DNA of 64,000 nt from a virus, in IMG/VR virus record IMGVR_UViG_3300031963_000013. One strand, written 5' to 3'. Below the pieces are notes generated by a model. That model saw only the letters and a program-made list of their open reading frames with translations, was not told the DNA's origin and searched no databases. Numbering within the stretch: position 1 is the stretch's first letter; the number at the start of each line of letters is the position of its first letter. Positions 1-64,000 of the stretch are shown here, piece after piece. Both the position numbers and the translations under genes were made by a program.

Positions 1-193
1 CGACGAACTGACCGACGCGGTCGAAACGCTCATAGATCACTTCGACCCTACATGCATGGTAGATTACGACAGCATCGAGCTTAGCATTAGCTACGATCGT
101 CGCATCGATATCGAGAGCGTCGACGTAGATCTCGAAGATCTTAAAACGGAAGTGACGGTGGCCATCCAAGAGTACTTCAAAAAGAACAGCTAA
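1..193 (+). CDS. hypothetical acidic protein, 5'-truncated by window edge
   Basis: Open frame from position 2 (DELTDAVETLIDHF...EYFKKNS) to TAA at 191-193. Confidence 0.6.
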   Translation, partial: DELTDAVETLIDHFDPTCMVDYDSIELSISYDRRIDIESVDVDLEDLKTEVTVAIQEYFKKNS

Positions 194-199
194 TCTACG

Positions 200-249
200 G
201 ATCGGGTACGGTAAGCCGGTGGGCGCGGGTTCGATTCCCGCCCCGATCG
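200..249 (+). ncRNA. miniature tRNA-like element (acceptor stem + T arm, no anticodon arm)
   Basis: GATCGGG(200-206)/CCCGATC(242-248) stem; GCGGG-TTCGATT-CCCGC T arm; only an 18-nt linker with a CGG/CCG hairpin between them. Confidence 0.6.
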
Positions 250-268
250 CAAATCAAAAACAAATACC

Positions 269-613
269 ATGGCAGAAAAAGAAGTTATGAACCTCGATTT
301 AAAGGCTGTGTATGTGTGCGTGTCATCGCGCGGCAAATGGGGCAAAGGACTCAACCCGTTTGAAGCTATCAAGAATGCTGGGCTGAGGCCCAACGCCAAG
401 ATGCAGCACTTTGTGCAGGCGGCGGTCTTCAACAACCCCACAGACGAAGAGCTGGACAATCTTTACACGTGCGTTATTGTGAACCATTACGGATCGCCCA
501 ATTTCTACGACTTTAACAGGGACGACAGCGAGGAATCGAAACGCGATAAAGAAATGATACAGCGGTTGCTGGTAGGCTGGATGACGGTGTTCTCTAACGT
601 TCCAAAAGACTAA
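269..613 (+). CDS. hypothetical protein
   Basis: 114-aa ORF, A-rich leader. Confidence 0.7.
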   Translation: MAEKEVMNLDLKAVYVCVSSRGKWGKGLNPFEAIKNAGLRPNAKMQHFVQAAVFNNPTDEELDNLYTCVIVNHYGSPNFYDFNRDDSEESKRDKEMIQRLLVGWMTVFSNVPKD

Positions 614-804
614 GACCGGTCGATCGTTAAACGTATATCGATATCGACGTATACGGCCGGGGGCCGGGCATTGTACAGTGTATACCGCGAGTTGGTGCTA
701 TCCCATGAGCGTTTGGGTCACGTTGGGCGCAGCCAAATAACAAACGATGTAAAACCATAAGCTTGAAAAAGGCTGTGCCCAACAGCGCCCGGTGCGCTCC
801 CAAC

Positions 805-969
805 GCAACTGATTGGTTTTCAAAGGATTGCTAATCTGTTGGTTGTCAATCGGTTGTAAATTCTTCATTGGAAACCAATGGACTATTTTTTAAAATATTT
901 TTTTGTTTGAAGGGTTTGGGGTACTTTTACCTTTCACCGCTGACAAAACAGCGACTGTACAACGTTATG
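805..969 (+). repeat. 165-bp promoter/operator block, copy 1 (copy 2 at 5177-5341)
   Basis: Colinear gap-free match at offset 4372, including CATTGGAAACCAATG and GTACTTTTACCTTTCA.CGCTGACAAAACAG.GACTGTACAA.GTTATG. Confidence 0.9.
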
Positions 970-1230
970 AAAGTAAGTGAATTGAATTTAACAATCGGGC
1001 AAAAGATCAAGCTTTACGTAAAAGTAGCAAGCGACGGATCCGGCCGTGCAATGGGACGCGGCATAGACGGTATCGAAAGCAATTTGGTGGAAGTCACCTG
1101 GAACGGGGGCATCTACGACGGTACTATGGGTAGCGCTATTCTGTTGGACGGAACTCACATAGGCATGCCGATATCTGCGAAAGACGTTATATCTGCGAAT
1201 CCTGAACTTAAACCAAAAAACTTAAACTGA
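967..1230 (+). CDS. hypothetical protein (probable start ATG 967)
   Basis: ATG lies at the end of the repeat block exactly as ATG 5339 does in copy 2. Confidence 0.7.
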   Translation: MKVSELNLTIGQKIKLYVKVASDGSGRAMGRGIDGIESNLVEVTWNGGIYDGTMGSAILLDGTHIGMPISAKDVISANPELKPKNLN

Positions 1231-1375
1231 GATGATCAATATTAATCGAAACGTTAGACAAAAGATCGAACAGGTAACCTATTGTGCAACTGTCTGTTTT
1301 GCTGTTATAACCATATCTCTTTGGGTTATAGGCAACATCGCTCTAATAATAAAACAACTAATAAAATAAAACGTT

Positions 1376-1780
1376 ATGAACGCAACATTAAAACAACAGC
1401 TCGAAGCATTTGAAAACGGAAAGTACGTAGACTCAAGCGGCAGAGAAGATCGTTGCTTCAACTTCTACGATTGGTTCTGTAGGGAATCTTCGCTTGAAGG
1501 AAAAGCAAAAAGACTTTTCGCGGTAGTTAAACGTTGGGTAAAAGAACGCAATACGGATACTGATAAGGTCTACGTATTCTTCAAAAACAACTGCCCTGTT
1601 AACGGACCTTTGTACGATGACTTTCGTATATGTGACTTAGAAACCGGAAATGTGATATGGACAGTTATACCAAAGTGTGGACACTCAGGCAAAGCAGAAG
1701 TTTGGGGAAGACAAAACAACTTCGAAGGCCCAATAGTTACCGCAGAAAATATGACGGGTATCTACAAACAATCATTCTAA
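1376..1780 (+). CDS. phage hypothetical protein
   Basis: 134-aa ORF with FYDWFC and FKNNCP..GPLYDDFRICD motifs. Confidence 0.75.
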   Translation: MNATLKQQLEAFENGKYVDSSGREDRCFNFYDWFCRESSLEGKAKRLFAVVKRWVKERNTDTDKVYVFFKNNCPVNGPLYDDFRICDLETGNVIWTVIPKCGHSGKAEVWGRQNNFEGPIVTAENMTGIYKQSF

Positions 1781-1798
1781 AAACAAAAACAATAGGTT

Positions 1799-2581
1799 AT
1801 GCAAATTTCATTATTTCAGCGCTACAAAGCTTACATTAACTCATTATCGATTGGAGAAACATACACTACCGACGATCTATACAAAAACGTCGGTTGCCAC
1901 GAGTCTTCTACTTGGTGGAAAAAACTTAACAAGCAAAGAATGTACCGCACATCAACGTACCAGACGTACCTTAAAAGGCTGGGCGCCTTGGAAAACGTCA
2001 AGCGCGGCACATGGAAGGTGTTGCACCACATTCCTGAGTGGTTCTATTCAAAGCACATGAATTACTTATTGGGTTACAGCGATAGATCAAGCGCAGAAAG
2101 CTTGGCAGTATTAGAAGCGATGGGTTGCCCTAAGGAAGCTATGCAGTCCATCTATATACCCGAATCGCAACGCACCAACCCGTTTAAATTAACTTCTTTG
2201 CAAACGGTGAGTTCTCCAAGCAAAGCAATCAATTCAATCATTAAATCAGAATCTCAAATAACTAATACGAACAATTCAACAAAAGCCGGTAATAGCGAAA
2301 CAGTATCAATCGATGTAAGACTGTTAAAGAAACTGTACGATGGTGCAAGCCAAGACATGAAAGATAGATTGCGGAAAGAATACGCTCCTCACTTTGAAAC
2401 GTTTTACGATTTTGGAGACTCGTTAGAACTTTCAACATCCCGCTTTGCGGGTCCACTCATGATCGCAAAAGGTCTTGCAGAAATGGGATACGAGAAAAAG
2501 TGTTTGGTAGTCGCATGTAATTACGAGCTCCACACTAAAATCTCCGGAGAAAACACCTTCCTTTACTTTATTGAGAAGTAA
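1799..2581 (+). CDS. hypothetical protein, possible N-terminal winged helix
   Basis: 260-aa ORF; YLKRLGALENVKRGTWKV resembles a wHTH wing. Confidence 0.65.
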   Translation: MQISLFQRYKAYINSLSIGETYTTDDLYKNVGCHESSTWWKKLNKQRMYRTSTYQTYLKRLGALENVKRGTWKVLHHIPEWFYSKHMNYLLGYSDRSSAESLAVLEAMGCPKEAMQSIYIPESQRTNPFKLTSLQTVSSPSKAINSIIKSESQITNTNNSTKAGNSETVSIDVRLLKKLYDGASQDMKDRLRKEYAPHFETFYDFGDSLELSTSRFAGPLMIAKGLAEMGYEKKCLVVACNYELHTKISGENTFLYFIEK

Positions 2582-2643
2582 GCGCTTTATACTGGTAAGT
2601 ATTATACCAATAGGTAAAAAAATTGTAAACGAAAATAAAAGTT

Positions 2644-3333
2644 ATGAAACTGTTAACAACGCAAAACTACAAGACAACAAAGGGAGAAAAGCTCGGTATC
2701 CTCACAGGTATACTGTATTTGGCTCCCGCAAAAATATCGGGTTTCGAAGTTTGCCCACGCAGGTCAGAGGGTTGTACGCAAGCGTGTTTATATTCTGCCG
2801 GCCGCGGCGCCTTCAGTACCGTACAAAAGTCTCGAATAGCAAAGACAAAGCTGTTCTTTGAAAATCGTGAAGCATTCATGAACACTCTCAGAAAGGACAT
2901 CAAGTCTATTGTCAAGACAGCAGAGAAGAAAAACATGGTACCTGCCGTAAGGCTCAACGGTACTTCCGACATCGAATGGACCCGCACAGGCATCATGGAA
3001 GAATTTCCCGATGTTCAGTTCTACGATTACACAAAAGTGCTGAACAGGTTGGATAAACAGTTGCCCAAGAACTACCACGTTACGTTCAGCAAGAACGAAG
3101 CTAACGAAGTAGAGTGCGAAGCTGCTTTGAAAATCGGTGCAAACGTTGCGGTTGTTTTCGATACAAAAAAGGGTGAACCATTACCAGCAGAGTGGAAGGG
3201 TTTCCCAGTTTACGACGGCGACGATACAGATGCTCGCTTCTTGGATCCAAAAGGTGGCCACGTAATAGGCCTAAGGGCAAAAGGTAAAGCCCGCAAAGAC
3301 ACAACAGGTTTCGTAGTAAAATTAAACAAATAA
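2644..3333 (+). CDS. Gp88-family phage protein (Cys-rich)
   Basis: LYLAP, VCP...GC...CLY.AGRG, RLNGTSD and FYDYTK motifs typical of the gene-product-88 family. Confidence 0.8.
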   Translation: MKLLTTQNYKTTKGEKLGILTGILYLAPAKISGFEVCPRRSEGCTQACLYSAGRGAFSTVQKSRIAKTKLFFENREAFMNTLRKDIKSIVKTAEKKNMVPAVRLNGTSDIEWTRTGIMEEFPDVQFYDYTKVLNRLDKQLPKNYHVTFSKNEANEVECEAALKIGANVAVVFDTKKGEPLPAEWKGFPVYDGDDTDARFLDPKGGHVIGLRAKGKARKDTTGFVVKLNK

Positions 3334-3513
3334 GTATGAAAAAAATAAAACAAATGGTCGAAAGCGCTTTTACAAAGATGGACGCTATCAATATGTTGAA
3401 TACGTGGAAACTGTTCGGTAACATCAGTGATAAGCAGTACGAAGCCGGCAGAGCTCTAATCAGAAAAGAGTTTGGAGAATAACAAAATATAAAATCAATA
3501 AAACATTAAATGT

Positions 3514-3699
3514 ATGATATATATGCCACTAGACCCCTTAGAACAACGCATTACATACATCCTCACAAAGCATGGAGCTTCACATTACAATATTAAATCT
3601 TATTTAGAAGACATATTTACCTTCAGTGATAGAGAATTATATCAAGAAGCAGATGATGAAGTTATTATTGAAGACTTTGAAGATTGGTTGGTAAAATAA
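3514..3699 (+). CDS. hypothetical protein
   Basis: 61-aa ORF in a co-directional gene run. Confidence 0.55.
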   Translation: MIYMPLDPLEQRITYILTKHGASHYNIKSYLEDIFTFSDRELYQEADDEVIIEDFEDWLVK

Positions 3700-3736
3700 A
3701 ATTTTAATATTATATTTAAAATATGGAAAATAAACG

Positions 3737-3964
3737 ATGACAAAATATAAAAGCTTCTATCCGCCTGTATGCCTTCAGGGCCCGATCAGTAAACAGTGGT
3801 GCTTCGGTTACGGTAAAGAAGACGATTACATAGAAGTGACTGAATGGGTCAACGGTGCGGGTTTCGACGTGGACATTGAGACGAGTCAAAGACAGCGGTT
3901 TCAATTGACGTGGGAACAGTACGAAGCTCTGAAAGCGTTGGTAAACAAAATAGAAAATCAATAA
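3737..3964 (+). CDS. hypothetical protein
   Basis: 75-aa ORF, IEVTEW.NG.GFD motif. Confidence 0.65.
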   Translation: MTKYKSFYPPVCLQGPISKQWCFGYGKEDDYIEVTEWVNGAGFDVDIETSQRQRFQLTWEQYEALKALVNKIENQ

Positions 3965-3975
3965 AACAAAATATC

Positions 3976-4410
3976 ATGGCAACAAGATCAATGATTGGAA
4001 AACTGAACGAAGACAAAAAAACTGTAACCGCTATCTACTGTCACTGGGACGGTTACTTAGAGAACAACGGTCAACTGTTAACTGAGAACTATGCAGATGC
4101 AAATAAGATCGATCAGCTGTTAGCGCTTGGAGATCTGAGTGTATTGGGCGAGGAGATCGGTGAGAAACACGATTTCGATACGACCGTTGAAAATAGTTGT
4201 ACCGCTTACGGAAGGGATAGGGGTGAAGAGGGCGTAGAAGCAAAAACGTACTCAATAGAGGAGTATAACTATAGCGATGCAGGAAACAAAAGAGGCGTAA
4301 GCTACGTTTATCTATTCGACGGAAAAGAGTGGCTGTATCAAGACTACAGCGCTAAAGGATGGAAACCGGTATCTATTAACTTGAAACTATTAAAAGAAAC
4401 AGCACGATGA
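3976..4410 (+). CDS. phage hypothetical protein (IYCHWDGY family)
   Basis: MATRSMIG...IYCHWDGY...AYGRDRGE...YVYLF; probable start ATG 3976. Confidence 0.75.
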   Translation: MATRSMIGKLNEDKKTVTAIYCHWDGYLENNGQLLTENYADANKIDQLLALGDLSVLGEEIGEKHDFDTTVENSCTAYGRDRGEEGVEAKTYSIEEYNYSDAGNKRGVSYVYLFDGKEWLYQDYSAKGWKPVSINLKLLKETAR

Positions 4411-4589
4411 ACAAAGTAGAAGCTTTCGTAGAATTGCAAATGAACGCCAACGCAGAAATAGACGAGCTCGGTGAAGTTTCAGAATACACAGCAAAAAAGC
4501 TTGAAGAAGTTGCAGATTTGCTATCACCAAAAGAAATAGAAGAAGCTATACAGCTATACGATAAAATAACAAAACCTTCCGACAAATGA
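4407..4589 (+). CDS. hypothetical protein
   Basis: ATGA overlaps with both neighbouring genes. Confidence 0.6.
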   Translation: MNKVEAFVELQMNANAEIDELGEVSEYTAKKLEEVADLLSPKEIEEAIQLYDKITKPSDK

Positions 4590-5077
4590 GCTTAAAAAGA
4601 CTAACTTTAGAAGAAGCAAAAATGTACAGGAAACTTCCTCAAGACGACCCAAGAACTATAAAACACGCGGTGGCATTCACGCTAACGCATGTTGAAGGCG
4701 AATCGGGTTGGGAAGAAGTTACCTACTACGGTGAGGGCATGATAGACCCTTCCCACGCTATAGCCAAACCCGAGTACGTCTACGTTCTCGTCAACCAATC
4801 GGTACCGGGTATATGCAAGATAGGCATGACTACCACTTCTGTTGCACAAAGAACAAAGGAGATAAACTCAGCCACAGGAGTTATAACGCCGTGGTACTGC
4901 GTATACAGCTACAGGTGTTTGAACTCGGCTTTACTCGAAAAGGAAGTGCACCACAGACTAGAAAGCATGGGATACCGAGTGAACGATAGGCGAGAGGGAT
5001 TTCGCATCGAGTCTGATAAAGCTGAGCTCATAATCGAAGAGGCAGCCAAATCAATCATGATTCAGGGATCCCCATAG
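4586..5077 (+). CDS. T5orf172/MUG113-type GIY-YIG domain protein
   Basis: YVYVLVN....G.CKIGMTT..V..R..E...ATGV..P, EKEVH, REGF. Confidence 0.8.
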   Translation: MSLKRLTLEEAKMYRKLPQDDPRTIKHAVAFTLTHVEGESGWEEVTYYGEGMIDPSHAIAKPEYVYVLVNQSVPGICKIGMTTTSVAQRTKEINSATGVITPWYCVYSYRCLNSALLEKEVHHRLESMGYRVNDRREGFRIESDKAELIIEEAAKSIMIQGSP

Positions 5078-5176
5078 TTCACTCCAGCGCTCACCCTTTA
5101 ACCCAATTTTAGGCGCTTAGGTTACCACAGCCTCATGGATCATACATTGGCCATGAGCTCCTGGGCTGATTCGGGT

Positions 5177-5341
5177 GTAACTGATTGGAAACCAACCTGT
5201 TGCTAATCCGTTGAAAACCAATCAGTTGTAAATTCTTCATTGGAAACCAATGGACTATTTTCCACCGAATTTTTTTATTTCAACCCTTTTATGTACTTTT
5301 ACCTTTCAGCGCTGACAAAACAGTGACTGTACAAAGTTATG
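5177..5341 (+). repeat. 165-bp promoter/operator block, copy 2
   Basis: Direct repeat of 805-969. Confidence 0.9.
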
Positions 5342-5602
5342 AACAAAATTAGTTTTATAGTAGGTCGCGATCGCGGAATATTCCTTCAGAAGGAATTAGA
5401 AGCTTGGGAAGGAGGTAAGAAAAATTGGAAGCTTGAAGTAAAAAACGAAGATGGTATTGATTGGTTGTATGTTGAAATTACAGACATCGGTAGCGTAGAT
5501 GCGCTCATACTCTTCCATGCAGGCGTAAGTGCAGGCTTCAACGCTGCAGTTGGCAGTTTAAATTCAAAAAAAGGTGTAACCGATAACGTAAATAACTATT
5601 AA
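5339..5602 (+). CDS. hypothetical protein
   Basis: 87-aa ORF immediately after the repeat block. Confidence 0.7.
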   Translation: MNKISFIVGRDRGIFLQKELEAWEGGKKNWKLEVKNEDGIDWLYVEITDIGSVDALILFHAGVSAGFNAAVGSLNSKKGVTDNVNNY

Positions 5603-5626
5603 TTAAACCAATAAAAATCAAAAGTT

Positions 5627-5983
5627 ATGACTCAACAAGAGATAAAAGAAATGGCAAAACGCGTGGTAGGAGACGGAGGCACGCCAAACAAGTGGTTCGT
5701 TACAACCGGTCCATACTATAGATCGAACGTATCAAACCCTGACTGGGAGTTCGAACTGATGGATGGATACTCAGAAAAAGACGTGTACACTTACGGACCT
5801 TTTGATACGTATGAAGATGCTGTCGATTGTTACGAAGCAGAAACGCTTTACGCAGACTCGGGCGTGTGCCAGGCGTTTATCGAAGACAGAAAGTGCGGTA
5901 CCGTAAGGGAGAAGTGGCTCACCAAAAAAGTGGTTGTAGAGTACGAAGAAGATGAAGTAGACCATTCGAAGATATTTTATTAA
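5627..5983 (+). CDS. hypothetical protein
   Basis: 118-aa ORF, AAAGTTATG start. Confidence 0.7.
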   Translation: MTQQEIKEMAKRVVGDGGTPNKWFVTTGPYYRSNVSNPDWEFELMDGYSEKDVYTYGPFDTYEDAVDCYEAETLYADSGVCQAFIEDRKCGTVREKWLTKKVVVEYEEDEVDHSKIFY

Positions 5984-5998
5984 ATTTAAAAAAAAGAC

Positions 5999-6190
5999 AT
6001 GATCAAAAAGCTATTGAACTCAATTAAAGAATTCCTTTTAGGCCAACGCAGAACCGGAGAAAAGGCGTATCCTCGAGTAAACAACGCTGTGAAAAATTAC
6101 CAAGAATTCACCAAAGACGAAATGGAAGCGTTCAACCGCTGGTGTTACGAATTAAATTTCAGTGGAATGTACCAAAGAAAACAATCTTAA
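5999..6190 (+). CDS. hypothetical protein
   Basis: 63-aa ORF. Confidence 0.6.
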   Translation: MIKKLLNSIKEFLLGQRRTGEKAYPRVNNAVKNYQEFTKDEMEAFNRWCYELNFSGMYQRKQS

Positions 6191-6264
6191 AACCGAAAAC
6201 AAAAACTTTTATACATCGACTTAACGTTGTATATTTACTATGTATTAATAATCAAAAACAGTTT

Positions 6265-6531
6265 ATGAAAAAACAAACAGCAAAAAGGACGTCTAACCGT
6301 CCAACGAGCTACAGAAAGCTCACTTACATTCAAAAAATGTCGTTAATCAACCGCAAACTCCGCATGGGTGATGTGTCAACTGTAGCAGAAGCTACAGGTT
6401 ACTCTACAACTCACGTGTCTGATGTGTTAAGCGGCAAGCAGTTCAACGATCGTATCGTTAACGAAGCTTACGACTACACCCGTGGACGCTTAGCTAATAC
6501 AATTAAGATCCAGAGACTAGCTACAGCCTAA
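6265..6531 (+). CDS. basic HTH DNA-binding protein
   Basis: GDVSTVAEATGYSTTHVSDVLSGK is an HTH signature; probable start ATG 6265. Confidence 0.7.
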   Translation: MKKQTAKRTSNRPTSYRKLTYIQKMSLINRKLRMGDVSTVAEATGYSTTHVSDVLSGKQFNDRIVNEAYDYTRGRLANTIKIQRLATA

Positions 6532-6590
6532 CTGGTACTCGGAACCTTTAAACACCTCTCGCTAACGTAAGGTTCGCGATTTGTTACAAC

Positions 6591-6646
6591 AAGATCGGTA
6601 AGTATGTGCATTTCTATGCATTACGCGCCGATCTTTTCTATTTTTT
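6591..6646 (+). terminator. probable intrinsic terminator
   Basis: AAGATCGGT/GCCGATCTT outer stem, TGCAT/ATGCA inner stem, T-rich tail. Confidence 0.5.
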
Positions 6647-6672
6647 AACTAAAACGATACAAAATAAAAGTT

Positions 6673-6987
6673 ATGCCAAAAGCTACAGTAAAAATAACAG
6701 ACAAAAAGAACAAAGTTATTTTCGAAAAGACGTGGGAAACAGCAGACGTGTCTAAGGCTGCACACAAGTTTTCTTCAATGTATCCGGATTGCTGGGTAAA
6801 TGTAACCGCTGACGAGAATAATTTCTCGGCGCTTTCTCCCATGAACATGCACAGGGACGAGAGACTTGTAGAAGAGGGACTATTGAGTTTTAACAAGTAC
6901 GTGACTAGGTGGTACGGCAAACAAGTAGCGAAGAAAACTGTAGAACAGGAATTAATTAAAGAATTCGGAGAAGAGGATATGGTGTAA
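6673..6987 (+). CDS. hypothetical protein
   Basis: 104-aa ORF, AAAAGTTATG start. Confidence 0.7.
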   Translation: MPKATVKITDKKNKVIFEKTWETADVSKAAHKFSSMYPDCWVNVTADENNFSALSPMNMHRDERLVEEGLLSFNKYVTRWYGKQVAKKTVEQELIKEFGEEDMV

Positions 6988-7059
6988 TCGTACGCAAAAC
7001 TAACATTTTTTAGTATCAACCCAATGCTATAGATTTATATAGATTAGTAAAAAAACAAA

Positions 7060-7146
7060 GGAGGTTTGGCAGAGCGGTCGAATGCGTCGGTCTTGAAAAC
7101 CGAAATACGGGAAACTGTATCTGGGGTTCGAATCCCTGAGCCTCCG
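7060..7146 (+). tRNA. tRNA-Ser(UGA)
   Basis: GGAGGTT/AGCCTCC acceptor, TCGGT-CTTGAAA-ACCGA anticodon arm, long variable arm, GGTTCGAATCC. Confidence 0.95.
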
Positions 7147-7149
7147 CTG

Positions 7150-7223
7150 GGACCCTTAGCTCAATTGGTTAGAGCACCTGACTCATAATCAGGGGGTCGT
7201 AGGTTCAAGTCCTACAGGGTCCA
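7150..7223 (+). tRNA. tRNA with CAU anticodon, probably Ile2 (lysidine) rather than Met
   Basis: GGACCCT/AGGGTCC acceptor, CCTGA-CTCATAA-TCAGG; body resembles bacterial tRNA-Ile2. Confidence 0.9.
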
Positions 7224-7443
7224 CAAAAATAAACTCATGAAAAAAGTAAAAATAACTGAAGAGGACTTACAGATAATTCAGTACTATTTAAAAGAAGCAA
7301 ACGAATACGGACTTGCAGTTGAGGTTGTGGCTTGGGCTCTTAAAAGCATGAAGGAGAATTCGCAAATAAGCGTATCAACAGCTATCGCTTTGGGAGCTTC
7401 AGAATGGGTAAAATAAAATCAGTAACCAAAAACCAAACATAAG

Positions 7444-7593
7444 ATGAAGAAAATCATCGCAATTACGATGGCTGCTTTTTTATTAGCGGCGTGTGGCTCA
7501 GGAGAGAGCACAGAACAAGTTACGACAGATTCTACAACAGTTGATTCTACAGTCGTTGATTCCGTTAAAGTAGCTGTAGATAGCACTAAGTAA
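7444..7593 (+). CDS. 49-aa lipoprotein
   Basis: MKKIIAITMAAFLLAA-C lipobox, then repeated DST/DSV; below ORF-track cutoff. Confidence 0.75.
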   Translation: MKKIIAITMAAFLLAACGSGESTEQVTTDSTTVDSTVVDSVKVAVDSTK

Positions 7594-7602
7594 TACGGAA
7601 AC

Positions 7603-7757
7603 TATCGGGTGGTGAAAAGCGTACGCACGGCATACACACCCTCTCGTCTCGAGGGCGCTGATTAGGAAACAGGTAACAGGATACGGGTTGACCACGAAGC
7701 ATGCTAATTTGTCTTTTACTGAATCCCAGTGTGAAGGTTCGAATCCTTCCCCGATAG
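7603..7757 (+). ncRNA. oversized tRNA-like RNA
   Basis: TATCGGG/CCCGATA acceptor, GAAGG-TTCGAAT-CCTTC T arm, 20-nt D loop, CCCTC-TCGTCTC-GAGGG arm, about 77-nt variable region. Confidence 0.75.
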
Positions 7758-7770
7758 CAAAAACTAAAAT

Positions 7771-7871
7771 AGTCAGGTGGCGAAATTGGTAACGCAAGCC
7801 TTCACAGAGCAACTGAACCGCAAGTGAGTGAAGCACGTAGGTTCTTACAGGTTCGAATCCTGTCCTGACTA
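7771..7871 (+). ncRNA. tRNA-scaffold RNA copy 1 (anticodon arm replaced)
   Basis: AGTCAGG/CCTGACT acceptor, Leu-type D arm, ACAGG-TTCGAAT-CCTGT T arm. Confidence 0.8.
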
Positions 7872-7874
7872 CTA

Positions 7875-8081
7875 TGAGTAAGAGATACTCAGAGTCTTTA
7901 ATTCAAGACTTAAACAATGAATAGGGTATTGGACTGGACATCCTTAAACGCCAGTCTCTTTGGAATAAAGCTAGGTAACAGAGGCTCCAAGTAGTTTGAC
8001 TAATTTTAAGAGGGTAAGACCCGCAGGTTTATTGAAAGAAAGAAAACCGATACATCTACTCACCTGTAATCTCAAGGTGGG
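7875..8081 (+). ncRNA. putative structured ncRNA between tRNA scaffolds
   Basis: No convincing ORF; several stems and complementary terminal loops GAGAT/ATCTC. Confidence 0.55.
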
Positions 8082-8087
8082 GAATAT

Positions 8088-8185
8088 AGTCAGGTGGCGG
8101 AATGGTAGACGCAGTTGATTACAACCCCGAGGTAAAATCTTGGCGCAAAAAGAGTTGATTACAGGTTCGAATCCTGTCCTGACTA
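8088..8185 (+). ncRNA. tRNA-scaffold RNA copy 2
   Basis: Same acceptor and T arm and near-identical D arm as copy 1, unrelated middle. Confidence 0.8.
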
Positions 8186-8202
8186 TTAAAACAATAAAAG
8201 TT

Positions 8203-8400
8203 ATGAGATGTAAAATTATTGACAACAGAAAAGAAGGACAACAAAGAATAATTAGTAAGTATCTTTTCATTCCTAAAAGGATTGGAGATGAACGTAGATG
8301 GTTGGAAAGAGTATCTATCAAACAAACTTTATATAGAATGTTTGACGTAACTTGTGGTTCATGTTGGTGGGAATGGAGAGATACTGAGTGGGTAGATTAA
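8203..8400 (+). CDS. hypothetical protein
   Basis: AAAAGTTATG start; KYLFIPKRIGDERRWLE motif. Confidence 0.65.
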   Translation: MRCKIIDNRKEGQQRIISKYLFIPKRIGDERRWLERVSIKQTLYRMFDVTCGSCWWEWRDTEWVD

Positions 8401-8405
8401 AACAT

Positions 8406-8512
8406 AGTCAGGTGGCGGAATTGGTGTCAATTAAGTTACTCAAAAGGTTGTAAAGCTTGAATGTGGTACATTCTGTTGCTACTTAATATAGGTTCGAATC
8501 CTGTCCTGACTA
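8406..8512 (+). ncRNA. tRNA-scaffold RNA copy 3
   Basis: Same acceptor, near-identical T arm; middle closed by ATTAAGT/ACTTAAT. Confidence 0.75.
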
Positions 8513-8540
8513 CTAAATAAATATTAAAAATCAAATAACT

Positions 8541-8765
8541 ATGGCACAACAAACAGCAGTAGAATTTTTAATAAAAGCATTTCAAGGTGCTTATGGAGAT
8601 AAAGTAATAAATGTAGTATCTGTACAAGTTGAACAAGCCAAAGAAATGGAAAAGGAACAGATAATAGATGCTTTTGGTGTTGGTTGTCAAGTTGAATCAA
8701 CAAGACTAATTGGTTATCAAGGTATGGCAGAACAATACTACAACGAAACCTTTAAATCAGAATAA
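8541..8765 (+). CDS. phage hypothetical protein
   Basis: QTAVEFL...QAKEMEKEQIIDAF motif. Confidence 0.7.
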   Translation: MAQQTAVEFLIKAFQGAYGDKVINVVSVQVEQAKEMEKEQIIDAFGVGCQVESTRLIGYQGMAEQYYNETFKSE

Positions 8766-8766
8766 G

Positions 8767-9432
8767 ATGAAAAACATTCACGTATTACCAACAGACAAAC
8801 CAACTGGTATATTTAAATCGGGTGATAATTTACTTTTTTCTATTACGGATAAAGTAAGAACAACCAATGAAGGATTTTACATCTACATCACTTCTGATGA
8901 AGAAATTAAAGAAGGGGATTGGTATTATAATTATAAAACTAATACAATTCAAAGAAGAACTGAAGGTACTAACAATGAATCTTATATAGGATTTAAAAAA
9001 ATCATTCTAACAACAGACCAAGACTTAATTAAAGATGGTGTACAAGCTATTGATGATGAGTTTTTAGAATGGTTTGTTAAGAATCCAAGTTGTGAGAGTG
9101 TTGATGTTGAGAGTAATTACAGAGTAAAATCTGGTACTATTCAAGAACATAATGAAGGTAAAGCAGGTTATGAATATTATGAGTACAAAATAATCATTCC
9201 AAAAGAAGAACCTAAACAAGAAACACTTGAAGAAGCTGAACAAAAAACACCTGATGAGTATTTACAAGTATGTAAATATTGTAGTTCTGAAGAAGTTGCA
9301 AGATGTAAATGGGTAAATGTAAATACAGAAGAAATTTATTCTGCTGATTCAGGAACTAATCTTGAATGGTGTTTTGATTGTAAAAGTGAAACTAATATAA
9401 TAGATAAAAAAGATTATGAAACTAAAATTTAG
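8767..9432 (+). CDS. phage hypothetical protein with C-terminal Zn ribbon
   Basis: MKNIHVLPTDKP...KKIILTTDQDLIKDGVQAIDDEFLEWF; CxxC...CxxC. Confidence 0.75.
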   Translation: MKNIHVLPTDKPTGIFKSGDNLLFSITDKVRTTNEGFYIYITSDEEIKEGDWYYNYKTNTIQRRTEGTNNESYIGFKKIILTTDQDLIKDGVQAIDDEFLEWFVKNPSCESVDVESNYRVKSGTIQEHNEGKAGYEYYEYKIIIPKEEPKQETLEEAEQKTPDEYLQVCKYCSSEEVARCKWVNVNTEEIYSADSGTNLEWCFDCKSETNIIDKKDYETKI

Positions 9433-9631
9433 TAGAGTTCAAGAAGTTGAAGTTCAATTAAAAAGAGAGCCAACAATTGAAGAACTAAAAATCCTTTTAG
9501 GTAAAGATGATGAAGCAACTATGTTTGATTTACCAGAAGATTTAATTGATTGGAATAGTGAAGATGTAGTAGGTGAAGATTATTCTAGTCATTGTAATAT
9601 CTATATCCCTCGTCCAGAAATAATTAATTAG
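9416..9631 (+). CDS. hypothetical protein
   Basis: 71-aa ORF. Confidence 0.6.
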   Translation: MKLKFSRVQEVEVQLKREPTIEELKILLGKDDEATMFDLPEDLIDWNSEDVVGEDYSSHCNIYIPRPEIIN

Positions 9632-9786
9632 TAAATTATGACAAAAATAGAAATTAAATTAAATGTAGTCGCTGGCTCAACAGAGCATCATAAGTTGATA
9701 GCGTTTTTGCACGACAACCTTTATGAATTTTCGTCAAAGCCCAATGGCACAAAACCCCTTGTTATGTGTCAGTTAATATTATTAAA

Positions 9787-9903
9787 ATGGTAACAATTAA
9801 AACAAAACACGGAGAGTTTAAATACAAAGATTGGCAATGGAACTTGGCTTGGTTACTGGTCTTTTTATGTGGAGTAGCTGTTGGAATTATAGGTGGTCTT
9901 TAA
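9787..9903 (+). CDS. 38-aa membrane peptide (cassette cargo)
   Basis: MVTIKTKHGEFKYKDWQWNLAWLLVFLCGVAVGIIGGL fills the first cassette body. Confidence 0.5.
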   Translation: MVTIKTKHGEFKYKDWQWNLAWLLVFLCGVAVGIIGGL

Positions 9904-10010
9904 TGGCACATAACGCTTGGCGGCTTTGCGAAGTGGGTAGAAAAGGCAGCTTTTGCCAAACCCGTGTTATGCGTTCGGGCGGTATTTGAAAACGAATTAA
10001 ATTTTAAAAT

Positions 10011-10544
10011 ATGAATAGTAAAATAATCAGCTTTGCAATAGAAGCCCACAACAAAGTAAACCACCTGTATGATGGCAAACCTTATTCCGTCCATTTGTCA
10101 ATGGTTGCACATTATGCAGTAAAGTATATTGATGCAATACCTCAACAATGCTGGGGAACTGTATTAAATGCTGCATGGTTACATGATACTATTGAAGATT
10201 GCAGACTTACTTACAATGATGTAAAAGAAGTTGCAGGGTATGAAGTTGCTGAAATCGTTTACGCTTTAACAAACGATAAGGGTAAAAACAGAAAAGAACG
10301 TGCTGGCGAAAATTATTACAAAGGTATTCGTGAAACAGCTTGGGCAAAGTATGTAAAGTTATGTGATAGGCTTGCTAATGTAAAATATTCAGTTGATACC
10401 AATTCTCGAATGTTGGAAGTTTACAGAAAAGAAAATGCAAGTTTTTTAACTGGTTTAATGTCGGGCAGTTCTGATGCCTTAATTTATAAATACCCGTTGG
10501 AAGAATTAGACACATTGCTTTATGGCGTGTCAAAGGTAGCATGA
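10011..10544 (+). CDS. HD-domain small alarmone hydrolase (RelA/SpoT hydrolase, Mesh1-like)
   Basis: FA..AH, PY..H, AAWLHDTIED, VKLCDRLAN motifs. Confidence 0.85.
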   Translation: MNSKIISFAIEAHNKVNHLYDGKPYSVHLSMVAHYAVKYIDAIPQQCWGTVLNAAWLHDTIEDCRLTYNDVKEVAGYEVAEIVYALTNDKGKNRKERAGENYYKGIRETAWAKYVKLCDRLANVKYSVDTNSRMLEVYRKENASFLTGLMSGSSDALIYKYPLEELDTLLYGVSKVA

Positions 10545-10607
10545 CCACCAACGTGGTAGCATTGTTTTTGTGCTGATATTTTTTAACTAAAAACTCAATT
10601 ACTTAAT

Positions 10608-10982
10608 ATGGATAATAGCAATTCAAAACTTGAAGGTACTTCCGAAAGCCAGCATAAGAACAATGCAATGTTACCTGCCGTTTCTGATATGGAGTATATT
10701 TTATGTGCAGCAATTTGGTTTGATGATGGTGAGCAATATGAGCATCAGCCTAAAAATATTACTACTGGGCTTGTTTTTTGCGGCTATAGACACGGATGTA
10801 TTTTTCAGCAGATAGGTGGCACGATGGGAGAAAGGAAACAGCTCGGTATTTATGAAAAGGAGCAGGGCTTTTTGACGAATAGAAATCGTTTTGTTGATAG
10901 AGAAGAGGCCGCAAAAATTGCATTACAGGCGAACCAAATTGCAGAACCATTACTTAGGCTATTCAGCGAGGATTTATACTAA
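10608..10982 (+). CDS. phage hypothetical protein (cassette cargo)
   Basis: ILCAAIWF...CGYRH...QGFLT...RFVDREEA...LFSEDLY. Confidence 0.75.
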   Translation: MDNSNSKLEGTSESQHKNNAMLPAVSDMEYILCAAIWFDDGEQYEHQPKNITTGLVFCGYRHGCIFQQIGGTMGERKQLGIYEKEQGFLTNRNRFVDREEAAKIALQANQIAEPLLRLFSEDLY

Positions 10983-11099
10983 TGTTCGCAATGGCAGTGT
11001 AACGTCAGGTATTTGTGAAGGCGGCACGAATACCCTTTAAATTAACCGCAAGTGTCCAGCCGCTTGCACAAATACCCTTGTTATAGGGCGTTTATTATT

Positions 11100-11414
11100 A
11101 TGTCAGGAGGAAGATTTGATTATACACAATATCACATCAACACTATTGCGGATAGTATTGAAAGTGAATTAGAACGTCAGGGCAAAGAAAAGCCTAAAGA
11201 CGAATTGTATTTTGATAAGGAATACTTAGAAAAATACCCAGAAGAAAAGTATTACTATATTCATCCATTAGAGGTGCAAAATGAAATGCGAAAAGCTATC
11301 AAAATACTTCGTCAGGCTTCAGTCTATGCCCAACGAGTTGATTGGTATTTGTCTGGGGATGATGGAGATGAAAACTTCTTAAAGCGTTTGAAGGCTGAAT
11401 TAAATGCCCTATAA
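11100..11414 (+). CDS. phage hypothetical protein (cassette cargo)
   Basis: MSGGRFDY...AQRVDWYLSGDDG; probable start ATG 11100. Confidence 0.75.
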   Translation: MSGGRFDYTQYHINTIADSIESELERQGKEKPKDELYFDKEYLEKYPEEKYYYIHPLEVQNEMRKAIKILRQASVYAQRVDWYLSGDDGDENFLKRLKAELNAL

Positions 11415-11482
11415 CGGATAGGTATTACTGCCGCCTGTGAATTGGCAGTGCAACAGTATTTAACAATTAAACAGTTTACAAT

Positions 11483-11695
11483 ATGCAAAACAGTACAGAA
11501 AAGAACGTCAGCACAGGTGGAAGTAATACCAATGTTATACGCCGTTTGTCACGATGGCTAAAAATTAGAATGTTAAAGACAAAGATGTATAACCTTGATT
11601 GCGATATGATGTTTTTTGCAATCCCGTTTTCGCAGTATGAAAAAGAAATGGAAGCGTACCAAAATGAATTAGAGTGCTTGTCAAATGGCGTATAA
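11483..11695 (+). CDS. hypothetical protein (cassette cargo)
   Basis: Starts inside hairpin 4 and stops at the TAAC boundary. Confidence 0.55.
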   Translation: MQNSTEKNVSTGGSNTNVIRRLSRWLKIRMLKTKMYNLDCDMMFFAIPFSQYEKEMEAYQNELECLSNGV

Positions 11696-11771
11696 CGTTT
11701 TGCAGGTTGCTTTAGTGGCGACCTTAACAGATAAACTTGATTAGAATTACAAACTTTAAATAAACAAAGAT

Positions 11772-11975
11772 ATGTCAAAAGAAAACGAAACTAAGCCATT
11801 GAAGCAACCTGATGTTAGCAGTAGTGCGGATTACGAGGGATTTTACACTCATTTAAAAGAGTATGAAGAAAATGGAATATCCACAAGTTTTAAAGACTTG
11901 GTAAGGTTGGCAAAACAATACAATTGTGAAATACCAAAAGTGGTAGATGGAAAACTTGTGTTTAAAACGATATAG
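11772..11975 (+). CDS. hypothetical protein (cassette cargo)
   Basis: Starts inside hairpin 5. Confidence 0.6.
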   Translation: MSKENETKPLKQPDVSSSADYEGFYTHLKEYEENGISTSFKDLVRLAKQYNCEIPKVVDGKLVFKTI

Positions 11976-11988
11976 CATTACTAATAAT

Positions 11989-12070
11989 GCCCCGTTGGTG
12001 AAATTGGTAGACACACCAGACTTAGGATCTGGTGCCGAAAGGTGTGAGAGTTCGAGTCTCTCATGGGGCA
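11989..12070 (+). tRNA. tRNA-Leu(UAG)
   Basis: GCCCCGT/ATGGGGC acceptor, CCAGA-CTTAGGA-TCTGG, variable arm, GAGAG-TTCGAGT-CTCTC. Confidence 0.95.
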
Positions 12071-12092
12071 CAAAACTTTAAATAAACACAAT

Positions 12093-12326
12093 ATGATGCT
12101 AGAACAAATCATTGGAATTTACGTTACGGTAGGGATAGTCGTAGCGATAATAAACGGAGCAATAAGGAACATTGAAGCAGACGCACTGTTGGGTTTTGCG
12201 TGGATAATCGTTTGGCCTCTCACCCCCATCGGGTACCTTGCAAGACTGCTGATATACGTCCATCAGGCGGTGAAGGCGTACCAACCATACAGACGTACGA
12301 AAATCTATTTCTTGAAAAGGTTTTAA
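12093..12326 (+). CDS. small membrane protein
   Basis: Two hydrophobic segments, WPL motif. Confidence 0.6.
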   Translation: MMLEQIIGIYVTVGIVVAIINGAIRNIEADALLGFAWIIVWPLTPIGYLARLLIYVHQAVKAYQPYRRTKIYFLKRF

Positions 12327-12339
12327 AGTCTGTCTTCTG

Positions 12340-12411
12340 GGTTCCATAGTTCAATGGAAAGAACGACCGCCTTCTAAGCAGTAGATCCAAGTTCGATTCT
12401 TGGTGGAACTA
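12340..12411 (+). tRNA. tRNA-Arg(UCU)
   Basis: GGTTCCA/TGGAACT acceptor, CTTCTAA loop (one C-A mismatch in stem), CCAAG-TTCGATT-CTTGG. Confidence 0.9.
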
Positions 12412-12438
12412 CTAATCGTTTACACTAAAAACTTATAT

Positions 12439-12597
12439 ATGAAATATTTTGTAGCTTTAGGTATATTAGCAATTGCAGGCCTAGTTTGGGCTTGGATAAT
12501 CGGAATAGCGGAGATGAACGATATCCACCCAGAATACAAAGGCGAAGACTTTTTGGATTGGGACGATAACAAAAACCACACCGAAGGAGAAATATAA
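12439..12597 (+). CDS. small membrane protein
   Basis: N-terminal TM, HPEYKGEDFLDW. Confidence 0.6.
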   Translation: MKYFVALGILAIAGLVWAWIIGIAEMNDIHPEYKGEDFLDWDDNKNHTEGEI

Positions 12598-12623
12598 GAT
12601 GCTACACAATAAAGTAAAAGTAT

Positions 12624-13694
12624 ATGGGACTTATGAATAACATAGACAAACAATACCAAGCATTACTTCAAGACATACTTGATAACGGTGTAAAAAAACA
12701 AGACCGTACAGGTACAGGAACGTTAAGTGTATTTGGAAGACAGATACGACACAAAATGAGCGATGGGTTTCCATTACTTACAACTAAAAAGATGTACTTC
12801 AAAGGCATTGTAACTGAGTTACTTTGGTTCCTTAGAGGTGATACAAACATCAAATACCTAGTTGATAACAATTGTCATATTTGGGATGGTGATGCTTATA
12901 AGAACTATTGTAAAAGTTTTGAACCAACAGATAGTCCGTATGATTTTAGAATTAAAGGTTTATTTGGTGGACCTCTTACACAACAGGAGTTTATCAACAA
13001 AATAAAAACAGATGATGAGTTTGCTAAGACGTGGGGTGAGTTAGGTCCAATTTACGGTAAGCAATGGAGACAATGGGAATATCAATATGGGGATGAATAT
13101 AGTGGTGGTCATCATTTACCAACATTAAAAAAACAAATAGACCAAATCCAAAATCTAATCAACGACCTTAAAACAAACCCAGACTCAAGACGATTAATGG
13201 TTAACGCTTGGAACGTAGGTGAATTAGATCAAATGGTACTTCCACCTTGTCATTATGGATTTCAAGTTTATACAAGAGAATTGAATAATCAAGAAAGATA
13301 TCATTTATTCAGAATACAGGATGAAGATATAAATCCTTATAAAACAATAAACGATACACCAACCAGAGCAATATCTTTAATGTGGAATCAACGTTCAGTA
13401 GATACATTCTTGGGCTTACCATTCAACATTGCTTCTTATGGTTTACTACTTGAAATAATTGCTAAAGAAGTTAATATGATTCCAGATGAATTGATTGGTA
13501 ACTTGGGTGATGTACATTTATATAGTAATCACATTGAGCAAGCAAAGGAACAAATTACTAGAACGCCATTTGAATTGCCTATATTGGCCATAATAAATGA
13601 TCCTAAATTAAAATTTGATGAACTTACTTTAGATAATTTTGCATTAATAAAATACCAAGCACACCCAGCAATTAAAGCACCTCTTTCTAATTAA
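12624..13694 (+). CDS. thyA: thymidylate synthase
   Basis: DRTGTGT, ELLWFL, LPPCH, QRSVD..LGLPFNIASY, DVHLY motifs. Confidence 0.97.
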   Translation: MGLMNNIDKQYQALLQDILDNGVKKQDRTGTGTLSVFGRQIRHKMSDGFPLLTTKKMYFKGIVTELLWFLRGDTNIKYLVDNNCHIWDGDAYKNYCKSFEPTDSPYDFRIKGLFGGPLTQQEFINKIKTDDEFAKTWGELGPIYGKQWRQWEYQYGDEYSGGHHLPTLKKQIDQIQNLINDLKTNPDSRRLMVNAWNVGELDQMVLPPCHYGFQVYTRELNNQERYHLFRIQDEDINPYKTINDTPTRAISLMWNQRSVDTFLGLPFNIASYGLLLEIIAKEVNMIPDELIGNLGDVHLYSNHIEQAKEQITRTPFELPILAIINDPKLKFDELTLDNFALIKYQAHPAIKAPLSN

Positions 13695-13706
13695 AAAATA
13701 ATAGTT

Positions 13707-13922
13707 ATGGCAAAGTTTTATGTAAAAGACAAGTACAGAACTAATCCGCTGTCTTTGAAACCGGGCGGACACACGGTGAGCGTTGAATTCGAAAACGGAG
13801 ACGTGTTAAGTTACAACAAGATCAAAAGCCCAAAGGCGTACATTAAATCGCTGAACAACGACGAAGTTAGGGGAAAAATAGTAAGAGTTGTAGTGGACGG
13901 CGAACCTTTACTCGATTGGTGA
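13707..13922 (+). CDS. hypothetical protein
   Basis: 71-aa ORF. Confidence 0.65.
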   Translation: MAKFYVKDKYRTNPLSLKPGGHTVSVEFENGDVLSYNKIKSPKAYIKSLNNDEVRGKIVRVVVDGEPLLDW

Positions 13923-13946
13923 TATTTATAGATAAACAGAAACAAA

Positions 13947-14366
13947 ATGGCAGATAAATTTAACTTACAGGGATACTTAAAGAAGAACGCTTTGTTAAAC
14001 GAGAATCTTGGTGCATCAATGGGAGAAGATCAAGAAAGCCTAAAAGAGGCGACTGATAATGAACTGTCTTCTTATTTAAAGGCTGCTGCTGAAAAATGTT
14101 TTGTCAAAGGGGGGAACGGTCAGAACTTATTAGACTGCTTAAGCGAAGCGGCCGCTTTCATAGGTGCATATATGACTACTAGCGCAAGAATGAGCCCAGA
14201 AGAACCTGGTTTCTATACAGATAAAACAGCTGTGGCGTTTAAGAATCTAGTTAACGCTATGGTTCAAGACGAAATTACAAACAATCATGTAAGTAAATAC
14301 GGAGCCGGTGGTGATATGGATGATGACGGCGATTACGATAATTTCATAAAATCAGTAAACAGATAA
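13947..14366 (+). CDS. putative internal head protein
   Basis: Late-type ATATTTAT motif upstream; N-terminus FNL.G.LK.N.LLNEN shared with next ORF. Confidence 0.6.
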   Translation: MADKFNLQGYLKKNALLNENLGASMGEDQESLKEATDNELSSYLKAAAEKCFVKGGNGQNLLDCLSEAAAFIGAYMTTSARMSPEEPGFYTDKTAVAFKNLVNAMVQDEITNNHVSKYGAGGDMDDDGDYDNFIKSVNR

Positions 14367-14376
14367 TAAATAAAAA

Positions 14377-15045
14377 ATGAAAGACAATTTTAACTTAACC
14401 GGGTTCTTGAAAGGGAACAAATTACTGAACGAAAACATAGGTGGATACGTAGACATTAAACCCGTAAACGAAGAAATGGGTACAGCTATGGAAGATCTTA
14501 AAAAGCCTTCTAAAGTGTACACAGACGATTGGGTACGTTCAGCTATAGAGAGCAAGTTGGGATCTTGGACGTTTGACTACGATTATATGAGCGGAGTTTA
14601 CATGTGGACCCACGACGATATAGATCCTGAAGACCTTGTTGTGTACGCGACTCCGGGTTTTGACGGAGAAGAAGGCATCGCTGGAGAGGTTAATTTGGGA
14701 TTCGGAGATAGAGTGGTAGACCAAGAAGTTTTTGGAGATGCGTCTTACCCCGATTTTGAATCTTACGCGGCAGCTGTGAAGCCCTATTTGGATAAGGTCG
14801 AAGACAAATACAACGACGGCGAATACGCAGAAGATATAGAATCAACGTACAAACGTGGTGTTAGTTTAAAAAGAGAAGAGATCGGTACAGCTATGGAAGA
14901 AGACGATACGGAGGATTTCGGTACTACAGACGATCGAATTATGGGATTGGGCGGAGACAGACTATTGGCTGCAGCTCAGTTTCTTATTGACGATGGTTTC
15001 GAGCTCGAAGATCTTATGGACTTCTTGCGCAACAAACTTGCATAA
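14377..15045 (+). CDS. acidic putative internal head protein
   Basis: Paralogous N-terminus; internal EE.GTAME repeat. Confidence 0.6.
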   Translation: MKDNFNLTGFLKGNKLLNENIGGYVDIKPVNEEMGTAMEDLKKPSKVYTDDWVRSAIESKLGSWTFDYDYMSGVYMWTHDDIDPEDLVVYATPGFDGEEGIAGEVNLGFGDRVVDQEVFGDASYPDFESYAAAVKPYLDKVEDKYNDGEYAEDIESTYKRGVSLKREEIGTAMEEDDTEDFGTTDDRIMGLGGDRLLAAAQFLIDDGFELEDLMDFLRNKLA

Positions 15046-15065
15046 CAACACAAAAATCTATACGT

Positions 15066-15094
15066 AAAAGACCCTATCTTTGGGGTCTTTTTTT
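15066..15094 (+). terminator. intrinsic terminator
   Basis: AAAAGACCC/GGGTCTTTT hairpin plus T run. Confidence 0.8.
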
Positions 15095-15162
15095 CGTTTG
15101 TACTTGAAAGATAAGCTTAGTTGTTTGAGAACTATTTGTTAATTTAGTATACAATCAAAGTT

Positions 15163-15927
15163 ATGAGACTACAAACTTCCCCGTACGAAACAAGGCAAGA
15201 AGAGTACAGAGACGATCCGTGGAAAATGTTAATGGTGTGTTTCATGCTCAACCAGACAAGCCACAAACAGGTCGACCAGGTTCGCCACGAGTTCTTTCAA
15301 AGGTATCCAAACGCAGAAGCGTTGTTAGAAGCAGAAGAATCAGAGATAGCGTCGGTGATAAAAACACTGGGCTTCTATAACCGAAGAGCAAAGGCGTGGA
15401 AGCGGTTCAGCAAACAGTGGATAGAAGCAGTAGAAGAATACGGTACTTCGGTTCCCATATCAGTTTTACAAGACATGAAAGGTGTGGGTAGGTACGCTTT
15501 AGATTCGTGGAAAGTGTTTCAATTGTTTCAGTACGACATCGAAGTTGACGATCACGTTCTAAACTGGTACGTCGATTGGGCAAGACAGGAGGTCGAGAGG
15601 TTAAAGAGGGAAAGTTCTCCGTGGAAACCGATGGTTGTGTATTACCTTCACTACAAGGACGATCGTTACTTCATAAACAATTGGAACAAATTGGGAGACT
15701 ACGTCTGCTGCGTCATGGCAAGGACAATGGGGGAGGCGATAGAAAAGACACGGAAGATCGCGTTGAACCAGAAGGGCGCAATGAACATCAAGATCATGGG
15801 AATAAGCAAAGGCAAAGAAGAGTGGGTGAACGAAGAGAGTCCATCGGTTACTAACGAAGATATCTACACTAAACACATAACAGCGTTGTTCGAAAGAATT
15901 AAAATAAAAGCAGCACAACATGGTTAA
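15163..15927 (+). CDS. HhH-GPD DNA glycosylase, MBD4-like, with C-terminal extension
   Basis: DPWKMLMVCFMLNQT, LGFYNRRAK, GVGRYALDSW, DHVLNWY. Confidence 0.85.
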   Translation: MRLQTSPYETRQEEYRDDPWKMLMVCFMLNQTSHKQVDQVRHEFFQRYPNAEALLEAEESEIASVIKTLGFYNRRAKAWKRFSKQWIEAVEEYGTSVPISVLQDMKGVGRYALDSWKVFQLFQYDIEVDDHVLNWYVDWARQEVERLKRESSPWKPMVVYYLHYKDDRYFINNWNKLGDYVCCVMARTMGEAIEKTRKIALNQKGAMNIKIMGISKGKEEWVNEESPSVTNEDIYTKHITALFERIKIKAAQHG

Positions 15928-16141
15928 AGAAGGATACATAGAAATGATTAAAGATAGGCTTCAGTGGTGCATAGACACAGAAAGGTACGAAATGGCGGCA
16001 AGGCTGAGGGATCAAATACGTTTACACAGCACAAGAGAGGGAGAAGACGAAGAGTGGAAACAACAGTACTACTTAAGCTTAGCTAAAAAATACGCGCCTG
16101 AATTTTGCGAATTATTTAATAAAACAAACAAAAATGGATAA
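15920..16141 (+). CDS. UVR (UvrB/C coiled-coil) motif protein
   Basis: ERYEMAARLRDQI. Confidence 0.65.
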   Translation: MVKEGYIEMIKDRLQWCIDTERYEMAARLRDQIRLHSTREGEDEEWKQQYYLSLAKKYAPEFCELFNKTNKNG

Positions 16142-17189
16142 CAATTTCAATTTCACTTACTTCACAGATTACGAAAAAGACAAGTCTGTAAAGATCGGCA
16201 TCTCTGCCCTTGTGGGTAAGATCAGCAGACAGATCTCCTCTCATAAAGCCGGTTGGCCGACTATGATCGCTAATCAACTAAAGCACGCTGGGTATCCAAA
16301 CGTCACAGTTATTCACGATCAGAAAACGGATTGGTCGGAATACGATGTGATACTTTTAGAACACGGTATGGAGTTCAAGGGAACTTTCAATATCTTTGGA
16401 GGCGCCAACGACGAACTGTACGATCAAGTTAAAAGGATATTTGTGCAAGGCGTTAGAATGTACTCGCTTCACGTTGACATGCCGTTGATCGGTGACTTAA
16501 TTAAAGTTCGCCACAGAACGGGCACAGAACAGTTCAAAAGCCTGTTAGAGAAAGCTGACATGGTAAACAACGTGTGTGCTACTTCTATTCCTCGTGTAGA
16601 CTTCATCGAAAAGACAGACAAGTTGGTGTTTGGCGACTCACACTGCTTCAGTACTTACAGACCCGGTTGGATGGTGTGTAGGAACGACGGTATGACAATG
16701 TACGGTTGCTTGAATAGAGGATTGAAGTCTTACGTGTTTCCTTGGGTAAAAGAGCTCATCGTTTACATGGGTAACATAGACGTTCGTCACCATCTGATGA
16801 GACAGCAAGACCCAATCAAATCTATTGACGAAATGATGGCCGCTCTAGAGCAGCAACTGCTTGAACTCAATCTAGATTCTGTTACGTTGACTGAAGTACT
16901 GCCTATTGAGAACGTTTCTAGAAAGATCCCCAAAACTGGTTGGTACAAAAAGATGCCGTACTTCGGAACTTGGGAAGAGCGCTCAGCGTTGGCAAAGTAC
17001 ATAAGCGTAAAGCTCAACGAGATTGCAGAAAGAAACAAGTGGAACGTTTACAAAGTGCCTGCGATCTTCAAAAACGAGAACGCTGAATTGGACTTCAAAG
17101 TTATGGAGAGGCCACAATCTGTACACATCTCCAGGGAATTCCACTACTGGGACTACGAATTAGATCAACAAAACACAAGAATACAATAA
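16134..17189 (+). CDS. SGNH/GDSL-fold-like protein
   Basis: VFGDSH block I, GNIDVR block III, C-terminal SVH. Confidence 0.55.
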   Translation: MDNNFNFTYFTDYEKDKSVKIGISALVGKISRQISSHKAGWPTMIANQLKHAGYPNVTVIHDQKTDWSEYDVILLEHGMEFKGTFNIFGGANDELYDQVKRIFVQGVRMYSLHVDMPLIGDLIKVRHRTGTEQFKSLLEKADMVNNVCATSIPRVDFIEKTDKLVFGDSHCFSTYRPGWMVCRNDGMTMYGCLNRGLKSYVFPWVKELIVYMGNIDVRHHLMRQQDPIKSIDEMMAALEQQLLELNLDSVTLTEVLPIENVSRKIPKTGWYKKMPYFGTWEERSALAKYISVKLNEIAERNKWNVYKVPAIFKNENAELDFKVMERPQSVHISREFHYWDYELDQQNTRIQ

Positions 17190-17192
17190 CAC

Positions 17193-18374
17193 ATGGACAA
17201 AAAAGCAATGAACAACGTCAAGTACCTAAAGATGACCAAGTACTACGACGAATTTTTGAAGTACTTTAGAATGGCCACTGTACAACAGGCCGAGTGCAAT
17301 TTAGGTAAGATCAGACACTGCGACTCAAGCGTAGAGGACGATCTGATGAAGCACGTTGAGCTGTACGATGTGGTCGAAAGAAAATACGCAGGATTCTCCC
17401 AGATTGTCAACGACTGCTTCTACGGTTTCACAGAGGACCATCCGTATTGGGACAAGATGAAGGACGGTATCATGTCAAAGCAGCGCGAAATCATATCTAA
17501 GAACTGGACTGGTAAACGCAATGTGTTTGGAGTGCGAGAGTGGATGTACCTTTTCTTGTTTCACCGTTTAACAGGCTCCGCTATCAACTATTCGATGAAG
17601 CCTTCAGGGTACCACAATACGCTTCTGTTCGATATGCACAAAGCCGACAACATACCGCAAATGGTACAGATCATTCAGCAAGCGATCAGACCGTTTTATA
17701 CGTCTATAGGTTACCAGTTCCCAAGCTTTCCTAAGCCCAAAGGCAGATACAAGCGTGGAGGAGACTACTTCCTTTGCGAATACGTACCGCAGTTGGCCGA
17801 GGACCTTACGAGGTTTTTAGAGCAGGGAGAAAAGAAAGACTTGCGTGAAGTAGGCGACTTCATGTTTAAGTGGAACAAAGACAGGGACCTCAGAGCTTTC
17901 AAATTCCAGTACGCCGCTGTTATCGCTGATATTGCCGATTGGTTCCCTGAGTTTGTGAACAGAGAGAGCCCGTTCTACTACGGCACAAACGCTATCGAAT
18001 GCATCGAGTATCTTGCTACCAAGTCTATCAAGATGCCAAAAGAGGACTTCTTAGACGCAGTAATGATGAAGATATACGAAGACACAGGTAGCTACCCGTA
18101 CAACGCAGAGGACGTTGCGTGCGATAGCATACGTTGGATCGAGAACTACGTTAAGCCTGGTGCAGACTACGATCACTTGGACTTCGACCACGTTTGGAAC
18201 AGTTCGAGCATTAAAGATCACCCTTACGGAAGACAAAAAGCTATGTTAGACCTTGGGTTGGTACCGAGTTTCAATGGTATCACCGAACATCCGTCAGACG
18301 ACAAAGTTATCAAGTCTTTAAATATGACAGAAGAACAATACAAACAACGAGTAAAAGAATACTACGGACTATGA
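17193..18374 (+). CDS. putative amino acid:DNA transferase (aGPT-PPlase-like, HhH fold)
   Basis: FQYAAVIADIAD, YYGTNA and AEDVACDSIRW resemble family motifs. Confidence 0.5.
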   Translation: MDKKAMNNVKYLKMTKYYDEFLKYFRMATVQQAECNLGKIRHCDSSVEDDLMKHVELYDVVERKYAGFSQIVNDCFYGFTEDHPYWDKMKDGIMSKQREIISKNWTGKRNVFGVREWMYLFLFHRLTGSAINYSMKPSGYHNTLLFDMHKADNIPQMVQIIQQAIRPFYTSIGYQFPSFPKPKGRYKRGGDYFLCEYVPQLAEDLTRFLEQGEKKDLREVGDFMFKWNKDRDLRAFKFQYAAVIADIADWFPEFVNRESPFYYGTNAIECIEYLATKSIKMPKEDFLDAVMMKIYEDTGSYPYNAEDVACDSIRWIENYVKPGADYDHLDFDHVWNSSSIKDHPYGRQKAMLDLGLVPSFNGITEHPSDDKVIKSLNMTEEQYKQRVKEYYGL

Positions 18375-18559
18375 GCAATACAGAAACAAAAAAAGACAGA
18401 GTAGAGATCTCTGAACTGGTTGAATTCTATTACCAAGCTGGAGATGATTACCAACTCTGGGATGAAACGGAAAGCGGGCCTTATCCGATAGACCGCATGC
18501 TAACAGCTTTTAAAAACTTTCTAAACCAATACAACCATGGCCAACATAATATACAATAA
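18371..18559 (+). CDS. hypothetical protein
   Basis: Overlaps both neighbours. Confidence 0.55.
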   Translation: MSNTETKKDRVEISELVEFYYQAGDDYQLWDETESGPYPIDRMLTAFKNFLNQYNHGQHNIQ

Positions 18560-19532
18560 CACGTGCGAAGTACCCTTTAAGGGAAAGAAACCGCAAAGAT
18601 CATGGATGAAGGATTGGACCGAAGAGGAACGCATAGACAAGTTCTTCGAGTTCTGTCACAAGTTCGACGACAGACAGGACGATCTACTAAAAAATGAGTA
18701 CCAGATATTCTCCCACCGCCTACACTGGCACGAACACCCGTACTGCGAGTACATGAAAGAGATAGTAAGTAACAAAGCGAGACTGTTCTATACGCTTGTG
18801 TTCTCCTTTACTAACGAACACTGGGGCACATTTATGAAGCTTTATGACGGGGGTATAGAAGCAACAAGAGAACACTTCAAAGAGAACAGACACGCTCGCA
18901 ACGACCTGTTTCAGATATATTACCCTAAGGGTACAAACGTAAAAGAGTGGGTGTTGGAAGGACCCAAGCAAGCAGCTGAAGATCTGTATCACGTGTTGGA
19001 CGAAGTAGAAAGGGGAGTAAGACCCAAGTTCACGATGATGGGCTTTGCTAAACTGTTAGAGTCGTATTTCAAAGAACACCAGAAGTTCAGAAGCCCGCTT
19101 TACCCCTGTAAGAACACGGCCAGATATGTAGCGATGTCTTACCCGCACTTGGTCGATCCAGAGTCGATACTATTTGGAGGTACTGGCCACTTCGACGGAC
19201 TTCACCAGATATTCGATGGTCAGAACTTAAACGGTAAAGTTAAGTACAGCGTAAACTCAGCGGGAGAATTTATACCAGAAAACAAACAGGCGCACGAGTG
19301 GTTGAGACAGATGAAAGTGCTGGTTGAACACCCTAAGAACCCTATGGTGTCACAAAAGTACTTGAATGTAGAAGATAAAACTTGCTTTTTTTGGAAGCAC
19401 ATAGCAATATCTCACGGAGAAAAGCGTCCTACTAAAAATATTCCTTACACTTGGATATTCAATGATAAGTTCAATTTAGGTAATAGACCCGAATTCTTAG
19501 AAGGCATTAAAGATAGGTGTCTAATGTATTAA
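18537..19532 (+). CDS. second putative aGPT-PPlase-like protein
   Basis: GGTGHFDGLHQIF and NVEDKTCFFWKH motifs. Confidence 0.45.
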   Translation: MANIIYNNTCEVPFKGKKPQRSWMKDWTEEERIDKFFEFCHKFDDRQDDLLKNEYQIFSHRLHWHEHPYCEYMKEIVSNKARLFYTLVFSFTNEHWGTFMKLYDGGIEATREHFKENRHARNDLFQIYYPKGTNVKEWVLEGPKQAAEDLYHVLDEVERGVRPKFTMMGFAKLLESYFKEHQKFRSPLYPCKNTARYVAMSYPHLVDPESILFGGTGHFDGLHQIFDGQNLNGKVKYSVNSAGEFIPENKQAHEWLRQMKVLVEHPKNPMVSQKYLNVEDKTCFFWKHIAISHGEKRPTKNIPYTWIFNDKFNLGNRPEFLEGIKDRCLMY

Positions 19533-19555
19533 TTGAATATTTATTAAAAACTCTT

Positions 19556-20107
19556 ATGATAAAGTTAACTAACTTAGTAAACGAGGCTTATGGATCTACA
19601 AAGTTAAGCGCTGATATAGAAAACTGGGCAAATAGTAAAGGATTAAACTTTAAAAAGCTGTCTGCAAAAAAATCCCCTGGTAATTACGGAGCGAGCATAT
19701 CGAATACATTTTTACAAGTCGGTGACAAATATGTATTAGTGAGATACGAAACAGTACCAGGAGCACCAAGATTGAATCAGTTACGGTTTTTCATTTTAGA
19801 TAAACCAGATCTATCAGCTAAAGTATTAGCGAGCGCTGATTATGTTGAAGATTTTGGATACGTACAATCTGCGTTAGAAAAAGCTATATCTGCTAGTGGT
19901 AAAGAAGCCGAAAATTGGAACGTAAAATCAAAGCTTGACAAATTCATAAGAGACTTATCAAAAGATAAAAAATACAATAAGTTCTCCGACGCACAAGCTG
20001 GTGATATGGCACAGTCTATATTAGACGACAACGAAGGCCTCGAAAGAGCAATTCAACAAATATATAAAGTGAGTGATGCCGCAGGATGGTTAGCGGATAG
20101 ACTATAG
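19556..20107 (+). CDS. putative head-cargo protein
   Basis: Late motif at 19537; MIKLTNLVNE leader; probable start ATG 19556. Confidence 0.6.
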   Translation: MIKLTNLVNEAYGSTKLSADIENWANSKGLNFKKLSAKKSPGNYGASISNTFLQVGDKYVLVRYETVPGAPRLNQLRFFILDKPDLSAKVLASADYVEDFGYVQSALEKAISASGKEAENWNVKSKLDKFIRDLSKDKKYNKFSDAQAGDMAQSILDDNEGLERAIQQIYKVSDAAGWLADRL

Positions 20108-20180
20108 TCACCAAAAAATTTAAGTATTGGAAACCAATCAGTTATAACCAATTGATAACCAATGCGCCCAAGACACACCA

Positions 20181-20204
20181 GGAGCTCACCAGAGCTCCTT
20201 TTTT
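20181..20204 (+). terminator. hairpin terminator, identical copy at 22591-22614
   Basis: GGAGCTC-ACCA-GAGCTCC-TTTTTT. Confidence 0.75.
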
Positions 20205-20379
20205 AGGGCCTATACGTTATCCTATCCCAATAAACACATTCGAATTGGGAGTTACGGGTGAGTATTTGGGAGAGTCTGTGTTTTTTGGATAGCAAAGCAT
20301 ATTTATTGACGGAATGGTTATAGTGTTAATTGCATTGTAGCCATTTTTTTTGTAACAACTCATCGTAAACCTCTAACCT

Positions 20380-20652
20380 ATGAAAAACTTTTTATCCAAC
20401 CTGTTCAGAGATGGCAATGACATCAATGAAAAATCTGTAATTGGTTTTGCGTCCTTTCTAATGATGATAATATTTGCTGTAGTAGATATAATTACAGGGT
20501 ACATGGGCAAACAGCTCTTGATTAACGATTTTATTTTCAATTCATTTTTGATTATGACTTTAGGCGCTTTTGGTATAGCGTCTGTAGACAAGTTTATCAA
20601 TACAAAATACCAAAATAAAACCGAAGAAACACCACAAGAAGAAAACCTATAA
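20380..20652 (+). CDS. holin-like membrane protein
   Basis: Two TM segments, first gene of the endolysin operon. Confidence 0.6.
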   Translation: MKNFLSNLFRDGNDINEKSVIGFASFLMMIIFAVVDIITGYMGKQLLINDFIFNSFLIMTLGAFGIASVDKFINTKYQNKTEETPQEENL

Positions 20653-20654
20653 CC

Positions 20655-20957
20655 ATGGCAACAAAAAAATCAGCAGTAGAAGCAGTAGCCGGTACAGTAA
20701 AACCGCCTATCAGCTTTAAAGAGTTTGCGAAAGAACCGGTAAAGGGACTCATGTTCATCTGCATCATCGCGGTTGGATACCTTTATGTAGACATCAAAAT
20801 GAGCAACTCTTCTACGCAAAAAGCGCAAAACGAAAAGATCCAGAAACTAGAAGCAAAGATCGATGAGTTGACAAACGCTCTCAGAAAATCTGATAGCACG
20901 TTAGCCGCTGCAGCTTCCAAAATAACCGTATTACAACAACTAGGTAAAATACAATAA
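20655..20957 (+). CDS. TM + coiled-coil lysis-associated protein (holin/i-spanin-like)
   Basis: Single TM followed by coiled coil. Confidence 0.5.
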   Translation: MATKKSAVEAVAGTVKPPISFKEFAKEPVKGLMFICIIAVGYLYVDIKMSNSSTQKAQNEKIQKLEAKIDELTNALRKSDSTLAAAASKITVLQQLGKIQ

Positions 20958-20958
20958 C

Positions 20959-21345
20959 ATGAAAATATTTTATTTATTATTATTGTCTTTAGTAGCAAGT
21001 TGTTCATCACACCAAATCAAAACAGAAACCAACTATGAAAAAGCTGATTCAATTATACAAAGTAGTAAAGCCACTGTTATCAAAAGCGACAGCATTGATA
21101 GACGAAGCGAAAAAGCTATTAACAAAAAAATAACCCAAACGGTATTTAAAATAAAGACGCTAGAGAACGAGATAATTATAGTTAAAGGCGCATTGGATCA
21201 GGCCACAAAAAACCCAACTGTGATTAGGGTGGTAGATACGGTGTACATAGAAAGGAAGAAGAACTTTTGGGGGAAAGAAAAGACGACTGTAACAATCAAC
21301 TCGGACAGCACAAGTGTGGCCGACACTACGTTTCAAAACAAATAA
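20959..21345 (+). CDS. lipoprotein (o-spanin-like)
   Basis: LVAS-C lipobox. Confidence 0.5.
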   Translation: MKIFYLLLLSLVASCSSHQIKTETNYEKADSIIQSSKATVIKSDSIDRRSEKAINKKITQTVFKIKTLENEIIIVKGALDQATKNPTVIRVVDTVYIERKKNFWGKEKTTVTINSDSTSVADTTFQNK

Positions 21346-21357
21346 AAACAATAAAGT

Positions 21358-21957
21358 ATGGACTTAAACAAACTGAAGGGACACGTTCCCGACACTGTTA
21401 TCGCACAGTTACCCGACACAATCGCAAAATTCGAACTAAACACTCCCCTTCGCTTGGCGCACTTCTTAGCCCAAGCGGGCCACGAGAGCGGTGGCTTCAA
21501 AGCAGTAAACGAGAATCTAAACTACGGCGCAAAAGGCCTTTTGGGAATATTCAAGAAGTATTTCCCCACGCCTGAGAAGGCAGCTTTGTACGAGCGCAAG
21601 CCCGAAAAGATCGCTAACTTGGTGTACGGTGGTAGAATGGGTAACGGACCAGAAGCGTCCGGTGAGGGTTGGAAATTTCGCGGCCGTGGATACATTCAAT
21701 TAACCGGTAAAGACAACTACAAGGCGTTCGACGCTGTTGTAGCAGAATCTATTGTAGATAACCCGGATTTGGTAGCCACTAAATACCCGTTGTTATCAGC
21801 TGCTTGGTTCTTTCACAAAAACGGACTACACAAGATAGCCGATCAGGGCGCTACCGACGCTGTCGTAACTTCTGTTACAAAGCGCGTTAACGGTGGAACC
21901 ATAGGACTACCCGATCGCATAAAGCACTTCAAAGAGTATTACAATCTTTTAAAATAG
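21358..21957 (+). CDS. GH19 (chitinase-like) endolysin
   Basis: AHFLAQAGHESG, ENLNY, FRGRGYIQLTGKDNY, VNGG..GL.DR. Confidence 0.93.
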   Translation: MDLNKLKGHVPDTVIAQLPDTIAKFELNTPLRLAHFLAQAGHESGGFKAVNENLNYGAKGLLGIFKKYFPTPEKAALYERKPEKIANLVYGGRMGNGPEASGEGWKFRGRGYIQLTGKDNYKAFDAVVAESIVDNPDLVATKYPLLSAAWFFHKNGLHKIADQGATDAVVTSVTKRVNGGTIGLPDRIKHFKEYYNLLK

Positions 21958-21961
21958 ACCG

Positions 21962-22567
21962 ATGAATAGGCTTCAAAAGTTTTCGATAGGCCTTGTTTTT
22001 TTAGCTCTGTGTTCTTTCCAGCAAAAAAATTCACTCGGTAAAAGCGCGTTAAGAGACTCTGTATTGGTAAAATCCGATATATTCACGATAATGTACTCTG
22101 AGACGTTCGAACAACCGTTGTGGATAAGATATACGGTTAAGTGCCCAAAGGGGAACGCTTCCAGGTCTGGTATGAACTTTTACACGAACGACACTGTGCA
22201 CACTTCGAACGATCTAGATTACGCAAACAACGTGTACGATAAGGGACACATGGCACCCGCTGCCGATTTCAACTGTAACACAGACATGTTGAGGAAGACT
22301 TTTAGTTACATCAACTGCGCGCTACAGGACCAGTATTTGAATAGGGGCGTTTGGAGATTTTTGGAAGCTTACGAGAGGGAGTTGGCTGTGAACGGAGAAG
22401 TTAACGTTCTCATCACAGTGAATTTCGGATCTACAAGGTTGGCTTCCGGAGCAATAGTACCGCTGTCTTTCAAAAAACAAATATCTTACCAAGGTAAAAC
22501 AGAGTGCTATTTATTCCTTAACGAAAAACCTAGGAGCTCCAATTTTTTGGACTATAAGTGTAAGTAG
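21962..22567 (+). CDS. exported DNA/RNA non-specific endonuclease (His-Me finger, NucA/EndoG family)
   Basis: YDKGHMAPAAD, N...Q...LNRG.W..LE; N-terminal hydrophobic signal ending LALC. Confidence 0.88.
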   Translation: MNRLQKFSIGLVFLALCSFQQKNSLGKSALRDSVLVKSDIFTIMYSETFEQPLWIRYTVKCPKGNASRSGMNFYTNDTVHTSNDLDYANNVYDKGHMAPAADFNCNTDMLRKTFSYINCALQDQYLNRGVWRFLEAYERELAVNGEVNVLITVNFGSTRLASGAIVPLSFKKQISYQGKTECYLFLNEKPRSSNFLDYKCK

Positions 22568-22590
22568 ACGTACAACACCACAACGTAATG

Positions 22591-22614
22591 GGAGCTCACC
22601 AGAGCTCCTTTTTT
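22591..22614 (+). terminator. hairpin terminator between convergent operons
   Basis: Identical to 20181-20204. Confidence 0.8.
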
Positions 22615-22635
22615 ATTGAGTATGGTTATTGCGTG

Positions 22636-23121
22636 TTAATAAATACTGTCTGATGGTGCGCTCTGGTGCAGATCTGGATCTGGTTTAACGTCCCTTCTGT
22701 AGTATCTTCCTGCTATCGTATCGTTGTAAGAGTCTACGTGAAGCACTTTTAATTTGTGTTGCCACTGTTCTTCGTAGTAAGTGCACTGCTTTTTGTTGAA
22801 ACAGAACTCTAGTATTTCCCTGTGAAAGTGTTGTAGACCCATGAGTTTAATGTCCTCCTGCAGGTTCTTGTTGCTACCGTTGTAGTCGGACCAGTTGCTT
22901 TCTTTCCTCTCTTTCTTTTTCTTTGGAATGCGCCCTGGTTTGTCCCAGTTCTCTGTTTCTTTTTTTGTAAGCTTCTTTGTGAGTGTATTGAACAGCGTTT
23001 TCTTTCCTACGTAGATCTTACCGTTTGTGGTATTGGTGATCATGTATACAAAACCTACGCAGCCTTCGGGGAATTGGGAGAGACTCTCTATCTCTATACC
23101 CTCGTATAACCATTTTTGCAT
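22636..23121 (-). CDS. GIY-YIG endonuclease
   Basis: GFVYMITN..NGKIYVGKK, ESNW..Y.GS, F.REIL. Confidence 0.85.
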   Translation of the reverse strand: MQKWLYEGIEIESLSQFPEGCVGFVYMITNTTNGKIYVGKKTLFNTLTKKLTKKETENWDKPGRIPKKKKERKESNWSDYNGSNKNLQEDIKLMGLQHFHREILEFCFNKKQCTYYEEQWQHKLKVLHVDSYNDTIAGRYYRRDVKPDPDLHQSAPSDSIY

Positions 23122-23145
23122 TAACTTCTTTTTATATAAATATGA

Positions 23146-24048
23146 TTAACTGTCCCAACGCACCACGAACGTTAAATCGGTGTTAGACGGTATTGACGTT
23201 GGATTGCCAAGCTTACCAACCAACAGTAGCTCGTTTTGTTGATTGTACAGACCCACTGTTGTAGCGTACGGCCTAAAATCCGAACCAGTGACAGCGTCTA
23301 TGTAAGATCCGGTCGATCCCGCCTTGTTTGCGCTTGGGTTTAAAGTGTAATTGAAATCGTTTTCGGAAACTCTGCATCTTACGGTGTTTTCGTATATCGT
23401 AGATTCGGCGTAAAAGTTCAAAGAGTTCAAAGAGTTCAGCAAATCTTCGTAGTTTCCGTCTGTTATAATCGCCATGCCTTGCGAATAGATTATGTTTCCC
23501 ACGTGACTACCCGTAACGATGTACGTAGGCATCAACTCAAAATAATTATTTGGGTTGCTGAAGTAGTTGTTTTTGGAAAAGTTTAACAGTTGGGTGTTGT
23601 TCGTTATGTCTACTAGATTTCCGTTTCCGTCGTCAGTGATGTAACCCAGTGATGAAGAAACTACAAAACTGTATCTAGCTATGTTCTCTCCGTACTTCTC
23701 CCTTGGTATCGATATTGCTGTTGCTAAAGAGCCTGGTCCAACAGGATATGCCCTCCTATCAGCGTCCAAAGCTCCTGATGCCGCAGTTGATTGTAACCAA
23801 TTTTCGTACATCGAAGAGGAGTTTGGAAAGTGGTTGTTAAAGAACCTTGAATAGTAGAGGTGCTTTATAGACAAGTAGTTTATTGAATCTTGATTGATGT
23901 TTCCTGAGAGCGATATTGACCCGCTCTCGCCCCTAAACGTAGTGATGCTGCTGCCTGATATCGACCCCGAAAACGAAGACGAATATCTAAGTTTTATGGG
24001 CACAACAGTAACGTCTGATGCGTACAGTGTATTTGAAGATAAACTCAT
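23146..24048 (-). CDS. baseplate/tail-fibre attachment structural protein
   Basis: C-terminal TTVGLYN..NELL.V.KL..P motif; S/T/N-rich. Confidence 0.65.
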   Translation of the reverse strand: MSLSSNTLYASDVTVVPIKLRYSSSFSGSISGSSITTFRGESGSISLSGNINQDSINYLSIKHLYYSRFFNNHFPNSSSMYENWLQSTAASGALDADRRAYPVGPGSLATAISIPREKYGENIARYSFVVSSSLGYITDDGNGNLVDITNNTQLLNFSKNNYFSNPNNYFELMPTYIVTGSHVGNIIYSQGMAIITDGNYEDLLNSLNSLNFYAESTIYENTVRCRVSENDFNYTLNPSANKAGSTGSYIDAVTGSDFRPYATTVGLYNQQNELLLVGKLGNPTSIPSNTDLTFVVRWDS

Positions 24049-24054
24049 GAGATT

Positions 24055-25074
24055 TTACCAATCTAATTTCACTCTTATCAACATCTCTTTCGTGAAGTCC
24101 TTTGTAAGAGGTTTAGACAATTTTGCTACAGCCAATAGATCGTTGTTTTCATTATAAAGGCCAACAGTTGTTGGGTAAGTTTGTGGACTGTTTATAAAAT
24201 TGCTGTAAATCAATTCCCCAGAGCCAGTCAAGAACGATGGGTTTGTAGTGTAGTTGTAGTCTGCGTTTCTAACCCTAACAAACACGTAGTTCGAAGAAAT
24301 CGTCTCTTGAGACAAAAGTTGAAAAGAAGATCCTGAAGATATAGATTCAAAAACCAAGTTATTATTTACCGTGTTTAATGCGCTAGCAGAATAAAAAGGT
24401 ATAGCAATACCGCCCGATGCTGCTGTAAGCGCTAACGCCCTTGGATTAAGAAGTATGGTTCCGATGTCTGGTAAGAACAGTCCGTAAGATCCCGATACTG
24501 TGTAACCATTTGTTGAAGCACCTAACGGCGCAGTAACATTAGCTGAAGTGCCGTTTGAACCTGAAACTACTTGAAACACTCTTCCGCAATCCAAGTAAGA
24601 TATTACTGTGGTATCGTTAGAGTTGTCAGTCAATCTCAAAGGACTATTGGTTCCGTATCCAAGTCTCAAATTGAAAGTACCAGGCATTAGGCTCTCTTTG
24701 TACCTGCTTCTGTCTACAGTTATAGCGATCAGATCGTAAGCGTCTGTGTTTCCGGTACCGAAGTTTACGCTCGATTCAGCGTCACCGTATATCAGATTTC
24801 TGAACTGACCGAAGTTTATTCTGGTCGGAGTGTTCTGTGTCACCAAAGGATTGATGGGTACCGAACCCGACGCATCTTTTCTACCGTAAGCGATAGAGAA
24901 CTGGATGGCAGCGTTTATCTGACTAGAACCGGTATTATACACGTCAAGGTAGTAATTGCCTTGCGAAGCTGTAAAGAATGATGATAGCGTAGGTATGTTA
25001 CTACTCCAAGCCGGAGCTGTTACCGAATCGGCCGATACTACGAAATCGTTTGGATCCAATGCTGTGAATGACAT
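24055..25074 (-). CDS. baseplate structural protein, paralog of neighbour
   Basis: NYTTNPS...TTVGLYN..NDLLAVAKLSKP. Confidence 0.65.
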   Translation of the reverse strand: MSFTALDPNDFVVSADSVTAPAWSSNIPTLSSFFTASQGNYYLDVYNTGSSQINAAIQFSIAYGRKDASGSVPINPLVTQNTPTRINFGQFRNLIYGDAESSVNFGTGNTDAYDLIAITVDRSRYKESLMPGTFNLRLGYGTNSPLRLTDNSNDTTVISYLDCGRVFQVVSGSNGTSANVTAPLGASTNGYTVSGSYGLFLPDIGTILLNPRALALTAASGGIAIPFYSASALNTVNNNLVFESISSGSSFQLLSQETISSNYVFVRVRNADYNYTTNPSFLTGSGELIYSNFINSPQTYPTTVGLYNENNDLLAVAKLSKPLTKDFTKEMLIRVKLDW

Positions 25075-25094
25075 ATTTCTTGTTTATTGTGTTG

Positions 25095-25754
25095 TTATAT
25101 ATTTGTTTTTGTTATCTGCACAGGGATCGATATTCTAGCTCCTGAGTCTCTACCCGTTACGATGAGAGTTGTGTACAGAGTCGTTTGGTTACCGAACAGC
25201 GTATTCACTGTAGTAGCAGTTAGGTTGATGGTTGTACCTATAACAGTCTTGCTAACGTTTGTGCCTACGGTTGTTGTGGCGTTTAACGATGTTGCTTCAG
25301 CTGTATTGATACCAACTCCTGTGAAAGTACTCATCGTTCTAACGTCGCCGATTGTTGCTACGTAACCTGAAGCTTCAAACTGGGTGGTAGAAGACAGATA
25401 ATTCAAGGTCTGTGGAGTTATCGATAGAGATGCACCTTGCTTTAGTATGATTGTATTGTAAGGTATGCTAATCACAGGTAGTTTAGCGGTTCCCCTTGGA
25501 AGGGTTATGAGCTTATATTTCATGATCTCCTCGTCGTTGGGGAAAGCCTGCAACACTGGCATGGCTTCGATCGCCTCTCCGTAAAACGCTGAACCGGAAG
25601 GGTGGGTTGGGTTGTAAAGTGAATAGTCCACTTCGTCGTCTGATAGCGAGAATTGGGTTATTCTAAAAGATCCATCGTTTCTAGAAAGAGCCTCTCTTCC
25701 TTTTTTGGTCAGTATAGCGTCTACTACAACTGATGTTTGACTTAAATAAGACAT
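25095..25754 (-). CDS. virion structural protein
   Basis: DAILTKKGR...ITQFSLSDDEVDY; operon context. Confidence 0.65.
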   Translation of the reverse strand: MSYLSQTSVVVDAILTKKGREALSRNDGSFRITQFSLSDDEVDYSLYNPTHPSGSAFYGEAIEAMPVLQAFPNDEEIMKYKLITLPRGTAKLPVISIPYNTIILKQGASLSITPQTLNYLSSTTQFEASGYVATIGDVRTMSTFTGVGINTAEATSLNATTTVGTNVSKTVIGTTINLTATTVNTLFGNQTTLYTTLIVTGRDSGARISIPVQITKTNI

Positions 25755-25811
25755 GATAAATTTGCTTTAAATATAAATATAATGTTTTTCGATTCTTGTT
25801 TCACAAATATC

Positions 25812-28800
25812 TTATTGGTTTGTGATTAAATTTTGGGCCTTAAGAGATTTTATTATGTTACCAGATCTATCTCTAAGGTCTTCGTCTATGTATTGCGGAT
25901 ACAAAAGCCCGTTTTCTACAAGGGTTTGATCTTTCGGATCGTATCTCAGTATGACATTCGTTTCGTCGGGAATGTGTTTCCAGACAATGTATCTGCAAGT
26001 TCTGAAGTTTGCACCTGTGACTTGATCCACAAGAGAAGAAGAGTTGATCAGAGAACCGTCGAGGGTTGTGCCCAACCCAGCCACTAGTCTAGATCCGGTC
26101 ACATCCGAAGTGCTCGAAGAGCCTGTAAAGTAAACGTTTTTAACAACGTACTCCCACCGTTCGTTCCAACCTAAAGAGGATGCGTTATAAAAACTAATCC
26201 TATCACCTACTCCTATCGAAAAAGGATACACAACTCTACTCAATCCAGACGTACTCCAAGAGGGATCGGAAGTTGAATTCATCAGCGGAACGTGTCCGTA
26301 ACGGTAGTAGTACGACAGAGCGCTATCAAAAACAATCTCGTTCGAGGAAGTGTTGTAGTACAAACAGGGTTGGCTGCTGCTCACTTCTGTAGTTAACGTT
26401 GTTGTAAAGCTTCCTGTTGTACTTCCTCCTGCGCCTCTACCAAGTATAGATATATCGCTTACTGTAAACGTAAAATCGCTGATTGTGTAACCACCAGGGG
26501 GTACGCCCGCTATACGCAGAGTTACAATATCGCCAGTTGCGTCACTATTTCCGGTTGTTATAGTTAGTGTTCCAGCTGAAGAGTACGATACGCCTGGTCC
26601 CGTTATAGTATAGTTGAAATTAACGCCTGTGTTGCTGCTCACAGCTCCCCCGGACTTTTCAACTCTCGCGGTAAACGTATAATCTGCCTCTGTATTTTCG
26701 GGAGGATCTACAAATGTTTCGTTGACAGAGAATAGAAATACGTTGAACAATGTTGGATCCAAGCTAGAGGGAGGTATTGTTGATCCCAGTGGTAACCTAA
26801 CCTCTATAGGTATTTGTAAAGAAAAGCTCTGCGTAACTGTAGAAGATCCTCCTATGTTGTGTAGTATCGGTAGGTATCTAAATCCGCCTTCAAATATTTG
26901 TAGTGTGGGATTGTTTACCAATAACTGGGCGTACGGGTTTCTCTCGTCGTATTCGAATAGGGATACGTCGCACGTTTCCCCACTTTTGAAAAAGTTCTGT
27001 ACATCGAATATGTTAAAGTTTGCTTTACTCAAATCCAATACTGCCTCGTTGCTATTTATGAGGTACTTTATCTGCGCGTTTGAGCGGCCCGGTAAAAAAA
27101 TGGATGCTGAGTATATGTCTACAAGATAAGCAAAACTCTGTTTTACTTTGTCTATAGTTGCGCTGCTGCCGTAAGACTGGTCTCCGGCTGTGTACGTGTT
27201 GTAGGTTGCGCTGTTTATCGACGATCCTACAAACCTAGGATACGTAAAAGCTCTGGTAGCGTAGTTTGAATCCTGTAACTGAGCGTACGGAGAATTAGGG
27301 TTGGTGTACGTTTGGAAGTTATCGATTTGAGCATCTATTATTGATTTGGTTATTATTCCGAAGTTAACCGGGGTGTTTTGGTTATAAGTGTAGTCTAGAT
27401 CTAAGAACTTTAAAGATCTCACAGAAGCCGTAACGTTTTGGTACACAGCTCCGTAATTTACCGTGGTAACCAAAGAACCGCTAGAGTTGCTTGAGATTTC
27501 TGACTGATCGCTTATCGATGTTGCCGTTGTCACAACTATCGAACTTCCGCTAAGTTCTCCGGTGTATTTTTCTACGCCGTCGGTAGAGCTCACAGTCGCA
27601 AAACCGTACGGAGACATAACGCTACCAGACCAACTTGTAGAAAACTCGTAACCCAAAGCGTTACTACCCGAGATGTCTATCATGTCGACGGACTGCGAAT
27701 AGTTGTTGTAAAAACTCATGCTTGGTTCGTGCCTTGCGTACTTATTTCTTTCAAGGATGTGACTCTTTATTATGATTCCTGTTGATACGTTAGACCTTGC
27801 AGGAGCAAAATCCTTTATCATTTTAAACAGAGAATTGTTGTAATACTTTATCAGTCTAAAGTATTCGTACAAACTGTGAGGTTGCGTATAAGTCGAAAAG
27901 TACTGTTTGCTTAAAGCGTCTAACGATGGGTAAGACGATTTGTATTGGTCTTCTGGATTGCCTATTAGTTGATTGAAGTTTACGTAACCAGAAGAAGACT
28001 CAAAATTGTTATTGATTGTGTTTGATGGAGAGAATCCAACTTCTATGTCCATCGAATTTGCTCTAACTAGGTTGTTGTACTCTTGCGCTGTCGTGTACGG
28101 GGAAAGGACAGGTTCTCCCAAAGCTATGCTGGAAGTTACAATGTTTATCTTTTCGTTGTTTGCCTCTATTAAGCCGCTTCCTGTGTATATGTTGTTAGCT
28201 CCGAATTCGGTTACCGTCAGAATCTCTTCTGGTATACCGTAACAAGATATTAAAGCTTTTATTCCCCTTTGAGTACCCTTTGATTTTAAAAGGTAGGGCA
28301 AGTTGTGATAAAGTCTCTTGTACAACTCTTTTTCAAGCTGGTTAGAGGGTAAAGTGTCTATGCTAGAAGTAACGTAGCTAGTAATTACTTCTGATCCAGT
28401 TGGAGGAAGCAGGGAACCGTCTGGGTTCATCCCAAACAGCGTGTAATACAGGTTATCTGATACGCTTGTGTTTGTGTACAAGTTCATACCTAGACCACGT
28501 AATGCGTCTGCAACAACGTCCATAGACACACCTTCGTACGGATTGTTAAAAGAGCTGTATCTGTTGCTTAGATCCTTGTAATATATCCAAAGGTTATCGA
28601 AGTGTTGTCCAACCATGTCAACAAATGTAACGTATGGTTGGTTGTCTGGGTTTTCAAGCAGATATTGCGGTATGGTATTTGTTAGTCTGTCTGAGTTGTT
28701 TGCGTCGTACAGCGATGACGAATAGAGTATCGACACGCCTGACAAAGAAGGCGTAGTATTCTCCGATCCCAACCAATTCAATGCTTGGGAAGAAGTCACT

Positions 28801-29948
28801 GAATAGAGATCGTACGGCTTTTGACTCGTAGATTTGGGCCACGCAAAAGATTCAGATTCGTAATAGAGGTAGTATTCGTAAACATCGAATTTTTTTATGA
28901 TGTTGTCTATCTTGTTTTGAATCAATACGTTCGATTGAGAAACAGAAGTATTTGTATCAACACTCATGCTAGTAAAAGAGGTTGTATCCGATATCTGTGA
29001 TCTGTAATCCTCTATCAAAGACAGCTTATAAACGAAGTTATTTAGCCTCTCTGTTGCGCTAGAGAAGTGAACGAAGTTTTCAAAGTTAGAATAGTCTACG
29101 TTTATCTGTATTGCTTTATCGTCGTAATAGCTTTGTAACTGTTGCATCGATGACGATAGATCGCTACTAAACAGCGCGTTGTAGTTGTAGTACGGCGTTG
29201 TTTGACCTATTCTATCGGAAACCTTTATTTTGAAATTCGGTCCCCTAAGTTGGTTCATTGTCGCTTCTGATTCAGCTTCTATCTGAATGTTAACGTCAAA
29301 GCTAACCGAATCTGAAAGCGCATCAACTAACCAAAGCGTTGATTTTAAATCGAACTCTGGTGGAAGAGGTTCGTAAAGTTTTATGAGTAGGTAAGTTCCA
29401 TCGTCCTCAACCGAAACAGCGACGTTGTTAGCTATCAGTAACCTATTTAAACCGAAGTTGACGTAGAAGTCTGTGAAATAGTTTTTACCAGATACGTAAG
29501 TTTGGTAAGCAGCAAAGCCCTCTTGTATTTGGGTATTACTTAAAAATTGGCTGCTTAACTTTAACTCCGTTCTGGATCTGGAAATTTCCTTTATCCAATA
29601 GTTTATGTTGGAAGTAGAATTGAATAAGTTCTTATAAAAACCGTATTGCGTGTTTAGCAAGCCTCGGTTGTAACCGCGGTCTTGAAGATCTTTTTTTGGA
29701 TCGATCTCTATGCTTGAAGCTAAACCGTCTACGGGATTTGTCGAACCTTGTGATGGATAGTAGCTTGTGACGTTGTAGTCTATATCTATCAATTGACCCA
29801 CTTCGTCAAAGATCGATAGCTCAACGTAATCTTCAGGAGCACCAAAGGAGGAGTTTATAAAATTTGTAACTATCAACCGATCGTCAACAAGTTTGTAATC
29901 CTGATAAGTTTTACCCGTGCCTCTGTATGTTATATTAACTAATTCCAT
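25812..29948 (-). CDS. large baseplate wedge protein (gp7-like)
   Basis: 1378 aa; LLKSKGT.RGIKALISCYGIP motif; near gp6 and gp25 genes. Confidence 0.7.
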   Translation of the reverse strand: MELVNITYRGTGKTYQDYKLVDDRLIVTNFINSSFGAPEDYVELSIFDEVGQLIDIDYNVTSYYPSQGSTNPVDGLASSIEIDPKKDLQDRGYNRGLLNTQYGFYKNLFNSTSNINYWIKEISRSRTELKLSSQFLSNTQIQEGFAAYQTYVSGKNYFTDFYVNFGLNRLLIANNVAVSVEDDGTYLLIKLYEPLPPEFDLKSTLWLVDALSDSVSFDVNIQIEAESEATMNQLRGPNFKIKVSDRIGQTTPYYNYNALFSSDLSSSMQQLQSYYDDKAIQINVDYSNFENFVHFSSATERLNNFVYKLSLIEDYRSQISDTTSFTSMSVDTNTSVSQSNVLIQNKIDNIIKKFDVYEYYLYYESESFAWPKSTSQKPYDLYSVTSSQALNWLGSENTTPSLSGVSILYSSSLYDANNSDRLTNTIPQYLLENPDNQPYVTFVDMVGQHFDNLWIYYKDLSNRYSSFNNPYEGVSMDVVADALRGLGMNLYTNTSVSDNLYYTLFGMNPDGSLLPPTGSEVITSYVTSSIDTLPSNQLEKELYKRLYHNLPYLLKSKGTQRGIKALISCYGIPEEILTVTEFGANNIYTGSGLIEANNEKINIVTSSIALGEPVLSPYTTAQEYNNLVRANSMDIEVGFSPSNTINNNFESSSGYVNFNQLIGNPEDQYKSSYPSLDALSKQYFSTYTQPHSLYEYFRLIKYYNNSLFKMIKDFAPARSNVSTGIIIKSHILERNKYARHEPSMSFYNNYSQSVDMIDISGSNALGYEFSTSWSGSVMSPYGFATVSSTDGVEKYTGELSGSSIVVTTATSISDQSEISSNSSGSLVTTVNYGAVYQNVTASVRSLKFLDLDYTYNQNTPVNFGIITKSIIDAQIDNFQTYTNPNSPYAQLQDSNYATRAFTYPRFVGSSINSATYNTYTAGDQSYGSSATIDKVKQSFAYLVDIYSASIFLPGRSNAQIKYLINSNEAVLDLSKANFNIFDVQNFFKSGETCDVSLFEYDERNPYAQLLVNNPTLQIFEGGFRYLPILHNIGGSSTVTQSFSLQIPIEVRLPLGSTIPPSSLDPTLFNVFLFSVNETFVDPPENTEADYTFTARVEKSGGAVSSNTGVNFNYTITGPGVSYSSAGTLTITTGNSDATGDIVTLRIAGVPPGGYTISDFTFTVSDISILGRGAGGSTTGSFTTTLTTEVSSSQPCLYYNTSSNEIVFDSALSYYYRYGHVPLMNSTSDPSWSTSGLSRVVYPFSIGVGDRISFYNASSLGWNERWEYVVKNVYFTGSSSTSDVTGSRLVAGLGTTLDGSLINSSSLVDQVTGANFRTCRYIVWKHIPDETNVILRYDPKDQTLVENGLLYPQYIDEDLRDRSGNIIKSLKAQNLITNQ

Positions 29949-30292
29949 TAGGTTGCTATGTTGTTAACTGTTAAATATGTAGAGCTTAAATCTATTAATT
30001 GTTGTCTTAACGAGTTAATTTCTTCTACGAGTGCCGCTTTTTCTGCATCGAATATCGATCCTCCCAGGTATTGAGTACTTTTTTCTACCAAATACTTGTG
30101 AGAATTTATCTCCCCTTCGGTTGGTATGTCGAAAAAAAGCTGTTCGTAGTAGTTAAAAAAATCCTCTACTGTAACAATGGGAGTTTGTTCTACAACTTGC
30201 GGAGAAATAAGCTCTGTAAATTGGTTGTCTATAGCGTTTGTGTACGTACTTACGCCCCTTATTTTTTTAACTAAATTTACTTTTTCCATCAA
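29948..30292 (-). CDS. hypothetical structural protein
   Basis: Translationally coupled within baseplate operon. Confidence 0.65.
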   Translation of the reverse strand: MMEKVNLVKKIRGVSTYTNAIDNQFTELISPQVVEQTPIVTVEDFFNYYEQLFFDIPTEGEINSHKYLVEKSTQYLGGSIFDAEKAALVEEINSLRQQLIDLSSTYLTVNNIAT

Positions 30293-31389
30293 TTAGTTAC
30301 TTTGAATATTAGGTTGTTGTCGTAATCTACCTGTTCTCCTGAAGGCAAATTGCACTTTATGAGTAGTTTGTAATAACGTTCTGGTTCTAAACCGTTCATG
30401 TGTACGTTAAAATAGCTACTAACTCCATCGCAACTTATCTTTGTGTAATTGGTATCAAAGTCAACAACGGTTTCGTTCGTTTTTGCGTCTACTAAAGACC
30501 AATACGACTGTTGTGGTAATCTCTTGTTTGAAGTGTATAAAGAAGAGGTTGTAAACACCCTTGTCGGGTATTTGTCCCTTGAATTGACTCTGAACTTATA
30601 GATGTCTGTGTTCTTTTTGTAATAACCCATGTTGTTAGATAGAGTTATTACAGAATCGCTATCGCTCAACACTGAGAGGCTTCCTGTCGTGTATACGCTA
30701 TCGTCCCACCTGATTTCTAGGGTTGGAGGGTATATTGTGTGAGTATCGTTGCTGTAGAAGTTCAAAGCAATGTAGCTTCCTGAATTGTTTTCCACCGCGT
30801 TCGGGTGTTTCACCAAAAAACCGTAATTGCTTTGAGATCCGCTGAACCACTCGTCAACTATGGCTGTAACGTCTACGTTTATGTCTTTATCGCTGTTGTA
30901 ATCGAAAGATTGGGTGGTGAACGTGTTGTTCCAAGAACCACCGCCGGGTGTTAAGTAATACTGAGGATTTAACCAATTTGTTACATTTGTGTAGTAAGAC
31001 TGTGAAGTATACCAACAAGCTCCGTTTTTTGTTTGAGGAGAATCAGCAAAGTGTCCTGTACCCATTTCCCAATCCTGAGCAACCTGTCTTATTTCTAAGT
31101 AGTAGTCAGTGTTTAAGTTTTCTGCGTTGGCCAAGTAAAGTTTCAAATACACTTTAAAAGAACCAGTTGCGTACGCTTTGAGTTTCTGTAGATCGTCGCT
31201 AGAAAATTTAATCAAAGATCTGCGTAAGTCATCCGATGATATGGGACCAACTCCAGCTATCAAACTGTTGTTTGCGTCTTCTGAATTTTTAACGCTAACT
31301 TCCAAGATCTCGTCAAGCCCAGTGTTCATCGCTGGAAACTTTGAGTAGATCGTTGTGTCCGCTTCTGAAAATATTTTGTATATTGCCAT
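30289..31389 (-). CDS. virion structural protein (beta-sandwich, DNRLRE-like)
   Basis: DTTIYS..P..NTG.DEILE, RSLIKF, NYGFLVK, P.LEIRWDD. Confidence 0.6.
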   Translation of the reverse strand: MAIYKIFSEADTTIYSKFPAMNTGLDEILEVSVKNSEDANNSLIAGVGPISSDDLRRSLIKFSSDDLQKLKAYATGSFKVYLKLYLANAENLNTDYYLEIRQVAQDWEMGTGHFADSPQTKNGACWYTSQSYYTNVTNWLNPQYYLTPGGGSWNNTFTTQSFDYNSDKDINVDVTAIVDEWFSGSQSNYGFLVKHPNAVENNSGSYIALNFYSNDTHTIYPPTLEIRWDDSVYTTGSLSVLSDSDSVITLSNNMGYYKKNTDIYKFRVNSRDKYPTRVFTTSSLYTSNKRLPQQSYWSLVDAKTNETVVDFDTNYTKISCDGVSSYFNVHMNGLEPERYYKLLIKCNLPSGEQVDYDNNLIFKVTN

Positions 31390-31403
31390 TTTTGTTGTTT
31401 TTA

Positions 31404-33260
31404 TTAGAAGCTAACCACTCTTCCTTGTATGTCTGTGTCTAAGTATTTAACTTCAAACACAGAAGGATCCAAAGAAGGATAAATTATACCGTTTACCAAA
31501 CCTGCGTTTATGTCGTATACGTACTTAGAGTACCCGTTTGAAACCCCAGATTTGTTAACTATTTCTACGCTTTTCACAGTTTGTACGCCCTCTACAGTAT
31601 CCAAAAGCGTGTAAACGTCGCTAAGAACTATAGGTTCGTTTATTTGCCAATTGCTTATGTTAAAAAAGTCCTTTAGCACTGTTAAGCACCTTGCTATTAC
31701 GTCTGTGCCAGTGTAATTGGGCCTTATGATCACATCGAAATTGCAACCTATGTTTATAACGTACCCAGGTTTTAGGTTTATAGCGTCTGTCATCATTCTG
31801 TATTCAGACAGATACGTTTGAACGTTTTTCAATAACGCTTCGCTTGGCTCCGCAAGGTGACCGTTTGAGTCCAATCCCAAAAGGTACATGCTAACAAGCG
31901 TTTGGTTCTTGTTTGTGTAATCCGAGCTATAGTAGTTTGCAAAAGTAGTATCGTCCTTTGTTACGTAGGCTTTTGATATTTTGCCGTACTTGGAAGGCAT
32001 TTCCATCACCTTTACCAAATAGTCCTGTTGTGTTACAGCTCTTGTTTGACTTGCAAAAGAAGCCTGTATGTTTTGTCTTAGTTCGTCTATCGTGTCTCCG
32101 TCTCCGCCCCCTGTTGCTGGTTCTGCGTTGTTTACTGCTACTGTGTTGCTAAAGCTTGTATTGACGCCCGTTGTAACTACAGAACTTGGAACGGTTAGTT
32201 CGTTTGCTCCAACGTTGTAGGAAGCTCCACCGCCTGCTAAATAAGATATCGTTATAGTTGTGTTAGACGGAGAAAGTCCGTAAGTTTTTGTGGTAACGTA
32301 GTTGGTGGGATCAAAAGCGGTGTTTATAGTGTTAGATCCGCTAGTCAAACCAACGCCAACCGTACTAGGGTTTGGTATTACAACAGTATCAGCAACGCTG
32401 TTAATGCCTGGACCGAATTCTATCACCAGGTTGTCGTTGCTGGTAAATCTAGTTGTAAACCTTCTATCCACTTTAACCTTTTCAAGTATGTAAGGAACCT
32501 GATCGGAGTACTGTGCCAAGTCCGGGTAATTCGCGGCTGTGTTTGCAACTGGATTGTAAATGAAGTCTTGCGCCAAGTAGGGAACTTCGTACCATTTGTT
32601 ACCTGAGGAGTCTACAGCGCTAACAACGCCAACTATCTCTATGTCGCTTATTGTTACAGTTTGAAACCTTTGCGCCGAACCAAACGTGAATGCTTGACTC
32701 TTGATTTGTCCTGATATAGCGTTTGCTTTCTTCTTTAAAAGGTACTGGGTCGGAGAACCGTCACCAGCTGTGGTATAAACTGTTATCTCTGTTTCATCGA
32801 AAGAAGAAGAAGTTCTAAAATCAATTTTTTCGGGAACGTAGAAGTTCACAGAGCTGTTTATGGACGAATTAACAACCATTCCGGGTTGTATAACCAAAGA
32901 GTAATCAAAATCAGGGTACTTTAAACTACCGCTCGTTTTAGCTGGAATTACCTGGTACACGTCAAGTCCTGCTATTGCGGCAGAAACAGTTTTGGGCCTG
33001 TAACCCATTGTGTAGGCTAGAGCGAAAAGGTTGTTTTTCTGTTTAGCGTATTGAACGTAAGTTTCTTGCAATTGGTTGTCCAAGTAAAAAGATAGGACGT
33101 CGCCAACGTAAGACGCCATGTTTATGAACATGCTGCCTGGACTGGCTTGTGTAAAGTCGTTATACACAGTTGGGAAATAGGACTTAGCGTACTCTATCAA
33201 ATCTGTTTTAAAAGTTGCAAAGTCCTTATTCAGATATTTTATATCAGGCTTTTTAGTCAT
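31404..33260 (-). CDS. baseplate wedge subunit (T4 gp6-like)
   Basis: YLNKDF, SYVGDVLSFY.D, LAY.MGY.P, GGGD.D, Q.RAVT.QDY. Confidence 0.9.
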   Translation of the reverse strand: MTKKPDIKYLNKDFATFKTDLIEYAKSYFPTVYNDFTQASPGSMFINMASYVGDVLSFYLDNQLQETYVQYAKQKNNLFALAYTMGYRPKTVSAAIAGLDVYQVIPAKTSGSLKYPDFDYSLVIQPGMVVNSSINSSVNFYVPEKIDFRTSSSFDETEITVYTTAGDGSPTQYLLKKKANAISGQIKSQAFTFGSAQRFQTVTISDIEIVGVVSAVDSSGNKWYEVPYLAQDFIYNPVANTAANYPDLAQYSDQVPYILEKVKVDRRFTTRFTSNDNLVIEFGPGINSVADTVVIPNPSTVGVGLTSGSNTINTAFDPTNYVTTKTYGLSPSNTTITISYLAGGGASYNVGANELTVPSSVVTTGVNTSFSNTVAVNNAEPATGGGDGDTIDELRQNIQASFASQTRAVTQQDYLVKVMEMPSKYGKISKAYVTKDDTTFANYYSSDYTNKNQTLVSMYLLGLDSNGHLAEPSEALLKNVQTYLSEYRMMTDAINLKPGYVINIGCNFDVIIRPNYTGTDVIARCLTVLKDFFNISNWQINEPIVLSDVYTLLDTVEGVQTVKSVEIVNKSGVSNGYSKYVYDINAGLVNGIIYPSLDPSVFEVKYLDTDIQGRVVSF

Positions 33261-33261
33261 T

Positions 33262-33675
33262 TTACATGTTTTGTATCTGTACTATTACTGTATCGTTTTC
33301 GTTTGAGTTTCTCAATCTATAACTAAAGTCTATAACCACAGAATTTGTTTCGGGTTGTCCTGTAACTACCAAATTTACAACTTCAACGTTTGGAAAATTG
33401 TTCTCTATTTTAGTTGCGATAGACAGCTGTAAAGACTCGAGGTCTCTAACCGCTATCTGTTCAAATATGAAAGATCTAAGTCCAGCGCCAAAGTTTTGAA
33501 TCATTGGCGTTTCCCTAGGATCGGTCAACATGAAGTTTATTAAATTGTATTTAGTCTGTTCTTTGGTTGTATAAACACTGGTAAAAGCGCTTTTGGAAGA
33601 AAAAGGTATCTTTACCCCTATAGCTGTAGAGGGTCTTAGATCAAGCGGCGATATCTGTTTTAGTCCGTAAGCCAT
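33262..33675 (-). CDS. baseplate wedge subunit (gp25-like)
   Basis: NL...MLT...E.P....FG.GL...IFE. Confidence 0.85.
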   Translation of the reverse strand: MAYGLKQISPLDLRPSTAIGVKIPFSSKSAFTSVYTTKEQTKYNLINFMLTDPRETPMIQNFGAGLRSFIFEQIAVRDLESLQLSIATKIENNFPNVEVVNLVVTGQPETNSVVIDFSYRLRNSNENDTVIVQIQNM

Positions 33676-34130
33676 TATAACAATCCTTTTCTTTTAAGGG
33701 AATCCATCATGCCCGTAAAATCCGGCACCGTATCTATTTGAACCATGTCCATGTTAGAACTGGGAGTTGCGTTCGCTAGCATGTCTTGAACCGATCCAAC
33801 CTTTTCTGTTGGAGCGTAGTTGGAATTATTAAACTTGTGCACATCGTCTGTCGTCATGGATATAGCGGTCTCGTTTAAAAGAGATCCCAAAGGGTTTCTA
33901 GTATCGAACTTTGGGATAGCGGGTTTAACGTCTTCGTTTAGCGTTAGAGGAAACATGGTTTTATTCAGGTTTTCTCTTATATTGTTTTTGTTACCGCTGC
34001 GACCAACTTCTGTGTTTTTCGAAAGAGATTCAGTTAACTCTCTTTTCAAATCAATTAACTGTTCCTTGAGAACGCTTTTTAGCTCTTCTCTAATTATTTT
34101 TCTAAGTGCATTTATAGATGAACTACTCAT
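33675..34130 (-). CDS. hypothetical protein
   Basis: LRKIIREE N-terminus; late motif upstream. Confidence 0.7.
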   Translation of the reverse strand: MSSSSINALRKIIREELKSVLKEQLIDLKRELTESLSKNTEVGRSGNKNNIRENLNKTMFPLTLNEDVKPAIPKFDTRNPLGSLLNETAISMTTDDVHKFNNSNYAPTEKVGSVQDMLANATPSSNMDMVQIDTVPDFTGMMDSLKRKGLL

Positions 34131-34156
34131 ATTGTATAAATATTTAAAATGTGAAT

Positions 34157-35992
34157 TTATGCTTGACTGTTTCTAGGAATTGTGCTAGATAAACGGGAAG
34201 AGTATCTACCAGAAGGATCAGTGTTTGATAAATTACTTCGCAATGTTTGATTGTTTTTTTCTAACATCTTTCTCATCCTCCTTCTTAATCTCTTACCTCC
34301 ATCAAGCTTATTTACAAAAGCATTCAATCCCAAATTGTCTTCGTCTTCGTTTTCGTTGTTGGGACTGTCTAAGTCAAGCGATTGTTGTTCGAAGCTTTCC
34401 CAATTGATGTCGTCTTCGTATAAATAAGCGCTTGTATCGTTTAACAAATTCAGTTCTTCCGAGTTGTAATCTGGTGAAGCGGAGTCTATAACTCCCTTAG
34501 ATTGCAAAAGCAATTTTACCTCTTGTATAATTATTTGATCGTCTGATGCAAACGTTGGATCGCTTTGAACGGTCACCAACCCTCTATTGTTTAGCGCTAC
34601 ACCGTACCTCCTTCTAAGGGATATTGCCTCTTCAACCACCTCTTCTGTTACTATCTGTATGGTAAAGTCTCCAAATCTGTTTTGAGATTTTTTTGTTTTG
34701 TCTTTCTGTTTTTTATTTTCTAAGAACTTATTAAATTCGTCTAAGTCTGACTGTAATCCGTTCTTCACGTCTATCAATTCGTTTAAGACTTCTTTTGGGA
34801 AGTTATCGCAATTTTGTAATGACGTTATTAGGGTTGTTAGCTTCTGTATCACTTCTCCCAAAATAGGTACTAAGGTGTCCAAGAAGATGATAACAAAATT
34901 AAAAAACAAACTCAACTGTTTCAACCTTGTTTCAAAAGTCGAAGCACCCTTGTCTTTTAGGTCTTTTACTATATCTGAAAACGTAGTAGTTATCCCAGTG
35001 GTTGTAAATAGGTTCGCCAAAGGAAGCGCTTTAAAGAACTTTATAAAAACCTTAAATACGCGGATTAACAACAGAGCTATTTTTATCAACAGTTGACCAG
35101 TAGCAATTAAGTTTTTAATGCTATTGCATATGTTCCTTATCTTTACGCAAACTTTTATTATTTTCTTTATTGTAGGTATGGCCTTTGTGGGATCTATTAA
35201 ATCTTGAACTTTTTTTATAGCATCGTTTATTTGACCGTTTATACCCAACAGATTAAGACCTGTGATAACAGAAGCGGGAGTACTCAACGACTCTATTATT
35301 ATGCAATACTGCCTTATTTTGTTTATTGTATTTAAAAGCTTCTGGTAATCTTCGTTGGGTATTTGTCTAAAATCTGTAAATCGATTGTAATATTCGAGCT
35401 TGTCTGTTACAAAGCTTCCAATGTTCCTTAATTGTGGAAAAGCTGTTGTTAGAGTTTGTAAATCCTGATCGCCGAAATTTCCGTCTGCGTTTATAGCGTT
35501 TCTAAAACCGTTTGTCCAAGTAGAAAAAAGACTGTTAATCCTGCCTACAGAATTAAAAAGATTTGTTTTAGACTCGTTGTCAAGGGCATCGTCGTAACCA
35601 GAATAAAAAGTGTCTATTTCTGATCTAACATCGAAAGCGGTTTTTTGAAACCTCCACTTTATTTTTTCAAAGGGATCTTCTGGAACTATCAACGGATTGA
35701 ACTTGGATCCAGCGGGTACTTTGGATATCGCGTAGTTTATTACGTCGCAATAGTCAACCGAATTTATAAGATCTAACACAGGTATAATACCCAAATCAAG
35801 GGGATTCTTAGGAATGTTTTTTCCCTTCACGTAGCTACCGGATTCTATTGGCTTTCCGTAAAAAATCTTGTCCATTCCATCGGTTATGTCTATCATGCTT
35901 AAAGTTCCCCTTAGCACCACTTTTTCAAGTCCCTTTGCTTCTGAGGAGAAATTGGATTTTACTTTATTTTCGTATATTGTTTTTATGGACAC
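34157..35992 (-). CDS. hypothetical helical virion-associated protein
   Basis: 611-aa ORF in structural operon. Confidence 0.7.
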   Translation of the reverse strand: MSIKTIYENKVKSNFSSEAKGLEKVVLRGTLSMIDITDGMDKIFYGKPIESGSYVKGKNIPKNPLDLGIIPVLDLINSVDYCDVINYAISKVPAGSKFNPLIVPEDPFEKIKWRFQKTAFDVRSEIDTFYSGYDDALDNESKTNLFNSVGRINSLFSTWTNGFRNAINADGNFGDQDLQTLTTAFPQLRNIGSFVTDKLEYYNRFTDFRQIPNEDYQKLLNTINKIRQYCIIIESLSTPASVITGLNLLGINGQINDAIKKVQDLIDPTKAIPTIKKIIKVCVKIRNICNSIKNLIATGQLLIKIALLLIRVFKVFIKFFKALPLANLFTTTGITTTFSDIVKDLKDKGASTFETRLKQLSLFFNFVIIFLDTLVPILGEVIQKLTTLITSLQNCDNFPKEVLNELIDVKNGLQSDLDEFNKFLENKKQKDKTKKSQNRFGDFTIQIVTEEVVEEAISLRRRYGVALNNRGLVTVQSDPTFASDDQIIIQEVKLLLQSKGVIDSASPDYNSEELNLLNDTSAYLYEDDINWESFEQQSLDLDSPNNENEDEDNLGLNAFVNKLDGGKRLRRRMRKMLEKNNQTLRSNLSNTDPSGRYSSRLSSTIPRNSQA

Positions 35993-36429
35993 TATTCGGT
36001 AAATGTTTTTTTGGACAAAGAACCATCCAATTTGTTTAAAAAGTTTTGAGACTGTTTGTTGACCTGTTTACCAAAAACCGCTAAAAACGACATGCTAGCT
36101 CCCAGTTCAGGCGTTGGGGCTGTTTTACCCGCTGAAACTTTTGTTAGTAGATCAGACGCGGTTATCAAAGAATTCAAAAAATCTTTCAAATCGTCTACAA
36201 ATTTATCTCCGAGTATGACTCTTTGGTTAGCGTTTAAACTTCCAAGCTTTATGTTAGGAGTATCAACAATGACCGCAGAGGACGCGTCCAAGTTTATGGT
36301 GTTTTGTGAAGATAGGGAAACTGCCTCTTTTGCGAATAGGAATATTGAGTCCTTTCTAGCGTGCAGGTGTAACCTATCCGAAGCTACTATTATTTGATTG
36401 CCTTTGTATGGAAATTCAGGTACGTACAT
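35992..36429 (-). CDS. baseplate spike C-terminal-like protein
   Basis: Y.GNQII..SDRL, beta-repeat region, IKLG...VILGD. Confidence 0.55.
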   Translation of the reverse strand: MYVPEFPYKGNQIIVASDRLHLHARKDSIFLFAKEAVSLSSQNTINLDASSAVIVDTPNIKLGSLNANQRVILGDKFVDDLKDFLNSLITASDLLTKVSAGKTAPTPELGASMSFLAVFGKQVNKQSQNFLNKLDGSLSKKTFTE

Positions 36430-36431
36430 TT

Positions 36432-37337
36432 TTAAACTGTTGCTCTATCTGATTGGTTAGGACTGATTGTGTCTTTGCTAGATTCGACTTTGTATACTTG
36501 AGTAATAGCGTTGTTTTTAATTTGAGTAACGCCAAAGGACTTCAACGGGTATTCGTTAATGCCAGATATGTCTATTTCTTGACCTGAAGTCATCCATATT
36601 GTAGCATCGTCAACGTTAACGTTTTCAACTGTGTTTTCGAAGTAGTCGTTTGTGTTCTGTTTGCCCTGTCCGTTTCTTATTATTGTTATGGGTTTTCCCA
36701 ACTCTCCTGAATTTGACCACGTGTTTAAGTTTCTTGATGCTAACACAGTGCTACTGAACCTAATCGATTGACCGAACCTAGATTCCAGTATCGTGTCCCC
36801 TTCGAAAGGCCGTAAAGCTCTAACGTCTTTTGCTTCTGAGAAAGTAACGCCCAGCGGTAAGGTTGGAAATTCGGTCTCTTGTCTTAAGTTGTTGTTGTAA
36901 TCTTGATTGTTGTAAAAATCTTTCAAATACTCTGCGTATTCCTGCATGTTGGGAAAAGCGTTGTGATTCAGAGAGTTCCACGTTGAATAGGGAGGGAAAT
37001 AGTAGTAGTCTTGTTTTCCAACACCGTCGTTCATTTCTGAACTCGGTCCAGGGACTATTAAAACTATCTCAGAAATTAAAGGATAAAGCTTTATAAAACT
37101 GAATATCGGATAAGCGGGTATTGATATGTTTGCTATTCTTGATTGGTTTAGATTGGTGTACAGTATCTCGTACGTTATCTTTCCAAGGTCTTTTGGTCCT
37201 GTGTAATTGGGATCGGGTTCTCCGTCGTATTTTTCTTTGCCTAACACAACGCTCTTAACTCTACCTATAATGAAATAGGATCCCCTGCTTTCTCCCGCGG
37301 TAGAATCGCTGCTTATGGTGCTTTTGTACTGGGCCAT
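36432..37337 (-). CDS. baseplate hub/spike N-terminal-like protein (gp5-like)
   Basis: YPLISEIV, PFEGD.ILESRFGQSIRF. Confidence 0.6.
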   Translation of the reverse strand: MAQYKSTISSDSTAGESRGSYFIIGRVKSVVLGKEKYDGEPDPNYTGPKDLGKITYEILYTNLNQSRIANISIPAYPIFSFIKLYPLISEIVLIVPGPSSEMNDGVGKQDYYYFPPYSTWNSLNHNAFPNMQEYAEYLKDFYNNQDYNNNLRQETEFPTLPLGVTFSEAKDVRALRPFEGDTILESRFGQSIRFSSTVLASRNLNTWSNSGELGKPITIIRNGQGKQNTNDYFENTVENVNVDDATIWMTSGQEIDISGINEYPLKSFGVTQIKNNAITQVYKVESSKDTISPNQSDRATV

Positions 37338-37338
37338 G

Positions 37339-37698
37339 TTAAGAGCCTATCTGCTTTTGTTGTTTTTTAAAGTCTATAGAAGATACTTCTTCGAAAAGTT
37401 GTTGTATGTCCTTTTCGCTAAGTACTCCAGAGGACGCTTCGTTGTTCTTTTTAGATTCAGAAGACTGCTTAAACAAATTGAGCAACTTAACCAAAAGTTC
37501 GCTATTTTTTGTATTGGACTCCAAAAGATCTGTTATAAACGGTATCATAACAACAGCGTCTCCCGGTCCTTCTATGAATTGAGACAACTTTTTTATCTCG
37601 CTTTGTATGAATTCTTCTTGATTTTTTTGCTTATTATACAGCTCCTCTACCAAATTCTGTATACTTTTACCAGCAAAAACTTCTTTTTCTAGTTCCAT
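37339..37698 (-). CDS. hypothetical protein
   Basis: 119-aa helical ORF with late motif upstream. Confidence 0.7.
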   Translation of the reverse strand: MELEKEVFAGKSIQNLVEELYNKQKNQEEFIQSEIKKLSQFIEGPGDAVVMIPFITDLLESNTKNSELLVKLLNLFKQSSESKKNNEASSGVLSEKDIQQLFEEVSSIDFKKQQKQIGS

Positions 37699-37717
37699 GG
37701 TGTTTTTTTATAAATAT

Positions 37718-38464
37718 TCAATACTCCATTTCTTGTAGATATTCATTTAAAACGACCTTATACACTGTCTTTAACTTTTTTATCACCCTTGTTATAGTAT
37801 TGGTTTGAACATCTACCATCTCTTTTACGTAAATGTATATCAGCTTTTTATTTGATAGGTCCAAAGTTTTCCTTCTTTCGAATATCTGAATGATCGCCGT
37901 TGCCGCTTTCAGATCGTTGGGAGATTGAAACATGTCGAATACTTCCAAATTCAATTTTTTTATGTACTTGTCAAAAAGCTTTTCGATATCAACGTCAGAA
38001 TTAAAATCAGTGTAAATCAAAGAATTGATAGTTCTTTCTTCGTTGTCGATCTCTTGTATTTCTGCTTTAGCTACCTTTGACTTGTAGTTGTTTTTGTTGT
38101 AATTGATCAAATACCTCTTTACGGCAGTGCCAAAATACGAATACGCCTTTCCATTTTCTTCTTTGTACAGATGGAGTTTTTGCAACAAAAAAGATATCAC
38201 TTCGTACTTTAGATCTTCTATAGAGTCAGTGTCTAAGTGATAGAATTTGAAAGAGTGTATTATGTTTTCTACCAATTTATAGAAAGCATAGTGTATCTTT
38301 TCGTTGTATATCCTATTCCTTTCTGCAAGATCCTCGGTGATTCTATACTCTAAAATCGCTTTTTGGGTATCTTCTGTGAAATAGTTGTTGTTCTTCTTCG
38401 GTTTTCTTTTTCTAACGGTACCTTTTTTTGTAAAAAGCAAATCGTTTTCTTTAATTTCAGTCAT
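37718..38464 (-). CDS. phage late sigma factor (T4 gp55-like)
   Basis: NYF....QKAILEY, KLVENII, KAYSYFGT..KRYLI region-2-like motifs. Confidence 0.7.
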   Translation of the reverse strand: MTEIKENDLLFTKKGTVRKRKPKKNNNYFTEDTQKAILEYRITEDLAERNRIYNEKIHYAFYKLVENIIHSFKFYHLDTDSIEDLKYEVISFLLQKLHLYKEENGKAYSYFGTAVKRYLINYNKNNYKSKVAKAEIQEIDNEERTINSLIYTDFNSDVDIEKLFDKYIKKLNLEVFDMFQSPNDLKAATAIIQIFERRKTLDLSNKKLIYIYVKEMVDVQTNTITRVIKKLKTVYKVVLNEYLQEMEY

Positions 38465-38465
38465 G

Positions 38466-38735
38466 TTAATCTAGATACTGTTCTGTAGTTGTTTTTATCT
38501 GTTTGATGTTTTCGAATAAGGATAACAGCTCTGGATCTGATTGCACCCACATTGTTGAATCTATCTTATCAACCAAAGAACAATATTCTTTGTAAAGGTT
38601 GGTAGTCAAAGCTATGTGGTTTTGTTGCTTTATAACAATGTTCTCTAGTTTTTTGTTTTTAGTATATAGGTTGAAGATTATGTAAGCTATAACGCTTACA
38701 ACCCAAATTGATATTGATACTATCAGTGTTGTCAT
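38466..38735 (-). CDS. membrane-anchored hypothetical protein
   Basis: N-terminal TM plus coiled coil. Confidence 0.65.
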   Translation of the reverse strand: MTTLIVSISIWVVSVIAYIIFNLYTKNKKLENIVIKQQNHIALTTNLYKEYCSLVDKIDSTMWVQSDPELLSLFENIKQIKTTTEQYLD

Positions 38736-38741
38736 TTTTTT

Positions 38742-39395
38742 TTAATTTTGAGTTTCTACCCGACTCGCCATTAGGTCCGCTTGGTGTAATATGAATGTTA
38801 GATTTGATTTTATTTCGAATTCGTGGTTGTACGTTACGTAGTAGGCTTTGTTACCCTCTTCGTAAAGGCCATCGTGCAACTTTATTGCCAAGTACTCCCT
38901 TTCGTTAACCGCAATACCAGCCTGCTGTAAGTAAAACAGACTTCTGTCAGCGATTCTCATATGAGGAATGTTTGAGTTGTATTTGTAAAGCAAACCTTGT
39001 TTTTCTATCTTCCACGCGTCGTCAACCGGTAAATAGAAGGGTTGTTCGTTTGTACCAAGTTTTCCTAGATCGTGATTGATGGCGCAAAACACAAGTTCTT
39101 CTACAGTGTAATCCTTTTTTTGATTGAATCTGTCCCAAACTTTATCCAAAACTAATGCAGCTTCAACCACTCTGATAACGTGATCAACGTAACCGCCAAT
39201 AAAGCAATTGTGATGAAACACTTTTGAAGACGCTGGTGCTGTCACCAGAGTCAGCTCTATGCTTTTGTAGAAATCTAAGAGATCGTCCTTACGCTTACTA
39301 GAGATGTATTTATCTATTAATTGGTAAAACCTATCTAAGTTGTCTTGTAGCTGTTGCTCGCTAAGCGTTTTTGTTTTGTGTAATGTGTTATGCAT
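38742..39395 (-). CDS. HD-domain phosphohydrolase
   Basis: APAS...HH....GG..DH, NHDLGK, HDG, HQAD; probable start 39395. Confidence 0.85.
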   Translation of the reverse strand: MHNTLHKTKTLSEQQLQDNLDRFYQLIDKYISSKRKDDLLDFYKSIELTLVTAPASSKVFHHNCFIGGYVDHVIRVVEAALVLDKVWDRFNQKKDYTVEELVFCAINHDLGKLGTNEQPFYLPVDDAWKIEKQGLLYKYNSNIPHMRIADRSLFYLQQAGIAVNEREYLAIKLHDGLYEEGNKAYYVTYNHEFEIKSNLTFILHQADLMASRVETQN

Positions 39396-39480
39396 AACTG
39401 TGATTTTATATATAATATTACACAATTTTTTTTAACTCTAATAAAAATTCTTTCTAGTTGCGTTTTAAAACAGCGGTATG

Positions 39481-39831
39481 TTACGATTGCTTGAGAATGT
39501 TGTACATATCCGTTAGAGACAGAACCTGGATTGCTACGCGATCGTCCGCAAGCTTTTTGGTTGGAGTGAAAGACGAGTAGTTGTTTGCAAAATATACTAT
39601 AGTGCTTATTTCTTTGTAAACTGTAAAACCGTTCTTTTCTATGGGCTTTTTCTCTATTATCACAGATATTGGGTACGTGAAAGTGCCAGTGAGCCTTTCC
39701 ATTTCGTCACACACAGCACCGTTTTTGTTGCAGTGCACAACAGTATGCAAAACACCGGCCTCATTGAGTTGGTTAATTAGCGTTTCGCACCTAGTGCAGC
39801 CTTCGAGAGCCAATATCTTGATTTTCTTCAT
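39481..39831 (-). CDS. glutaredoxin/thioredoxin-fold protein
   Basis: N-terminal CTRC, cis-Pro motif TYP. Confidence 0.7.
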   Translation of the reverse strand: MKKIKILALEGCTRCETLINQLNEAGVLHTVVHCNKNGAVCDEMERLTGTFTYPISVIIEKKPIEKNGFTVYKEISTIVYFANNYSSFTPTKKLADDRVAIQVLSLTDMYNILKQS

Positions 39832-39997
39832 CTTCTAGTAGTTTATTGTCCAGCTCCAAAAGCAGCGAAAACAGTGTAGCTCTTGTTTCAGGATTAAGTT
39901 TATCAAAGAATTCATCGATGTAATTGTAAAGCACCAACAGATCTTCTTCTGTTATATCCTGCTTTAATTCTTCTAATTTCTCTGCGTTAAATTGCAT
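39791..39997 (-). CDS. hypothetical acidic protein
   Basis: 68-aa ORF. Confidence 0.55.
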   Translation of the reverse strand: MQFNAEKLEELKQDITEEDLLVLYNYIDEFFDKLNPETRATLFSLLLELDNKLLEDEENQDIGSRRLH

Positions 39998-40245
39998 AGT
40001 AAGCGCTTAAGGGTTTGTGTTTTTTTTTGATTCCTTTTTGGTAGACTGATTATAACAAATTTCCCTTAGCGGCCTTTATGCCGTCGGGTACACCCGATAT
40101 TAAATTTGTTTTTATTTCGTTTCCCTATTTGTATACCTGACGCCCATTATCGATCGCCTGGTAGCGAAGTTGCTGTTTAGTCTAAAACTCGACCATGGAA
40201 TCACACCAAGCTACGGTATAGAGCCTAAACTTTCGCGTTAACGAT

Positions 40246-40290
40246 CAAATATACAAATTAATTTTGAATAAAAAAAATAAATTTCACAAT
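40246..40290 (-). promoter_or_regulatory. Bacteroidota-type promoter (TAnnTTTG at -7)
   Basis: Minus strand TATATTTG at 40253-40246, TTG upstream near 40289. Confidence 0.6.
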
Positions 40291-40339
40291 ATTTTTAAAT
40301 TTTATACTTTGAAATACATTTTATATATTCACTGTAATT

Positions 40340-41326
40340 ATGAGCGATCAACAGTTAAAAATAAATAGCGACGTTCTTGATAAAGACACACAAAAGTTGG
40401 TATTGGGTGTATTAGAACACAATTTTGGCAAGGCCAAATCTGACAAGAAAGGCAATTACGTCTTCCACTGTCCGTTTTGCAAGCACAAGAAACCCAAGCT
40501 TGTGGTTAACGTAGTCACTGGAAAATACAATTGTTGGACGTGCGAGCCTTCGACCAAGGGAAAGAAGCCAGACACGCTATTGATGAAGCACGGCGCGAAA
40601 AAAGAAGACATACAAGAGATAAGAAGCTACTACAAAATCAAAAGCTTTGCAAAAAACGAAGAGTTTGTAGAGAATGTTGCCGCGCTACCGACTGAATTCC
40701 AGCAACTTCCGCTAAAACCAAAGTCTCTTTTAGAAAAAAAGGCATTGAATTACCTTTTAAAGGAACGAGGTTTAACTGAAACGGACATCATAAAATACAA
40801 CATAGGTTATTGCGAATACGGTAAATATAAGAACAGGGTAGTAATACCATCTTACGATACCAACGGAAAGCTTAACTACTTTGTTGCAAGAGCAATCAGC
40901 GATAAAGAGAGAATGGCTTACGATGGGGCAAGCGTTGACAAGAAAAACATAATAGGCTTTGAGTACTACATCAATTGGAACCTGCCAGTCATACTTTGCG
41001 AGGGCGCATTCGATGCTATAGCCATAAAAAGGAACGCTATACCACTTTTTGGGAAGTCGATATCAAACGCCCTAATGAAGAAGTTGGTAGAATCTAAAGT
41101 AAAAACCGTGTACATAGTATTAGACAATGACGCTTTAAAAAAATCAACCGCGTACGTAGAAGAGTTGATAAGTTACGGTAAAGAAGTGTATCACATCAAC
41201 CTAGAAGACAAAGATCCATCAAAGGTCGGATTCGAGCAAATGATCAAACTTCTGCAAAAAGCGAAACCGATAAAACAGGAGGAATTGCTATTCAAAAAAA
41301 TGCAAATGGCGTTAGCTAATATATGA
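40340..41326 (+). CDS. DNA primase (Zn finger + TOPRIM)
   Basis: CPFC...CWTC, RVVIP, CEGAFDA, LDNDA. Confidence 0.92.
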   Translation: MSDQQLKINSDVLDKDTQKLVLGVLEHNFGKAKSDKKGNYVFHCPFCKHKKPKLVVNVVTGKYNCWTCEPSTKGKKPDTLLMKHGAKKEDIQEIRSYYKIKSFAKNEEFVENVAALPTEFQQLPLKPKSLLEKKALNYLLKERGLTETDIIKYNIGYCEYGKYKNRVVIPSYDTNGKLNYFVARAISDKERMAYDGASVDKKNIIGFEYYINWNLPVILCEGAFDAIAIKRNAIPLFGKSISNALMKKLVESKVKTVYIVLDNDALKKSTAYVEELISYGKEVYHINLEDKDPSKVGFEQMIKLLQKAKPIKQEELLFKKMQMALANI

Positions 41327-44300
41327 GTAAAATTAAGAAAACGAAGTGGAACATCGAAAAAATTGGTAAGATATACCACGTTAGCGACATTCACGTTAGG
41401 AACTACAAGAGACACCAAGAATACAAAAACGTCTTTCGCGCTCTCTACGAAGAGTTAAAAAATAGGATAACAGAAAACGATATAATCTGTTTGACTGGTG
41501 ACATAGTGCACTCAAAGACCGATGTGAGTCCTGAGCTTTTTCACGAAGTACAAGCGTTGTTGAAAAACCTTTGTTCTATAGGCAAAGTTTTAATGATCCC
41601 TGGCAACCACGATACGAATCTAAACAACATGAATCGTATGGACGCGTTGACACCAATAGTGAACGCTCTAAACGACGAAAACCTTTACTACTTCAAGGAT
41701 TCAGGCGTACTCGAAATAGGAGATTGTATGTTCTACCACTGGTCTGTGTTTGATGCTTCCTCAAAGTATCCGAAAGTAAATAAAAGCGACTCACACAAAA
41801 ACATAGCGTTATACCACGGGTTGGTAAATAACTCTACTACGGAAGCGGGGTATGTGCTACACAGCGATAGTATGAAAGCCGAATCTTTCGACGGATTCGA
41901 TTTAGTGCTACTTGGGGACATACACAAGCAACAATACCTAAACGAAAGTAAGACTATAGCATACCCAGGTTCGCTTATACAGCAAAATCACGGAGAGGAT
42001 CTAATACACGGTATACTTGTGTGGAACATAGAAGATTTTAGTTCAGAATTCCTAGAGATCAGCAACGATACCGCTTTCTATACTGTGGAAGTTAACAACG
42101 GGCTTTTCAACCCGCTGCCAAATAACCTACCAACCAACCTATACCTAAGAATAAAGTATAAAAACACTGATCAAAGCACAATAAAAAGCTTAGTAAACGA
42201 AATAAAAAGGGACAAAAACATCATAGAAGTCTCCTACCAAAAGCTTTACGATTCAAGCAAGCGAGAAAACAGCGCAAACAACGTTAGAGGCGTAGACTTT
42301 AGGTCTGTAGATAAGCAAAGGGAGCTATTGTACAACTACCTAAACAGCAAATATAAGCTTGATGCAGCCTCGATACAAAAGGTGCACGACATAAACGATA
42401 GGATCAATGCGCAATTGCCAAAGAACGAAGTACCAAGAAACAGCATGTGGTTGCCAAAGCGCTTCGAGTTCGAAAACATGTTCAGTTACGGTAAAAACAA
42501 TCACATAGACTTTACGAACATGGAAGGCACTTACGGTCTTTTTGCTCCAAACGCAAGCGGTAAGTCCACTCTGTTAGACGCTATCACGTACTGCATATTC
42601 GATAAGTGCACCAAGAGTACGAGGGGACACCAAGTCATGAATAGCAATTCAAACACGTTCTATTGCAAGCTTGAGTTTGAGCTGAACGGCACAGATTACG
42701 CGATCGAGAGAAACGCAAGGAGGCAAAAGAGTGGAAACGTTAGGGTAGAAGTAGACTTTTATCACTTAGACGATGACGGCAATAAGGTATCGCTAAATGG
42801 TAAAGAGAGAACAGACACCAACAACAACATAAAGAACCTTTTGGGAAGCTACGACGATTTCATACTCACTACGCTGTCAACGCAAAGCGGTAACACAGGC
42901 TTTATAGACATGAACCAAAAGGACCGTAAGGACCTGCTATCACAGTTCCTTGACATAGGAGTGTTCGAACAGATGTACGAAGCAGCAAACGAAAGCTCAA
43001 AGGAAACGATGGCCATAGTTCGTCACCACCAAAAGAACAACTACGACGAACAGCTTTACGAAAAAGAGACAAAGATAGAGGACATCGATAGACAGCTCAA
43101 CAGCGCTATCAGCAACGTTCAAGGCCTAAGAAATAGGATAAAGGACCTAAACGAAAAGAGGATTCAATTAGCAACCAAGTTCCAGGACGTAGATGAATCT
43201 GTGATAGACGAAACAGTGCTACTGGACAAGAAGAACGAAGCCCAGTCGATGTTAAACGATCTCTCTGTTGATAAAAGCAACCTAAAGCGCAAAGAAGACT
43301 CTTTAAATCAAGACGAAGAAGCGTTGAAATCTTCTATAGATGAGATAGACGAAGCGCAATTGAAACAAAGAGAGAAATCAATATCAGAAGTTAAGAACAA
43401 AATAAACGCGGTTAACTTAGAAATAAAGCAAATAGAGAGCGACATTTTCCACAAAAATAAGAAAATGGAGCAGTTAAAAGAGCTAAAGTACGACGAAAAC
43501 TGTAAGTATTGCATGGACAACATCTTTGTTAAGGATGCAATAAACACAAAAAGCGAATTACAAAAGGACCAATCTAATTTACAAAATAAAAAGAAAGAAT
43601 TAAGCGAGTTAAAAGAACAACTGCAACAGTACGGAGACGTAGATGCTGACAAAAGAAAGCTGTTAGACCTAAAAAATAAGCTAAATGCGCTAGTAAGTTC
43701 GCAGTTAAAGCTAAAGAAAGACACAATAGATAACGAAAACAGTGTACAAAAAGTAAAATCAGGCATTCAAAAGATAGACGAAAAGCTTGAAGAGAGAAAG
43801 AAACTATTAAAGGCTATAGAAAGCAACAATAGAATAAACCAAGAGATAGAGATAATAAAGAAACAAGCGCAAGAGGCTGACAAAGAGTTAAAAGAGGCAG
43901 AAGAAAACGCATCAAAGTACGACAGAGAGAAGACAGTGTTAGACTCTTCTATAAAGGACCTAAAGAAGTCTATAAACGAGCTAAAGACTTTCGAACAGGA
44001 GATGCTCCACTACCAATATTACTTAGAAGCTGTACACCGAGACGGCGTACCGCACGATTTGATAGCGATGACAATACCTCAAGTAGAAGAAGAGGTAAAC
44101 AACATACTATCCCAGCTCGTAGACTTTAGAATAATACTACAAACTGACGATAAAAACGTAAACGCGTACATAGCGTACAGCGAAGAAGAGTACTGGCCGA
44201 TAGAACTAACCTCGGGTATGGAGAAGTTTGTGTCTTCTTTGGCCATAAGAACGTCTTTGATAGGCATATCGACTTTACCAAGGCCGAACTTTATGGCTAT

Positions 44301-44484
44301 AGACGAAGGCTTTGGTGCTTTGGACAAGTCAAATCTAAGCTCAATGGCCATGTTGTTCGACTACCTAAAAACGCAGTTCAAGTTTGTTATGGTAATATCT
44401 CACATAGATTCTATGAGGGACATTGTAGATTCGCACATAGAGATAAACAAAGTGGACGGTCGCTCAAACGTTAAGCATAAGTAG
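41323..44484 (+). CDS. fused Mre11/SbcD nuclease - Rad50/SbcC ATPase (gp47-gp46-like)
   Basis: SDIH, GD, GNHD, GDIH; then NASGKST, coiled coil with CKYC hook, SGME, IDEGFG.LD, ISH. Confidence 0.92.
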   Translation: MSKIKKTKWNIEKIGKIYHVSDIHVRNYKRHQEYKNVFRALYEELKNRITENDIICLTGDIVHSKTDVSPELFHEVQALLKNLCSIGKVLMIPGNHDTNLNNMNRMDALTPIVNALNDENLYYFKDSGVLEIGDCMFYHWSVFDASSKYPKVNKSDSHKNIALYHGLVNNSTTEAGYVLHSDSMKAESFDGFDLVLLGDIHKQQYLNESKTIAYPGSLIQQNHGEDLIHGILVWNIEDFSSEFLEISNDTAFYTVEVNNGLFNPLPNNLPTNLYLRIKYKNTDQSTIKSLVNEIKRDKNIIEVSYQKLYDSSKRENSANNVRGVDFRSVDKQRELLYNYLNSKYKLDAASIQKVHDINDRINAQLPKNEVPRNSMWLPKRFEFENMFSYGKNNHIDFTNMEGTYGLFAPNASGKSTLLDAITYCIFDKCTKSTRGHQVMNSNSNTFYCKLEFELNGTDYAIERNARRQKSGNVRVEVDFYHLDDDGNKVSLNGKERTDTNNNIKNLLGSYDDFILTTLSTQSGNTGFIDMNQKDRKDLLSQFLDIGVFEQMYEAANESSKETMAIVRHHQKNNYDEQLYEKETKIEDIDRQLNSAISNVQGLRNRIKDLNEKRIQLATKFQDVDESVIDETVLLDKKNEAQSMLNDLSVDKSNLKRKEDSLNQDEEALKSSIDEIDEAQLKQREKSISEVKNKINAVNLEIKQIESDIFHKNKKMEQLKELKYDENCKYCMDNIFVKDAINTKSELQKDQSNLQNKKKELSELKEQLQQYGDVDADKRKLLDLKNKLNALVSSQLKLKKDTIDNENSVQKVKSGIQKIDEKLEERKKLLKAIESNNRINQEIEIIKKQAQEADKELKEAEENASKYDREKTVLDSSIKDLKKSINELKTFEQEMLHYQYYLEAVHRDGVPHDLIAMTIPQVEEEVNNILSQLVDFRIILQTDDKNVNAYIAYSEEEYWPIELTSGMEKFVSSLAIRTSLIGISTLPRPNFMAIDEGFGALDKSNLSSMAMLFDYLKTQFKFVMVISHIDSMRDIVDSHIEINKVDGRSNVKHK

Positions 44485-44499
44485 CGTATATTTATTTAT

Positions 44500-46161
44500 A
44501 TGGTAAAAAAGGTAATAGCTGTGTATCCTGGACGTTTCCAACCGATGGGAAAGCACCATGCAGCTACTTTCAAGTGGCTTCAAGACAAATTTGGCAAGGA
44601 TAACACATACATAGTTACTTCCGATAAGGTAGAAATGCCTAAAAGCCCTTTAAATTTTCAAGAAAAAAAAGCTATCGCTGATAAGTACGGTTTTGGAGAC
44701 AACCTCGTAAAGGTAAAAAACCCCTACAAAGCAGAAGAGGTGACATCAAACTACGATCCAAACACCACCGCTATAGTATTTATGGTCGGTAAAAAAGACA
44801 TGGAAGAGGATCCGAGATTTAAAATAGGCCTAAAGAAAGACGGCACTCCTGGGTACTTTAAGAGGTACGAGCCGGGGAAACAGATGGAACCCTTTACAAA
44901 GCACGGTTATTTAATAGTTGCTCCTCATGTATCGCTAAAGACTCCAGACGGACAAGAGATGAGCGGCACAAGCATACGTTCTGTATTATCAAACCCAAAA
45001 TCAACAGCTGAAGACTTCAAACAGATCTTTGGTTGGTACGATCCCAAGATAGAGCGCATGATCAAATCCAAATTCGAAAAAAAAGATAACGCACCTATGA
45101 AAGAAAGCTCAATATCGCTCTTAAACCTGTTAACCGAAGGAGGCACCGGTGGACATATGGCTCACCCATTCGATCTACCAAGCGTAAACACAGGAAACGA
45201 CTTAATAAAAACTTTTATATTAGCTGTAAAGTCTTTACAAAAGAATCCTGGTTCGGTTAAAATAGACGGCGTTAACGCTTCTGTGAGACTTGTTGAACTT
45301 GACGGTAAGAAACAGTTCGTAATGGACCGTGGATCTAACAAACCGCTAGATGTAAAAGGCATAACTAAGGCGGATCTAGAAGATAGGTTCGCTCCCGGTC
45401 ACGGAATGGTTAAGATAGGAGGAGAGGTGTTAGACATATTCAACGAATCTTTACCAAGCATACAGCCGGAACTAGCCAAACTCGGACTCCTGGACAACCC
45501 AAACATACTACTAAACATAGAATACGTATCAGGCAAGACAAACGTTCAAGATTACGGTAAAAATTTTTTGGCCATACACGGTCTTCTGAAGATACAGCAA
45601 GTGACCGAAAAGAGAAGAGCCGCAAAAGAGATACCTTACGACAAAAAAGCGCTACAATCGATGATAAACAAAATGGCACCGATTGCAAAAGAGTACGATT
45701 TTGAAATATACGGATCAATACCAGCAAAGGTAGGAAAAGAACCAAACTTCTCTAGCGAACTGTCAAAATCTTACACTGTAAATTACTCAAAAGGCAAAAA
45801 AGAGACAAAGAGTCTAAAAGATTGGTTAAAAACTACAAAGATACCGAAAGGCGTGAAGGTCACTCTAGCAGACGGTAAAAAAATAGACGCGTTAAGTAAG
45901 CAAGTGTTTGTAGGAATAAAAAACGGAACACCGCTTGACAAACTTTTAGCTAACGAAGAAGACTACAAAGCGGCCATCGACGGATTCGTAACGTATTTGG
46001 CAACCATGCAGCTTGGAGACGCTGTTTTAAAATCTATGGATAGTCCTTTAGGCGCAGTAGAAGATCAAGAGGGAGTTGTAATACGTGACAAGAGCATATA
46101 CGATAAGCCTTTTAAACTAACAGGATCTTTCATACTCAGGGGTTTAGCAACATCATTCTAA
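44500..46161 (+). CDS. cytidylyltransferase-like domain fused to an RNA-ligase-like domain
   Basis: YPGRFQP..KHH and MSGTSIR; then GHMAHPFD, KIDG, EGVV, FK. Confidence 0.7.
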   Translation: MVKKVIAVYPGRFQPMGKHHAATFKWLQDKFGKDNTYIVTSDKVEMPKSPLNFQEKKAIADKYGFGDNLVKVKNPYKAEEVTSNYDPNTTAIVFMVGKKDMEEDPRFKIGLKKDGTPGYFKRYEPGKQMEPFTKHGYLIVAPHVSLKTPDGQEMSGTSIRSVLSNPKSTAEDFKQIFGWYDPKIERMIKSKFEKKDNAPMKESSISLLNLLTEGGTGGHMAHPFDLPSVNTGNDLIKTFILAVKSLQKNPGSVKIDGVNASVRLVELDGKKQFVMDRGSNKPLDVKGITKADLEDRFAPGHGMVKIGGEVLDIFNESLPSIQPELAKLGLLDNPNILLNIEYVSGKTNVQDYGKNFLAIHGLLKIQQVTEKRRAAKEIPYDKKALQSMINKMAPIAKEYDFEIYGSIPAKVGKEPNFSSELSKSYTVNYSKGKKETKSLKDWLKTTKIPKGVKVTLADGKKIDALSKQVFVGIKNGTPLDKLLANEEDYKAAIDGFVTYLATMQLGDAVLKSMDSPLGAVEDQEGVVIRDKSIYDKPFKLTGSFILRGLATSF

Positions 46162-46165
46162 ATAA

Positions 46166-47062
46166 ATGGAAGAACAACAAAGAATATCTATATACAAGGA
46201 CTTTCTCAAGTTCTGTTACGGAGAGTTGAACATAAAACACGCTCCCCGTATCAAGATAACTAGGGACAAGAACTTTGTAAAAATAAATTACAGTTTCGGA
46301 GGCTACTATCCGCAAGAGAAAGCAATAGTAGTGTACGACAACAACAGAAACTTAGCGGATTGTCTAAGAACGCTTGCTCACGAACTCGTGCACCACAGCC
46401 AAAACGAAAAAGGATCGCTAAAACCAGAATCAGGAAAAGACGGTAGCGAACACGAGAACGAAGCAAACTCAAAAGCTGGTATCATACTCAGATCTTACGG
46501 TAGACAGCACCCGATCATATACGAAAACAAAAGTTTGGGAATGCTTATGGAAGATCTTAAGAAGTACCAACTTTATTGCGATATGGACGGTGTCCTCTGC
46601 GATTTTGATGCGCAGTTCGATAAGTACTTTGGAATGGGACCCAAAGAGTACATAAAAGAAAGGGGTTTACCGTCTTTCGAATCAGCGATCGAAGACGCAG
46701 GCGTAGAGTTTTGGTCGACAATGTCATGGTTTCCCGGAAGTCAAGAGATTTGGAAAAAAATAGGAAAGCACGGTACGATAATACTTTCCAGCCCAAGTAA
46801 CTTTACAGACGCTAAAGAAGGCAAAAGACTGTGGATAGAAAAGAACTTGAATCCAAAACCAAAGGCGATAATATTCAAACAAACAGGGGACAAACACTCG
46901 ATATTGGCTAACAAAAGCGAAGAAGAGATAAAGACTTCTGTACTTATAGACGATTACGATGTAAACCTAAAACCGTGGAAAGCAGCTGGCGGTGTGGGAA
47001 TAAAGCACGAAAATCAAACAGACACATCTCACGCATTACAAACGCTAGACAAAAAGAAATAA
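46166..47062 (+). CDS. zincin-like (HExxH) domain fused to HAD 5'(3')-nucleotidase
   Basis: TLAHELVH...E.EA; DMDGVL.DF, LIDD. Confidence 0.8.
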   Translation: MEEQQRISIYKDFLKFCYGELNIKHAPRIKITRDKNFVKINYSFGGYYPQEKAIVVYDNNRNLADCLRTLAHELVHHSQNEKGSLKPESGKDGSEHENEANSKAGIILRSYGRQHPIIYENKSLGMLMEDLKKYQLYCDMDGVLCDFDAQFDKYFGMGPKEYIKERGLPSFESAIEDAGVEFWSTMSWFPGSQEIWKKIGKHGTIILSSPSNFTDAKEGKRLWIEKNLNPKPKAIIFKQTGDKHSILANKSEEEIKTSVLIDDYDVNLKPWKAAGGVGIKHENQTDTSHALQTLDKKK

Positions 47063-47170
47063 AATGGCAAGAGCAAAAGAAAGATTGAAACCCAAAAGGA
47101 GCAAAAAGTCTAGACTAAAAAATGCTGCAAGAATAAAAGCGAATAACGAAATATTAAAAAAATACGCATC

Positions 47171-47491
47171 ATGATAAAAATAGAAAGTCTTTTGTTTGAG
47201 AATGCTTTCAAATTGATTTCCACAAAACCGCCGCAGGTTTTTGGCATGAGAAAAGCTGTGTATAAAAGCAAAGACGGTACCACAGTAAGCGTAGTGCATA
47301 GCGACTATTCTAGAAGCATGAGAACCGGTTCAGCACTAAACGGGTATTCTTCAGTGTGGGAAGGAAACAATTTTATAGACGACGTAGAATTCAAAGGAGA
47401 AAATCACGTTGAAAAGGCTACTAAATACCTTTTAAAAAAATACGGTATAACCCACGATGTTTCTAAACTAAAAAAATATCAAAGTAAATGA
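47171..47491 (+). CDS. putative head-cargo protein
   Basis: MIKIESLLFE leader. Confidence 0.6.
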   Translation: MIKIESLLFENAFKLISTKPPQVFGMRKAVYKSKDGTTVSVVHSDYSRSMRTGSALNGYSSVWEGNNFIDDVEFKGENHVEKATKYLLKKYGITHDVSKLKKYQSK

Positions 47492-47727
47492 TTAAATTAT
47501 TACCAATATTAAAAGAGCACGGAGACCAACCGCCTTACATGTATTCTAAGTACGGGTTTGGCTGCCACGTGTGTTCTTACTACGAGCTAAAAGAAGGCAA
47601 ACACTATTGCAACAGTACAGATTACAAGGAACACATGGGAACAGACGAGCTAATTAATCCAGAAACGGGAGAACAGATAGAAGATCCAACTAAGTGGTGT
47701 AGCAATTGGTTCGAACCACTAAAATAA
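47488..47727 (+). CDS. Cys-rich putative head-cargo protein
   Basis: MIKLLPILKE leader; CxxC..C..C. Confidence 0.6.
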   Translation: MIKLLPILKEHGDQPPYMYSKYGFGCHVCSYYELKEGKHYCNSTDYKEHMGTDELINPETGEQIEDPTKWCSNWFEPLK

Positions 47728-47746
47728 TAAAAAATAAAATAATGTT

Positions 47747-48316
47747 ATGAGCGAAAACAACCTAAAGAAAGAGTTCTCAAAAAGAGAAGTGCAACGCATG
47801 CGCAACTTAATCACAGGTAAAACAGGTGATAGAACGCAAGTACAAGCTGGTTACGAAAAGAACAAGTACGATCACAAAGAGGGAGACGTTTGGGAAGAGA
47901 GCGGTAAACAATGGACAATAAAGAACGGCATAAAACAAACCATGACCAAATTGGATACGTTTAAAAAGCTGGTTGTACTACCTATATGTTGTCCAGAGTG
48001 CAACAAACACATGAAGTCTAACGATCTTAACAAAAAAATGTACTCAATTCATGGTAAGTGTTTAGATTGCGTTATAGATATGGAAAGCAAATTAAAGTTG
48101 GAGAACAGGTACGATGACTACGCTAAATCTATACTCAACAACAATCACAACACGTATTTGGAAGACGTAGAATCCGCTTTAGAAGCTTGGTACAACGAGA
48201 ACGAGTCGTACGTTACCGAAGCTGGAGAGATCGAAGCTTGGAAGGGTGGGAACAAAAAAGATATATACGATCAAGTAAAACGTCAATTAGACAAGATAAA
48301 GAGCGAGCAACGCTGA
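47747..48316 (+). CDS. phage hypothetical protein with Zn ribbon
   Basis: KEGDVWEE.GK.WTIKNGIK, CPEC, CLDC. Confidence 0.75.
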   Translation: MSENNLKKEFSKREVQRMRNLITGKTGDRTQVQAGYEKNKYDHKEGDVWEESGKQWTIKNGIKQTMTKLDTFKKLVVLPICCPECNKHMKSNDLNKKMYSIHGKCLDCVIDMESKLKLENRYDDYAKSILNNNHNTYLEDVESALEAWYNENESYVTEAGEIEAWKGGNKKDIYDQVKRQLDKIKSEQR

Positions 48317-48344
48317 TATTTATAGATAAGCAAATAAAAAACAC

Positions 48345-49163
48345 ATGCCAGCAGCATCACAACAACAACAAAAGCTTATGGGAATAGTACGCGGTATCCA
48401 AAAGGGTACAGTAGATCCCAAAGACGTATCAGCAAAAGCCGGAGAAATGGCAAAATCCATGAAACCGGGAGAGGTTAAAAAATTCGCGTCCACAAAACAC
48501 AAAGGACTGCCAAAGAAAGTAAAGAAAGAAGCGTTAGAGGGCACCATAAGTGAACTTTACGTTGTAACGTCGCCTTATCCTGGATGCACACCAGACTCAC
48601 TGGTTAAGCCCATCGACCCGCTTAGTGGAATATCAGGAACCGAAATAAATCCTGACCAAGTGCAAGGGGTTTATCCCAATGCTGATCAAGCGATGGTGAT
48701 AGCAGAAAGAATGTGCGCTGAGTACGAAGAGGGGCAAAGAATGCTCGAAGAGAAGAAGGGAACGACTACAGAGAAGTTAAAGAAAGCGATAGACAAGCTT
48801 GAAAAGAAGCGTAAGGAACACATGGATGCAATGAAGGAAGATCCAAAGAAGGCAAGCGACCACAAAGAAGCAGTTGCGAACATAGCAAGCAAGATAGACG
48901 ACTATCTGACAAAGCTTGAAAAAATCGAGAAGAGCAAAAAGGCTGATGAAAAAGAAAAGATTAACGAAGCGCCAAGAGTCACTGTACAGCAACTTTTTAC
49001 ATCGTTGGATAGCAAAAATCTAAGCAACGACAAATTAGAGGATTTAGAATACGTAAAAAAATTGATAGATACAATACTAGATAAAGAGTACGATACTGTA
49101 GCCGACAACCCAGAAGAGCTAGCTAAAGATTACATCTCTAAACGTAAAAAAGATAAAAAATAA
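48345..49163 (+). CDS. putative head protein (DUF3008-like N-terminus)
   Basis: MPA.S..QQKLMG...KKFASTKHKGLP. Confidence 0.65.
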   Translation: MPAASQQQQKLMGIVRGIQKGTVDPKDVSAKAGEMAKSMKPGEVKKFASTKHKGLPKKVKKEALEGTISELYVVTSPYPGCTPDSLVKPIDPLSGISGTEINPDQVQGVYPNADQAMVIAERMCAEYEEGQRMLEEKKGTTTEKLKKAIDKLEKKRKEHMDAMKEDPKKASDHKEAVANIASKIDDYLTKLEKIEKSKKADEKEKINEAPRVTVQQLFTSLDSKNLSNDKLEDLEYVKKLIDTILDKEYDTVADNPEELAKDYISKRKKDKK

Positions 49164-49168
49164 TTACA

Positions 49169-49540
49169 ATGGAAGCAGTAGGACTTTTCTTGGGTACATT
49201 GATGCAGAGCAGAAACCAAGCCCACGTGTATCACCTTCAAGTTACAGGACCCGGATCTCACGCAGCGCATCTAGCGTTACAAGCGTACTACGAAGGCATC
49301 GTTCCTTTGATAGACGCTTTAGCTGAAGGCATACAGGGACGCTACGGCATAATCAAAGGGTACCAAATGGCAGGAGCGATAAAGGAAGACAACAACTTCG
49401 TTTCTTACTTCGAAACTCTTTGTAAATTCGTTGAAGCGACAAGGAGACAGATACCCCAGGATTCTTACGTTCAGAACCAAGTTGATACAATAGTAGACCT
49501 TATAGAAAGCACAAAGTACAAACTAAGAAACCTTCAGTAA
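49169..49540 (+). CDS. ferritin/Dps-like four-helix protein
   Basis: H..H......S.A.H.AL..YYE....D.LAE..QG.YG, YKL. Confidence 0.75.
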   Translation: MEAVGLFLGTLMQSRNQAHVYHLQVTGPGSHAAHLALQAYYEGIVPLIDALAEGIQGRYGIIKGYQMAGAIKEDNNFVSYFETLCKFVEATRRQIPQDSYVQNQVDTIVDLIESTKYKLRNLQ

Positions 49541-50130
49541 TGTGCAATTGCAATAGAATATCGTTACACGAATCTGTGAATAGGCTTCTGGTGTCAGAGG
49601 GCTTGAACTACCACCTTCAAAACAACGTTCCCATCAACGAGAACATATACAGACCTCAGTCTACATCGTTTATGGATCTCATAGTCGAAGTAAGAGGTCT
49701 TTACGATAGCGGTAAAATAAACTTATCTGAAGAAGATAGAGACTACTTCGAAGGCACAGACATAGGCAAATTTGGACTTTACGAAGGGATAAAAGTACCG
49801 TTAGACTTTCCAATGACGCTAGAGTTTTTGACGGAAGTAAAAAAGAAGTCAAAGAAAAAACAGCCCGAACTAAACAAACCAAAGCGTGGAGGACCCAAAA
49901 AGTTCTACGTTTACGTTAGGAAACCGGGTGGAGGAATAAAAAAGGTTACGTTCGGAGACACAACAGGTCTCAGCGCAAAGATCAACAACCCCGAAGCGAG
50001 GAAGTCCTTTGCAGCAAGACACAAATGCTCTCAGGCAAAAGATAAAACGACACCAAAGTATTGGAGCTGTAGACTACCGAGGTACGCAAGCCTATTGGGT
50101 CTAAAAAGCAACTTCACAGGATTCTGGTAG
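49540..50130 (+). CDS. phage hypothetical protein
   Basis: LNKPKRGG.KKFYVYV, KKV.FGD, RKSF.ARHKC, YWSC. Confidence 0.75.
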   Translation: MCNCNRISLHESVNRLLVSEGLNYHLQNNVPINENIYRPQSTSFMDLIVEVRGLYDSGKINLSEEDRDYFEGTDIGKFGLYEGIKVPLDFPMTLEFLTEVKKKSKKKQPELNKPKRGGPKKFYVYVRKPGGGIKKVTFGDTTGLSAKINNPEARKSFAARHKCSQAKDKTTPKYWSCRLPRYASLLGLKSNFTGFW

Positions 50131-50185
50131 TCGTTATTTTTAATTCAAATCGATAGTATGGACCCCGACGGGAAACAAACATTAC

Positions 50186-50398
50186 ATGACCTGGAGATCA
50201 AAATTCTTAAAAAACGTATCAACGACGTGTCTCATGCTGGCGATGTTTTTCAATCCGCTTGGCTTCGACGCACTATTCAAACTAGTGATGGATTGGACCG
50301 GTTCCTATTGGACTACGGATTTGATTTTCTATGGCGTTGCGCTTTCTTTTCTTGGGTTATATTTCTTCTTCAAAAAGCGTTCTGAAAAACATGTCTAG
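50186..50398 (+). CDS. small two-TM membrane protein
   Basis: MFFNPLGFD..F, two hydrophobic segments. Confidence 0.55.
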   Translation: MTWRSKFLKNVSTTCLMLAMFFNPLGFDALFKLVMDWTGSYWTTDLIFYGVALSFLGLYFFFKKRSEKHV

Positions 50399-50663
50399 GC
50401 CTTACATCGATAATCTAGTAGGCAATACAATAACACGTACTTTCGATCAATCAATAGATCCAATAGAGCTGATGTGGCACAGGGACCTAAAAGATAGGAC
50501 TGTAACAGCTACGCACAACACAGACTGGAAGGTACAATTGGACAACGAACTGCCTACTGTAATAAAAGACAGCATATTTATACCTAAACTGGCGTGGCAC
50601 CGTGTCATAAAAGGCGCAGGAGCGCTGACAGTCAAAATAACCGAGCATGAAACAGCAAATTAA
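50391..50663 (+). CDS. cupin-like protein
   Basis: ELMWHRD and IP...WHRVIKG. Confidence 0.7.
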   Translation: MSRPYIDNLVGNTITRTFDQSIDPIELMWHRDLKDRTVTATHNTDWKVQLDNELPTVIKDSIFIPKLAWHRVIKGAGALTVKITEHETAN

Positions 50664-50931
50664 CGAAGTAAAAAGAATGCAAAAATTAGCTGGTATACTT
50701 AAAGAAAACAGCTACGCAGTCTATCAAGAATTGATTGATGATATAGTAGCCTTAGCGAGTAATAGCCCTTACAGTGAATACGAAGCAACGATAGATTTAT
50801 TGAAACAAGAAAAAATAGGAAGCGATGAATTTATAGAGGACCTAATGAAATATGCAAGAGGTGCTAACTATCATGATATAGCAGACGCATGTGAAGATTT
50901 GTTAAGAGGTATACATGCAGAACAAAGCTAA
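50647..50931 (+). CDS. putative head-cargo protein
   Basis: INEVKRMQKLAGILKE leader. Confidence 0.6.
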   Translation: MKQQINEVKRMQKLAGILKENSYAVYQELIDDIVALASNSPYSEYEATIDLLKQEKIGSDEFIEDLMKYARGANYHDIADACEDLLRGIHAEQS

Positions 50932-50944
50932 AAATTAAACGAAC

Positions 50945-51109
50945 ATGATTAGCTTACTCAGCATACTAAAAATGATAACTGAAGAAAAACCTGGACTTTG
51001 GGCAAACATACGAGCAAAAAGAGCTCGCGGTGAGAAGCCTGCTAAGAAAGGGTCAAAAGCGTACAAATCTGCTGTTAAAGCGGCTAAAGAGATAAACAAA
51101 AAGAACTAA
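50945..51109 (+). CDS. 54-aa basic protein
   Basis: MISLLSILKMITEEKPGLWANIRAKRARGE; below ORF-track cutoff. Confidence 0.6.
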   Translation: MISLLSILKMITEEKPGLWANIRAKRARGEKPAKKGSKAYKSAVKAAKEINKKN

Positions 51110-51453
51110 TGAAAAACATATCCCTACAAGCGTTGGTAAGATCTTTAAGAGAAGAAGTAGATCTTCCAGGTGACCAAGAAAAGATAGACGTAGCAGAACC
51201 TAAAGGCAAGATAACTGCGGCTGACTTCAAGAAGCTTAGATCAATGAAGAAAAAGCATTCTGTAAAAGAAGGTGGAGACCACGAAGTAGCGATGGCTATG
51301 AGCAGCTTAAAAGAGATAGTAAGCAACGCAACACAACTCATGCAAAAGTTAGGCGGAGTAGAAAGAAACATTCCAGGTTGGATTCAAGATCACATAACAA
51401 ATTCGGAGAATTTTATCGAACAAGCAAATCAGGGTTTTCACGAAATTGAATAA
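51109..51453 (+). CDS. putative head-cargo protein
   Basis: DFKKLR and DHEV.MA...WIQ..IT modules separated by xKE sites. Confidence 0.65.
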   Translation: MKNISLQALVRSLREEVDLPGDQEKIDVAEPKGKITAADFKKLRSMKKKHSVKEGGDHEVAMAMSSLKEIVSNATQLMQKLGGVERNIPGWIQDHITNSENFIEQANQGFHEIE

Positions 51454-51469
51454 AACGTATTTATAAGAT

Positions 51470-53410
51470 ATGAATTTGGAAGCTTTAATACTCAAACAAA
51501 TGCTGTTAGAACAGGACGAAGAGACAGAAAAAAGGCCCGAAGAAAAAAAGGATTTAACACCTTTCGAAGAGGATCCCATGGGCTTTATACTCAAGAAGTA
51601 TAGCACGCTCAACGAGTTGCTTACAGAGCTGATGACAGGTTCTTTTAAAGAGTATTTAGATGCCATATTCATAGTTGCACCCAAACCAACCACCTTTAAA
51701 ATACTATTACACAACGGTCAATACTTTTTTTTAACGTATTTGGGTAAAGCTTACGAAGCGACAATATCTGGTAAGAAGTACTATTTGATGACAACCGGAG
51801 AAAAACAGTTGTGCATGCAAGCAATAGCAAGACTTCTTAGATTCGGTTCTCCGCTAAAAACAAAAGGACCCGAAGGCGCTGAAAAGGGTACAGAAGGAGT
51901 AGAAGACACAAGCGTAGAAGAACCAGAAACCGAAACACCTCCGGCAGAAGGAGGCGAGGAATTAAAAGAGAACAACATAGCCAAAAGAATAATAGAGAGC
52001 TACATACTGAAAGAAGAAAAAGCAGAAGAGGATATATTAGCGGCTTTGAAAAAGAACAAAAACGTAGCTTTAATGCAACCAGTAGCTGCAAAGCACCAGG
52101 GAGGTTCAAAATATAAAGTGTATTTAAAAGGAATAAACCCCACAGACAGAAAAGCAAGAGTTGATCTACTAGCTCAATTAACAGGACTTAGCAACGTAAA
52201 AGTTATAAAAAAAGGAGCTAAACTATCTCATGATGATTACGCAGAAGTAAGAGTACCATCTGGAACTTTTAAAGTTTATTTTAAGGGGTCCTCAGAGACA
52301 GCTACTTCTACAAACGTAAAAGAAGGTCTTGTGATGTCTTTTTATTACAGTAGCATAGAAGAACCTATAACATTAGAAAACTTTGACTCGTCTGTAAAAG
52401 CAGCTATATCAGCCACAAATAGAAATAAAGATATAGACGCTAATCTTAAAGAAGAACTTACAACCTATTTAAGAGGCATACAAAAAAATAAAGACAACGT
52501 TAAAACGCTTAATCAACCACTATCTCAAGCGCTAACGATAAAATCAGCTTATCCTGATGCAAGATTGGTAAGATCTGGCATATTTAACGCGTACAGATCA
52601 GAAGCGCAACAACAATTAAAAATGCCTGCAGATAAGTGGTGTCCTGGAGATGTGTATGTGTTATTAAATTCCGCAGAAGCAGAAACGATATTAGCATTAG
52701 CAAAGGAACAAGACAATCCAGCTTCATTCATAGAGATACTCAACGATGCATTTAACGAAAACTGGGGATCTAAAGAAGCACCTATGACAGCTGTTTCTCT
52801 AAAGTTCGAAAAAGCTCAAGGAGGTAAAGCAAAAGCTTACTTCGAAAAATTTAGAGCAATAAAAGACGACTATAACCTAACAAAGGACGAGATAAACTAC
52901 AAAGAAAAGAATTACATAGACGGTATACAGAGGCTAAGAAAAGTGATTCAAAGCAAAGTAAGAGGTGTAAAAGACATAAAATATATTCTACCCGCTGGAG
53001 ATAAACTTGAAAAAAACATAGATAAACTTAGAGGTAAATACGCCGCATTAAAAGCGCTTAATTTCTTCTTTGATCAACTTGATAAGTCAGAATACGACGA
53101 TGGCCTTGTGGCTCTAGTAGCTTTTGCAATGTCGCTTTCCGACACTTCTCCTGCGTTTTTCAAAGTAGTTGCAAGTTCATCCGGTCAACCAACAAAACCA
53201 GAAACATACCCTCGCGGTGGATCTTTAGCGCTGTTCATGGAAAACAACAAGATCATGCCTATAGAGATAGTAGACGAACCAAGTTTCGGTGGCCTTAAGA
53301 TAGACATGACAGTTAGTAAAGGCGGAGATCCCTACAGAATAAACCTTGTAGCAAGAAACAACGGTGGCGTACAAGGAACAATAGAAATAGCGAGTGTAAA
53401 ACCACAATAA
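51470..53410 (+). CDS. large hypothetical protein; C-terminal part possibly PD-(D/E)xK-like
   Basis: DKWCPGDVY...VSLK motif; late motif upstream. Confidence 0.6.
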   Translation: MNLEALILKQMLLEQDEETEKRPEEKKDLTPFEEDPMGFILKKYSTLNELLTELMTGSFKEYLDAIFIVAPKPTTFKILLHNGQYFFLTYLGKAYEATISGKKYYLMTTGEKQLCMQAIARLLRFGSPLKTKGPEGAEKGTEGVEDTSVEEPETETPPAEGGEELKENNIAKRIIESYILKEEKAEEDILAALKKNKNVALMQPVAAKHQGGSKYKVYLKGINPTDRKARVDLLAQLTGLSNVKVIKKGAKLSHDDYAEVRVPSGTFKVYFKGSSETATSTNVKEGLVMSFYYSSIEEPITLENFDSSVKAAISATNRNKDIDANLKEELTTYLRGIQKNKDNVKTLNQPLSQALTIKSAYPDARLVRSGIFNAYRSEAQQQLKMPADKWCPGDVYVLLNSAEAETILALAKEQDNPASFIEILNDAFNENWGSKEAPMTAVSLKFEKAQGGKAKAYFEKFRAIKDDYNLTKDEINYKEKNYIDGIQRLRKVIQSKVRGVKDIKYILPAGDKLEKNIDKLRGKYAALKALNFFFDQLDKSEYDDGLVALVAFAMSLSDTSPAFFKVVASSSGQPTKPETYPRGGSLALFMENNKIMPIEIVDEPSFGGLKIDMTVSKGGDPYRINLVARNNGGVQGTIEIASVKPQ

Positions 53411-53460
53411 AAATAAATGTATTAAAATTAAAAAATAATTGTTACATTTATAAAAAAGTT

Positions 53461-53934
53461 ATGAACATATTCTATTTACACGAAGATCCAATCTTGGCAG
53501 CAAGAGATCTGTGCGATCAACACATTCTAAAAATGGGTATAGAATCTGCGCAAATGCTGTCAACTGCACACTGGGCCACAGGCGGCCAAGCTCCATACAA
53601 AAAAGCTCACCTAAATCACCCATCGACAAAGTGGGTTAGAGAATCAATACAACACTATAGGTGGTTGGTATACCACGCTGAAGAGATATTTAACATATAC
53701 ACAAAGCATTACGGAAGAGTACACAAAACCCAAGGAATATTAGAGTGGCTAAAACAAAACGAGCCAAAAATACCAGACAACGGTTTTTATGCACCGCCCC
53801 AATGTATGCCTGATGAATACAAGCAAGAGAACGCTGTAGACGCTTATAGAACGTTTTACGCCCTTGATAAAATAGTCGGTAAACAATTAACTTACAACAG
53901 GGTTAAAGCCAAACCAGAATGGCTATATAGCTAA
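53461..53934 (+). CDS. pyrimidine-dimer DNA glycosylase family protein
   Basis: MNIFYL...D.H..KM..ESAQMLST, HP.TKW, PQCMPD.YK, AYR..Y. Confidence 0.85.
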   Translation: MNIFYLHEDPILAARDLCDQHILKMGIESAQMLSTAHWATGGQAPYKKAHLNHPSTKWVRESIQHYRWLVYHAEEIFNIYTKHYGRVHKTQGILEWLKQNEPKIPDNGFYAPPQCMPDEYKQENAVDAYRTFYALDKIVGKQLTYNRVKAKPEWLYS

Positions 53935-53965
53935 TACACATATTTATAGATAAAGTTTAAAACAA

Positions 53966-54337
53966 ATGAATTTATTCAATTCTTTAAAGAAGATCAGCGA
54001 AAAGTGGCTAAAACCAGTTTCTTTTATAGTTGGCTGCCTTTTATTTTTGTACATTTTTATTGTAGTATTTACGCCAAAAACAAAAATATCTAAAGAGTCA
54101 AGGAATAAATTGGATTCTATAGAATTGCAAATACAGGCTTTGAAAAAACAGCAAGTAAAACAAGACTCGTTGCTTACAGTTGAATCTAACGAAAGAGTCG
54201 CTATCGATAAACAGTTAGAAACGGTAAACAATAAAACTACAATCATTAGAGAGTATTACATAGAAAAATCAAAAGAAGTTTCGAACTACAACTCCACACA
54301 GTTAGACTCATTTTTCAGATCAAGATACGGATACTAA
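53966..54337 (+). CDS. TM + coiled-coil protein (spanin-like)
   Basis: Single TM, coiled coil, C-terminal DSFF..RY. Confidence 0.55.
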   Translation: MNLFNSLKKISEKWLKPVSFIVGCLLFLYIFIVVFTPKTKISKESRNKLDSIELQIQALKKQQVKQDSLLTVESNERVAIDKQLETVNNKTTIIREYYIEKSKEVSNYNSTQLDSFFRSRYGY

Positions 54338-54350
54338 AAATTAAAAAAAC

Positions 54351-54755
54351 ATGAAAAGCATCTTCATCTCCATATTCACAATTTTTTTATTATCTTTTGC
54401 AGAAAAAGCCAAATCGCAAGACACCATAAAAATACCAGTATTTGTAGCTAAACAGATAGCCAAAGATCTAGTATCTTACGATAGCGCTAGAGCAGAGCTG
54501 CTTTTATCAAAACAGAGGATAGACTTACTAAATTTAAAAGTTGATTCTTACAACAAAAGCATTTCAGTGTATCAAGAGAAAGAGGTTAACTACGTAAATC
54601 AGCTAAATTTATCTGCGGCTAAGTTGGACATTTGGAAGAAAGAATACAACGACTTGGCTAACAGATACAGATCACTGAAGTTAAAAAATACAAGAACACA
54701 GATAATAGCTGGTGTATTGGTAGGAACTCTAACTTACTTTGCTATAAAACGTTAA
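54351..54755 (+). CDS. signal peptide + coiled coil + C-terminal TM (spanin-like)
   Basis: Topology by inspection. Confidence 0.5.
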   Translation: MKSIFISIFTIFLLSFAEKAKSQDTIKIPVFVAKQIAKDLVSYDSARAELLLSKQRIDLLNLKVDSYNKSISVYQEKEVNYVNQLNLSAAKLDIWKKEYNDLANRYRSLKLKNTRTQIIAGVLVGTLTYFAIKR

Positions 54756-54761
54756 CAAAAC

Positions 54762-56354
54762 ATGAGTACACCGAACGTTGATTTAAGGGACAGAATAAAA
54801 GAGGAGTTTGTTAAGTGCGCCTCTGATCCTGTGTATTTCATGAGAAAGTACTACATGATACAACACCCCACAAGGGGAAGACAGCTGTTCGATCTTTACG
54901 AATTCCAAGAAAAAGTACTTAAGATATACCAAAACCAAGAGTATGTAATAATAAACAAATCGAGGCAGTTGGGTATATCCACTCTAGTTTCGGCTTATTC
55001 GCTATGGATGATGCTGTTTAATAAAGATAAGAACGTTCTTGTGGTTGCTACTACGCAATCAACAGCAAAAAACATGGTAACCAAAGTGCGATTTGCGTAT
55101 CAGAATTTGCCAACCTGGTTAAAAATAGGTCACACTGAAGACAACAGGCTTAGTTTAAGGTTAACAAACGGTTCTCAAATAAAAGCTGTATCAGCCGCCG
55201 GTGACGCAACACGTTCAGAAGCGGTATCGTTGCTTGTCATAGACGAAGCTGCGTTCATAGATCGTATCGAAGAGATATTTACCGCAGCTCAACAAACTCT
55301 TGCAACAGGCGGTCGATGCATAGCTCTTTCTACGCCAAACGGAATAGGTAACTGGTTTCACAAGACATACACCAAAGCCCAGAAGAAAGAAAACAATTTC
55401 ACCCCCGTAAGCTTGCCCTGGAGAGTACACCCAGAAAGAGACGAGACTTGGAGAGAGCAACAAACAAAGGAGTTGGGCGTAAGAAACGCAGCACAAGAGT
55501 GCGATTGCGATTTCGCCACTTCAGGAAACAGTTACATAGAACCGGACATACTAACCCACTACGAATTGAACACGGTGAGCGAGCCTTTCGAAAGACGTGG
55601 AATGGACAAGGCCCTTTGGATTTGGGAATATCCCGATCCAGTGAAACACTACATGTTGATAGCTGACGTTGCGCGTGGAGACGGAAGCGACTATTCTGGC
55701 TTTCACGTAATAGACATAGAAACAATAACCCAAGTCGCAGAGTACAAAGCGCAAATAGATACAAGAGAGTACGCGAACATTCTTTTAGCGACAGCGAACG
55801 AATACAATCAAGCTTTATTGGTAGTAGAAAACGCAAACATAGGTTGGGACGTAGTTCAAACCCTAGTTGAAAGGAATTACACAAACTTGCACTACGGTCA
55901 CAGGGCAGACAGCGACGGTAGCTTTGAAAAATACGTAGACAGATTCGATAGAGCTGCAGGACTAGTTCCAGGGTTCAGTACAACTCAAAAAACAAGACCG
56001 CTTGTACTAGAAAAAATGAGAGATTTTATAGAAAACAAAGTGTGTACAATAAGATCTGTAAGACTGTTAGAAGAGTTGCGTGTATTTATATGGAAGAACG
56101 GTAAACAACAAGCGATGCAGGGGTACAACGATGATCTAGTGATGAGCTTCGCAATAGGCATGTACCTTAGAGAGACTTCTTTGAGATTCAAAAAAACAAT
56201 GAACAACTTGACTAGCGCTACGATAAACAACATAAGTAAAACTAGTCAACCAAACTCTTACTATAACCCAAACAGTTACTATAACGATCCTTGGAGCATG
56301 AGCATAGCAACTCCACAAGGAAGCGAAAATATAGACATTAGCTGGTTAATATAA
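54762..56354 (+). CDS. terL: terminase large subunit (T4 gp17-like)
   Basis: KSRQLGIST, LLVIDEAAF, STPNG, DVARGDGSDYS, VENAN, DDLVMS. Confidence 0.97.
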   Translation: MSTPNVDLRDRIKEEFVKCASDPVYFMRKYYMIQHPTRGRQLFDLYEFQEKVLKIYQNQEYVIINKSRQLGISTLVSAYSLWMMLFNKDKNVLVVATTQSTAKNMVTKVRFAYQNLPTWLKIGHTEDNRLSLRLTNGSQIKAVSAAGDATRSEAVSLLVIDEAAFIDRIEEIFTAAQQTLATGGRCIALSTPNGIGNWFHKTYTKAQKKENNFTPVSLPWRVHPERDETWREQQTKELGVRNAAQECDCDFATSGNSYIEPDILTHYELNTVSEPFERRGMDKALWIWEYPDPVKHYMLIADVARGDGSDYSGFHVIDIETITQVAEYKAQIDTREYANILLATANEYNQALLVVENANIGWDVVQTLVERNYTNLHYGHRADSDGSFEKYVDRFDRAAGLVPGFSTTQKTRPLVLEKMRDFIENKVCTIRSVRLLEELRVFIWKNGKQQAMQGYNDDLVMSFAIGMYLRETSLRFKKTMNNLTSATINNISKTSQPNSYYNPNSYYNDPWSMSIATPQGSENIDISWLI

Positions 56355-56358
56355 AAAT

Positions 56359-58290
56359 ATGGCAGAAGAACAAAAAAAACCCGAAAACAATCTATTTAGC
56401 GCTCTGAGAAGACTATTCTCTACCGATGTAATCATTCGTAACGAAGGCGGTGGAATGGTAAAAGTCATCGATAGCGATAAGATACAAACGTCAGGCGTAA
56501 TACAGACGAACAGTCTTATAGATAGATTCCATAAAGTCTACACAACGTCAACAGCGTACGGTGTTAACATGAACTTGGCGCAAAACTACCAATCAGCGAG
56601 AGTTCAGATATACGCAGATTACGACGCGATGGACACAGACGCTATCATCGCTTCCGCGTTGGACATCATCGCTGACGAGTGTACGTTGAAGAACGAGCAA
56701 GGAGAAGTGCTACAGATACGGTCTTCTGACGAAAACATCCAAAAGCTTCTTTACAACTTGTATTACTCTATACTAAACGTAGAGTTTACTCTGTGGTCTT
56801 GGATAAGAAACATGTGTAAATACGGTGATTTTTACATAAAACTGGAAATAGCAGAGGGTTTCGGAGTGTACAACGTGATCCCGTTCTCTGCCTACAACAT
56901 AGTTAGACAAGAGGGGTACAACATAAAAAACCCAAGCGAAGTTAGATTTAAGTACGATCCAAACGCAGCTATCGCATCTACCACAGGTTACGGCTCAGCT
57001 TTCAACAACCAAGATACTGGCATCTTCTTCGATAACTACGAGATGGCGCATTTCAGACTCACAGGCGACGTTAACTACCTGCCTTACGGTAGATCTTATT
57101 TGGAGCCAGCAAGAAAGCTGTTTAAGCAGTATACGCTTATAGAAGACGCCATGTTGATTCACAGGATAGTAAGAGCCCCAGAAAGACGAGTGTTCTACGT
57201 TAACGTTGGTGCTATACCTCCAAACGAAGTAGAAAACTACATGCAAAGGATGATCAATAAGATGAAAAAAACTCCTTTGATAGATCCCCAGACAGGCGAT
57301 TACAACCAAAAGTACAACGTGCAAAACATGCTCGAGGACTACTTCATACCTGTAAGAGGCAACGATCAGGCCACAAGAATAGACACAGCGAAGGGTCTGG
57401 ATTACAACGGTATCGAAGACGTTGCGTACTTTAGAGAGAAACTTTTTGCAGCGTTGAAGGTACCAAAGGCTTTCATGGGATACGAAAAGGATTTGACAGG
57501 TAAAGCGACCCTAGCAGCAGAAGACATACGATTTGCAAGAACCGTAGAAAGGATACAAAGGATCATAGTTTCAGAATTGACTAAGATCGGTTTGATCCAC
57601 CTATACGCTCACGGATACACGAACGAATCAGCTGCCAACTTCACAATATCGTTAACAAATCCGTCTATCATATACGATCAAGAAAGGATTGCGTTATTCA
57701 AAGAAAAGATAGACTTAGCAAGACAAGCGATGGAAGGTCAATTGTTACCAAGAGACTTCATATACGATAAAGTATTCCACTTCTCTGAAGATCAATACCT
57801 AGAGCTGGAAGACATGATACTAGAAGACCAAAAACGTCTATTCAGATACAAACAAATAGCTGAAGAAGGCAACGATCCATCAGAAACAGGACAAGCGTTC
57901 GGTACTCCTCACCAATTGGCCAGTCTTTACGGAGGCAAAGGTGATATGCCACTTGACGTACCGACAGGATACGATGAAAATAAACCTAAAGACGAATACA
58001 AATCCCCAGGCCGTCCCCAAAAGCACAAATCTATACGTGGCACAGACGCTAGTTCTTTTGGAAGAGACGCAATGGGTACTTACGATTTAAAATCAAACGC
58101 TGAAACAGGAGAAGATAACATGAAACCTGAATACCGTGGAGGTCCTTTAGCTTTCGAAAACTCTAACAGCGAATTTTACAAAAACAAAAAAATGTTAGAT
58201 TCAATGTTTTCTTCAAAATCAAGAAAAACAAAATTATTTGAAGAGAGCGATATATTAAACGAAGATAACATATTAACAGATCCGGAGTAA
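56359..58290 (+). CDS. portal protein (T4 gp20-like)
   Basis: EDAMLIHRIVRAPERRVFY..VG, MLEDYFIP.R, LFAALKVP, EDIRF. Confidence 0.95.
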   Translation: MAEEQKKPENNLFSALRRLFSTDVIIRNEGGGMVKVIDSDKIQTSGVIQTNSLIDRFHKVYTTSTAYGVNMNLAQNYQSARVQIYADYDAMDTDAIIASALDIIADECTLKNEQGEVLQIRSSDENIQKLLYNLYYSILNVEFTLWSWIRNMCKYGDFYIKLEIAEGFGVYNVIPFSAYNIVRQEGYNIKNPSEVRFKYDPNAAIASTTGYGSAFNNQDTGIFFDNYEMAHFRLTGDVNYLPYGRSYLEPARKLFKQYTLIEDAMLIHRIVRAPERRVFYVNVGAIPPNEVENYMQRMINKMKKTPLIDPQTGDYNQKYNVQNMLEDYFIPVRGNDQATRIDTAKGLDYNGIEDVAYFREKLFAALKVPKAFMGYEKDLTGKATLAAEDIRFARTVERIQRIIVSELTKIGLIHLYAHGYTNESAANFTISLTNPSIIYDQERIALFKEKIDLARQAMEGQLLPRDFIYDKVFHFSEDQYLELEDMILEDQKRLFRYKQIAEEGNDPSETGQAFGTPHQLASLYGGKGDMPLDVPTGYDENKPKDEYKSPGRPQKHKSIRGTDASSFGRDAMGTYDLKSNAETGEDNMKPEYRGGPLAFENSNSEFYKNKKMLDSMFSSKSRKTKLFEESDILNEDNILTDPE

Positions 58291-58326
58291 ATAATCATAT
58301 ATTTATAGGTAGAATCTAATCACAAT

Positions 58327-59175
58327 ATGGCAGTTAAACACAGCAAATATAGAAACACAGCAATTCTGTTTGAATTGTTGGTTAGACAAACAACATCTGA
58401 CTTACTACAAAACAGGGATTCGAAGTCTGTTAAGATTTTAAAAAAGTATTTTAGTAATACAGAGTTAGGTAAAGAGTACGCTCTGTACAGTTCGTTTAAC
58501 ACTACGCCCAAGTTAACAGAGGGAAAAGCTGAAATGTTCATAAGCACAGTTTTGGACCAAAGAAAAAAATTGGATCAAGAAAAATTGGACAGATTGAAGT
58601 ATAACTTGATAAAAGAGATCAAAAGCAATTACGATATCGATAACTTCTTCAAAGCCAAAGTTGACAATTACAAAACTTACGCGTCCATATACACAATATT
58701 TGAATCTCACACAAACAAATCTTTCGACGTAAAGCAAGTACTTTTAAGTAAAATAAACCTACTAGAACATATAACCGAAGAGAACATCGAAAACAAACCG
58801 ATATCTTCCGTAATGGTAGAGGAGTTTATGAAAGAGGACAAAGAGATTAGACTTCTAGCTTACAAAATAATAGTTGAAAAATTCAATTCAAAGTATTCGA
58901 AATTTTCTGAAAGACAAAAGAACGTTTTAAAAGAATACATAAACAGTGTATCCGATACAGAATACCTAAAAGCGTATCTTAACAAAACCATCAAAGAAAT
59001 AAAATCAGAGCTTGTTTCAATCAAAGATTCGGTTAAAGACGACGTTACAAGGATTAGATTGAAAGAGACTATAAAGCTTTTGGAACCAATAAAGCCAAAT
59101 CAAAGCATAAAAGACGAGAACATATCTAACGTCTTACAGTACTTAGAATTGGTAGAAGAGTTAAAGAAACTTTAG
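58327..59175 (+). CDS. conserved head-region protein
   Basis: KHSKYRNT.ILFELLVRQ; directly after portal. Confidence 0.75.
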   Translation: MAVKHSKYRNTAILFELLVRQTTSDLLQNRDSKSVKILKKYFSNTELGKEYALYSSFNTTPKLTEGKAEMFISTVLDQRKKLDQEKLDRLKYNLIKEIKSNYDIDNFFKAKVDNYKTYASIYTIFESHTNKSFDVKQVLLSKINLLEHITEENIENKPISSVMVEEFMKEDKEIRLLAYKIIVEKFNSKYSKFSERQKNVLKEYINSVSDTEYLKAYLNKTIKEIKSELVSIKDSVKDDVTRIRLKETIKLLEPIKPNQSIKDENISNVLQYLELVEELKKL

Positions 59176-59186
59176 AATCAAAAAAT

Positions 59187-60347
59187 ATGCAATTTAACAA
59201 CCAGTTTGCTACAATAAAACTGAGAGAAACCATCGCTGAGAACCAGGTTATCTTCTCGATAGACGACCAAAAGATAGATGATTTGTTTTCAAACGAATTT
59301 AGAGGCGATGTAGAATACGTACAAGACGGTTCAGACGTTTACTACGTGATTGATCAAAACGACTTTGAGAAGTTTGTAGACTACGTACAAAGCGTAGGAT
59401 TGGATTCGAACAACATACACGTTCACGAATACTTTAAAGAACAGGGTAACGTTACAGGAGGAGGAGAAGCGTATTTACCGGGGTTGGACGTTCCAGAAAA
59501 AAAGTACAAAGGCCAAAACGAAGGAGACGGGTACGAAAAAGTAAAGGGATTCAGAGCGGGCCACACTCCGGATAGAGGCGGTTTCCAATACAAAGATTTG
59601 TGGGACGTTAACGAAGAGTACGAAACAGACAAAAAGCTTAAAGTAACTCTTAAAGGTAACATAAACTACAACAAGATAGGCGACGTAACAGACGTTTCGA
59701 AAGACGGAAAGTACTACACACTACAATTCAAAAACGGGAAAACAGCTATATATCACCAATCAGACTTAACTAAACCCGCTGCACAAAAATCTTTTGAAGA
59801 GAAACCAAGACTAGACATAAGCGAAGAGGATATACAAGAGGCGTACGTACCAGACAACATAAAGAATTTTGCTAAAAGAAAACAGATTACTGGCATTGTA
59901 AATCAAGTAGCTCGTTGGGCTGAAAAAGCAGGTAAACGCATTGTTGGTGGAACAGCTGTTGGTAAAAATTATAGTACATTAATACTAGATTTAACTTATC
60001 AAGGCGGAGAAGTACGCATCAATACAGATGATGAAACTATTGAAGTTAATGGAGATTGGGTTGACAGCTACCAGGGCTTTGTAGCTGCTTTAAGCGATGA
60101 ATCACTAAACGAAAACTACCACCGCTTCAAGAAAGAGACTGTAACCAGAAGCAAAGAGCAGCAGATGCACGAAGCCATTAAATTGGTGCGCAAGAAGCTG
60201 TACGAAGCTGAGAAGGTTATGGATTACGTAAACACAATGAAAGAAGAGCTTGGACTACGCGAATACAAGGGTCACACAAGCAAACTGATGGAGAAGCTTC
60301 AAGTATCCATCTCCGAGATATACAAAAAATACAAATCAATAAAGTAA
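59187..60347 (+). CDS. modular head-associated protein
   Basis: Segments separated by LRE/VNE/IQE/LNE sites. Confidence 0.65.
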   Translation: MQFNNQFATIKLRETIAENQVIFSIDDQKIDDLFSNEFRGDVEYVQDGSDVYYVIDQNDFEKFVDYVQSVGLDSNNIHVHEYFKEQGNVTGGGEAYLPGLDVPEKKYKGQNEGDGYEKVKGFRAGHTPDRGGFQYKDLWDVNEEYETDKKLKVTLKGNINYNKIGDVTDVSKDGKYYTLQFKNGKTAIYHQSDLTKPAAQKSFEEKPRLDISEEDIQEAYVPDNIKNFAKRKQITGIVNQVARWAEKAGKRIVGGTAVGKNYSTLILDLTYQGGEVRINTDDETIEVNGDWVDSYQGFVAALSDESLNENYHRFKKETVTRSKEQQMHEAIKLVRKKLYEAEKVMDYVNTMKEELGLREYKGHTSKLMEKLQVSISEIYKKYKSIK

Positions 60348-60348
60348 C

Positions 60349-60477
60349 ATGGCAAAATCAAAATCATCAGGAGATAGCCGTAAAGTAACTTTCGGTAAAA
60401 GAAAAAAAGGAAGCTCACAAAAATCACACAACAAACACGATAGAAAAGAAAAAATGTATCGTGGACAAGGAAGATAA
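60349..60477 (+). CDS. 42-aa basic protein
   Basis: Ends KMYRGQGR; below ORF-track cutoff. Confidence 0.65.
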   Translation: MAKSKSSGDSRKVTFGKRKKGSSQKSHNKHDRKEKMYRGQGR

Positions 60478-60488
60478 TATTTATTGAT

Positions 60489-62456
60489 ATGAACATAACC
60501 AAACTATACCAACAGCTACAAGAGGGTAAAACGTCCCGCGATTACTTCGTTAAAGAAGCACGCAGACAATTTCCACAGTTCATCAGTCCAGTGACTTCTT
60601 TTAAAGACGCTGTGAACATACTAAAAGGAAAAAGACTAGTATCAGAGAACGTAACCAAAGAGGTAAGCGGTGCATTCTTCGATGCTCCAACTTTTAAAAA
60701 CGAATTACAAACCACCGAAGAATCTTTACAGGAGATAAAGGGCGTAGACGAAGAACTTCTTGATATAGTGCTTAAGTACGTTAAAGATCCTGACGAAGCT
60801 ATACAGTATATAAAGAGGGGAATGCCGGATTGGTTAGAAGCTAATCTAGATAGAGACGAAGATTATAAGAATTATTTAAAAAGTACGAGAGGAGTAGATC
60901 TATACCCCGGAAACATGGGAGATGAGATGTCTGCTCCTAGAGAAGGAAAAATAAACGAAGCCCACAAACTTGACACAGAGCAGATATTGGATCGCATGTC
61001 TCCTTACGCTGTTAGAAAGGGCATAGAGTTAGAGTTGAAGAAAGAAAAGGTGATAGACAACACTACACTCAATAAAATCAAGACCCGTGTCGCTAAGAAG
61101 CTTCAAAAAAATAAAAACGCTTACGAAGACCAAGTTTTCTCAAACGTTAAAGAAATAGACAAAAAAGATAAGCAATTAGAAACAAAGGAAGTAACCCAAG
61201 AGTTGAACGATAAACACAACTCAATGAAAAAAATTAAGGGGTACAAAGAAGAGAAGGCAAACACAAAAGCTTCTAAGAAAGAAAACAGAAAGGGAAAACC
61301 TAAAGGCGTAAAAGTGATGCCTGACAAAGGCGTTACTGGATCTGAAAAGATATTAAAAGAAGACATTCAGGATAGAGCAGACGCTATTAATAGGTTCGCT
61401 AGACTAGTTAAATCTAAAAACATCGAAGATATAAAAAACGAATTAGAAGCGATAGTACAGTTTCCAGAACAGAGCAGTATTACGCCTAGTGAAGCAACAA
61501 AGATAATTAAAAAATATTGCACACCAGAAGAAGCTCAGCAGATATTAGACGACATAAATCAACCAATGACCGATCCAGCTGGTGGCAGCGGTTTATCTTC
61601 TCATCTTGAAGAGGATGAATTTAGAGCACCAACAAACAAACCGTTGGTTAACAAAGAAGAGGTGGACGACCAAGAATTGGAAGCATTAAAAATGAAAGTT
61701 ATAGGTTGGTATAAAAAAAATTATACTAATTCAAAATCACCGCTCGTTTCAAAATGGGCAACTGAATTTGAGGCAGACGTAAACAGAGCTACAAACAAAC
61801 AAGAAATCAAACAAGTCGTAGATAGCATATTGATGGGAGATACAACCACCGCTATGACTAACTTGGGTTTAAACGAAGACAAAGCGGAGGTGTTGAACAA
61901 TATAAAAGAGTTTTTACAAGAGTACAGCTACTTGGAATACCACCAAGGCATGGAAGTAAACACACCAGACGGTCCCGGAGTAGTTAAAGAAATAATGGGC
62001 GGTACGTTAACTATAGAGTTGGAAGACAGCGCTTTAAGAGACTATCAGATGAACGTGATAAACAAAGCAACAACAGATAGTAAAGAACAACCAAAACAAA
62101 CACCGCAAGCCGCAGCAGTCGACAAAGACAAAGAAGATAGGGACGCAGCATTCTCAAAGTTTCCTTTTGGCAACCTTGGCAGCGTAAAGGGCCCAGACAC
62201 TGGAATAAAGAAAGAGGCCTACAAGAACATGACACACGAAGAGAAACTTAAAGCGATAATGGAAAAAGTTCAAGCGATGGAAGAGGGCGAAAAGAAACAC
62301 AAGGCTTTGGACATTGTAAAGAAGAAGTTGAAAGAGGCTACAAAAATCCACGCAGGAGGAGAAGTTTTTTTTAAGAAAGATTCAGAAGTACCAGGATTTG
62401 AAGCTGATCTAAAATCAGCAGGAGTTAAATACACAAAAGAGAGAGTAGCATCATGA
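60489..62456 (+). CDS. large modular head-associated protein
   Basis: Late motif upstream; many (L/I)xE sites. Confidence 0.65.
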   Translation: MNITKLYQQLQEGKTSRDYFVKEARRQFPQFISPVTSFKDAVNILKGKRLVSENVTKEVSGAFFDAPTFKNELQTTEESLQEIKGVDEELLDIVLKYVKDPDEAIQYIKRGMPDWLEANLDRDEDYKNYLKSTRGVDLYPGNMGDEMSAPREGKINEAHKLDTEQILDRMSPYAVRKGIELELKKEKVIDNTTLNKIKTRVAKKLQKNKNAYEDQVFSNVKEIDKKDKQLETKEVTQELNDKHNSMKKIKGYKEEKANTKASKKENRKGKPKGVKVMPDKGVTGSEKILKEDIQDRADAINRFARLVKSKNIEDIKNELEAIVQFPEQSSITPSEATKIIKKYCTPEEAQQILDDINQPMTDPAGGSGLSSHLEEDEFRAPTNKPLVNKEEVDDQELEALKMKVIGWYKKNYTNSKSPLVSKWATEFEADVNRATNKQEIKQVVDSILMGDTTTAMTNLGLNEDKAEVLNNIKEFLQEYSYLEYHQGMEVNTPDGPGVVKEIMGGTLTIELEDSALRDYQMNVINKATTDSKEQPKQTPQAAAVDKDKEDRDAAFSKFPFGNLGSVKGPDTGIKKEAYKNMTHEEKLKAIMEKVQAMEEGEKKHKALDIVKKKLKEATKIHAGGEVFFKKDSEVPGFEADLKSAGVKYTKERVAS

Positions 62457-63088
62457 GCAAACAACTTTTAATAGAGCATTCTTTTTTTACACCAACTATT
62501 AACTTACACGAGGGATTAAAAAACCAAAACGGTAACCTTATAGTTAGGGGTAAAGTGCAAGCTAGCGACAAACCAAACGCAAACCGCAGAGTGTATCCTT
62601 ACGAAACTCTGTTCGAACAGGTTAAAAAATACGTCGACGGTCCTATAAAAGAGAAGCGTGCGCTCGGAGAACTGGATCACCCAGAGAGCTCTATCATAAA
62701 TTTGAAAAACGTTTCTCACAACATACTGGATCTTTGGTGGGAAGGTAAAGACGTTTTCGGTACTATCGAAATACTGCCTACTCCCTCTGGTAACATACTC
62801 AAAGAGCTTTTTTTAAACAACATAACTGTAGGCATATCCTCAAGGGCTTTGGGTTCAACCACTCCCATGGCAGAAGGCTTAGTGAAAGTTGAAGAAGATT
62901 TGGAATTGATATGTTGGGACTTTGTTAGTCAACCCTCAACCTACGGTTCTTACATGAAACCTGTTAACGGTTTAAGAGAGTCTTACGACGCAACAATCAT
63001 AACTCAAACGCAAAACAAATACACAAACGTTAACAATTTGATGAGAGACATCATATGTGAAATGTCGGGTGTATGTTGCATAAACTAA
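62453..63088 (+). CDS. prohead core protease (T4 gp21-like)
   Basis: N.N.RVYP, ALGELDHP, VSH, TPSG, GISSRALGS, DFVSQPS. Confidence 0.95.
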   Translation: MSKQLLIEHSFFTPTINLHEGLKNQNGNLIVRGKVQASDKPNANRRVYPYETLFEQVKKYVDGPIKEKRALGELDHPESSIINLKNVSHNILDLWWEGKDVFGTIEILPTPSGNILKELFLNNITVGISSRALGSTTPMAEGLVKVEEDLELICWDFVSQPSTYGSYMKPVNGLRESYDATIITQTQNKYTNVNNLMRDIICEMSGVCCIN

Positions 63089-63093
63089 TAAAA

Positions 63094-63462
63094 ATGAAAC
63101 TATTTGAAATATTAAGCGAAGAGTTTTCAGCAAACGATCCGGTGTTAATGGCTCTTAGAGCTGCTAAAGATACTAGACAAAAAAACTTAAAAGCCTACGC
63201 CGCTAGTATGAAAAAAAGGGTGTATGGAAAGAAGAGAGAAGACCTCGTAGACAGATTAGAAACTCTTAACGATGATCTTTTGGATTTGTATAAACAAAAA
63301 AAGCAAGCGTTTATAGACATGGAATTAGACGCGGGTGAGAAAGGAAGTTCGTGGAGCGACCAAGATGCTAACGAATACGGTGATATGCTAAACAGCATTG
63401 ATGAAAAAATAGACTCTTTGATAAAAACTAGACAAAAGATTGAAATAGCTTTATCGTACTAA
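63094..63462 (+). CDS. putative head-cargo protein
   Basis: MKLFEILSEE leader; probable start ATG 63094. Confidence 0.6.
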   Translation: MKLFEILSEEFSANDPVLMALRAAKDTRQKNLKAYAASMKKRVYGKKREDLVDRLETLNDDLLDLYKQKKQAFIDMELDAGEKGSSWSDQDANEYGDMLNSIDEKIDSLIKTRQKIEIALSY

Positions 63463-63489
63463 TAAGAAAAGCAAAATATTTTTAGAAAT

Positions 63490-63514
63490 AGCTAACTTTT
63501 TGTTAGCTTTTTTT
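63490..63514 (+). terminator. intrinsic terminator
   Basis: AGCTAAC/GTTAGCT plus T run. Confidence 0.75.
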
Positions 63515-63647
63515 GTGTATATACATATTCTACAAAAAATGCACGTATTTATTGGTAAATGCGCAAATCTCACTATTGCGCTAAATCAATGAAACCTCAT
63601 ATTGCTTCCCTCCCCCAAATAAGCAATTAAAAATCAAAGGAAACATA

Positions 63648-64000
63648 ATGGAAACAAACATTTACAAGCAATCACTTCTTGATGCTAAAGCGGTGCGTGC
63701 GAGCATTATCGCTAACGCAAAAGCTGAACTTCAAGAGGCAATTGAGCCAAAGATCCAAGACATGATACGCACTAAGCTATCAGAAGAATTGGAAGAAGAA
63801 CTCGAAGAGGAAGTAGAAGAAGGATACGACATGGAAGAAGGCGAAACTCACGAAGAAGGCTACTACGGCGAAAAAGAAGATCAAACAATGTCTGAAGACG
63901 ACGTTACAGACGCAACTTTGGAAGAAATTCTTGCCGAATTAGACGCTTTGGAAGAAGACCAGAACCTTAACGAAGTAGAAGAAAACGTTGAAGAAGAAGG
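63648..64000 (+). CDS. prohead scaffold protein, 3'-truncated by window edge
   Basis: DAKAVR...ANAK..L.EA..PK, then very acidic; follows protease; open to the window end. Confidence 0.75.
   Translation, partial: METNIYKQSLLDAKAVRASIIANAKAELQEAIEPKIQDMIRTKLSEELEEELEEEVEEGYDMEEGETHEEGYYGEKEDQTMSEDDVTDATLEEILAELDALEEDQNLNEVEENVEEE

Follow-up and report, generated by a model that had tools for sequence, protein, structure and literature searches.

Does the compact operon at 15163-20107 on the + strand of this 64-kb window (the whole stretch of DNA analysed, from an uncultured, T4-like phage) encode a pathway of DNA hypermodification, and which base would it act on? The first-pass annotation had proposed such a pathway, reading here a tightly coupled operon with an MBD4-like glycosylase, an SGNH-like enzyme and two divergent amino acid:DNA transferase (AADT)-like genes. 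On checking the ORF coordinates, we found all ORFs where they had been placed, overlapping or 3 nt apart, in a terminator-bracketed, translationally coupled unit of seven proteins. The coupling is tight, since the junctions consist of overlaps of 8, 8, 4, 23 and 16 nt plus a single 3-nt gap. The last gene lies just past 19532, the limit of the interval originally outlined. The features are as follows:

15066..15091, + strand: terminator-like hairpin (11-bp stem, then a T run) that ends the upstream unit; 5' operon boundary
15163..15927, + strand: MBD4-like HhH-GPD DNA glycosylase, 254 aa (Pfam HhH-GPD and PDB MBD4 matches)
15920..16141, + strand: UvrB/UvrC (UVR) motif protein, 73 aa (Pfam UVR)
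16134..17189, + strand: ORF4, 351 aa, two domains (phrog_13881, phrog_17781, hhalign against T4 BGT)
17193..18374, + strand: ORF5, 393 aa, predicted very divergent enzyme of the AADT/aGPT-Pplase fold (predicted structure, invariant motif)
18371..18559, + strand: 62-aa ORF between ORF5 and ORF7 (ORF call)
18537..19532, + strand: ORF7, 331 aa, predicted second AADT-fold enzyme, a distant paralog (predicted structure, invariant motif)
19517..20107, + strand: 196-aa ORF with a GTG start, last operon gene (ORF call)
20180..20199, + strand: terminator-like hairpin (8-bp GC-rich stem, then a T run); 3' operon boundary

Of 81 IMG/VR loci, 69 have the homologs of ORF5 and ORF7 side by side; the glycosylase and ORF4 adjoin ORF5 homologs in 44 and 32 of the 81, respectively, so the arrangement is non-random. 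ORF4 is a conserved genomic partner of ORF5 and ORF7, present somewhere in the records of all five relatives (5/5). The 73-aa protein, whose UVR motif scores 21.8 bits against a Pfam cut-off of 21.5 (E 1.6e-4), is window-specific, none of the 81 related loci encoding a homolog. No homologs of the 62-aa ORF were found in related loci, and in many relatives its position is occupied by a 185-aa insert gene. The 196-aa ORF matches no Pfam or PHROG family and has no homolog in the related loci.

ORF5 and ORF7, with 934 metagenomic and 438 homologs respectively, match no Pfam or PHROG family, and the Pfam ADDT and HMUDK_hel models do not recognise them. Their predicted models (pLDDT 86.6 and 86.0) were compared with 48,161 PDB representative chains. 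The best match of both is PUGT of phage PaMx11 (8z2m; Z 8.6 over 208 aligned residues for ORF5, Z 8.9 over 224 for ORF7), a Z below 9 being middling for helical proteins, and the HhH glycosylases AGOG, Ogg, AlkA and Nth rank just below. In BFVD the top match of each is named 'Amino acid:DNA transferase domain-containing' (TM 0.89 and 59% identity for ORF5, TM 0.88 and 51% for ORF7); the second match of ORF7 is an ORF5 ortholog, each model matches the other's ortholog, and both match the HMUDK-helical and Pplase1 proteins of SP10, PhiW-14 and phiRSL1 with probability 0.85-1.0. The models thus present ORF5 and ORF7 as distant paralogs predicted to fold like PUGT, the glycine:DNA transferase of PaMx11, bearing out the HhH-glycosylase/AADT relationship first guessed by eye.

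The motifs singled out in the first-pass annotation (YYGTNA, GGTGHFDGL, ED..C and F..A....D) are present and invariant across homologs, as F238..A241....D246, F261-Y-Y-G-T-N-A267 and E306-D-V-A-C310 in ORF5 and as F213-G-G-T-G-H-F-D-G-L222 and E279-D-K-T-C283 in ORF7. The Glu-x3-Cys lies inside the structurally aligned ranges of both proteins and is invariant over hundreds of homologs, which argues for catalysis. PUGT (PaMx11 gp46, a 5-PmdU glycinyltransferase; PDB 8z2m/8z2n) also carries Glu-x3-Cys near its C-terminus; its Cys247 forms a covalent C6 adduct and the E243A mutation impairs DNA binding (PMC11472151). At the level of the motif, E306/C310 of ORF5 and E279/C283 of ORF7 appear to correspond to Glu243/Cys247, in keeping with the AADT-like reading originally given to ED..C. 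An A-D-x-x-D helix and an aromatic 'wedge' position are also comparable when aligned by eye, but sequence identity to PUGT is 6-10%, with no detectable HMM-level similarity, and ORF5 and ORF7 are 40-100 residues longer. The profile-profile alignment of ORF5 with ORF7 is not significant (0.4%), yet still pairs both motifs in the same order. Their place outside the Pfam ADDT and HMUDK_hel families, the Z scores below 9 and the motif-level nature of the Glu-x3-Cys match count against an AADT-type reading.

The thymidine hypermodification clusters of M6, ViI, PaMx11, PhiW-14 and SP10 combine a dUMP hydroxymethylase, a 5-hmdU DNA kinase, aGPT-Pplase/AADT and tailoring enzymes (Lee et al. 2018, 2021). 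With the operon they share a paralogous HhH-fold AADT-type pair with a (here predicted) catalytic Cys and a common strategy, substitution of the C5-methylene after replication, and with the operon's relatives the coupling to a TS-family hydroxymethylase, dCMP deaminase, dUTPase and PLP enzyme. The operon differs in the absence of 5-HMUDK from the window and from four near-complete relatives, in a constant BGT-N-like/GDSH two-domain partner, in transferase-like proteins that escape both Pfam models and in a built-in MBD4-like glycosylase; the hydroxymethylases of its relatives are of the dCMP (gp42) type.

Among the window's ORFs of at least 150 aa we found no kinase, hydroxymethylase or PLP enzyme, the absence of the first two having been noted already at first reading. 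The nearby thymidylate synthase (12624..13694, + strand, 356 aa with insertions; Pfam PF00303 E 6.8e-100) is not a hydroxymethylase; it passes the NCBIfam equivalog cut-offs (NF002496, 346 bits, cut-off 325; TIGR03284, 332 bits, cut-off 108). This ThyA, canonical as had been supposed, keeps the PFN (Asn177-type) motif in the TS-family alignment and matches the PaMx11 dUMP hydroxymethylase only locally (E 4e-5). Its retention in the window is an observation against a hydroxymethylcytosine reading.

Because the window shows no hydroxymethylase, the identity of the base rests on the relatives. In related phages the cassette trio sits directly beside genes for gp42-type dCMP hydroxymethylase and dCMP deaminase, and dUTPase and PLP-enzyme genes are coupled to it as well. 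The 14 TS-family genes that neighbour ORF5 homologs all encode Asp at the cytosine-specifying position of T4 gp42 D179, and 12 of the 14 products are 50-60% identical to gp42. In G001, the closest full-length relative, the hydroxymethylase is of a second type (25-29% identical to gp42, 29-33% to the PaMx11 dUMP hydroxymethylase) and is grouped with genes for dUTPase and dCMP deaminase; by analogy, the hydroxymethylase of our phage is probably encoded outside the window. The distance of the G001 enzyme from gp42 counts against a hydroxymethylcytosine reading, and so does the dCMP deaminase found by the hydroxymethylase, which could convert hm-dCMP to hm-dUMP.

The same data bear on a classical thymidine pathway, in which kinase and dUMP hydroxymethylase would lie outside the 64-kb window, 5-phosphomethyl-dU would be the substrate of ORF5 and ORF7, as it is in M6, ViI and PaMx11, and ORF4 would be a tailoring enzyme. 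We regard this account as unlikely. The window spans roughly one third of the genome, put at ~175 kb from the size of the relatives (164-180 kb), such clusters typically include a paralogous aGPT-Pplase pair (PMC8989533), and the G001 hydroxymethylase, as near to the PaMx11 enzyme as to gp42, keeps the company of the usual dUMP-supply set; however, the specificity residue is Asp, not Asn, in every cassette-adjacent hydroxymethylase, 12 of 14 being gp42 orthologs, and the window's own TS is a true ThyA. Locus L001 does hold a P-loop kinase between its ORF5 and ORF7 homologs, but kinases of this type are confined to 2 of 82 loci and match no HMUDK Pfam model, and queries with Pfam HMUDK_HMUD1 and the L001 kinase, which detected the PaMx11 control, found no match in four relatives of 91-100% completeness. 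The presence of ORF4 together with that kinase in L001 speaks against a kinase-less reading. The lack of 5-HMUDK in these relatives and the dCMP type of the hydroxymethylases lend support to the earlier suggestion of a different substrate or chemistry, and the cassette is probably kinase-less and directed at hydroxymethylcytosine.

ORF4 (phrog_13881, E 1.5e-52; phrog_17781, E 4.1e-50; 911 family representatives in the 50% library) had been described as an SGNH-like protein. That assignment is a candidate one for its C-domain, which has the pattern GDSH...T/G...GNID-RHH...SVH and many invariant Arg and His residues; Lipase_GDSL matches are weak and confined to some family members. The description was refined in that the protein has two domains, the N-domain being, by profile comparison, homologous to that of T4 beta-glucosyltransferase (residues 19-112 with BGT 1-97; hhalign 82.6%, E 9.6e-6). 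Both proteins are 351 aa long, but the C-terminal half of ORF4 does not resemble the UDP-glucose-binding domain of BGT (0.2%). That the SGNH-like class and the catalytic role of ORF4 are candidates is a point against ORF4 as a modifier.

Fusions of the ORF4 domain with helical AADT/HMUDK_hel domains occur elsewhere among phages, as in P0255 (FkbM methyltransferase, HMUDK_hel at 43 bits, above cut-off, and ORF4 domain). Homologs in cultured phages come almost only from the Aeromonas 44RR/31/25 group, where genes 42 and 56 are present and glucosyltransferase is absent (PMC2993671). The uncharacterised ORF233c of phages 31 and 44RR2.8t (795 aa, phrog_17781) and ORF225c of phage 25 carry an ORF4-like domain (27-34% identity). 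Its fusion partner in phages 31 and 44RR is a helical domain that bears the motifs D/E-x-x-x-F...G-P-G and E-x3-C as in our operon and, in phage 31, matches HMUDK_hel weakly; one polypeptide takes the place of three genes. The neighbours differ too, phage 31 having an SSF transporter and phage 25 a UDP-galactopyranose mutase there, and no MBD4-like gene is nearby.

ORF4 might then be a BGT-like glycosyltransferase placing a sugar on 5hmC, with the AADT-fold pair as DNA-binding or base-flipping helpers, or in an unrelated reaction, and no amino-acid-type substitution. Such a role would suit the N-domain homology, the match of one family member to Pfam T4-Gluco-transf (E 0.01), the position of the phage 25 gene after the mutase gene (E 5e-54) and the occurrence of ORF4 homologs in exactly those gene-42 phages without known glucosyltransferases. 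We find it quite improbable given the GDSH/SGNH-like pattern where BGT binds UDP, the invariance of Glu-x3-Cys in ORF5 and ORF7 and a window without sugar-nucleotide genes. The T-even hmC glucosylation system shares the T4-like background and, with the operon's relatives, a gp42-type hydroxymethylase, but T-even phages lack AADT-fold enzymes, with which ORF4 always travels.

The first gene is MBD4-like, as proposed. It encodes a ~150-aa glycosylase domain (Pfam HhH-GPD 43.6 bits, cut-off 26.2; PDB match to MBD4 domain 4ew4, E 2.4e-20) that keeps the catalytic Asp of GxGxYxxDS; a full-length homolog in L001 is 59% identical. The HhH-GPD fold and the Asp are common to human and mouse MBD4 domains (4ew4, 4e9e, 1ngn; ~140 residues), whereas the phage protein lacks a methyl-CpG-binding domain, adds a conserved ~100-aa C-terminal extension and is encoded inside a phage modification operon. 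A repair or anti-host nuclease module, whose three HhH-fold proteins would excise damaged or host-type bases with no modification of phage DNA, could claim this bona fide glycosylase and the glycosylases listed just below PUGT, but is highly improbable, as transferases and HMUDK helical domains, not glycosylases, head both the structural and the BFVD lists, ORF5 and ORF7 carry the AADT Cys motif instead of the HhH-GPD catalytic Asp/Lys and lack a Pfam HhH-GPD match, and relatives couple the cassette to genes for a hydroxymethylase, a deaminase, a dUTPase and a PLP enzyme.

On balance, we lean towards a cassette for post-replicative pyrimidine hypermodification of the AADT (aGPT-Pplase) type that dispenses with the usual P-loop 5-hmdU DNA kinase. 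The phage would incorporate a 5-hydroxymethylpyrimidine, most likely 5-hydroxymethylcytosine, into its DNA, using a hydroxymethylase encoded outside the window. ORF4 would derivatise the hydroxymethyl oxygen into a leaving group, replacing phosphorylation; ORF5 and ORF7 would flip the base out and attack C6 with the Cys thiolate, and with the leaving group expelled the exocyclic methylene would accept an amine or hydroxyl nucleophile such as an amino acid. The pair may divide the work by sequence context or by nucleophile, and the MBD4-like glycosylase may remove U/T/5hmU:G mismatches arising from deamination of modified cytosines. We found no published description of such an operon in the literature. 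Because the relatives link this set of genes to hydroxymethylcytosine synthesis without the usual DNA kinase, the DNA of this phage probably carries an undescribed base modification.

The window, which has genes for the gp20-type portal, T4-type terminase and baseplate wedge proteins, for an SbcCD-like nuclease and for a primase, along with four tRNAs, belongs to a large T4-like myovirus. Seven plus-strand ORFs lie in it between two terminator-like hairpins, joined by overlaps of 4-23 nt or, at one junction, by a 3-nt gap, which confirms the tightly coupled operon described in the first-pass annotation:

15066-15091, terminator-like hairpin on the 5' side of the operon
15163-15927, plus strand, MBD4-like glycosylase (254 aa)
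15920-16141, plus strand, 73-aa ORF
16134-17189, plus strand, ORF4 (351 aa)
17193-18374, plus strand, ORF5 (393 aa)
18371-18559, plus strand, 62-aa ORF
18537-19532, plus strand, ORF7 (331 aa)
19517-20107, plus strand, 196-aa ORF
20180-20199, terminator-like hairpin on the 3' side of the operon

Tandem paralogous acidic proteins of 139 and 222 aa, with no family, are encoded at 13947-14366 and 14377-15045; they are 34% identical across their first 90 residues, and in 27 of the 81 related loci a homolog of the 222-aa protein lies some 2 kb before the cassette, on its upstream side. Positions 21358-22567 encode a 199-aa protein with a GH19-like lysozyme/chitinase domain and then a 201-aa DNA/RNA non-specific endonuclease (E 3e-21) whose N-terminus is hydrophobic and signal-like. 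There are also two mobile nuclease genes, for a SegE-type GIY-YIG homing endonuclease (22636-23121, minus strand, E 1.5e-27) and for a T5orf172/MUG113 domain protein (4586-5077, plus strand, E 4.5e-15), and an HD-domain protein at 10011-10544 shows weak similarity to the SpoT/RelA hydrolase domain.

ORF5 and ORF7 matched no Pfam, PHROG or NCBIfam model. Against the Pfam ADDT model (PF18724, clade 2 of the aGPT-Pplases) neither gave a match even at E values up to 5, the PaMx11 gp46 control scoring 1.6e-27, and neither matched Pfam HMUDK_hel (PF18723). The genomes of four relatives were equally devoid of matches to both models, with the PaMx11 control detected for ADDT, and searches of 50,697 phage records with the operon (blastn) and with ORF5 and ORF7 (tblastn) returned no match. 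Metagenomic homologs, all unannotated, number 934 for ORF5 and 438 for ORF7. AlphaFold models built from these homologs are of high confidence and all-helical (pLDDT 86.6 and pTM 0.87 for ORF5; 86.0 and 0.86 for ORF7). The best BFVD match of each model is a protein named 'Amino acid:DNA transferase domain-containing' (59% identity and TM 0.89 for ORF5, 51% and 0.88 for ORF7), each model matches the BFVD ortholog of the other with probability 1.0, and next come, for both, the SP10 5-hmdU DNA kinase, the 'HMUDK helical domain' proteins of PhiW-14, phiRSL1 and Lucky3, and 'Pplase1' proteins. Among 48,161 PDB representatives, both models match best to PUGT (PaMx11 gp46, a 5-PmdU glycinyltransferase, PDB 8z2m), with Z 8.6 and rmsd 4.3 over 208 residues for ORF5 and Z 8.9 and rmsd 4.2 over 224 residues for ORF7, where Z values below 9 are middling for helical proteins. 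Behind PUGT stand QNG1, AGOG, Ogg, AlkA and Nth, which belong to the HhH glycosylase superfamily. Foldseek of ORF5 against the PDB gave nothing at E <0.001, with MjOgg and PUGT at a probability of 0.4-0.7 only. Since two independent models and two libraries agree, we regard the PUGT-type, HhH-glycosylase-like helical fold predicted for both proteins as a solid assignment. The amino acid:DNA transferase (AADT)/HhH fold had originally been proposed by eye, and comparison of the model structures with the aGPT-Pplase/AADT fold bears this out, with PUGT on top in the PDB for both and AADT-named relatives in BFVD.

The motifs picked out by eye in the two ORFs are present and invariant across alignments of 28 ORF5 and 30 ORF7 homologs. 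One of them reads E306-D-V-A-C310 in ORF5 and E279-D-K-T-C283 in ORF7, and has its equivalent in E243-T-I-L-C247 of PUGT, an equivalence at motif level inside the structurally aligned ranges. In PUGT, Cys247 has been proposed to bond covalently to the pyrimidine ring as an adduct, and Glu243 is among the DNA-contacting residues (PMC11472151); attack at C6 is stated for the clade-2 aGPT-Pplases (PMC8989533). Given the Glu-x3-Cys pattern of PUGT and the invariance of the motif in both families, the 'ED..C' of the first-pass annotation is therefore the AADT catalytic motif. ORF5 and ORF7 are distant paralogs of each other and of the known AADTs, outside current Pfam models. No significant sequence link was found between the two by BLASTP or by hhalign of their family alignments (0.4%, the motifs being nevertheless paired), nor between either alignment and PaMx11 gp46 or the helical parts of two fusion proteins, Aeromonas phage 31 ORF233c and the metagenomic P0255; these alignments are of low diversity (Neff ~1.7). 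HMM searches of PDB sequences with the ORF5, ORF7 and ORF4 family alignments found nothing.

ORF4 belongs to phrog_13881/17781, a family that comprises 911 representatives when clustered at 50% (342 with E <1e-30). Its residues 19-112 are homologous to residues 1-97 of T4 beta-glucosyltransferase (BGT), that is, to the N-terminal acceptor domain of this GT-B enzyme (Pfam PF09198), with hhalign 82.6% and E 9.6e-6 from an ORF4 alignment of 131 sequences and 5.9% from one of 19. The C-half shows no similarity to the UDP-glucose-binding domain of BGT (0.2%), and because of this ORF4 is not classed as a member of the BGT family; a pure glycosyltransferase is another possible reading of it. In the C-half, GDSH at 167-170, T188..G191, G213-N-I-D216 and S329-V-H331 follow the order of SGNH blocks I, II, III and V. 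Asn214 of block III is not invariant; the region reads GNID-RHH, and R218, H219/H220, R223, R263, R283, E259 and E325 are invariant. Pfam Lipase_GDSL matches a few family members only (E 0.003-0.04), E. coli TesA aligns at block I only (hhalign 1-2%), and nothing past the GDS of block I was found in comparisons with TesA and the BGT C-domain. From the sequence pattern, the label 'SGNH-like' is plausible for the C-terminal domain. The SGNH-like partner first proposed thus has two parts, a putatively SGNH-like C-half with the GDSH-type pattern and a BGT-like N-domain.

Two gene fusions join ORF4 to the helical domains. In ORF233c of Aeromonas phage 31 (795 aa) an ORF4-like domain precedes a helical one, which matches HMUDK_hel weakly and has both motifs of ORF5/ORF7, and P0255 (981 aa) is a triple fusion of an FkbM-type methyltransferase, HMUDK_hel (43 bits, above the cut-off) and an ORF4 domain. 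The helical domain of true 5-hmdU DNA kinases, SP10 gp186 for example, is fused to a P-loop kinase, whereas in these fusions the ORF4 domain stands in the position of the kinase. Complex prediction of ORF5 with ORF4 gave no verdict (score 0.00).

Homologs of ORF4 also occur in 43 phage records, nearly all from Aeromonas T4-like phages of the 44RR2.8t, 31 and 25 groups. According to Petrov et al. (2010), 44RR, 31 and 25 encode genes 42, 56, alc, denA and denB and no glucosyltransferase, and whether they modify Hm-dCMP in some other way was unknown (PMC2993671); we find gene 42 in phage 31. The ORF4-AADT-like fusion gene of phage 31 comes directly after a gene for a sodium:solute symporter (SSF, E 7e-53; L087:4396-8376). 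Phage 25 has a free-standing ORF4-like gene, located behind genes for a UDP-galactopyranose mutase (E 5e-54) and for a 358-aa protein (L096:1764-5035). The symporter and the mutase may hint at donor molecules.

The first gene of the operon, called MBD4-like in the first pass, matches Pfam HhH-GPD (PF00730) with 43.6 bits (cut-off 26.2), and its nearest solved structure is indeed the MBD4 glycosylase domain (4ew4, E 2.4e-20). Its segment GVGRYALDSWKVF aligns with GIGKYGNDSYRIF of MBD4 and retains the Asp after the HhH-Gly loop, which we take to be the MBD4 catalytic residue. Relatives retain its C-terminal extension, which is about 100 aa long; the full-length homolog in one of them (locus L001) is 59% identical. 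The window has a second DNA glycosylase, a denV-like pyrimidine-dimer enzyme at 53461-53934 (Pfam Pyr_excise, E 4.9e-6).

We surveyed 81 IMG/VR loci with ORF5 homologs. ORF7 is a neighbour in 69/81, the glycosylase in 44/81, ORF4 in 32/81, a PALP-type PLP enzyme (phrog_7093) in 27/81, a TS-family gene in 14/81 and dCMP deaminase in 13/81; each of the five relatives' records examined has ORF4 at some place. The PLP enzyme, of fold-type II and annotated by its PHROG as 'threonine dehydratase' (E 1e-51), occurs together with ORF4 in 27 loci and is absent from the 64-kb window. Examples are:

L054:5594-6502 and 26 other loci, phrog_7093 PLP enzyme
L090:570-1418, phrog_7093 PLP enzyme

Between the homologs of ORF5 and ORF7, 29 related loci (L003-L027 and others; for example L004:1470-2027) carry a gene for a 185-aa protein of no family. 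The window has the unrelated 62-aa ORF (18371-18559) there, and the position looks like a mobile insert site. As a candidate small kinase the 185-aa gene was rejected, since it lacks a Walker A motif, belongs to no family and is missing from the window.

To our knowledge, every characterised AADT pathway starts at 5-hmdU and requires a DNA-base kinase, and every characterised hypermodification of hmC is a glycosylation. In the known AADT setting a 5-hmdU DNA kinase supplies 5-PmdU, but in the window and in the four relatives such a kinase does not accompany the transferases. There is none in the window, as first noted, and neither Pfam HMUDK_HMUD1 nor the L001-type kinase was matched in the four relatives, which are estimated to be 91-100% complete, with the PaMx11 control detected. 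In the neighbourhood survey, which turned up the PLP enzyme described above, a P-loop kinase between the ORF5 and ORF7 homologs was confined to L001 and L002 (2/82 loci). The L001 kinase has no HMUDK Pfam match and reaches PaMx11 gp49 at E 0.006 only; with this distribution, and being absent from the four near-complete relatives, it was rejected as the 'missing' 5-HMUDK or a general component of the cassette.

The identity of the modified base is suggested by the hydroxymethylase neighbours. At the site equivalent to T4 gp42 Asp179, which determines cytosine versus uracil specificity, all 14 TS-family genes beside ORF5 homologs encode Asp, whereas thymidylate synthases and the PaMx11 dUMP hydroxymethylase have Asn there; 12 of these 14 share 50-60% identity with T4 gp42. 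Locus L064 is typical of this gp42-type group, with a gp42-like gene, dCMP deaminase, ORF5, ORF7 and ORF4. The window itself encodes a canonical ThyA at 12624-13694 (NF002496, an equivalog-level HMM, 346 bits against a cut-off of 325) whose PFN motif places Asn at the uracil-specificity position. At 356 aa the enzyme is of unusual length and has two insertions when compared with bacterial ThyA. In G001, the closest full-length relative with the layout of the window (ORF5 76%, ORF4 77% and ThyA 70% identical), a module about 100 kb away contains dUTPase, dCMP deaminase and a second-type hydroxymethylase with an ND motif. No region of the window is syntenic with this module, and therefore an equivalent one may lie outside it; another relative, G002, seems to have no hydroxymethylase because its contig stops within the dUTPase gene of a G001-type module. 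A search for TET/JBP, another conceivable source of the hydroxymethyl base, gave no match in the relatives and none in the control genomes either, which makes the negative uninformative. Hypermodification of thymidine, by way of 5hmU instead of 5hmC, would agree with the lack of a visible hydroxymethylase in the window, the divergent type of the G001 enzyme and the kinase carried by one relative, and a deaminase could turn hm-dCMP into hm-dUMP; set beside the uniform Asp of the neighbouring TS-family genes, it is the less likely reading.

The best reading of the operon is a DNA-base hypermodification cassette, because several lines of evidence combine in its favour, namely the fold with its catalytic motif, the conserved trio, the domain fusions and the neighbouring hydroxymethylase genes; the hypermodification reading of the first-pass annotation is thereby supported, with refinements. 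The substrate would be 5hmC rather than 5hmU. ORF4, BGT-like in its N-domain and GDSH-type in its C-half, would esterify or otherwise activate the hydroxymethyl group, providing the leaving group and so taking the role of phosphate in the known pathways, and ORF5 and ORF7 would then substitute the activated group in a Cys-dependent manner. The MBD4-like glycosylase would repair deamination mismatches, with T, U or 5hmU opposite G, and guard the modified cytosines. As a joint reading we suggest, tentatively, that widespread aquatic T4-like phages, probably with the Aeromonas 31/44RR2.8t/25 phages among them, could make a new base bearing an amine or amino acid from 5hmC, not from thymine, independently of a kinase, with ORF4 activating, ORF5 and ORF7 substituting and the MBD4-like enzyme guarding.

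No published description of this cassette was found in the literature searched. The metavirome survey of PMC8989533 was anchored on the kinase, so kinase-less clusters would be missed by a search of that design, and action of a kinase and aGPT-Pplase on 5hmC appears in the phage TET paper as speculation only (PMC8256090). New base chemistries bear on escape from restriction and CRISPR, on artefacts in virome sequencing and on enzymatic DNA-labelling tools. If true, the link between an AADT-type cassette without a kinase and gp42-type hydroxymethylases would point to a class of cytosine modification not yet known, to another route by which a hydroxymethyl base is activated and, with ~400-900 homologs at 90% clustering, to two further clades of DNA-base transferases. 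Such a cassette would offer an answer to the question raised in 2010 about the fate of hmC in gene-42 Aeromonas phages without glucosyltransferases, a question that is directly testable because these phages are cultured, and a specific, unpublished chemistry thus becomes open to experiment in cultured phages.
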